A stretch of DNA of 32,871 bases from Candidatus Bilamarchaeaceae archaeon (GCA_038870635.1 JAVZJR010000001.1:360712-393582), one strand, 5' to 3'. Numbered from the stretch's first letter, positions 1 through 32,871 are shown. Translations and numbers: made by a program. Notes: generated from the letters alone by a model not told the origin.

Positions 1-524
1 TTATCAGAATTGTTAGCTAATGTTATTAGTTCATCATACGTCATTTTTTCATATTTTTTTGCATTCGGATTTTTTTTCGGATCGCTATCATAAATACCAG
101 AAACATTACTTACATTTATTATCTTCTCAGCACCTATTGCCTCTGCAAGAAGAACTGCGTCTGTGTCTGTTGTTATGCCAGGGATAGTACCACCCATAAC
201 AATTATCCTACTTGTTGTAGCCGCTTTTTTCGCATTCGCAAAATCCGTTAAAACAACTGGATACGCATCTTTTCCTAAACCAACCAAAAGTAGCATTGCG
301 TTTTGTCTAGTTGATATTATTGCTATGTCATCAGCATCAAATTCTGAAGCACCGAGTTCGCGTGCGGCTTCTGCATACTCTCTTGCGGCGCGCCCACCGC
401 CGACAACTATACCTATCTTATCTTTTGAATTTCTTATAATCTCACAAAACTCTTTTATGAATTTTGTGTCCGGCTTACCACCAGGGTTAATACAACTTCC
501 GCCAATAGACAAAACAACAGTCAT
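1..524 (-). CDS. pyrH: Uridylate (UMP) kinase, 3' end beyond window edge
   Basis: Manual translation from ATG at 524: MTVVLSIGGSCINP...IGIVVGGGRAAREY...MGGTIPGITTDTDAVLLAEAIGAEKIINVSNVSGIYDSDPKKNPNAKKY, matching archaeal UMP kinase motifs. Absent from the ORF track because it runs off the edge. Confidence 0.95.
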   Translation of the reverse strand, partial: MTVVLSIGGSCINPGGKPDTKFIKEFCEIIRNSKDKIGIVVGGGRAAREYAEAARELGASEFDADDIAIISTRQNAMLLLVGLGKDAYPVVLTDFANAKKAATTSRIIVMGGTIPGITTDTDAVLLAEAIGAEKIINVSNVSGIYDSDPKKNPNAKKYEKMTYDELITLANNSD

Positions 525-592
525 TTTTAACACCCACTTTATTTGAATTCCATTTAAACACTTATTTAAATCTTTTCTCCTAAAGTTTACTT

Positions 593-1003
593 ATGTCTGA
601 TTATGAAAAATTGTTGGATAATATTTATTCTAATCTACCAGAGCGTACAAAACATAGTGGTGAAAGATTCGAACCTCCAAAGTTTGATTATTTTATAGAA
701 GGAAATAAGACGATAATAAAAAACTTTAAGACTGTGTGTGAGAAACTTAGGCGAAATCCAAAACTTTTGCTTAAATTTCTTACAAAAGAACTTGCAGTAC
801 CTGGTGAAATTCAAGGAGAACGGATGGTATTGCAACGAAAAGTGGTCGGCGATACTCTTGAAAAAAAACTTATGGAATTTATAAACAAATTTGTTATGTG
901 TAAGGAATGTTCTAGACCTGACACTAATATTCAAGAAGTTGGTCGCGGCATGTTGATAATGATTTGTGAGAGTTGTGGAGCCAGAAGAACGGTTAAAGAA
1001 TAG
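593..1003 (+). CDS. eif2b: Translation initiation factor aIF-2 beta subunit
   Basis: YEKLLD...ERFEPP...GNKTIIKNF, KELAVPG, C-terminal Zn ribbon CKECSRPDT...CESCGA. Confidence 0.96.
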   Translation: MSDYEKLLDNIYSNLPERTKHSGERFEPPKFDYFIEGNKTIIKNFKTVCEKLRRNPKLLLKFLTKELAVPGEIQGERMVLQRKVVGDTLEKKLMEFINKFVMCKECSRPDTNIQEVGRGMLIMICESCGARRTVKE

Positions 1004-1011
1004 GTGGTGGT

Positions 1012-1302
1012 GTGGAAGAAGAGGGTGGCGAAGAGGAAACAAGACTCAGATTGCCAAGAAAAAATGAAGTTTTCGGTGTTGTTATAGCGATAGTGGGCGG
1101 TAGCAGAATGAGAGTTTCTTGCAAAGATGGAAAAGAGAGAATATGTAGAATTCCAGGTAAGTTTAAGAATAAGATGTGGGTGAAGGATGGCGACGTAGTG
1201 CTTGTGGAGCCGTGGCCCATCGAAGGAGATAGTAAAGGTGATATTGTATACCGTTATACTCCTCTCCAAGCCAGTGCTCTACGCCAAAAAGGTTATATAT
1301 AA
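1012..1302 (+). CDS. eif1a: Translation initiation factor aIF-1A
   Basis: RLRLPRKNEVFGVV...GGSRMRVSCKDGKERICRIPGKFKNKMWVKDGDVVLVEPW...KGDIVYRY; GTG start after a GGTGG SD-like sequence. Confidence 0.96.
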   Translation: MEEEGGEEETRLRLPRKNEVFGVVIAIVGGSRMRVSCKDGKERICRIPGKFKNKMWVKDGDVVLVEPWPIEGDSKGDIVYRYTPLQASALRQKGYI

Positions 1303-1320
1303 TCTCCCCTTCTTTATTTT

Positions 1321-2064
1321 ATGGCAAAGAAAGTATCTAAAAGAAAACTTCCATCGAAGGATGAGTATCTTATCAAAGAGCGAAGCAAAATAGAAAGTGA
1401 GGTTTTTGACCGAAGTACTCTAGTAGCCCTTGCAAAAATTATGAAAAAAGGAATATTCAAAACTGTGGATTATCCTATTTCCACTGGAAAAGAAGCTAAT
1501 GTTTTTCGGGCCACAACTGAAGAAGGGAATTATGTTGCTATAAAAATATATAAAATTGAAACAGCTAGCTTTCTTAGACGTTTGCCATATTTAGAAGGCG
1601 ATCCTCGTTTTAAGAAAATAAAAAAAGACGAAAGAACACTTGTTAGCCTTTTTGCGAGAAAGGAATTTAAGAATTTAGAAATATGCGCGAAAGTTGGCAT
1701 AAACGCCCCTAGACCGATCTTTCTTTTACAAAACATTGTAGTTATGGAATTTCTTGGTGAAAATGGTCTTCCTTATCCGAGAATGGATTTAGTTGGACCA
1801 TTACATGGTGAAGATGATCTGAAAAGTTTATTGAACGATATTAAAAAAATGTATAAGGGAGGTTTTGTACACGCAGATATAAGCGAGTATAACATTCTCA
1901 TGGGGAATAAACCATATCTTATTGATTTTGGGCAGGGTGTTGTTTTAGGCCATCCAAAAGCAGAGGAGTTTTTGCAAAGAGATGTTAGAAACATTCTCCG
2001 TTATTTTTCTAAATTTGGTTATTCCTATGACATCCAAAAAATAATTAATTGGATAAAACATTAA
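1321..2064 (+). CDS. rio1: RIO1-family serine/threonine kinase
   Basis: ISTGKEANVF, AIKIY, VHADISEYNIL, LIDFGQ; usual position after aIF-1A. Confidence 0.95.
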   Translation: MAKKVSKRKLPSKDEYLIKERSKIESEVFDRSTLVALAKIMKKGIFKTVDYPISTGKEANVFRATTEEGNYVAIKIYKIETASFLRRLPYLEGDPRFKKIKKDERTLVSLFARKEFKNLEICAKVGINAPRPIFLLQNIVVMEFLGENGLPYPRMDLVGPLHGEDDLKSLLNDIKKMYKGGFVHADISEYNILMGNKPYLIDFGQGVVLGHPKAEEFLQRDVRNILRYFSKFGYSYDIQKIINWIKH

Positions 2065-2384
2065 CCTCTAATATCTTCTATCACTATTTCCTTCTTTATA
2101 AAAGGTAAAAAAGAACGTTTTTCTATTTGTTTGTTTACAAAAATACTCTTGATAGATTTGCAAGCATATGCTCTGAATTCATCATCGCTCTTTTTTATAC
2201 ACAGTGTTTCACCATCATTGTTTATTTTTATAGCGAGTATTTTTTTAAAATCAAAATAACCCTGAAAAAAATCTATACTTTCATATTGCAAAAGCCTCTC
2301 AGCTTTTATTTTAAACGAGTTGTTTTTCACTTTTTCACATTTTACTACTATTTTTTTGTATTCTAATACGAAGGCATTTGCCAT
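2061..2384 (-). CDS. Hypothetical protein
   Basis: 107-aa ORF directly downstream of argS on the same strand; no recognised motif. Confidence 0.6.
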   Translation of the reverse strand: MANAFVLEYKKIVVKCEKVKNNSFKIKAERLLQYESIDFFQGYFDFKKILAIKINNDGETLCIKKSDDEFRAYACKSIKSIFVNKQIEKRSFLPFIKKEIVIEDIRG

Positions 2385-2411
2385 AATACTATTTTACATA
2401 AAACAGTTTAA

Positions 2412-4106
2412 TTACATTACGTTTGGTGTTTCTATACCGAGTAAATATAAACCTTCTTTTAAAGTAAAACCAACCGCACTTACTATTGCCAATCTTACCT
2501 TTTTCTCCTCTTCCTTTTCCGCATTTAAAACTCTGCATGTAGAGTAAAATTTATTAAATTCCGAAGCTAAGTCAAGCAGATAATCGCAAAGTATATGCGG
2601 CGAAAGAGTGCGCGAAGCATTCTCTACTGTTTTTTCAAATTGAAGTAGCTTTTTTAAAAGTCTTTTTTCATCTTCGTTAAATTTATACCCTTGCGGGTAA
2701 TCTTCCTTAAATTCAGCTTTATTCGTTATACCTTTTGTTCTAACATAAGCATATTGCAAATATGGGCCGGAATCTCCTTCGAGGCTTAATGCTTTCTCCC
2801 AGTTAAATAGTAATACTTTGTTATTTTCTCTTCTCAACATTGAAAACTTTATCGCTGCAAGCGCTATTTTTTTAGCTATCAATTCTTTCTCTTCAATTTT
2901 CCACTCTGGATGTCTAACTTCTACTTCTTTAATAGTTTTTTCTAAGAGTTTTTTCCTAAGGTCTTCGTAAAGCACCATTGTGCCTTCGCGTGATGACATT
3001 TTTCCTTCTGGTAGCATCACGAGTTCATAAATAAGATGGTAGGATACTTGAGCTGCTTTTTTCATTCCTGCTTTTTCAAAAATTTTGAAAAGCTGTTTAA
3101 AATAAAATTCCTGTTCTTTTCCAACTACATGTATACTTTGATCAAGATCACCATACTTATCAAATTTTAATTTTGCTAAGCCAAGATCTTTTGTAGGGTA
3201 TAAGGGATATCCTTCTTTTGTAAGAAGAACACACACACCCAGCCCATCCTCTTTTAGATCTATTATAATCGCGCCTTCGTCTTTTTTTACAATCCCTTTG
3301 TCTAATAAACTCAAGACTATCTCTTTTCCTATGTTTTCTGTTTGACTTTCAAAGAAAAATTCATCAAAATTAACCCCAAACTCCTCATAAAATTTATCAA
3401 AGTCTTCTAAGCACCACTGTCTTGTTTTTTTCCATATTTCGTAAATGTGTCTCTCTTTTGCGTATATCTTTAGGTTTATATCTAAAACTTCCTTTTCTAG
3501 TTCCTTGTTTTCTGCTATTTTTTTTGATGCTTCTGCATAGACCTTTCCTAACCATGTTCCCTTTTTTTCTACATCTTTTGGTACTCGCTCATTGTAAATA
3601 TTTATAAAACCCCAAATACATTTTGCGACATGTGGCCCTATATCTCCTTGATAATTGACCCTTATGACCTTATTTCCTGTTGCTTCTAAAATTCTACAAA
3701 TAGATTCTCCTAAAGAGATATTTCTTATATGACCTATATGGACTCCTTTATGCGTATTGGCATCAAAATACTCCACCATTATCTTTTTTTTATTTTTTTT
3801 ATCTATTTTACCTTTTTTTTCTATTATTTTCTTAATAAGTGAGAGGTAAAACTGATCAGAAAGATAAAAATTTATATACGGTCCCTGTGCCTCAACTTTA
3901 TCGAAATTTTCATTTTTACTTATTTTTTTTACTATCTCACTTGCAACCACAGCTGGTTGTTTTTTATCTTTTTTTGCAATTTCAAAAGCAATAGTACTGC
4001 TTATGTCGCCAAATTTTTGTGAGAAGTCAGTACAAGCGCGAACACTTTCATAATCATATTCTATTGCTTCTGCCACTATTTTGGCCGCTTGTTCTATTAT
4101 ATCCAT
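2412..4106 (-). CDS. argS: Arginine--tRNA ligase
   Basis: HIGH motif (GVHIGHIRN), GDIGPH, KMSSREG, GDSGPYLQYAYVR and a DALR-type C-terminus; start overlaps the purL stop (TAATG). Confidence 0.97.
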   Translation of the reverse strand: MDIIEQAAKIVAEAIEYDYESVRACTDFSQKFGDISSTIAFEIAKKDKKQPAVVASEIVKKISKNENFDKVEAQGPYINFYLSDQFYLSLIKKIIEKKGKIDKKNKKKIMVEYFDANTHKGVHIGHIRNISLGESICRILEATGNKVIRVNYQGDIGPHVAKCIWGFINIYNERVPKDVEKKGTWLGKVYAEASKKIAENKELEKEVLDINLKIYAKERHIYEIWKKTRQWCLEDFDKFYEEFGVNFDEFFFESQTENIGKEIVLSLLDKGIVKKDEGAIIIDLKEDGLGVCVLLTKEGYPLYPTKDLGLAKLKFDKYGDLDQSIHVVGKEQEFYFKQLFKIFEKAGMKKAAQVSYHLIYELVMLPEGKMSSREGTMVLYEDLRKKLLEKTIKEVEVRHPEWKIEEKELIAKKIALAAIKFSMLRRENNKVLLFNWEKALSLEGDSGPYLQYAYVRTKGITNKAEFKEDYPQGYKFNEDEKRLLKKLLQFEKTVENASRTLSPHILCDYLLDLASEFNKFYSTCRVLNAEKEEEKKVRLAIVSAVGFTLKEGLYLLGIETPNVM

Positions 4107-7000
4107 TAAGGCACCCCTTTGCTATGCGCTTCTTTTAATTTTGATATATCTTCGTTTAGAAGAATACGCTCTCTATTTTTTATTATAAGTCTTTTATCTC
4201 CTCTTACTCTTCCAATTTTTGCAAATACTTCTCCTGCCATAATTTTTTCAAATGCTTCTATATTTTCTTGTTTTACACTTACTATAAACCTGCCAGGGGT
4301 TTCTGAAAATAAAATAGTTTTGTCATCTACTGTTGTCGATGGTATTTTGGATATATCCACTTCTGCTCCAAACGGTCTGTATATAGAACACTCTGCTAAG
4401 GCAACTGCAAAGCCACCATCACTTATATCATGCGCTGATGCCACTAATCCTTCAGATATAGCGTCGGAGAGTTTTTTATAAATCGTCATGTGTTCTTCGG
4501 GATGAAGTTTTGGTAGTTCATTTCCAATACCATTAAAAAGTGCATAATATTCACTGCTGCCTAACTCGCTTCTGGTAGTTCCAAGAATATAGATTGCATC
4601 TCCTGGATTTTTGAATTCAACTGAACACGCTTTTTCTATATTATCTATTTTTCCTATAACAGTTATCAAAAGAGTTGGTGGTATCGAGTATTTTTTTTCT
4701 CCATCATAATAATCGTTTTTCATGCTATCTTTTCCTGATATAAAAGGTATTCCGTATTGAGTTGCGCAATCATAAAGAGCAAGGCATGCTCTTATCAGAG
4801 AACCTAGTTTTTGCTCTCCATCAGGAGTTTTTTCTGATTTTATCGGATCTGGCCAAGAGAAATTATCAAGTGCAGCAAGATAGCCGAATTTTGCACCTGC
4901 TGCTATTGCATTTCTTACTGCTTCATCAAATGCTAACTGTGCCATTACATAACCATCTTGAACATATTTAGGACAAATTCCATGAGCTATTACTATTCCT
5001 TCGTTACTAGTGTATAGTGGTCGGATAACTGCAGCATCATTTGGCCCACTCATTATCGGCTTTATTACACTCATTCCTTTTACTTCGTGATCATACCTTC
5101 TAATTACTGATTCTCTACTACATATGTTCGGCGAAGAAAGAAGTTTTATTAAAATTTCATTTAAAGGCAGATCGACTATTTTTGGTTCAGGGAAAATAAG
5201 TTTTTTCCATTCTGCTTTCAGTTGGTATTGAGGAACACCTTCATGCAAAAACTTCATATCTAAATAAGCTACTGTTTTATTTCCGTAAAGGACATGCAGT
5301 TTTTTACTGTTTGTGAATTTTCCTATAACTGTAACTTCTACGTCATGTTTTTTTGCGATTTTTTGTAATTCTTCTAATTTCTCAGGTGGTACTGCTAAAG
5401 TCATTCTTTCTTGTGATTCTGAAACAAATATTTCCCAAGGATTAAGGCCATGGTATTTTAATGGACAAGCCGCGAGTTGTAGTTCACAACCACCTGAAAG
5501 TTGTGCGAGTTCTCCTACGCTTGAAGATAAACCCCCTGCACCATTATCTGTTATTGCTTCATAAAGATTTTTATCCCGTGCTTCTAAAATAAAATCTAAC
5601 AATTTCTTTTGTGTTATTGGATCACCAATTTGCACAACGCTTTGGGGTGTACTCTCATCTATTTGTTGCGAAGAAAAAGTAGCACCGTGGATTCCATCTT
5701 TACCTATTCTCCCGCCGGCCATTACGATAAGATAGCCTGGTTCTATTCTTTTTTCTGAAGTTTTTCTTCCATTAATTTCCGAAGGCATTATACCTATAGT
5801 TCCTGCATAAACAAGAGGTCTACATATAAAACCATCATGGAATATTATAGAGCCATTCACAGTTGGGATACCCATCTTGTTACCGCCATCTTCTATTCCT
5901 TTTATTACACCATCATAAATAACTCGTGGCGGTAGCACACCCTTGGGAACTTCATTTATGTTGAGTGGCCCAAAACAAAGAACATCTATATTTGCGATGG
6001 GGCATGCACCCAACCCAGTACCTAAAACATCTCTTTGCACTCCTAAAACACCAGTAAGAGCGCCTCCATAAGGGTCAAGAGCAGACGGAGCGTTATGTGT
6101 TTCTACTTTAACTGCTATATCGTACTCAGGATTAAATTTTATAATGCCACCATTATCCTTGAAAACACTTACAACATAGGGTTTTTTTACTTGTTCTGTG
6201 GCGCCTTTTATGAATGTCTTAAAAATTGAATTTATAGCATGCTTCTCCCCATTCTCTTTGTATGTTATTTTTGCGTTAAATATTTTATGCTTGCAATGCT
6301 CACTCCACGTTTGGGCTATGCACTCTAACTCAACATCTGTTATTTTGTTATCTAGGCCAACTTTTTCTCTTTGTTTTATAACTTTCTCGTCTCTAAAATA
6401 AGCCTTTATCGCCTTAAACTCTTCTGCTGAAAGTGCTAACATTCTTTGTTTAGTTAATTGCTCAAATCTTTCTTGGCTCATATGCAAGCTTATACTTTCA
6501 ACTTTTGGTTCATGTTTTATTATTACTTTTGGTAAATAGGGAAAGGGAATCTCATTAGGCGGTATCACTCTTGCTTTTTCGACAAGAGGATTATGTAATG
6601 CTTGTGCTATTTTTTCACACTCTTCTTTTGTTGCGTTTTCTATTGCGTATAACCTGCTGTAGTATACTTCACTTTCTTTACCAGTTTTTTCTTTGACCGC
6701 TTCTCTTGCTGTTTTTCCTATATTGTCTGTTACGCCTGGTAAAAAACCTATCTCTACTCTCCATAAATTCTGGTATATTGGTTTTGTAGAATAGCGTTGT
6801 GCTATGCTATCTAAAAAAACTTCTTGCGCTATTTTATTAAGCTCTTCTTCGCTTTCATCTCCTCCAAAGTTATAGACATCACAGAAATGCAGTTTTTTTT
6901 CTAATCCAAGCATTCTTTTTATTTTTTCTGAAGTTTTAATCGCTACTACATCTTTTATATTTTCATTAGTGGTTATTTCAATACGGCCAGGCATACCCAT
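4106..7000 (-). CDS. purL: Phosphoribosylformylglycinamidine synthase PurL with N-terminal PurS-like extension, no glutaminase domain
   Basis: AQTWSEHCKHKIF, KVETHNAPSALDPYGGALTG, GIHGATFSS, DNGAGGLSS, SESQERM, SGKDSM, SAHDISDGG; N-terminal FLPGVTDNIG segment. Confidence 0.95.
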   Translation of the reverse strand: MGMPGRIEITTNENIKDVVAIKTSEKIKRMLGLEKKLHFCDVYNFGGDESEEELNKIAQEVFLDSIAQRYSTKPIYQNLWRVEIGFLPGVTDNIGKTAREAVKEKTGKESEVYYSRLYAIENATKEECEKIAQALHNPLVEKARVIPPNEIPFPYLPKVIIKHEPKVESISLHMSQERFEQLTKQRMLALSAEEFKAIKAYFRDEKVIKQREKVGLDNKITDVELECIAQTWSEHCKHKIFNAKITYKENGEKHAINSIFKTFIKGATEQVKKPYVVSVFKDNGGIIKFNPEYDIAVKVETHNAPSALDPYGGALTGVLGVQRDVLGTGLGACPIANIDVLCFGPLNINEVPKGVLPPRVIYDGVIKGIEDGGNKMGIPTVNGSIIFHDGFICRPLVYAGTIGIMPSEINGRKTSEKRIEPGYLIVMAGGRIGKDGIHGATFSSQQIDESTPQSVVQIGDPITQKKLLDFILEARDKNLYEAITDNGAGGLSSSVGELAQLSGGCELQLAACPLKYHGLNPWEIFVSESQERMTLAVPPEKLEELQKIAKKHDVEVTVIGKFTNSKKLHVLYGNKTVAYLDMKFLHEGVPQYQLKAEWKKLIFPEPKIVDLPLNEILIKLLSSPNICSRESVIRRYDHEVKGMSVIKPIMSGPNDAAVIRPLYTSNEGIVIAHGICPKYVQDGYVMAQLAFDEAVRNAIAAGAKFGYLAALDNFSWPDPIKSEKTPDGEQKLGSLIRACLALYDCATQYGIPFISGKDSMKNDYYDGEKKYSIPPTLLITVIGKIDNIEKACSVEFKNPGDAIYILGTTRSELGSSEYYALFNGIGNELPKLHPEEHMTIYKKLSDAISEGLVASAHDISDGGFAVALAECSIYRPFGAEVDISKIPSTTVDDKTILFSETPGRFIVSVKQENIEAFEKIMAGEVFAKIGRVRGDKRLIIKNRERILLNEDISKLKEAHSKGVP

Positions 7001-7019
7001 ATATAATCAAGAAAGATTT

Positions 7020-7286
7020 TTATGTTATCATTATTTCTGGTTCAAACCATCGCCAGTTTCCATTCATAAAATACCATAATCTCTTTGTTGTAGAATCATA
7101 AACGATATTGAATTTTGATGCACTTTCAAGCGGGCGGTCTATTTCTATAAATGGATATCTCCTTAACCAACTTATCTCTTCACGAAAAGGGTTGCGTTCT
7201 ATCCCACTCAATATTTTCCTTTCTCTTTTCACTTTTTCACACCATTCTATTACCCTATCTATTTCCTCTTTGGTTGGCATTTTCAT
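7020..7286 (-). CDS. Hypothetical protein
   Basis: 88-aa ORF with GAGGT SD, filling the gap between the DRG GTPase and purL on the same strand. Confidence 0.7.
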   Translation of the reverse strand: MKMPTKEEIDRVIEWCEKVKRERKILSGIERNPFREEISWLRRYPFIEIDRPLESASKFNIVYDSTTKRLWYFMNGNWRWFEPEIMIT

Positions 7287-7293
7287 ACCTCTG

Positions 7294-8382
7294 CTATTTT
7301 TTTACTATATATACTGTATCGCCGTCTACTAATTTATGCTCCAATCCAACTCGTTGGCCTTGGTGTTTTACGCTTTTACCCCAAACTACAGCATAGCGAA
7401 AATCTTTTTTTAAATCTCTGTGCAGCCTTTCGCAAACATCACCGACGGTTGCTCCTTCTCTCATTATCAATGGTTCTTCTATATCCGCTTTTTCCCCTTT
7501 TCTTTTTGTGTATATATTTATAAAATGTAGTTTGGTGTATATTTCCTCTTTTAATTTTTCTAAGTTGTATCCTTTTTCCGCTGATACCGCAATGTATTCA
7601 AAAGGAAGGTTTGGAGGCCGTTCCACAAGGTCTATCTTGTTTACTACAAATATCGCAGGTAAATAAACTCTGTTCCCTTCTACTACATCTATAAATTCAT
7701 CTATATCTATATCACTTCTAAAAACAACATCTGCATTATGCATTCCATACTCGCCCAATACTGCTTGTACCTCTCGCTCACTTATTTTTGTTAATGGAAC
7801 AGTGGAAGATATTGTTAGTCCACCTCGCAGTTTTTTCTTGATTACAACGTTGGGAGGCGTGGTGTTTATTCTTATCCCAAAACCATGAAGCTCCCTTATT
7901 ATTATATTTAATTCTGCTTGAGCATTGGTAGCATCTAAAAGTATTAAAAGGAGATCAGAAGAACGAGCAACTGCAATAACCTCTCGTCCTCTTCCTTTTC
8001 CATCTTTTGCGCCCTCTATTATACCAGGCAGGTCTAATATCTGAATTTTTGCTTTTTTGTATTCCAAAACACCAGGTACGCATTTTAGTGTCGTAAATGC
8101 ATATGCTGCTGCTTTTGATTGTGCATTAGTGATTTTTGTCAATAATGTAGACTTACCAACACTTGGAAGCCCTATTATAGCAACAGTTGCATCACCACTT
8201 TTCTTTATATCGAATCCGCCGCTTTTCTTGCCTGCGTTTGCTCGGTTAGGCGCTATCAATTCTCTCTTATATTTTGCTATTTTTGCCTTTAATTGGCCTA
8301 TGTGAAATTCAGTAGCTTTATTGTATTGCGTCCGTTTTATCTCTTCTTCAAGTTCTCTTATCTTTTCAAGAAGCCCCATCAA
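7294..8382 (-). CDS. drg: DRG/OBG-family GTP-binding protein with TGS domain
   Basis: TQYNKATEFHIGQLKAK, GLPSVGKST, YAFTT, DLPGIIEGA, NKID, VWGKSVKHQGQRVGLEHKLVDGD. Confidence 0.95.
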   Translation of the reverse strand: MMGLLEKIRELEEEIKRTQYNKATEFHIGQLKAKIAKYKRELIAPNRANAGKKSGGFDIKKSGDATVAIIGLPSVGKSTLLTKITNAQSKAAAYAFTTLKCVPGVLEYKKAKIQILDLPGIIEGAKDGKGRGREVIAVARSSDLLLILLDATNAQAELNIIIRELHGFGIRINTTPPNVVIKKKLRGGLTISSTVPLTKISEREVQAVLGEYGMHNADVVFRSDIDIDEFIDVVEGNRVYLPAIFVVNKIDLVERPPNLPFEYIAVSAEKGYNLEKLKEEIYTKLHFINIYTKRKGEKADIEEPLIMREGATVGDVCERLHRDLKKDFRYAVVWGKSVKHQGQRVGLEHKLVDGDTVYIVKK

Positions 8383-8465
8383 ATTAATCTATCGCTTAAA
8401 TAATTAAAACTTTAATCCTACTTTTTCATAAAATATTTAAATTTTAAGTTATATATGGTATAAAC

Positions 8466-9140
8466 ATGTGCATTTTATCTAAAGAAAAAGAACACTTAGG
8501 GAAAAATGGATTTATAGGTAAAAAGATGTTTAATAAAGACTTCGTTATGTCGCTTTCGCATTTAATAGCTACAAAATATTTTCCTAAGAAAGATGATTTT
8601 CTTCTTTTTTATGATGGCGAGGAAGCAGTATATTTAGCTAAGCGCATTTGCATCTGTGCTTTACAAAGAGGAATAAACGTCAACAACTTAGAACAGCTTG
8701 CAAAGAAAGCAAACTCTGTTCAATCTTTTAATCGTTCCATATCAAAACATTTTGGCCAAGTTGTAGAGGGCTCAAAACGACCGAGGCCTTATATAAACAT
8801 TTATGAAAATGAGAAGAAGGTTCTTTCAGAAGTATTCGGTCTTAATGATAAAGAGATAAATGATCTTATTTGGGGAAGGCTTTCTTCTATTCGGCTTGAT
8901 TATGTATATTCAAAAATAGAAGAATACGCCGCTCTTTTTAACAAAAAATTAGATAATGAAAAAAGCACAACTGACACTATAATTAAGTTTCTTTCATTAA
9001 GATGGGGATTAGATGACGGTTTCCCAAAACCAATACGTGAGATATCAGTAAAGATGGGTATCTCTGACTTGACTAATGAAAAAATAAAAAAACTTATGAA
9101 TGAGATTTTTGACGGTTTGCTTGAGCAAAAAAGGAAATAA
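8466..9140 (+). CDS. Hypothetical protein with C-terminal sigma70 region-4-like HTH
   Basis: 224-aa ORF; LSLRWGLDDGFPKPIREISVKMGIS resembles RpoD region 4 (LRLRFGLDDG..TLEEVG..FGV). Confidence 0.6.
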   Translation: MCILSKEKEHLGKNGFIGKKMFNKDFVMSLSHLIATKYFPKKDDFLLFYDGEEAVYLAKRICICALQRGINVNNLEQLAKKANSVQSFNRSISKHFGQVVEGSKRPRPYINIYENEKKVLSEVFGLNDKEINDLIWGRLSSIRLDYVYSKIEEYAALFNKKLDNEKSTTDTIIKFLSLRWGLDDGFPKPIREISVKMGISDLTNEKIKKLMNEIFDGLLEQKRK

Positions 9141-9168
9141 TTTTTAATTGAGTGTGTTTATTTTATTT

Positions 9169-9786
9169 ATGGTTTTGGCTTTAGGTGTTCTTGCATCTGG
9201 CCGTGGAAGTAATTTTCAGGCAATACTAGACGCTATACAACAAAAAAAGTGTGATGCGATCGTTCGTGTTCTTATAACTGATAATCCTGCTGCAAAAGCA
9301 ATAGAGATCGCCCAAAAAAACAACATACCTGTAAAAATAATAAATAAAAAAGATTTTCCAAATAGAGTAGAGTTTGATTTAGAAATTAAAAAAACCCTAG
9401 ATGAGTATCATGTTGATTTGGTAGTGCTTGCCGGTTATATGCGCATCATTCTTTCTGATGAATTATTAGGATCATATAAATATCGAATAATAAATATTCA
9501 TCCCTCTTTACTACCTGCTTTTAAAGGTAGTACGCACGCTCAACATGATGCCTTTAATTATGGTTGTAAAATAAGTGGTTTAACAATTCATTTCGTAAGC
9601 AAAGATGTCGACGGGGGAGAGATAATATATCAAGAAGCAGTAGATATAAGTAAATGCAAAAATGGAGATGAGGTTGCAGCTGAAATACTTAAGCATGAGC
9701 ATAATGCTTATCCTAAAGTAATAGATATGTTTGCTAAAGGTACTTTTGTTATTAAAGGAAGAAGAGTGGAGTACCATCCCAAATAA
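9169..9786 (+). CDS. purN: Phosphoribosylglycinamide formyltransferase
   Basis: VLASGRGSNFQA, LVVLAGYMRI, INIHPSLLPAF, VDGGEII; ATG at 9169 preferred over TTG at 9148. Confidence 0.96.
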   Translation: MVLALGVLASGRGSNFQAILDAIQQKKCDAIVRVLITDNPAAKAIEIAQKNNIPVKIINKKDFPNRVEFDLEIKKTLDEYHVDLVVLAGYMRIILSDELLGSYKYRIINIHPSLLPAFKGSTHAQHDAFNYGCKISGLTIHFVSKDVDGGEIIYQEAVDISKCKNGDEVAAEILKHEHNAYPKVIDMFAKGTFVIKGRRVEYHPK

Positions 9787-9810
9787 TGAGCTAATAAACT
9801 TAATTTGATT

Positions 9811-9894
9811 GCAGGGGTAGCCAAGCGGTCAAAGGCGCCAGATTCAGGGTCTGGTCCCTCAGTGGGTTCAAGGGTTCAAATCCCTTCCCCTGCA
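9811..9894 (+). tRNA. tRNA-Leu(CAG), intronless, CCA not encoded
   Basis: Acceptor GCAGGGG/CCCCTGC+A; anticodon arm CCAGA-TTCAGGG-TCTGG; long variable arm CCC-TCAGT-GGG; T arm AAGGG-TTCAAAT-CCCTT. Confidence 0.97.
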
Positions 9895-10000
9895 CTATAT
9901 CCCCGTATCTAAGCACTAGCCAATTCGCATTGTTGTGCTGAATTCAGCAAAAGTATGCCTGTTAGAAATGTTTTTAATAACTGGGACTCACAACTAAAAT

Positions 10001-10864
10001 ATGCGCATGCTCGACGCAATCGAAAATATTCTTCGTAAGGAAAACCGGCCTTTGACTGCAAAAGAAATTAGTGAGATAGCAATTAAATCAGGTTTAATTA
10101 AGTTTAGAGGTAAAACGCCGTGGGCGTCTGTTGGTGCAAGAATTTACGTTGATTTAAAAACGAAAGGCGCAGACTCTAAATTTAAAAAAGTTGGAAAAGG
10201 AAAATTCGCCCTCCGCGACTCAACTCCACAATTCAAGAAGAATTCTTTCAAAGGAGCAGCATTTCAAGTTCTCAGAGAAGAGGGACGTCCTCTACGTTCT
10301 GAGGAAATATTGGCCTTGGCTCAAAAGCGAGGACTGCTTAAAACATCTGGAAAAACTCCATGGGCCACCATGGCCGCCCAGTTATACATGGACGTAAAAT
10401 CGAAAAAGTCTCCGTTTGTTCAGCTTGGGAAAAATCGCTTTGGTCTAAGGGAATTGGATCTGAGCGTTATCAAAAAAGAAATTGAGGCAGAAGAAAATCG
10501 CAAACTACAGCAAGAAGCAAGGTTTGAAAAGAAACGCTCTATTGTTGGGGAACCAATAAATTTTGGCGGTTTGGTCTATGGACCATTAAATGAAAACGGA
10601 GTGATATTTCTTTTTGCAAAACTGCAAAATAAATTGGGAATAGTAGTCGAGAGCATACAGGCAACTTTTCCTGACGCGCGGGGAAGGCGAAAAACTCCTC
10701 GCGGTTGGGAAGAAGTTTGGATAGAATTTGAATATAAAAGCTCGCACTTCAAACAACATGGTCATGACCCAAAGGAATGTGATATTATTGTGTGTTGGGA
10801 GCACGATTGGCCAGATTGCCCCTTAGAAGTAATTGAGTTAAAGAAATTAGTTAATTCAGTCTAA
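10001..10864 (+). CDS. Tandem HARE-HTH domains fused to a PD-(D/E)XK-like endonuclease domain
   Basis: Two repeats (L..E.RPL...EI...A...GL....GKTPWAS/TM.A..Y.D...F...GK..F.LR), a coiled linker, then NENGVIFLF...FPDA...IEFEYKSSHFKQHGHDPKECDIIVCWEHDW. Confidence 0.8.
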   Translation: MRMLDAIENILRKENRPLTAKEISEIAIKSGLIKFRGKTPWASVGARIYVDLKTKGADSKFKKVGKGKFALRDSTPQFKKNSFKGAAFQVLREEGRPLRSEEILALAQKRGLLKTSGKTPWATMAAQLYMDVKSKKSPFVQLGKNRFGLRELDLSVIKKEIEAEENRKLQQEARFEKKRSIVGEPINFGGLVYGPLNENGVIFLFAKLQNKLGIVVESIQATFPDARGRRKTPRGWEEVWIEFEYKSSHFKQHGHDPKECDIIVCWEHDWPDCPLEVIELKKLVNSV

Positions 10865-11284
10865 TTTTCGCTTGTTCTGTTTATCATTTCTCGTTTTGTT
10901 CTAGCAATTTTCTAGGAAGCGATTGAGAGACAGAAATTCTATAAGAAGCATTCAGTCAGTGGCTAAGCAAATTAGCCCAGTTGAGCAGGATTGTAGCCGT
11001 TGCGTTGTTCACAGTGGTTGCAAACAACATGATGCTCAAACTATTGGAATTGATTCCATGGGAGGGCGCAGCGTTCACCAGTTGACTTGCAAGACTGATC
11101 TCGACTACCGCACGATCAACAATACGTAAACTTGATAAAATTTAAATGTCCGGATTTCGTCGCCGAAGTGCCGGTTCAAAACGACCGGTGACTCGAAGTC
11201 GGTGTTGCATTCAACAATCAGAAAACTCAATCGATTACATTGTATTTTGACGCTTTGCTGGTTGGAGGAAAAAAATAGTTCTGT

Positions 11285-11907
11285 TCAAATCCAACCCATC
11301 GTATACTTTGCGTAGTTGAATTCGTCCATACTTTTCAAGAATTGTTCGGAATTCTTAACACATGGTCTCAGTTTTTCTTCAAGGTCTTTATTGATCCAAC
11401 AGAATTTGATATATTTTATATCTGGTTGCTGACCGCAGTATACTGAATAGGCTCTTGCAATCTTGTCGTCCTAAAGCGGAAAGAAGTTAGGCGCCAACAG
11501 ACGCAACGCCTTGACAACCGCTACCTGACTTTTCCTTTCACTAACCTTGGAGTTTTCAGTTTCTATCTTCAAGGTGTCAAGCAACTCAATGAATAATCTA
11601 TGTATTTCTTTTTCGTAGTCATGATTTAGTTCGCGAATACTTCGTTTTCGAAATTGCGCCAAAACGGAAATATTCTTTTCCAAAAATTTTTCGAGTCTTG
11701 AAAAATCAAAGCGTCCATAGCGATAAAATGCTTGATTCCATGTTAGCATTAAGACGCCGATCGCGTTGGACATTTTCCCGGTTTTCCCCACCAATGGTTT
11801 ACGAGAAAAGTTGCAACACGACACATAGTGTCTCGTTTTTCATGTTTTGTGAATTCATCGCGTCCTCGGCAAAATTCTTCGCAGGAAGGAATGTGATATT
11901 CTTTCAT
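11285..11907 (-). pseudogene. Disrupted gene (frameshift near 11780 plus in-frame TAG at 11471-11473), possibly helix-hairpin-helix/glycosylase-like family
   Basis: MKEYHIPSCEEF...VATFLVNHWWGKP (one frame) joins MSNAIGVLMLTWNQAFYRYG...VAVVKALRLLAPNFFPL*DDKIARAY...KSMDEFNYAKYTMGWI-stop (second frame); the frame stays open for 61 codons past the TAG. Confidence 0.75.
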
Positions 11908-12240
11908 AAGTACTATTTCGAGCCTGTTATTTATAATTGTGCATGAAAATGCCGAATTCTCCACGAATCGAAATGAGACCCCAGAGCGCCAAGTTGTTGC
12001 ATGGAAGCAAAACATTGGTCGTAATCTGCGATTCAAGAAACACGGCGAAGGTTTTGAAATACTCAGTTCGGTTGGTCGTGACGAGCCCGTCCTCGTCCCG
12101 GAAGCTAAAAACCAGCATAGAGTTTTTAAACGTCTAATGCTCCACTTTGGTACGTGAAAGGACATTTTCAAAGGGTTCTGCTCTAAGATGCGGTCTCGCC
12201 TTGCTCTCCCTGCATTTTTTTACAATTCTAAAACACAAAC

Positions 12241-12444
12241 TTATTGAAAAAACAGAAATGCAAAAATATAAATCAAAACGAGCAAAGCTGTTGTAATATA
12301 AAATGCATTTTTTATACTTAAAGCCATTTTCTTTTGCGGCTCCATTTTTGGAAAATGCATATATGTGTATAAAGCAATGACCAATCCCGCCGCTAAACTT
12401 AACAAAATTATAAAAGGTAAAACCGCAATTATTCCCTTATTCAT
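12241..12444 (-). CDS. Small two-TM membrane protein
   Basis: Two hydrophobic stretches; likely start ATG 12444 overlapping the dynamin stop (ORF track extends to 12468). Confidence 0.7.
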   Translation of the reverse strand: MNKGIIAVLPFIILLSLAAGLVIALYTYMHFPKMEPQKKMALSIKNAFYITTALLVLIYIFAFLFFQ

Positions 12445-14194
12445 CAAAACCATCTTTTTCAATTTCATTTAGTTTGTTAATAATTGAATTTAGCTCTTTT
12501 ATTTCGTTCTCTATTTCTTTTACTCTTTTTTCTATTTTTTCTTTTCCTAAAAGATGAACCTCTTTTGCTTTTTCATTCGCTTCCCTAATTGAATTAATTA
12601 CAATGTCTATTTTTTCTTCTAAAGCCCCTTTAAATTTAATTGCGCTTTTTTGCAGCCTTACTAAAAAATCATATCTCATTCTACCGCAGTTTCTGTCTAT
12701 GTCTTCCTCTATCTCCACTGGCAAGCTGTTTACTAATTGCTTTTTAAAAATAGATTTTGGTAGCAATTTTTGAACCATTGAAATTGTTTTTATTTCATCC
12801 TCTTTGCTGAGTTTAAAGTAAAAACCACTTTCCATGATGAATTTTTCTTCAGTTTTTTTGCTTTCTATCTTAACATCAAAAAGGCCCGTTGCTAATTTTT
12901 CAATTTCTGTTATGACTTCATTGGCTTTTGATGAATATTTTGTCATTCGTTCAGAAAAAATGCGCACTACTTTTTCTTGTTCCGCGTTTCGCCACTGTTC
13001 TAATTCGTGAAGAATGCTCTCTTGTCTATAATCATCAATGGCATTTGCGAACTGAGTGTTATTTTTATTTTCTAATGAGGTTGCGTAATCCACTATTTTT
13101 TTTGTTAAACTCGGGGTTATTTCTTTTTTAAGTTTATCTAAATCCTCATCTATTATCTCCAATATCTTTTTTTGCTCGATATTTATTAATTCTTCATTAT
13201 ACTCTTTTTGATGCAAAATTTTTTGTAATTCTTCATCGAATTTTTTTATTCGTTGTTCTAATGTTTCAGATGAGATAGTTAAACTGCTTTTTTCAATTAG
13301 TCTCTCAGTTATTATACCTTCAACGATACGCCTTAATCTTGCTGCGGCCACTCCTAAAACAAAACTACCTTTTTTTGAAACTATGAAACTTTCTAATTCT
13401 CTTTCGAAATTTAGAAGTCTTTCATCTTCCTCTCCTTTTATTTTTCTTTCCAAAGCATTTTTTGCGGATAAGGGGAATATTTTTATTGTTTCTTTTTCTG
13501 TCTTCATTTTTGAGGCTATTACGCCTCTATTAAAATCGATTACTTCTTTTATTTCAGAGGACTCAAGATAGTCTATCTTGTTTAATACAAAAAAGAACTT
13601 GTATGCATATTTTGCACTTTCTTCTAAAAACTGGCATTCAGCTTCGCTTATGGGCGGATCTGCAGAAAGCACAAATATTATTGCATCAGCTTCCGGAAGA
13701 AAACTAAAAGCTACATCTGTATTGTGTTTATATATTGATCCGATTCCGGGGGTATCTACAAGAGTTACCCCATGCGCAAGAAAGTTTGAAGGCGCTTCGA
13801 TATCTACCCTTTGCACTTTTTTTACATTTTTTGGATTGAGTTTTTCTGTTACATACTGCTCTATTTCTCCTTTTTTTATTTCCATTTGCTTGTTGTCCTC
13901 AAAGATTACTCTAATTTTTAGTTGAGCACCATAATGAATAGTTGTTATCACAGAAGTTAGGGGGAGTACAGCCGTTGGCAGTAAATTATTACCGAGAATT
14001 GCATTTATAGTGGTTGTTTTTCCTCTTTTAAACTGGCCAACGATTGCTAAAGTAAATGATTCATTTTCTATATTCTTTTTTAGCCTATCTAATTTTTCAT
14101 TTAGATTACCATCAAATTTTCTTGTTTTTTCTATTAAATCTAAAATTTCTTTATTTTTATTATTAAAATTTTCAGCATCAATCTTCATATTCAT
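12437..14194 (-). CDS. Bacterial-type dynamin-like GTPase
   Basis: G1 GQFKRGKTT, G2 LPTAVLPLT, G3 LVDTPG, G4 LNKID, G5 SAK, followed by a long helical stalk. Confidence 0.92.
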   Translation of the reverse strand: MNMKIDAENFNNKNKEILDLIEKTRKFDGNLNEKLDRLKKNIENESFTLAIVGQFKRGKTTTINAILGNNLLPTAVLPLTSVITTIHYGAQLKIRVIFEDNKQMEIKKGEIEQYVTEKLNPKNVKKVQRVDIEAPSNFLAHGVTLVDTPGIGSIYKHNTDVAFSFLPEADAIIFVLSADPPISEAECQFLEESAKYAYKFFFVLNKIDYLESSEIKEVIDFNRGVIASKMKTEKETIKIFPLSAKNALERKIKGEEDERLLNFERELESFIVSKKGSFVLGVAAARLRRIVEGIITERLIEKSSLTISSETLEQRIKKFDEELQKILHQKEYNEELINIEQKKILEIIDEDLDKLKKEITPSLTKKIVDYATSLENKNNTQFANAIDDYRQESILHELEQWRNAEQEKVVRIFSERMTKYSSKANEVITEIEKLATGLFDVKIESKKTEEKFIMESGFYFKLSKEDEIKTISMVQKLLPKSIFKKQLVNSLPVEIEEDIDRNCGRMRYDFLVRLQKSAIKFKGALEEKIDIVINSIREANEKAKEVHLLGKEKIEKRVKEIENEIKELNSIINKLNEIEKDGFDE

Positions 14195-15068
14195 CCCCCA
14201 TCAATTCTAGAAGTGATTTAATAGCGAAATAACTATTGCCCAATGTGGATATTCCTATGTGCTTTGCTCTTCTAAAACCTCCATCTTCGTTTTGAAGATG
14301 AGCTATAAAGTTTATGTGGTTTTTTCTTTTTTTTATCGCTTTTTTAAACATTTTTAATATTTCAACAGCAAAGTGTGTTGTTTCTATATACGGAGGTAAT
14401 ATTTCCGGAGCAATGGCATAGCCGCCTTCTTTAACTTCACACCTTAATACAAATTCAACACTTTGCCTAAAAGATGATACATCGTAACCAGCCAACTTTA
14501 AAGTATTTAATACATGATATGTGCTGACGATATCTAGATGGCCTTGAATAAACATCCATTCATTATTTTGCTTGTTCAACCAAGAAAAATCTTCTTTTTT
14601 TATCTTATCTTTACAGGTGTGCAAAATTTCCGCAATTTGATATGCTGTCTTAAATGGTGAATCCGTGGTATCATAATCTGCTGTTAGAAATTCATCATTA
14701 AGTGTTTCTATATCGATATGGGACCTATTTAATTTTGAGTGTAAAAATTGCGCATAGTAATCACTTATTTCAGTTCTTTCGCCTAAAATTTTTAGAGTTT
14801 TAATAGCATAGAACGCAACATTTACAGAATCATAGCTTCCATCTGGCCTTTGTATCTCCTTTAAATATCTTATTGTTTTTTTCTTTGACGGTATATATTC
14901 ACCAAGAAGAGAAAGAATAGCTATTGCATAAAATGTTTCTGATACGCTTGATGGAAATTCGACACCATACATTGGATATGAAAACGAATACCCTCCGTCA
15001 CTATTGAGTCGGCATTTTACAAAGTCTAAAAGTTCTTTTATATCAACATATTCGTTTAAATTCATCAT
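14178..15068 (-). CDS. Prenyltransferase/squalene-oxidase-repeat (alpha/alpha toroid) protein
   Basis: Repeats RLNSDGGYS...TFYAIAILSLLG, IQRPDGSY...FYAIKTLKILG, CEVKEGGYA...THFAVEIL, LQNEDGGFR...SYFAIKSL. Confidence 0.85.
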   Translation of the reverse strand: MMNLNEYVDIKELLDFVKCRLNSDGGYSFSYPMYGVEFPSSVSETFYAIAILSLLGEYIPSKKKTIRYLKEIQRPDGSYDSVNVAFYAIKTLKILGERTEISDYYAQFLHSKLNRSHIDIETLNDEFLTADYDTTDSPFKTAYQIAEILHTCKDKIKKEDFSWLNKQNNEWMFIQGHLDIVSTYHVLNTLKLAGYDVSSFRQSVEFVLRCEVKEGGYAIAPEILPPYIETTHFAVEILKMFKKAIKKRKNHINFIAHLQNEDGGFRRAKHIGISTLGNSYFAIKSLLELMGDEYED

Positions 15069-15086
15069 AACCTGCCTTTTTTAAAA

Positions 15087-15141
15087 GTAGAAGCTATCGG
15101 CCTATCGGCGGTTTAGCTTATGCAAGGCGAGCTTCATCGCC
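15087..15141 (-). promoter_or_regulatory. Fluoride riboswitch (crcB motif)
   Basis: Minus strand GGCGAUGAAGCUCGCC-UUGCAUAAGCU-AAACCGCC-GAUA-GGCCGAUAGCUUCUAC: P1 GGCGA/UCGCC, hairpin GCC-GAUA-GGC, pseudoknot GAAGC/GCUUC, conserved GAUG, AAAC and CUAC; ends 18 nt before the ATG at 15068. Confidence 0.9.
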
Positions 15142-15168
15142 AATATTATTAATACAGTAAAAAATAAA

Positions 15169-15633
15169 TTAGTACCTTATTATAACCGCAAGTAAAGAGC
15201 CAATTAAAATTAAAGCTGAACCGCAACAATCGCTGCTTTTTTGTGGCACTAATATCTTTCCATAAATCCTCGTAGCAAAGTCTTTTCCGCTAAGCGTCCC
15301 GTTTGCGTAACCCAAAACATCTGTTGTTTTTGCGTAAGTAAGCAAAACTGGATGTCCCCCTATTCGGGTAATCACAAAAACCATATCTGTTTGAGGGTAT
15401 TCATCTGCAATTGCAACCATCGCCAGCGTATTATCTGATAATATTCTAGCGGGGGAGGTTGTTGGTTTCTGTTCGTATTCAATAACCGCCCCTTCAGGGG
15501 TTAGACCTACATCTGTAACTTCTAATCCATAATGCTTTAGTGTTTCTCTAATTACATCTTTTGAAGTGTACTCTGCATAAGATAAAGAACAAAAAACAAT
15601 AACAGCCAAGATAAACATAACTTCTTTTCTCAT
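15169..15633 (-). CDS. Secreted/surface protein with C-terminal Cys + hydrophobic anchor
   Basis: N-terminal signal peptide; C-terminus SSDCCGSALILIGSLLAVIIRY. Confidence 0.75.
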   Translation of the reverse strand: MRKEVMFILAVIVFCSLSYAEYTSKDVIRETLKHYGLEVTDVGLTPEGAVIEYEQKPTTSPARILSDNTLAMVAIADEYPQTDMVFVITRIGGHPVLLTYAKTTDVLGYANGTLSGKDFATRIYGKILVPQKSSDCCGSALILIGSLLAVIIRY

Positions 15634-15637
15634 GTTA

Positions 15638-16978
15638 TCAATCCTCGTCTCCCCGTAAACGTCTGTCTTGTATTTCTAATTCTTTTTTGTATTGCTTATA
15701 AGTTGCTTCATACGTATACTTATATTGAAGCATTTTTGGTAGAGTTTTGCCAAGATTTTCGTATATCTTTCCTTTAGCATCTTCGCTTAATAGACCAGTG
15801 ACATCTACAACTTTTTTCAGCGCTTCTTCTTTTTTAGATTCTAAATAGTCATCCACAACTGCTTTTGTGATACTTCCAATTGTTGCGTCTGGTCTAGTTG
15901 CAGTTAGCACTAATGATATTTTATCTTCTGGAAAAAGACCTACAGCAGCAAGAGCTGTTAAAAGATTTTTATCGCCTTCTGGGTCAGAAGCATACATATC
16001 AATTAAAGATTCCATTTCTGCTGCAGCTTCCGTACCAAAAGCCGCAGCCCTTATAGTTCTTTTTACATCTTCGAAAATGTTTCCGCTGGGTTCCTCTGGC
16101 ATAGCAGGAGGAGGTTTACTTTCGTAATATGTTTTAGTGTTATCTTTCACTACTTCATCATATTCTGGCTCTATATTCGGATCAGAAAGAAGAAAAGAAA
16201 TGCCATCATGGCCGACACATTGATATTTATCGTCTAAACCTAAAAAATAAATCTGCATATATTGCTCGGAATGAAAAGCGCTTGGGTCTGCTTTTATAGT
16301 TACCGTAATCGTTCCGCTTTTTCCTGGTTCAAGGTATAGTTTTGGAGGATTGAATGTTACATATTTATTTACCCAATTTGGATAAGTTTTACCTGGATAA
16401 AAAACACTTACTCCTTGCGCATCTGGTCTAGCAGTTATTGTATATGTTTTTGTGAATGTTTGCCCGTATTGTCCCTTCTGCTCAGAAAAGCCAAGCCCTT
16501 TTATATTTTTTGTACAATCTATTCTCTCTCTGTTTGGTTTTATACACTTATCATCTTTCATGTAATAACCAACATCACAAACGCATCTTTTTAGATTATA
16601 ATCATAGCTTTGATACTCACCTTTACATGCTTCTGATTCCTTAATACATTTTCCTTCTATTTCTACTTCGTCTTTTTGGCACTCCGGCCCGTACCTTTTG
16701 TCGCATTCCTCTCTGCACTTATCTATTATTGGAGCCCTGCCGCATCCAAACCCTTGGCAAACACATTCTCCACCAGAAACATCTGCGCAAGCTGGACTGG
16801 CATCAACTGCTTTTGGTTGGTAATAACAAGAAACAACACTACAATCCCAACCTGCTTCCCAACAGCTGCACTCGCAAAGACAAGCGTTCATCTTGTCTTT
16901 ATCAACAGCCCATAGATACTGCGGAGCAATAAAAAAAACAAAAAAAGAGAACAACAAGATTTTCTTGATAACGTTCAT
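15638..16978 (-). CDS. Secreted cysteine-rich protein (EGF-like modules, Ig-like domain, helical tail)
   Basis: Signal peptide; about 19 Cys in the first ~155 aa including CVCDVGYYMKDDKC; FNPPKLYLEPGKSGTITVTIKA beta-sandwich pattern. Confidence 0.8.
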   Translation of the reverse strand: MNVIKKILLFSFFVFFIAPQYLWAVDKDKMNACLCECSCWEAGWDCSVVSCYYQPKAVDASPACADVSGGECVCQGFGCGRAPIIDKCREECDKRYGPECQKDEVEIEGKCIKESEACKGEYQSYDYNLKRCVCDVGYYMKDDKCIKPNRERIDCTKNIKGLGFSEQKGQYGQTFTKTYTITARPDAQGVSVFYPGKTYPNWVNKYVTFNPPKLYLEPGKSGTITVTIKADPSAFHSEQYMQIYFLGLDDKYQCVGHDGISFLLSDPNIEPEYDEVVKDNTKTYYESKPPPAMPEEPSGNIFEDVKRTIRAAAFGTEAAAEMESLIDMYASDPEGDKNLLTALAAVGLFPEDKISLVLTATRPDATIGSITKAVVDDYLESKKEEALKKVVDVTGLLSEDAKGKIYENLGKTLPKMLQYKYTYEATYKQYKKELEIQDRRLRGDED

Positions 16979-17052
16979 TTTTGGTTATCTGATGTTAAAT
17001 ATAAAAAGATTGGTTTTTTGCTGAAGGTTATGCGCCGTCTTCAACTTATTGA

Positions 17053-17850
17053 TTAAAAGAGATTAGATATTAAACCAAAGAAAGAATACACTATTCCCTC
17101 AAATATTGGAAAAATTAAGACGCCGTTGTTGGTTGCTTTCATATCGCTAAAAATATCCGAGTGTATGTCTATGGTGATGTTTTTCTCTGCATGGATAATT
17201 GGGCTAGCTGCAGAGCGCACCTTAACTTCTGTTTTAAATATTTCTTCTTCTTCACCTACAATTTCATAAATTATTGTTCTGCTACTTTTGGCAGGAACAA
17301 AAACTGATCTTTTTAATTCCCATCTTTTTGGGCCTTCGGCATTTATCACAAAAACATCCCCTGTGGATCCTTTGTTATTTATAGTTATTGAAAACTTTGC
17401 CGGTTGTCCTGGTCCTGTTTTAACATAGGTGGGTTCTATCTTTGCATCCATAACATCATAAGTTATTTTTATCTTAACAAAGAAACTTTTCTCGCCAAGT
17501 TCCTCTAAGTTGTCTTCATCAATTAGCTTTATCTTAGCTAAATATTCGCCTTCTTTGGCATTTGGGTCTGCTGTAATAGCAACTCTTAGCGGATGGTCGT
17601 AAAGCTTACTTTGTATTCCCTTCCAATCAGTGGGTACTCTGTCAACAACTGCTAAATCATATATCCCTCCTTCGCCGAATTTGCCACCTTTCATAACCTT
17701 TTCGTCTATTAATACTTCTATTGTTTGGCCTGGGCCCATTTCACCTATATAAATTATGTCACCTTCATTTACCTCTTTGTCCACTGGCGCTAGGACGTGA
17801 AGTGCGTTAATGGCCCCTAAAAATAGTAAAATCATGATAAATTTTCTCAT
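17053..17850 (-). CDS. Surface protein with Ig-like (CARDB/NPCBM-like) domains and C-terminal membrane segment
   Basis: Signal peptide; PGQPAKFSITINNKGSTGDVF and VPAKSSRTI motifs; hydrophobic C-terminus. Confidence 0.75.
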   Translation of the reverse strand: MRKFIMILLFLGAINALHVLAPVDKEVNEGDIIYIGEMGPGQTIEVLIDEKVMKGGKFGEGGIYDLAVVDRVPTDWKGIQSKLYDHPLRVAITADPNAKEGEYLAKIKLIDEDNLEELGEKSFFVKIKITYDVMDAKIEPTYVKTGPGQPAKFSITINNKGSTGDVFVINAEGPKRWELKRSVFVPAKSSRTIIYEIVGEEEEIFKTEVKVRSAASPIIHAEKNITIDIHSDIFSDMKATNNGVLIFPIFEGIVYSFFGLISNLF

Positions 17851-17903
17851 GAACTTATTACAATGTTAGGGCTTAAAAAAGTTCCTAAAATAAAAAAAGA
17901 GGG

Positions 17904-18854
17904 TTAATCACTTATGCCATTTTTTGTTACTTTAAAAACACATTCTCCTTCTGGCAAATTTGGTGAATCCACTAGTCGCGCTATTCTTTTTTCATCCTTT
18001 CCTTTTCTGAGATAAAGTCTGTAAGTTGAAGCATGCGCCAATACATGGCCACCGATCGGTTTTGTAGGATCACCAAACATCATGCCTGGGTCATCCATTA
18101 CTTGATTAGTCACATATACTGCTAAATTATATTCATCTGCTAATCTCTGTAAATCGTGAACGTGTTTGTTTAGTTTTTGTTGTCTTTCGCCGAGTGCTCC
18201 TCTTCCCATATAATCAGAGCGGAAATGTGAAGTTAAGGAATCCACTATTATCAGCTTTATATTTTTCTCTTTTATAAGTTCTGCAGCCTTATCTACAATC
18301 ACCATCTGATGGTCGCTGTTTTCTGCTCTTACAACATAAATATTTTTTAGTACGTTTATGGGGTCCATTCCTGCTGCTTCTGCTATCTGTGCAATTCTTT
18401 CTGGGCGAAATGTGTGCTCAGTATCTATAAAGAGAACAGCGCCACTTAAACCACCTTGGTTTTCTGGTTTTTGAACATTCACGGCCAATTGAAATGCGAG
18501 TTGGCTTTTTCCAGAACTAAATCTCGCATAAGCTTCAGTTATTGCTTGCGTTTCTATACCACCTCCTAAAAGCTCATCAAGTGCTTTTGAACCTGTTGTT
18601 ATTTTTCCTATTACTTTTCTTCTTTCATAAACTTGATCACCACTCTCTATTCCTATATCTATTGCTTCTTTCGATGCATCAATTGCTTTTTTGGCCGCTT
18701 CAACTGACATGCCTACCAGCTCTGCAAGATCATGGGGGTTTGCTGCTGCTAACGCTGAGAAGGAATCATATCCTGCTGCTCTTAATTTTTCAGCTGTAGC
18801 TTCCCCTACCCCAGGTAGATCTTCTAATTCTCTATATAATTTTTTTGAAGCCAT
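17904..18854 (-). CDS. radA: DNA repair and recombination protein RadA
   Basis: [78 protein letters not shown]; no intein. Confidence 0.98.
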
Positions 18855-18862
18855 ATAATCAC

Positions 18863-19126
18863 CTATCTGTTATTCGGGAAGACTAAGAGCTTTAGTTGAC
18901 CTATCCTTAGAGTGTAAAACTCATTTCCGCTCTTTGAAACGTTTTTCCACATACCACCAACGTTTATATATACAATATTCCCATTTTTGTCGCGATCTGG
19001 TTGTACAACTCTAAAATCTGGTTTTGCGCCAGGTTGTTGTGGTTGCTTGCTATCCGCGACTTCATTTTTTTGGTTGCTTAACTCTTCAAACCCTTCATCC
19101 ACCAAATTTATTTCTTCATTTTTCAT
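18863..19126 (-). CDS. Small DUF736-like protein
   Basis: PDFRVV...[20 protein letters not shown] resembles the DUF736 pattern; AGGTGA SD; 8 bp upstream of radA. Confidence 0.65.
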
Positions 19127-19154
19127 TTTCTCACCTTAGATAATCATATATAAA

Positions 19155-19178
19155 TATATATAATATATATTATATATA
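19155..19178. promoter_or_regulatory. Perfect 24-bp AT-only palindrome upstream of the radA operon
   Basis: TATATATAATATATATTATATATA equals its own reverse complement; regulatory role is inferred only. Confidence 0.45.
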
Positions 19179-19331
19179 CTAAGGGGGTATAAAAGGAATA
19201 TTTTAAAAAAGTTTATTTTTTTCTCGTATATTTGAATCCGCAATATTATAGATAAAACAACATTAATTTTAGATTTTTGGCTAAAAAGATTTAATAATTT
19301 TGGTATAGTTTTTGTTTTAGGTGTTTTAGTT

Positions 19332-19790
19332 ATGAAAAAAATATTTTTGTTTTTGCTTTTTTTCTCTTTGCTTTTTGCTGATATTGGTCCATCACCTGAA
19401 AAACCAAGAATAAAAATAACTTTTATTAAAAACGGAGACCCTTATATAGGTGATGTTTCACTTGTTTATATCTGCGCAGAAGAAGGTGGTTCAGAAAGTA
19501 GTGCCATCGGCACAAGACAGGTACAATTTTCGTGTAACAAAGGCGTGTGCGAGAATGAGGAATGGTTCTATAAATTTAATCCGTGCTATTACCCTAAAAA
19601 AGGTTTTTTTATTGTTAAAACACTTGATAAAACATACAACATAAGCCATGACGCTCAATTAACTTCACACACATATAATCTTGTGATTGATCTTGACAAA
19701 GGCGAATTCCATAAGTTTTACTCTAGCTTTTGCTTTTCATCCCCATTTATCTTACTTACTATTTTTGGCCTTTACTTGGTAATAAAATGA
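19332..19790 (+). CDS. Secreted/membrane-anchored hypothetical protein
   Basis: Signal peptide then ADIGPSP; hydrophobic C-terminus CFSSPFILLTIFGLYLVIK. Confidence 0.75.
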   Translation: MKKIFLFLLFFSLLFADIGPSPEKPRIKITFIKNGDPYIGDVSLVYICAEEGGSESSAIGTRQVQFSCNKGVCENEEWFYKFNPCYYPKKGFFIVKTLDKTYNISHDAQLTSHTYNLVIDLDKGEFHKFYSSFCFSSPFILLTIFGLYLVIK

Positions 19791-20110
19791 ATTTTCTTCT
19801 CGCATATATAACCACCTTGCTTTTAGAATCAGCCGTACTCATAATTCTTTTGCAAAGCTATTATTCTTATCTTGCCATATTTCGTAATTCTTTTATCGCG
19901 AACACCTTTACTATCTTTTTTGTCTGGTTCTTTTTTCCCTTATTTTTGCCATATTTTTATTCTATTATTGCTTCTGAGATATTTGCTTTTGTGGTCGAAG
20001 CTTTTCTTTACTCTCGTCTTTTTAATTTAGAAATTAGAAAATGTTTTCTAATAAGTTTTATTGCTAACTTTGCATCATTTATTGTTTGGTTTATCTTTTT
20101 AGTAGTTTAA
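19787..20110 (+). CDS. Multi-pass membrane protein
   Basis: ATGA overlap with the previous stop; about four hydrophobic segments with TLLLE, IANTFT, SEIFAFVVE, IANFASF. Confidence 0.7.
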   Translation: MNFLLAYITTLLLESAVLIILLQSYYSYLAIFRNSFIANTFTIFFVWFFFPLFLPYFYSIIASEIFAFVVEAFLYSRLFNLEIRKCFLISFIANFASFIVWFIFLVV

Positions 20111-20333
20111 CCTCCCAAATATACCTGCCGGTCATTGGTTGTTGTTCTATTTTTGCTATAAGATTATACTGTTTAAGATAATCATTAAGTTTTTGTTCCG
20201 CTCCTTCTTTCATATCATCGTTATTTATCCAAGAACAAGAGGATTTCTTAACTATGCAGTCTAAAACAATCTTTGCATCTAGTTCAGATATGCCACATTT
20301 CAGTAAGTCATTGTATATTTCTATTTTTTCCAT
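20091..20333 (-). CDS. Hypothetical protein
   Basis: 80-aa ORF following the upstream minus-strand gene by 9 bp. Confidence 0.65.
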   Translation of the reverse strand: MEKIEIYNDLLKCGISELDAKIVLDCIVKKSSCSWINNDDMKEGAEQKLNDYLKQYNLIAKIEQQPMTGRYIWEVKLLKR

Positions 20334-20342
20334 TTAACCAAC

Positions 20343-20870
20343 CTAGTTTACTTTTTGAGCAGTAAGGTTTTTTATTGTTAGGCAGATTGCCTCTGCATTT
20401 ATTTCTCTTATTTTCTCATTATCTCCTTTTCTTATGAAATACCAAGCTACGTGTTTTGCAATGTAATCATCATTTGACTTTTTTGCTATTTCTAATAATA
20501 ATCCTTCTTTATTTTTTTCTATAAGAAAATTCAAAACCCTTATAATTGCTTCTTTTTCGTTATTTTTGATAAAATCAAAATCACGGTAGGTAAGTGTTGA
20601 TGAAAGGTCCTCAAGTATTTTATATATTTCTGCTTTCATTTTTTCATAAATTATAACTTCTTTCGCTTTATCTTTTTCTTGACTTTTTATTAGTTGATTA
20701 AGTTCGAGATGCAATAGAAGATCGCCGCACGCTAACAAAACCTTTTTATTCTCTGTTTCACCCAATTGTAAAATCAATCCTTCTATTTTTGGATCTTTAA
20801 TAAATTCTTTTTTTACTTTTCTACTCTCATTTTTTATTAATTCTACCCTATCACTTTCTCTTCTTTTCAT
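20343..20870 (-). CDS. Hypothetical helical protein
   Basis: Likely start ATG 20870 after AGGTGA SD; no recognised motif. Confidence 0.65.
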   Translation of the reverse strand: MKRRESDRVELIKNESRKVKKEFIKDPKIEGLILQLGETENKKVLLACGDLLLHLELNQLIKSQEKDKAKEVIIYEKMKAEIYKILEDLSSTLTYRDFDFIKNNEKEAIIRVLNFLIEKNKEGLLLEIAKKSNDDYIAKHVAWYFIRKGDNEKIREINAEAICLTIKNLTAQKVN

Positions 20871-20992
20871 CTGGTCACCTTTGTTTGTTAATATATTGAA
20901 AATGCTTAAAAACCACTCACCATTCTCCAAAACATATAGATTTAAATACATATCATTGCATATATTATAACAAATTTATTTGAGGTGATGGA

Positions 20993-21394
20993 GTGAGATT
21001 GGTTTTTGGATTTCTTGCTGCTCTTTTAATAGCAGGGTTAGTAAGTGCTACAATGATTGTGCACGTTGTTCCTTTAGGTGATAATGTAGGCGTGGGCGGG
21101 GGCTATGTTTTAAAAGTTGTCGATATCTATCCACCTGCTTTGAATAATTCAGGTGGTGCAGCTTTTGAATTGTATAAAAATAGTTCTATGGTTACAAAAT
21201 TTAAACTATCAGAAGGGGAGACGAAAAGAATATCCCTACCATCTTCTTCAAAACTTTTAAAGGTATGCAATGATGTGCTAGAAGTTCGTCTTTACAGAGT
21301 TGATGCAGGGTATACACCTGATTCAAAAACTGCTACTTTCTCTACAGATTTTAAATATTATTGCCTTGTTCCAAAGCTTCCTTATGCGAATTGA
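20993..21394 (+). CDS. Secreted hypothetical protein
   Basis: GAGGTGA SD, signal peptide, beta-rich body. Confidence 0.75.
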   Translation: MRLVFGFLAALLIAGLVSATMIVHVVPLGDNVGVGGGYVLKVVDIYPPALNNSGGAAFELYKNSSMVTKFKLSEGETKRISLPSSSKLLKVCNDVLEVRLYRVDAGYTPDSKTATFSTDFKYYCLVPKLPYAN

Positions 21395-21473
21395 ACTAGT
21401 AGCTGATTAATTTATTTTTTTAATTTTTTAGCAACTTTTTTATTTTTTGTGTGAGAGCGCTATTTGTGGTATT

Positions 21474-22778
21474 ATGATTTCTCCTTTCGAAGAGAGGTAT
21501 AAGACAGAAATTAATGAAATTTTTGATGAGAAAAATAAATATAGAAAATGGATGTTAGTTGAATATGCTTTGGCCAAGGCTTGGGCAAAATTAGGTAAAA
21601 TACCAAAAGATGTACCAGATAAAATAAAAAACGCTATAGAAAAGGTAAGACCAGAAAGAATAGCAGAGATAGAAGCAGAGATTCATCACGATCTTATGGC
21701 AATGGTGAAAGCCTTGAGCGAACAGGCGGGTGACGCTGGGAAGTATGTTCATTTTGGAGCTACTAGTTATGATATAGAAGATACAGCTACTGCTCTTATG
21801 TTTTTGGAAGCAATCGACATAATAGAAGATAGAGCACAAGAACTTTGTTCTATCCTACGGACATTGGCGCTTGCGCATAAAAAAACAGTTTGTATAGGAC
21901 GGACACACGGTCAGCATGCAGTACCCACTACCTATGGAATGAAATTTGCTCTTTATTACCAAGACATTAAGAGAAATATTGAACGATTAAGACAAGCGCG
22001 CGAACGAATCGCAGTTGGAAAAATGAGTGGCGCTGTCGGTACTGGAGCCACATTTGGTAAATATAAAAGCAGGTTAGAATTGTTAGTTATGAAAGAGCTT
22101 GGTTTATCACCAGCCAAAATAACCACTCAGGTAATACAGAGAGATAGGCATGCTGAAGTACTTTTTGTTCTTGCTCTTTTTGCAGCATCGCTTGAAAAAA
22201 TAGCAAAGGAAATTAGGAATCTTCAAAGAACAGAGATATTAGAAATATCTGAACCTTTTAGCGCAAAACAAGTCGGCTCTTCTACAATGCCTCAAAAAAG
22301 AAATCCACATAAATGCGAAAGGGTTTGCAGTCTTGCGAGGTTTGTGCGTGCTAATGTTGCTGTTGCATTAGAAAACATACCACTTGAACATGAAAGAGAC
22401 CTTACTAACAGCGCAAATGAACGCATTATTTTTTCACAATCTTTTATTGCAGTTGACTATATGCTAAAACAAATGATTTTCATTCTTGACGGTCTTGTTT
22501 TCTATCCTGAAAATATAAAGAAAAATATAGAATTGACTAATGGTTTAATAATGGCGGAAAGGCTGATGATTTACCTTACTGAAAATGGTATTGGTAGGCA
22601 AGAGGCTCACGAAAAAGTAAGAGAAGCCGCCCAATATGCATTCGCAAATAAAAAGAATCTCAAAGATGTTGTAGTTGAGCGAAAGATAATAACAGAAAAC
22701 GAGGCAAAAAAGATTTTCGACTATTCGACATATATAGGTGAAGCAGTTAAGATAGTAGAGAATGCTGTGAAAGATTAG
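21474..22778 (+). CDS. purB: Adenylosuccinate lyase
   Basis: HHDLMA, VHFGATSYDI, GRTHGQHAVPTTYG, GKMSGAVGT, GSSTMPQKRNP signature. Confidence 0.97.
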   Translation: MISPFEERYKTEINEIFDEKNKYRKWMLVEYALAKAWAKLGKIPKDVPDKIKNAIEKVRPERIAEIEAEIHHDLMAMVKALSEQAGDAGKYVHFGATSYDIEDTATALMFLEAIDIIEDRAQELCSILRTLALAHKKTVCIGRTHGQHAVPTTYGMKFALYYQDIKRNIERLRQARERIAVGKMSGAVGTGATFGKYKSRLELLVMKELGLSPAKITTQVIQRDRHAEVLFVLALFAASLEKIAKEIRNLQRTEILEISEPFSAKQVGSSTMPQKRNPHKCERVCSLARFVRANVAVALENIPLEHERDLTNSANERIIFSQSFIAVDYMLKQMIFILDGLVFYPENIKKNIELTNGLIMAERLMIYLTENGIGRQEAHEKVREAAQYAFANKKNLKDVVVERKIITENEAKKIFDYSTYIGEAVKIVENAVKD

Positions 22779-22808
22779 ATTTATATCATATAACAACGTA
22801 AAACTATT

Positions 22809-23966
22809 ATGCTTAAATCTTCCTACCTTCGTGCGCTTACTTCAAAAATTAAAATTAAGTCTGTTGCCGTAGGTAAGGAAATAGAGGGTAGCACACCCCC
22901 ATCTGTTTTTATAGGTAGTTGGAATTATCCACGTGTTTTTGTCGGGCCTCTGATTGCTCCACAGCATGGCGATACTTCTATTCTTGATACACCAGAAGAT
23001 TGGCTTGTACTAAATAAAACAACTGAAGAAATACTCAAGTATAGGTTAAGTATGGTACGGGGAAAGAAAGAGATTCGAGTTACTGACCTTTATGACAAAA
23101 CAGTTCTTAAACTTCAAGAAATCGCGCTTGCAAAGAATTCTGTTGAAAGCCAAGCAACTTTTAAATATAAACCCTCAGGTCTTAGTCTAAGTGAAGATCA
23201 CCTTCCTTATGGACCTAGCGCTTTGTTAGCTGATTTTTCTGTAGAAAATACTTATTGGAATTCTGCTCTTGAAAAAGCCTATTATGATTATGATTTAAAG
23301 GCATCTGAGGCCATAGTTTCTCTTTATAAAAGAGGTATTAAGTTTTCACAGTTGCAAAAAGCTCTTTCAGTTGGCGCGTTTGGCTTAAAAAAACAAAGAA
23401 AACTTGTGCCAACGCGTTGGGCAATAACTGCGTGTGATAGCATACTTGCTGATAATTATCTTGATTCTGTGCGTCATTTTGAAATTATTGACCAGTATTT
23501 AGTTTTCGAATATTCTTCTCTTAACAATTACTATGCTATACTGCTCCTTCCCACAGCATGGCAATTTGAATGGATGGAAGCATTTTTGCATGTTCTTGAT
23601 AATAAAGACGTTGTTTTCTCTGATTATGAAACAAATAAAGGTAAAAAAGAATACTCTTCTGTTGGTGGTTGCTATTACAGTTGTAAGTTTGCAATACTAG
23701 AAGCACTTGAGAGAATGAAGAGGCAGGCTGGTGCTATAGTATTTCGTGAAGCTTATTCTGGTTATATACCTCTTGGTGTTTTTAACGTCCGAGAAAATGT
23801 TAGGCAAGCAATGCGACAAACACCGAAAGAATTTATGAGTTTTAGAGAAGCATTGGCCTATATTTCAAGTAAAATTAAACTTCCTCTTAGTCGCTTTGTG
23901 CACAGCAGCGTTATTCTTAAAGAATGTCTTGAAGGAAAACAAACAAGTCTTTTTGCTTACTATTAA
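22809..23966 (+). CDS. nreA: Nre-family archaeal DNA repair protein with C-terminal PIP box
   Basis: GSTPPSVFIGSWNYPRVFVGPL, RKLVPTRWAITACD, GGCYYS, PLGVFNVRENVR; C-terminal QTSLFAYY. Confidence 0.9.
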   Translation: MLKSSYLRALTSKIKIKSVAVGKEIEGSTPPSVFIGSWNYPRVFVGPLIAPQHGDTSILDTPEDWLVLNKTTEEILKYRLSMVRGKKEIRVTDLYDKTVLKLQEIALAKNSVESQATFKYKPSGLSLSEDHLPYGPSALLADFSVENTYWNSALEKAYYDYDLKASEAIVSLYKRGIKFSQLQKALSVGAFGLKKQRKLVPTRWAITACDSILADNYLDSVRHFEIIDQYLVFEYSSLNNYYAILLLPTAWQFEWMEAFLHVLDNKDVVFSDYETNKGKKEYSSVGGCYYSCKFAILEALERMKRQAGAIVFREAYSGYIPLGVFNVRENVRQAMRQTPKEFMSFREALAYISSKIKLPLSRFVHSSVILKECLEGKQTSLFAYY

Positions 23967-24008
23967 TAAATATATTAGTTGATTAAACTACTCGGAAGAG
24001 GTGAATTG

Positions 24009-24602
24009 ATGAATAAGAAAATAGTTTTGCTAGTTTTAGCAGCTTTGCTGATTTTCAGCTTTGGCTGTATAGGTGGACAACAGACTCAGGAAAACCAACA
24101 AACAAAATACGGTGAAGGTCAATCAACAACGGATCAACAGAGTACGCAGCAACAAGAACAACAGAGCAGTGGCGAAAAACAAGAGGGCGGTCCATTAAAA
24201 ATAAGCGAAGTTTTTGGTAGTACTGTTCCTTATGAGTGCGTGGTAAAATCAAAAGACCCATCCGTACCAGTGACTACAAAAACATATATTAAAGGAGAAA
24301 AAATGAAATCCGTAATGACTGTTGTTTTTGAAGGAAAGACAACTACGAATGAAGTCATTGTGCCTGGCGATGGCTATGCCTATGTTCGCCTTTCTACCCC
24401 AATTAATAATTGTGAGTGGATGAAAATCCAGGTAAAGAAAGGTGATCCAGAAACAAATCCTTCTGATACATTAAGGCAATATGAAGAAGCTACAAAGTGG
24501 GAGTATAGTTGCACTGTCGGAACATTTGGCGATGATATATTTACAAAACCAACAAAAGCATGCACACAAGAAGAGATGATAGGCTCGGTTCCTTCCAGAT
24601 AA
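24009..24602 (+). CDS. Predicted lipoprotein
   Basis: GAGGTGA SD; MNKK-hydrophobic-FSFGC lipobox; Q/E/S/T-rich linker. Confidence 0.8.
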   Translation: MNKKIVLLVLAALLIFSFGCIGGQQTQENQQTKYGEGQSTTDQQSTQQQEQQSSGEKQEGGPLKISEVFGSTVPYECVVKSKDPSVPVTTKTYIKGEKMKSVMTVVFEGKTTTNEVIVPGDGYAYVRLSTPINNCEWMKIQVKKGDPETNPSDTLRQYEEATKWEYSCTVGTFGDDIFTKPTKACTQEEMIGSVPSR

Positions 24603-24666
24603 TTTTTTATTTTTATTCTTTTTTTGTGCTTCTCTTTTTAAAATATTACAAACAAAATAATTATTG

Positions 24667-24715
24667 ATGATGACGTGAACAACCTCTGATTGGTGATGAG
24701 GCCAACAGCGTCTGA
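24667..24715 (+). ncRNA. Box C/D methylation-guide sRNA
   Basis: C ATGATGA 24667-73; 12-nt guide CGTGAACAACCT; D' CTGA 24686-89; C' GTGATGA 24693-99; 12-nt guide GGCCAACAGCGT; D CTGA 24712-15; TATA-like TTTAAAATA about 25 nt upstream. Confidence 0.92.
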
Positions 24716-24935
24716 TTACTGTTTTCTAAGCATATCTATATCTCCTGTACGCTCATTCCATTTCATTACATTCGCTTTCTTTTCTTTCTATTTTCTTAAT
24801 TAGATGTTTTTAGCAAGTTTGCAGCAGTGCTCACTCCGTTCGCACAATCCCATATTTTTAAATGGATTGTAGTTCTTATTTGATAAAAACAAGCGTTTTT
24901 AAATCTCTTCTAAATAATAATTTTGAGGGATAAGG

Positions 24936-25757
24936 ATGCAGTATTCAGGTTCAAGAACTTATATTTTGGGGTCTATAGGAGTAGGTGTATTGGGCGCTTT
25001 TTTTGCTTTGATTGGTGGGAGCGCAGGTTTTTCGATAGCAACCTTAATAGGAGGTTTTCTAGCCGGTCTTGGCGCATTAGGCGGCGTTTTGTTATGGAAA
25101 TATGGCTACATAATAATACCACTTTTGATGCAGAGAACAAAAACAGTTGTGGTTACTGACACTGGTTATGAGATTCCACCAGAACAAGACGTTATAGTGA
25201 AAAATGTAAACGATGTATATTACGCTTCTTGTTTCCTTACTTTAAGAATATACGAATCCGCCACAGAAAAGTCAGTAGATGAAAATATTTCTTATAATCA
25301 ATATTTTGAGAGGGCGATTTCGAACCTTAAATATGTTACAAAAATAGCCTATCTGCTTTTTGTAGAAGATGTTGGAGAGAAACGAAAGACTTTAGAGACT
25401 AAAAGAGCAGAAGCACAATTGCGTTTGGCAAGAGAAAAGGAAAAACCAGAACCTGATGTATTAAAGTTAGATAAATATGAAAGAGAAGTAGCGCACTGGG
25501 ATGCACAGCTTGCAAAATTAATAAAAGGTGTTAAACCAATGGGTGTTATCGCTTATGCAATGACTACTGCAACAGGTATAAGTAAAGAAGCAGCCATAGC
25601 AGCAGCAAGGACACAGGCAAATGAGTTAAAAACTGTACTTGCAAATGCTCTAAATGTAGAAGTGCTTCAATTAACCGGCGATGAAATGTTAAAATGCTTT
25701 GAATGGGAAAAATTTTATCCAGCATCAGTTAGGGAATTAGAGGAGGCTGTTTTCTGA
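24936..25757 (+). CDS. Membrane protein, two Gly-rich TM helices plus cytoplasmic domain; possible VirB3/VirB4-N-like partner
   Basis: Two N-terminal Gly-rich hydrophobic segments; stop overlaps the ATPase start (TGATG). Confidence 0.75.
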   Translation: MQYSGSRTYILGSIGVGVLGAFFALIGGSAGFSIATLIGGFLAGLGALGGVLLWKYGYIIIPLLMQRTKTVVVTDTGYEIPPEQDVIVKNVNDVYYASCFLTLRIYESATEKSVDENISYNQYFERAISNLKYVTKIAYLLFVEDVGEKRKTLETKRAEAQLRLAREKEKPEPDVLKLDKYEREVAHWDAQLAKLIKGVKPMGVIAYAMTTATGISKEAAIAAARTQANELKTVLANALNVEVLQLTGDEMLKCFEWEKFYPASVRELEEAVF

Positions 25758-27346
25758 TGGTAATCGGAGGGAGACTAGTAATAAATAAAATTTCAAACAA
25801 AGAAATATCGAAAAGGAATATCTTAGTTTGGCCTCCAGAACCGCCAATGAGTATTCTTTTTGCAAATCCATTAGATTCGATTTACGTTGGTAGGACAAGA
25901 ATCTTTAATGTACCGTTTTATTGGAATCCTAAGAATGTTGCGAACCCTCACATAGCAGTTGTTGGTATTTCTGGTTCTGGTAAATCTTACTTTATTAAAA
26001 CATTCTTGTTACGTTCTTCTTATGTGTGGAACACCAATGCCCTGATAATTGATTGGGCTGGTGAGTACAAGGATTGGGTAAAAGAAGCCAATGGGAAAGT
26101 GATTGCCTTAGGTAAGGGTTCTTACTTAAATCTTCTTGATTTAGGTGGAATGAAACCCTACGATAGGATAAAACAAATAATGAGGACATTGGAGCTACTA
26201 ACTGATATTGCGCATTATCCTGAGCAACGTAGACTTACTGAACAAGCAATAGAAAAAGCCTATGTTGATGCAAAATTCAGAATGGACGCGCGAGAGCAAA
26301 AAGACGAGCTTGGAAGACCGTTGCAACCACCTACTCTTAAAGATGTGGTTAGAATATTAGAAGAACAGTCCGCTACTGGTTCTTATGAATTCCCCGCAGA
26401 ATTAGAAAATGCAATTTATCGTTTAAAACAATTTACTAAGGCCGGTGAAGATTATTTTGCACAGCAGAGTACTGTTAAGCTTGATCTTTTGATATCTTCA
26501 GGCATAGTTGATCTTGACCTTTCTGGTCTTCCAGACGAGCGTTTCCGTGCTCTTGCTGCATTGACTATATTGCAGTTCATAAAGGAAAAAATGCGTTTGA
26601 CAGAGTTGGCAGAAGCAAAAGGCATACGTTTGTTTGTCGTGCTTGATGAAGCCTGGAAAATATCAAAAGAAGAAAATAGCGATGCTGTCATGATAGTTCG
26701 TGAAGGTCGTAAGTATAACTTTGGGATGATTATCGCATCGCAAAACCCAACTGACATCAGCGAAGCAATCTTCAGCAACGCTGGTACTACATTTATATTT
26801 AAAATAAAGTTTGAGAGATTTTTAGATTATATGCAAGGCTCGCTAAATTTCAGTAATTATATGCGAGAAGAAATAGGAAGGCTAAGTGTTGGTGAATGCG
26901 CCGTAAATATGGCGCTTACAACCTCGATTCCATATCCATCGACCTTCCTTATGAATAAGGTAGAAGGCGAGGAGCCATCTAAGGAATTCTTTATAGACCT
27001 TACAGATGTGCTTACTAAAAAACAAAAAGGTGATGTTTCCGTGGCAAGAAGTATTTCTTTCTTGAAGGATGAATTTAGAAGAAAATTAAGGCAGTATGGT
27101 TTAACAGATGACAAAGTTGAAGAATTTACTCGTCTATTTGAAAGGAGTAGCAGGAGAATGGATGTCATAAATTTTGTAATGACTCTTGAGCGTTATGGCG
27201 TGCCAAGAAGAAGCGTAAGTGATTTTCTCAAAGAAATCGGAGTTGATGATGCCACAATAATTAATATATTCGCAAAAGTTGATCTCAAAAAAGGAGGTAT
27301 CAGCTCTACCAGTGCTAAATTGAGTGAAGTAGTTCTAGAGGATTGA
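25757..27346 (+). CDS. VirB4/HerA/FtsK-superfamily ATPase (DUF87-like)
   Basis: NPHIAVVGISGSGKS (Walker A), IIDWAGEY, FVVLDEAW (Walker B), VREGRKYNFGMIIASQ. Confidence 0.92.
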   Translation: MVIGGRLVINKISNKEISKRNILVWPPEPPMSILFANPLDSIYVGRTRIFNVPFYWNPKNVANPHIAVVGISGSGKSYFIKTFLLRSSYVWNTNALIIDWAGEYKDWVKEANGKVIALGKGSYLNLLDLGGMKPYDRIKQIMRTLELLTDIAHYPEQRRLTEQAIEKAYVDAKFRMDAREQKDELGRPLQPPTLKDVVRILEEQSATGSYEFPAELENAIYRLKQFTKAGEDYFAQQSTVKLDLLISSGIVDLDLSGLPDERFRALAALTILQFIKEKMRLTELAEAKGIRLFVVLDEAWKISKEENSDAVMIVREGRKYNFGMIIASQNPTDISEAIFSNAGTTFIFKIKFERFLDYMQGSLNFSNYMREEIGRLSVGECAVNMALTTSIPYPSTFLMNKVEGEEPSKEFFIDLTDVLTKKQKGDVSVARSISFLKDEFRRKLRQYGLTDDKVEEFTRLFERSSRRMDVINFVMTLERYGVPRRSVSDFLKEIGVDDATIINIFAKVDLKKGGISSTSAKLSEVVLED

Positions 27347-27846
27347 TTGGGATGGGTGAAAAAGTTTGTATAGAATGTGGTAATCTTGTTTATGGTAAAA
27401 AAGCAGTTAAGGTTAAAGATGACATTATCCTAAAAATTTTAAGAGATATAAAAAGGGCTACAAAAACCGCTAAAGAAAATGAACTGTATGTTTGCGAAGA
27501 TGATTTGAAAAAAAATCAACAAAAAAGAAGCGAGTTTTTGAAAAGTATGCTAATATTCGGTATAGCAGCTGCCGCGGTTTTGCTACTTTCTTTAGTAAGC
27601 ATTATTTTAAGCGGTGTATTTAATATTGGTCTTCTTTTATTTGGTTTCGTTGTTGCTGCTACTATTCTTCTTTTAGTAATAATAACAAAATACACTCCTG
27701 CCGTAGAAAACACCGAGCTTGTTCTGATAGAGGGTAATACCAAAGCGCAACAAGAAGTGCAATCAATGATGCAAACAGAAAATGAAAAAAAGACAGGAAA
27801 AAATCAAAAAATTAAAAAAATGGTGAGAAAATGGCAGAAGAAATAA
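27343..27846 (+). CDS. Two-TM membrane protein with N-terminal Cys motif
   Basis: CIECG...VC, two hydrophobic helices, basic tail; overlaps both neighbours; start may be ATG 27352. Confidence 0.8.
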   Translation: MIGMGEKVCIECGNLVYGKKAVKVKDDIILKILRDIKRATKTAKENELYVCEDDLKKNQQKRSEFLKSMLIFGIAAAAVLLLSLVSIILSGVFNIGLLLFGFVVAATILLLVIITKYTPAVENTELVLIEGNTKAQQEVQSMMQTENEKKTGKNQKIKKMVRKWQKK

Positions 27847-28571
27847 AAACATCATCAGAAGGAAAAACTCCAAAGGTTGATGGTTTTAAATTAAAAGGCA
27901 ATCTAAAAGGAAAAATAAGCAATATTGTTGATATACTAAAGAGTATCTCATTTATTGAAATAGCACAAGAAAAAAACGCGATTAATATTGCTTATGTTGA
28001 AAGTCGTGATATAAATAAAAACCCTTATCTGTTCTCTATCATAAAATTAAAAGATAACGAAATAGAAGTTGTTTATTCTATACCTTCTGAAATAAGTCCT
28101 ACTAAAAGAAGACTTGATGTTATTAGATACTTTCTTAATTTAGTGAGCCTTATAGGAGATGAATATGATGTTGATAATAAAATTCTCTTTCAACTCATAG
28201 AGGATGCTGTAAAGAGAGTTTCAGAATCTGTAAGCCTTGATTACTCAAAGCTTTATACAGAATATGACGCATTAAAAAAAGAAGTAGCAGACTTAAAAAA
28301 GAAAAATGAGATGCTCGCTCAGCAAGTAGACGCTTTAAGTGCCTATAACTATGAATTGAAATCAGAAAATGATGAGTTACGTTTAAAGCTTAAAAAATAT
28401 GAGACAATGTCTAATGACACTCTTAAAGTTAAAATACAAAGTTGGATTGCAGAGCATAATGGGAGTATAAATATCCCAGAATTTTGTAAGGTTTATGGGA
28501 CTGCGGAAAGTAAGGTTGAAGAGATATTAAACCAACTTGTAAGTGAAGGTTATTTAATATCAGTGGATTGA
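27831..28571 (+). CDS. Coiled-coil protein with C-terminal winged helix
   Basis: Heptad region LKKEVADLKKKNEMLAQQVDAL...; C-terminus WIAEHNGSINIPEFCKVYGTAESKVEEILNQLVSEGYL. Confidence 0.8.
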   Translation: MAEEIKTSSEGKTPKVDGFKLKGNLKGKISNIVDILKSISFIEIAQEKNAINIAYVESRDINKNPYLFSIIKLKDNEIEVVYSIPSEISPTKRRLDVIRYFLNLVSLIGDEYDVDNKILFQLIEDAVKRVSESVSLDYSKLYTEYDALKKEVADLKKKNEMLAQQVDALSAYNYELKSENDELRLKLKKYETMSNDTLKVKIQSWIAEHNGSINIPEFCKVYGTAESKVEEILNQLVSEGYLISVD

Positions 28572-28581
28572 GGGAAGTAAA

Positions 28582-31170
28582 ATGGCCGGTTTACCTAAGA
28601 TAAAACTCCAAAAAACAACATATAACTTTGATATAAAGAAAAAATATTCTTATGAGAAACGATATAAAATCGTACAAAAACCACCTCTTGAAATACTAAA
28701 AAATTACCTTTATTCTTTCTTTAAAACAACAAAGGAAGAGAAAAAGACAAGTGGTTTAAAAAAAGAAAAGCAGCCGCCGACCTTTAATCCAATTATAATC
28801 GGTGGTGCTTTTTTAGTAGCATTTCTGTTAATCTTTTCTTTGTGGATGTGGCTGAACCTACGAAGTATGGAACAAGTCCCTTCAACTACTGTTCCAATTT
28901 TAGAAATACCTACTATACAAAACACTCTTTTCGATGGTATGATTATTACTTCAGGTGATAGGTTAGCTCCTATGAGTGTTGCTTCTTTTGGTCTCAATTA
29001 TAATGCAAGCGGATTAGATACTTATAAAGCAACTGTTTTTACATATCAAAAAAACATCTATTCAGAAGTTTTTATCCTTAAAAGTGATGTAGAGGATGCA
29101 GATATCTATCCTTACTTCGTTTCTTCTTTACGTACTGAGCTTAAGAAAATAGGTTTAAATCTCAACGAGATAAGTATTCAAGAACTCGAAACCATACCTG
29201 GTGGCTCAGTTGTTATTATACCTTCTGGTTATTTACCAATAGAATTAATAGGAGGAAGTGGAAGTACAGTAACACCAGAAGGCCTTGCTGCTAGAGGAGT
29301 AGTAGTATTATATGTCGGCAAACCATTTTCAAGAGTGTATAGCAATGGCATAGTTATTAACACACCTACTGAGTTGAAAAAAAATATTCCTTTTAATTTT
29401 GAAGAGAAAACTTCTTTAAGATCCGAAGGCATTCATCTTTATCAACCTCTATATTCTGTCTCCGCACCAGCATGGATGAGCGACATATACTATGGCTCAG
29501 TCTCGGTACTTACAAAAGGAGATGGCGCTTTTGTTTTTATTCCTCAGACTTTAAGCAGTGGCTGGCAGATTGACCCCCAAAATCCTTCCATTCCTTCGTA
29601 TCAGTATGCAGCAGAAGATGTAACTAAAATCTTGCTTGACATGCCATGGGCAACACCCACTAATCCTGAGGGTAAAGTTTATATTCTTGAACCAAAAGCG
29701 GATGCAACTTATCTCCTAACTAAAGAATTCAAGGGTAATGAGCAGTCTATTTTAGTTTTCTTTTATGGAGAGAAAAAAATAGGTGATCAGACTTTAAGTG
29801 TTGTTGACAGAAAAGTTATACGTGTTTCAAATAATATAAATGGTAAGATGTTTATCTTTGGAGGTAATAATGTTATACCAACAAGCATTTCTGGCCGTAG
29901 CATTAGAGTATCTGTTTTATTAGCAGAGCCGCAAGCGCAGCAATTAAATCTTAAATTAATCATTTTGAATAGTTCTGGAGATATATTTACAGAAGTGCCA
30001 ATCGGTAAGATAAGTACACAATCAGAAAAAGATATTGATTTGAATATCGATCCACCTAGTGGCGAATATGTTTTAGTGGTAGTGGATGAAAGCGGAAAGC
30101 AATATGCCGCTTCTTATCTCACTGTTACTAGTTTAAAAATAGTTTACAAAGGGAGGGGTGCTTCCCCTTCTTCTTATGTATTCTCAATTACAATGAATGG
30201 AAATCCAACGCAACTAAATCAAGTGATTGTGAGCGTAGATGAAGGTAAATATGGAAGATTTACATATAACTCTGTTTTTTCTAATATTGAAGTTAATGTG
30301 GGAGATTATACAGGTAATAATGCGTTACCACCTGGTAATCATACGTTTGAGTTTACAGTAGGTAAACTTGTAGAAAAATACCACATTAATGTTCCTGTTC
30401 CTTCAATTCCATTATTCGGTGATCCGCTTTTTTTGGGAGGAGTTATTTTAGCTATTCTTATAGTAGGGGTCGGTATTGTTTTCGCTCGTAAAGAAGATGT
30501 TACATTTTCCATCGATATTCCTGATTTCCCGCCTCTTACTCGTGAAAAGATATCTGTTTCGACTGATGTGGTGCTATCCATTTTTGAAAAAGTTAACGCA
30601 AACTATCAATGGAAATTCACACCTTTACTTCTCCAAGAAATTAAAAGTGGTTTTAAAGAAATACACTATAAGGGTAATCCTATTTACATAACTGATTATA
30701 ACACTGAAATAATTTTAGATAAAATGAGTAAACAAGGTAAAATTGTTAAGATATTAAACTATTACGCACCTAAGATATGGGAAGAGAAATCACAGAAGTC
30801 GATTGTATATCTTAGCATGCTTCGAGCATTGCGTGATATATGTATAAACAATGCTGTGCCTTTTACAGGCTTGAATGAGTCTAAGGTAGCTGATAGTGAA
30901 ATTGATGTTATGGGCCAAAAGATGTTTGTTCATTTCTATTATGAAAATATTGATGTTGCCTCTCTTTTGAAAAAGATTCTACTAAACGTCAAGGACGGTA
31001 TAAATATAGTGCTTTTTGAAAATGAGGTAAAGAAAAACAAATTCAAAAAATTGCTTAAATCACCTTCTTTTATCCAAACAATATTAAAAATGGAGGCTGA
31101 GAGCAACAATATTCAATTGCTAACAATAACCGAGTTAGAAAAAATGATAAAGGAATTAAGAACGATATGA
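28582..31170 (+). CDS. Large membrane protein: TM, ~520-aa beta-rich probable extracellular region, TM, cytoplasmic domain
   Basis: TM IIIGGAFLVAFLLIFSLWMWL; Ig-like PPSGEYVLVV and LPPGNHTFEF; second TM LFLGGVILAILIVGVGIVFA. Confidence 0.82.
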   Translation: MAGLPKIKLQKTTYNFDIKKKYSYEKRYKIVQKPPLEILKNYLYSFFKTTKEEKKTSGLKKEKQPPTFNPIIIGGAFLVAFLLIFSLWMWLNLRSMEQVPSTTVPILEIPTIQNTLFDGMIITSGDRLAPMSVASFGLNYNASGLDTYKATVFTYQKNIYSEVFILKSDVEDADIYPYFVSSLRTELKKIGLNLNEISIQELETIPGGSVVIIPSGYLPIELIGGSGSTVTPEGLAARGVVVLYVGKPFSRVYSNGIVINTPTELKKNIPFNFEEKTSLRSEGIHLYQPLYSVSAPAWMSDIYYGSVSVLTKGDGAFVFIPQTLSSGWQIDPQNPSIPSYQYAAEDVTKILLDMPWATPTNPEGKVYILEPKADATYLLTKEFKGNEQSILVFFYGEKKIGDQTLSVVDRKVIRVSNNINGKMFIFGGNNVIPTSISGRSIRVSVLLAEPQAQQLNLKLIILNSSGDIFTEVPIGKISTQSEKDIDLNIDPPSGEYVLVVVDESGKQYAASYLTVTSLKIVYKGRGASPSSYVFSITMNGNPTQLNQVIVSVDEGKYGRFTYNSVFSNIEVNVGDYTGNNALPPGNHTFEFTVGKLVEKYHINVPVPSIPLFGDPLFLGGVILAILIVGVGIVFARKEDVTFSIDIPDFPPLTREKISVSTDVVLSIFEKVNANYQWKFTPLLLQEIKSGFKEIHYKGNPIYITDYNTEIILDKMSKQGKIVKILNYYAPKIWEEKSQKSIVYLSMLRALRDICINNAVPFTGLNESKVADSEIDVMGQKMFVHFYYENIDVASLLKKILLNVKDGINIVLFENEVKKNKFKKLLKSPSFIQTILKMEAESNNIQLLTITELEKMIKELRTI

Positions 31171-31173
31171 AAT

Positions 31174-31569
31174 TTATATCATATCTATTATGGGTTCGGC
31201 ATTTAAACCTATATTTAATGTATTTCTTATAAAACCTATTTCTGTTTTGTTTAACCACCTGTACTCATCGTGTTCTTTGCTTAATTTAACCATCATATTC
31301 TTCGTTTCTGCCGCATAAACTAAGTAAATAGAGTGTTTTTCGTTCTCTCCTTTTTTGTAAACTGCTGAAGTAACACCCATAAATCTTAATGGTTTTTGTA
31401 CTGAAATTCCTGTTTCTTCTTGCAATTCTCTTACCGCGCTATCTTCTGGATGTTCCCCCCACTCTACGCTTCCCCCTGGGAATTCCCAAATTCCGTCCTT
31501 TCTTCTAAGTAAAAGTACTCTATCTTGATTAAAAAGAAGAACATAAACATTTGTTTCTTGTATTTTCAT
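31174..31569 (-). CDS. Nudix hydrolase
   Basis: Nudix box GGSVEWGEHPEDSAVRELQEETG. Confidence 0.93.
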   Translation of the reverse strand: MKIQETNVYVLLFNQDRVLLLRRKDGIWEFPGGSVEWGEHPEDSAVRELQEETGISVQKPLRFMGVTSAVYKKGENEKHSIYLVYAAETKNMMVKLSKEHDEYRWLNKTEIGFIRNTLNIGLNAEPIIDMI

Positions 31570-31577
31570 AAATACCG

Positions 31578-32294
31578 CTACTTCACTATTCTAACAAAAG
31601 TTTTTGTTTCAACTATCCCTAGCTTTTGCATAAGCTCTTCGTTAAGGAATTCAAGAGGTTTCCCACATATCTCACATTTAAATCCTCGGTCAATTGCTGT
31701 TTCAAAACTTATTATTGTAGACACACCACAAAAAGGACATATATAGTACTCCCCACTATTGTTTGAGGTTACTGCGCCGAATTTTTTTGTTTTTTCCTCT
31801 ACCCACTGGAAAATCTTGTTTTTGTTTAAGTACCAACTATAAGAGTACCAGCCAGTGTCATTATCTTTATATCTATTATACATAACAATACCTTCACTAT
31901 GAAGGATATTTAATGCCGCTCTTACATCACTTATTTTTATTTTCAATCTTTTAGCAATGTCTTCGTCACTTAGTGCCTTATCAAAATTTTTTATTATTGC
32001 AAGGGCGTTCTCTCCTCCGACTTCTATAAGTGTTTGTCTTACTATTGGTCGTGCTAAAAGTTCGTTTATTTTTTGCATTTCTTCAGCAGTGAGCGTATAT
32101 ACATCATTCTCTTTTTCTTCCTTTACTTTAATACTTTTTTTAGTTGGTAATTTTTTCTTATCTTTTTTTTGTTTGTCTGTTTTTTTCTTATTTTCTTTAA
32201 CAGGTATGACAACTGCTGTCTTTGCTTTTTTTATTAGGTTTTTTTTAGGTTTTTTTATTTTTTTTGATTTATCCTTATGTTTTTTATTTGCCAA
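31578..32294 (-). CDS. tfe: Transcription factor E (TFIIE-alpha) with Lys-rich N-terminal extension
   Basis: SDEDIAKRLKIKISDVRAALNILHSEG...KDNDTGWYSYSW; Zn ribbon CPFC...FKCEICG; TTG start after AGGTGA SD. Confidence 0.92.
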   Translation of the reverse strand: MANKKHKDKSKKIKKPKKNLIKKAKTAVVIPVKENKKKTDKQKKDKKKLPTKKSIKVKEEKENDVYTLTAEEMQKINELLARPIVRQTLIEVGGENALAIIKNFDKALSDEDIAKRLKIKISDVRAALNILHSEGIVMYNRYKDNDTGWYSYSWYLNKNKIFQWVEEKTKKFGAVTSNNSGEYYICPFCGVSTIISFETAIDRGFKCEICGKPLEFLNEELMQKLGIVETKTFVRIVK

Positions 32295-32579
32295 GAAATC
32301 ACCTACTTTACTTTATTTTTTGTTATATTTAAATATTGTTCTTTTCGTCGGTAAAAATACCTCTAACTTTTTCGTCGCTTTTTCGTCTGAGCTTTTTGTC
32401 AGTTCTTATATGTTGTACTATATGATGCTAAATGTTTAAAAAGTTACTCAATTTGAGTATCTTGAGTATGGGGAATTTTATATTTTAGGTGAGCGTAAGC
32501 CTTTGCCATCGATAGCTATGCTATCGAGCTGTAAACGTATAGACGTTTACACAATTATAACACAGAAGTCAAAGGCTTC

Positions 32580-32793
32580 GTAAGAAGCCAATAAAACAGT
32601 AGAAAACATAAAAACCCCCGCCGGCACCGCTGAAAACCGGGGTAACGGCACATAGAAAACAGAAAGTATAACAGAGAAAACAGTAAGAAGCCAAGAAAAT
32701 AGGAGAAAACATAAAAACCCCCGCCGGCACCGCTGAAAACCGGAGTAACGGCACATAGAAAACATTAGAAATACAGAGAAAACAGTAAGAAGC
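32580..32793. repeat. Tandem repeat, ~103-bp period, two copies plus start of a third
   Basis: 32601-32661 and 32704-32764 are identical over 61 nt except G32641/A32744; GTAAGAAGC recurs at 32580, 32683 and 32785. Confidence 0.95.
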
Positions 32794-32820
32794 AATGAAA
32801 ACAGTAAGAATAACTAAAAA

Positions 32821-32871
32821 CGGGCCCGAAGGGATTTGAACCCTTGACCTTCGCCTTAGGAGAGCGCCGCT
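32821..32871 (-). tRNA. tRNA-Arg(CCT), 5' part outside window
   Basis: Minus strand ...GCGCT-CTCCTAA-GGCGA-AGGTC-AAGGG-TTCAAAT-CCCTT-CGGGCCC-G. Confidence 0.9.

Follow-up and report, generated by a model that had tools for sequence, protein, structure and literature searches.

The fluoride riboswitch and its three overlapping genes

The window, a stretch of 32,871 nucleotides from a Candidatus Bilamarchaeaceae archaeon (GCA_038870635.1, JAVZJR010000001.1:360712-393582), carries on its minus strand a fluoride riboswitch aptamer followed by three overlapping reading frames. The features of the locus are given below from upstream to downstream. Both AT-rich boxes, the purine-rich element and the T-rich run were recognised from the sequence alone.

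15178..15185, minus strand: TATA-like box TTATAATA, candidate archaeal promoter element
15159-15168, minus strand: second AT-rich box TTTATTTTTT
15081..15150, minus strand: fluoride riboswitch aptamer (crcB motif, RF01734), by Rfam match
15070..15077, minus strand: Shine-Dalgarno-like, purine-rich element AGGCAGGT
14178..15068, minus strand: 296-aa cytoplasmic alpha/alpha-toroid protein of the prenyltransferase beta-subunit fold (here the ring protein), by PF00432 and predicted structure
12437..14194, minus strand: dynamin-like GTPase of the BDLP/IniA type, by PF00350, motifs and predicted structure
12241..12468, minus strand: small two-TM protein, by hydropathy and homologues
12230..12240, minus strand: T-rich run GTTTGTGTTTT, possible archaeal terminator

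The Rfam model RF01734 matches the leader over its entire length (1-64/64), scoring 46.1 bits (E 6.7e-10) where the gathering score is 34, which bears out the complete crcB-type aptamer proposed in the initial annotation. An Rfam scan of the 859,065-base genome finds one copy, that of the operon leader. The aptamer lies on the strand of the ring gene, in its 5' leader, and ends 12 nt before ATG 15068, not the 18 nt first reported. The initial annotation also closed the feature at 15141; because the P1 stem starts at 15142 and the Rfam match at 15150, that end clips the aptamer slightly. Fifteen aptamers of related genomes can be aligned with that of the operon, giving 26 invariant columns. The GAAGCU-AGCUUC pairing is kept in 16 of the 16 aligned sequences, and compensatory changes affect 3 of the 10 predicted pairs. 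The relatives share the P1 and P3 helices and the pseudoknot in which the P1 loop pairs with the 3' tail. In the window aptamer, an extra hairpin-like insert of 9 nt lies between P1 and P3. Judged by these matches, 15081-15150 is a true fluoride riboswitch, with fluoride binding and switching predicted.

The TATA-like box TTATAATA stands about 27 nt ahead of the start of the Rfam match, and related leaders carry TTTATA-type boxes about 20-35 nt ahead of the aptamer. The Shine-Dalgarno-like AGGCAGGT is placed 1 nt ahead of the ATG and immediately 3' of the pseudoknot strand; purine-rich elements occur in related leaders too, for example, AGGCAGGT, GAGGTGA, and AGGTGGA. Pairing of this element with the pyrimidine-rich pseudoknot strand reaches -14.3 kcal/mol in one related leader (L108) but only -2.4 kcal/mol in the window. 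The whole leader folds no better than its shuffles (z = -0.02), a value that is uninformative on the expression platform. By its pairing energy, the expression platform in the window is weak.

As the initial annotation described, the three frames (296, 585 and 75 aa) overlap. The ring and GTPase frames share 17 nt, a figure that falls to 11 nt with a GTPase start at ATG 14188, and the GTPase and small-protein frames share 32 nt. The run GTTTGTGTTTT follows immediately past the last stop codon. Adjoining the operon is a 1.4-kb stretch without convincing genes; an Rfam E-value scan of the gene-poor interval 10800-12300 gave no match.

The encoded proteins

The ring protein scores 60.7 bits with Prenyltrans (PF00432), whose cut-off is 26.5, and its model has a pLDDT of 90.1. 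The best structural matches are beta subunits of protein prenyltransferases (Z 21-23.3), led by GGTase-I 1N4P_B (Z 23.3, rmsd 3.0 A over 258 residues), and the next class of folds scores at most 15.7. Its fourth repeat is degenerate, reading E-W-M-F-I in place of the family D-G-G-F-G. The zinc site was assessed from conservation in 81 ring-family sequences, without residue-level superposition: no column holds His at 40% or more, and the sole Cys column, C210 (73%), lies outside a D-x-C context. A zinc prenyltransferase was rejected on this missing Asp/Cys/His site, and a class II terpene cyclase was rejected on the DxDD motif, present in 3 of the 81 sequences, and on cyclase Z scores of 15.7 or less. 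No PPTA alpha-subunit partner (PF01239) was matched in the genome, which is 89.55% complete.

Like the ring protein, the GTPase has no hydrophobic helix. It scores 102.2 bits with Dynamin_N (PF00350), whose cut-off is 27, with G1 (GQFKRGKT), G3 (DTPG) and G4 (NKID) intact in the translation, and it is the single Dynamin_N gene in the genome. The frame encodes 585 aa from ATG 14194 or 583 aa from ATG 14188; the latter, preceded by GGGGGA, is the more likely start, and the 100%-identity database cluster of the protein is also 583 aa long. The model (pLDDT 84.5) comprises a G domain, a long helical stalk (258-439, 480-582) and a low-confidence tip (448-468) for which a membrane-facing role is predicted. 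Foldseek ranks BDLP (2j69) and IniA (6j72) highest, and profile searches match 2j68 (E 9.3e-45) and 6j72 (E 7e-33). Across 66 sequences, the G-domain residues T116, E117, N120, P121 and N123, together with H157, N158 and T159, are invariant and specific to the clade. Two other assignments were rejected. The DynA equivalog (NCBIfam NF052648) scores 75.5 against 1600 bits, and the single G domain in 585 aa differs from its two-headed fusion of about 1187 positions. Eleos/Leo anti-phage defence has a weak LeoBC match (PADLOC, E 4.8e-15, 53.7 bits), and the genome holds one Dynamin_N gene only. Homology suggests a role for the GTPase in membrane remodelling or repair.

The small protein is 75 aa long from ATG 12468 or 67 aa from ATG 12444, and its Atlas record starts at residue 9. 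Hydropathy indicates two hydrophobic helices, and the loop joining them holds a Y-x-HFP[KR]M motif that is conserved and positively charged. It has no Pfam or NCBIfam match above cut-off, and an Atlas look-up returned only generic two-helix hairpins with scores up to 0.89. The candidate identity of a CrcB or half-Fluc was rejected at an hhalign probability of 0.2% against the CrcB profile. Complex prediction with the GTPase scored 0.00, a result that is silent either way. All 8 distinct homologues occur in dynamin loci or, in one case, in a ring-gene locus; the gene is lineage-specific and seen solely beside dynamin or ring genes. At three of the dynamin loci (L105-L107), it is encoded on the other strand and is thus beyond the control of the riboswitch.

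Fluoride riboswitches at related loci

Related loci were surveyed with R1, our own covariance model built from 16 aptamers of the same order, and with Rfam. R1 under-scores distant aptamers (15.1 bits against 38.5 by Rfam on L119 3857-3923), so counts based on it are lower bounds. For the ring family, the best 80 of 157 relatives were taken, and 47 of these 80 loci have a fluoride aptamer on the strand of the gene. In 35 of them, an R1 match (E <= 1e-3) ends 14-79 nt ahead of the gene, in another 5 it lies 671-3374 nt upstream, and 7 more aptamers were found by Rfam alone; a further seven R1 matches close to ring genes were weak (E 0.005-0.47) and are left out of the count. Archaeoglobaceae-type loci have no aptamer by Rfam (0/13). 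Downstream of the ring gene stand classical fluoride genes: 8 loci have CrcB and DUF190, 7 have enolase and/or pyrophosphatase, and 12 have DUF6062. CrcB stands directly behind the ring gene in 8 loci; the order in a Thermococcus sp. locus (L090) is aptamer, ring gene, CrcB, DUF190. In archaea, a gene of the ring family frequently comes first after a fluoride riboswitch or stands directly before crcB.

Many named species of Thermococcus, Pyrococcus and Palaeococcus have members of this family. Speed et al. (2018), cited in PMC8241225, reportedly described a riboswitch-TK0513-TK0514 (crcB) locus in T. kodakarensis. PMC4247193 places the fluoride riboswitch before TK0513, with TK0514 (crcB) next, and gives the gene after TK0513 its own primary start site. 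We infer that TK0513 is a ring-family member. The initial annotation had named an uncharacterised archaeal gene of COG1689 type as tied to this riboswitch; such a gene fits the ring family. A full-text literature search on the label COG1689 found no paper.

The dynamin clade was surveyed in 80 metagenome loci, the best 80 of at least 405 relatives, and R1 places an aptamer upstream in 65 of the 80. The match lies within 300 nt in 54 loci and further upstream, with only same-strand genes between, in 11 more. An Rfam check gave 23 matches and agreed at 14 of 14 sampled loci, and 10 of the 80 loci have no aptamer despite room upstream. Neighbouring genes across the 80 loci include USP (27), Na+/H+ exchanger (27), MFS (23), HAD-like (21), enolase (9) and CrcB (7). 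The clade is large, its named members are mostly bacterial, and most examined members have their own fluoride riboswitch. In a quickly built, midpoint-rooted tree, the 22 closest dynamins form one split (SH-aLRT 100), and the surrounding relatives, where named, are bacterial. We label these 22 Micrarchaeota-type on the basis of 3 named proteins and our own identity cut of at least 44%.

Nine distinct Micrarchaeota-type loci are available (the window, G092, G176, L105-L109 and L112). All 9 have a same-strand upstream aptamer at Rfam level, and 7 of the 9 have a ring gene directly before the dynamin. Flanks are available for 7 loci, and each of these 7 carries the small membrane gene. The three-gene form is confined to Micrarchaeota-type archaea. 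The suspected linkage recurs in other genomes and reaches far wider than first guessed (47/80 ring-family, 65/80 dynamin and 9/9 Micrarchaeota-type loci).

A narrower reading is that the riboswitch governs the ring gene alone, with the dynamin and small protein forming an unrelated downstream unit for division, vesicles or Eleos/Leo-type defence. The start site behind TK0513 (PMC4247193) means that internal promoters are possible in an AT-rich archaeal operon, and the weak LeoBC match (E 4.8e-15, 53.7 bits) is a further point for this reading. However, the frames overlap, 54 of the 80 dynamin loci have an aptamer directly upstream independent of a ring gene, and at G176 the aptamer heads a dynamin with no ring gene at all. 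Eleos also requires LeoA plus LeoBC, whereas the host genome has one Dynamin_N gene. Taken together, this separation of the operon is very unlikely.

In another reading, the GTPase would act in the fluoride chemistry itself and not in membrane repair, through fluoride-activated assembly, as a sensor or sink, or by standing in for a GTPase that fluoride inhibits. Metal fluorides such as AlFx and MgFx resemble the gamma-phosphate bound by GTPases and lock dynamin G domains in a transition-like dimer, and riboswitch-controlled copies of enolase and pyrophosphatase replace inhibited enzymes. The invariant, clade-specific G-domain residues in 66 sequences are consistent with such a role, as are the "transition-like state" mitofusin PDB entries among the Foldseek matches, the enolase copies beside dynamin, and the enolase and pyrophosphatase copies behind the ring gene elsewhere. 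On the other hand, a single Dynamin_N gene leaves no housekeeping copy to replace. We regard this account as unlikely.

With respect to export, none of the three operon proteins has a Pfam match to CRCB (PF02537) or Voltage_CLC, and the small protein gave the hhalign value cited above; their lack of resemblance to Fluc or CLC is confirmed. Likewise, a Pfam search of the 89.55% complete genome for CRCB and Voltage_CLC (PF00654) yielded no Fluc or CLC-F elsewhere. Among 60 relatives, 58 also gave no CrcB, and the host genome is thus not unusual in this respect. In addition, contig C3 (78954-80063) encodes a homologue, 34-36% identical, of the riboswitch-linked MFS transporter, itself without a riboswitch. 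Given the common lack of CrcB, the incomplete genome and this homologue, the export-independent tolerance suggested initially is not established.

The operon might itself provide transport, if the small protein, either alone or together with the ring protein, formed or regulated a new fluoride or proton pathway, or if the module worked with the MFS family of these loci. The small membrane gene of L109 has its own aptamer match (R1, 67.5 bits), and at G048 the order is ring gene, small membrane gene, MFS transporter, with no dynamin. The same MFS family occurs in 23 of the 80 dynamin loci, and the host keeps its homologue on C3. Yet the small protein shows no relation to CrcB (probability 0.2%) and matches no Pfam or NCBIfam family above cut-off, the L109 aptamer (774-847) is unreported by Rfam at gathering, the gene is divergently transcribed in L105-L107, and the host MFS copy has no riboswitch. 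These points make a transport function quite improbable.

Within its lineage, the operon is an accessory unit and was probably acquired by transfer. In the same phylum, a search of 400 other genomes turned up the dynamin in 3, and the ring gene turned up in 1 of 60 relatives. Six genomes of the same genus yielded no copy of the operon (5 of them were included in the dynamin search), and in these genomes the flanking housekeeping genes lie on different contigs, so that no island borders can be drawn by synteny. Operon GC is 0.309 against 0.350 for the genome, the 5.5th percentile of 1677 windows. Near-identical DNA is present in "hot springs metagenome" runs of two further studies (shares 0.53-0.92 and 0.36), with no RNA run among the sequencing runs listed as containing it. 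Geothermal waters are often fluoride-rich, and the retention of the operon by a genome below 1 Mb in a hot-spring setting suggests selection for it there.

The low GC, the absence from same-genus genomes, the degenerate fourth repeat and the gene-poor stretch alongside would also suit a recently transferred passenger, silent or decaying in its host. Nonetheless, three frames stand open at full length, the GTPase motifs are intact, the aptamer scores well over its cut-off (46.1 against 34), and the same DNA reappears in the runs of two further studies. A decaying passenger is therefore extremely unlikely.

Proposed role and relation to known systems

Our preferred reading, to which we assign a probability of about 0.6, is that a true fluoride riboswitch heads a co-transcribed three-gene operon in a Micrarchaeota-type (DPANN) archaeon with a small genome, joining two fluoride-regulon modules and a lineage-specific membrane gene. 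The functions of all its proteins are inferred from homology and gene neighbourhood. Fluoride binding would lock the aptamer pseudoknot and thereby free the adjacent Shine-Dalgarno-like AGGCAGGT or allow read-through; through this locking, all three proteins would be made only under fluoride stress. The GTPase may then work at the membrane, repairing or reshaping it in the manner of DynA and IniA under other stresses, and could dock on the small membrane protein. The ring protein would be a ligand-binding protein and not a zinc prenyltransferase; the most plausible ligand is an isoprenoid diphosphate or some other molecule that bears phosphate. The operon is a non-exporter branch of the fluoride response, and substitution for export is not claimed. 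A bolder extension, which we consider doubtful, is that the dynamin clade is a dedicated fluoride-stress effector in which metal fluorides lock the transition-like dimer of the G domain, so that membrane is sealed or shed. In exporter-less Micrarchaeota, the operon, with a prenyl-binding ring protein and an anchor, would then provide channel-free tolerance.

Microbial fluoride defence is understood as export (Fluc/CrcB, CLC-F) combined with spare copies of inhibited enzymes. A fluoride switch heading a membrane GTPase and a ring protein, both of families tied to such switches in many loci, points to a part of the response independent of the known fluoride exporters. If the link is functional, prokaryotic dynamin-like proteins, whose physiological roles are largely open, gain a defined and inducible stress for study, the ring family behind the Thermococcus riboswitch gains a functional context, and membrane maintenance in fluoride toxicity becomes testable. 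Our literature searches found no report linking a fluoride riboswitch with a dynamin, although the supplements of Baker 2012 and Speed 2018 may list further genes. Nor did they find anything on GTPases in the fluoride-riboswitch regulon, anything relevant on fluoride riboswitches with archaea and prenyltransferases, or, by title or abstract, anything relevant on fluoride in Micrarchaeota. The initial description of an undescribed system thus stands for the dynamin link; for the ring gene, TK0513 would be a published precedent.

The ring protein shares its toroid fold and PF00432 with the beta subunits of protein prenyltransferases (GGTase-I 1N4P_B, FTase, RabGGTase). Its 296 aa fall short of the 346-452 residues of the matched chains, and unlike those chains its family has no conserved His or D-x-C zinc site. 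The TK0513 locus of T. kodakarensis resembles the window operon in placing an archaeal fluoride riboswitch before a non-exporter gene. There, crcB adjoins; in the window operon, a dynamin follows, and no crcB was found in the genome. The GTPase has the G domain, helical stalk and flexible tip of BDLP from Nostoc (2J68/2J69), IniA from Mycobacterium (6J72), Campylobacter DLP1/2 (5OWV), B. subtilis DynA and LeoA. Expression of IniA is stress-induced, a parallel to a riboswitch-led GTPase. Compared with these bacterial proteins, the window GTPase is archaeal, single-copy and placed behind a riboswitch, with clade-specific G-domain residues and without a hydrophobic segment of its own.

Classical fluoride riboswitch units, which Baker 2012 reportedly set out, place RF01734 before crcB/Fluc, eriC-F/CLC-F, Na+/H+ antiporters, enolase, pyrophosphatase or USP. 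Weinberg 2010 (PMC2864571) and a Breaker-lab review (PMC7266159) also treat such units, and the available portions of the two sources name K+/Cl- transport, mutS, formate hydrogen lyase and eriC as cargo, with no dynamin among them. The aptamer and its 5'-leader placement are the same in the window operon, the ON logic is presumably common, and relatives of the ring gene and the dynamin sit among the genes of classical units. The difference lies in the cargo: the window operon has neither an exporter nor a copy of a fluoride-sensitive enzyme, and its three genes encode the dynamin-like GTPase, the ring protein and the small two-helix protein.

The fluoride riboswitch and the operon behind it

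A full-length fluoride riboswitch aptamer heads three overlapping genes on the minus strand of the window. At a probability of about 85%, we take this arrangement to be a true operon under fluoride control that joins two fluoride-linked families. Its features are listed here.

Features of the operon
15081-15150, minus strand: fluoride riboswitch aptamer, matched by Rfam RF01734 (Fluoride) over the full model length at 46.1 bits (gathering score 34, E 6.7e-10)
14178-15068, minus strand: ring-protein gene, 296 aa, Pfam Prenyltrans at 60.7 bits (cut-off 26.5)
12437-14194, minus strand: dynamin gene, 585 aa, Pfam Dynamin_N at 102.2 bits (cut-off 27)
12241-12468, minus strand: small membrane gene, 75 aa, no Pfam family over cut-off

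The initial annotation had described an aptamer followed by three overlapping minus-strand genes and proposed a check against the Rfam Fluoride model; that score, the ORF coordinates and the Pfam scores bear the description out. The spacing it gave, 18 nt, is corrected to 12 nt between the end of the Rfam aptamer and the ring ORF. The ring and dynamin ORFs overlap by 17 nt, and the dynamin and small membrane ORFs by 32 nt. Translation of the dynamin more likely begins at the ATG at 14188 (583 aa), which is preceded by GGGGGA, than at 14194; the database cluster identical to this protein is 583 aa long. Among the three products, only the small protein carries hydrophobic membrane-spanning segments. 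The aptamer is the single RF01734 match in the genome carrying the window (G000; 859,065 bases in 8 contigs, 89.55% complete).

The closest named relatives of the ring protein and the dynamin are labelled Candidatus Bilamarchaeaceae or Micrarchaeia. RadA, Nre, TFIIE-alpha and RIO kinase genes elsewhere in the window mark the organism as an archaeon, and from the labels of those relatives we take it to be a Micrarchaeota-type member of the DPANN. Near-identical DNA occurs in runs labelled "hot springs metagenome" from two studies other than the possible source. Searches recovered the dynamin in 3 of 400 other genomes of the phylum and the ring gene in 1 of 60 relatives; the same-genus genomes that were searched gave neither. 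At a GC content of 0.309 (genome 0.350), the operon falls at the 5.5th percentile of windows. To us, it looks like an accessory unit acquired by transfer.

The flanks hold further features of note. Two genes lie directly upstream of the riboswitch. The product of 15169-15633 is 154 aa long and hydrophobic at its ends; that of 15638-16978 is a probably secreted, Cys-rich protein of 446 aa with an N-terminal hydrophobic segment. Neither protein has a family match, and neither gene has a nucleotide-level match in 6 same-genus genomes. On the other side, between a HARE-HTH gene and the operon, 10865-12240 comprises 1.4 kb of GC 0.41 in which neither a convincing ORF nor an Rfam match (E <= 0.1) appears. 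Within it, 46 nt (12177-12222) match a stretch of a same-genus genome (G002:C101:548-593) at 87% identity.

Fluoride linkage of the ring-protein and dynamin families

Fluoride matches at E <= 0.001 occur in 13 of 151 same-order genomes, G000 included, and 12 of the 13 exceed the cut-off. Genes behind these aptamers were assigned by ORF reading, with a Pfam scan on part of them. By this reading, they comprise CrcB with a DUF190-like gene, cation/proton-antiporter-like genes and a zinc-ribbon-like protein of roughly 50 aa. Homologues of the 296-aa ring protein follow the aptamer in two genomes, G085 and G092. The latter repeats the window order of aptamer, ring gene, dynamin (42% identical) and small two-helix protein, which shares a Y-x-HFPKM loop with the window protein.

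The zinc-ribbon-like protein (C-P-x-C ... C ... H-[KR]-F) has no family name and is the commonest first gene behind aptamers of this archaeal order. It occurs at scanned loci L010, L013, L014, L017, L020, L021, L022, L105, L106 and L186 (e.g. L186:1295-1447); G000 gave no more than a weak tblastn match, on contig C6 (E 2.7e-4). Between P1 and P3, same-order aptamers also have a small additional hairpin, 9 nt that the Rfam consensus lacks (window 15081-15150).

A covariance model, R1, was built from 16 aptamers of the window's order and applied to the best 80 loci of the ring family, taken from 157 relatives that a pattern scan found when each species was represented by one genome. These loci come from Micrarchaeia, Bathyarchaeia, Archaeoglobaceae, Thermococci, Methanobacterium, Methanocellales, Thermoproteota and a few bacteria. 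An R1 match (E <= 1e-3) lies 14-79 nt ahead of the ring gene on the same strand in 35 of the 80, and 671-3374 nt upstream in 5 more. Seven loci with weak nearby R1 matches only were left out of the aptamer count. Rescanning 32 of the 33 remaining loci with Rfam gave a same-strand Fluoride match in 7, for a total of 47 of the best 80 loci; 4 of the 80 had no room upstream.

Downstream of the ring gene, the same 80 loci show CrcB then DUF190 (8 loci), enolase and/or pyrophosphatase (7), DUF6062 (12) and HEAT-repeat proteins (7). A dynamin follows in L026 only, a duplicate of the G092 locus. Rfam found no Fluoride aptamer in any of the 13 Archaeoglobaceae-type ring loci. Seven of this type (L042, L046, L048, L051, L059, L061 and L064) have CrcB and DUF190 directly behind the ring gene with no fluoride aptamer, and the fluoride-export linkage therefore holds there without the riboswitch. 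At a Micrarchaeia locus (L025:6131-7350), the aptamer and ring gene precede a thioredoxin-like gene and an ArsP-type permease in the dynamin's place.

Many named species of Thermococcus, Pyrococcus and Palaeococcus have a member of the ring family. In T. kodakarensis, a fluoride riboswitch precedes TK0513, with crcB (TK0514) next (PMC4247193). This order is paralleled at Thermococcus sp. locus L090 (aptamer, ring gene, CrcB, DUF190), and from locus order we infer that TK0513 is probably a ring-family member.

The dynamin clade was sampled by a metagenome scan with a two-sequence alignment, as the best 80 loci of at least 405 relatives. R1 gave 105 matches at E <= 1 in these loci, nearly all on the dynamin's strand. 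In 54 of the 80 a match falls no more than 300 nt ahead of the dynamin ORF, and in 11 others it lies farther upstream, separated from the dynamin by genes of the same strand only; 2 loci are ambiguous, 10 lack an aptamer and 3 lack upstream room. In 14 sampled loci, Rfam reported 23 Fluoride matches over gathering, at least one per locus and all except one on the dynamin's strand, upholding 23 of 24 R1 matches. Neighbours include USP, Na+/H+ exchanger, MFS, HAD-like protein, enolase, CrcB, tandem DUF190 and HEAT/zinc-ribbon proteins, which is the classical fluoride regulon.

Some metagenome contigs form "fluoride islands" of two to four aptamers, each heading a separate unit (L135, L163, L165, L170, L166, L119 and L124). 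L135 has four R1 matches, three upheld by Rfam. Typically, one aptamer precedes an Na+/H+ exchanger and USP, another the dynamin, and another a P-loop NTPase.

Protein searching (8000 scored) returned at least 848 dynamin homologues at E <= 1e-20. The top 22 are 44-64% identical, and the 3 named among them are each Micrarchaeota-type; an identity gap follows, and relatives below it, where named, are bacterial. A quick tree of 120 homologues groups these 22 in one split with a long stem (SH-aLRT 100). Cultured carriers of clade dynamins include Caldanaerovirga acetigignens and Desulfotruncus alcoholivorax.

Nine distinct Micrarchaeota-type dynamin loci were recovered: the window, G092, G176, L105-L109 and L112. 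The initial annotation had suggested surveying for co-occurrence of riboswitch, prenyltransferase-repeat gene and dynamin, and the linkage recurs: all nine have an upstream, same-strand aptamer at Rfam level, and the ring gene lies directly ahead of the dynamin in seven (exceptions G176 and L107). The zinc-ribbon gene of roughly 50 aa comes first in L105, L106 and G176. The small membrane gene is present in 7/7 loci with flanks available. In the window, G092 and G176 it comes downstream of the dynamin, sharing its strand; L105-L107 have it upstream in the opposite orientation, and L109 has it upstream behind an aptamer matched by R1 only. An eighth homologue (G048) sits behind a ring gene and ahead of an MFS transporter, with no dynamin. 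One L112 aptamer copy (1017-1159), matched by R1 and unreported by Rfam at gathering, has a seemingly far larger insert of ~70 nt.

Exporters in the genome and its relatives

The initial annotation noted no fluoride exporter at the locus, and this extends to the assembled genome: neither CRCB nor Voltage_CLC has a match in G000 (89.55% complete, ~10% unassembled). By tblastn, the Na+/H+ antiporter, DUF190, DUF6062 and soluble pyrophosphatase of related-locus type were not found in G000 either. CrcB was found in 2 of 60 relatives, and its absence is therefore the rule in the lineage. Given this, the unassembled tenth of the genome and the MFS homologue described next, export-independent fluoride tolerance is no more than a possibility.

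Members of one MFS transporter family recur next to fluoride aptamers (e.g. L023:5730-6929 and L024:567-1766); 23 of the 80 dynamin loci have one. G000 encodes a homologue, 34-36% identical and with no riboswitch, on contig C3 (78954-80063). Its enolase (C1:74358-75790) is matched by tblastn in two pieces with overlapping query ranges (4-118 and 77-411), a split that an insertion or a frameshift could explain, as could an artefact of the alignment.

Proposed mechanism and comparison with known systems

Leaders of relatives carry TATA-like boxes ahead of the aptamer and a purine-rich Shine-Dalgarno-like element directly after the pyrimidine-rich 3' strand of the pseudoknot. Pairing between this strand and the element is predicted at -14.3 kcal/mol in L108 and -2.4 in the window. 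Such a layout suggests an ON switch in which fluoride would drive pseudoknot formation and free the ribosome-binding site; control by read-through would be an alternative mode.

For the GTPase, homology tentatively favours membrane repair or remodelling as the likeliest role, and the small membrane protein might dock it. The ring protein may, again by homology, bind an isoprenoid or phosphate-bearing ligand. Its model (pLDDT 90.1, 81-sequence alignment) most resembles protein prenyltransferase beta subunits in a search against representatives (Z 21-23.3; rmsd 3.0-3.6 A over 258-266 residues), with all other toroid classes at Z <= 15.7.

Two enzymatic assignments were rejected. Across the 81 family sequences, His reaches 40% in no alignment column, the single frequent Cys (73%) has no D-x-C context, and no PPTA alpha subunit was found in G000 at 89.55% completeness, which argues against a zinc prenyltransferase. 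A terpene cyclase is disfavoured by a DxDD motif in just 3 of the 81. We take the ring protein for a binding protein of prenyltransferase shape, or else an enzyme of a new kind.

The riboswitch class is already known, and its position ahead of TK0513 is in print (PMC4247193). A link of the dynamin to the fluoride riboswitch was not found in the searchable literature, and we know of no earlier description of the archaeal three-gene form that includes the small membrane protein. Relative to known systems, the ring protein shares the toroid fold of protein prenyltransferase beta subunits without their conserved zinc-site residues. The modelled dynamin (pLDDT 84.5), whose best matches are BDLP and IniA, appears like them in its G domain, long helical stalk and flexible tip. 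In T. kodakarensis, crcB follows TK0513 (PMC4247193), whereas in the window that place is taken by the dynamin.
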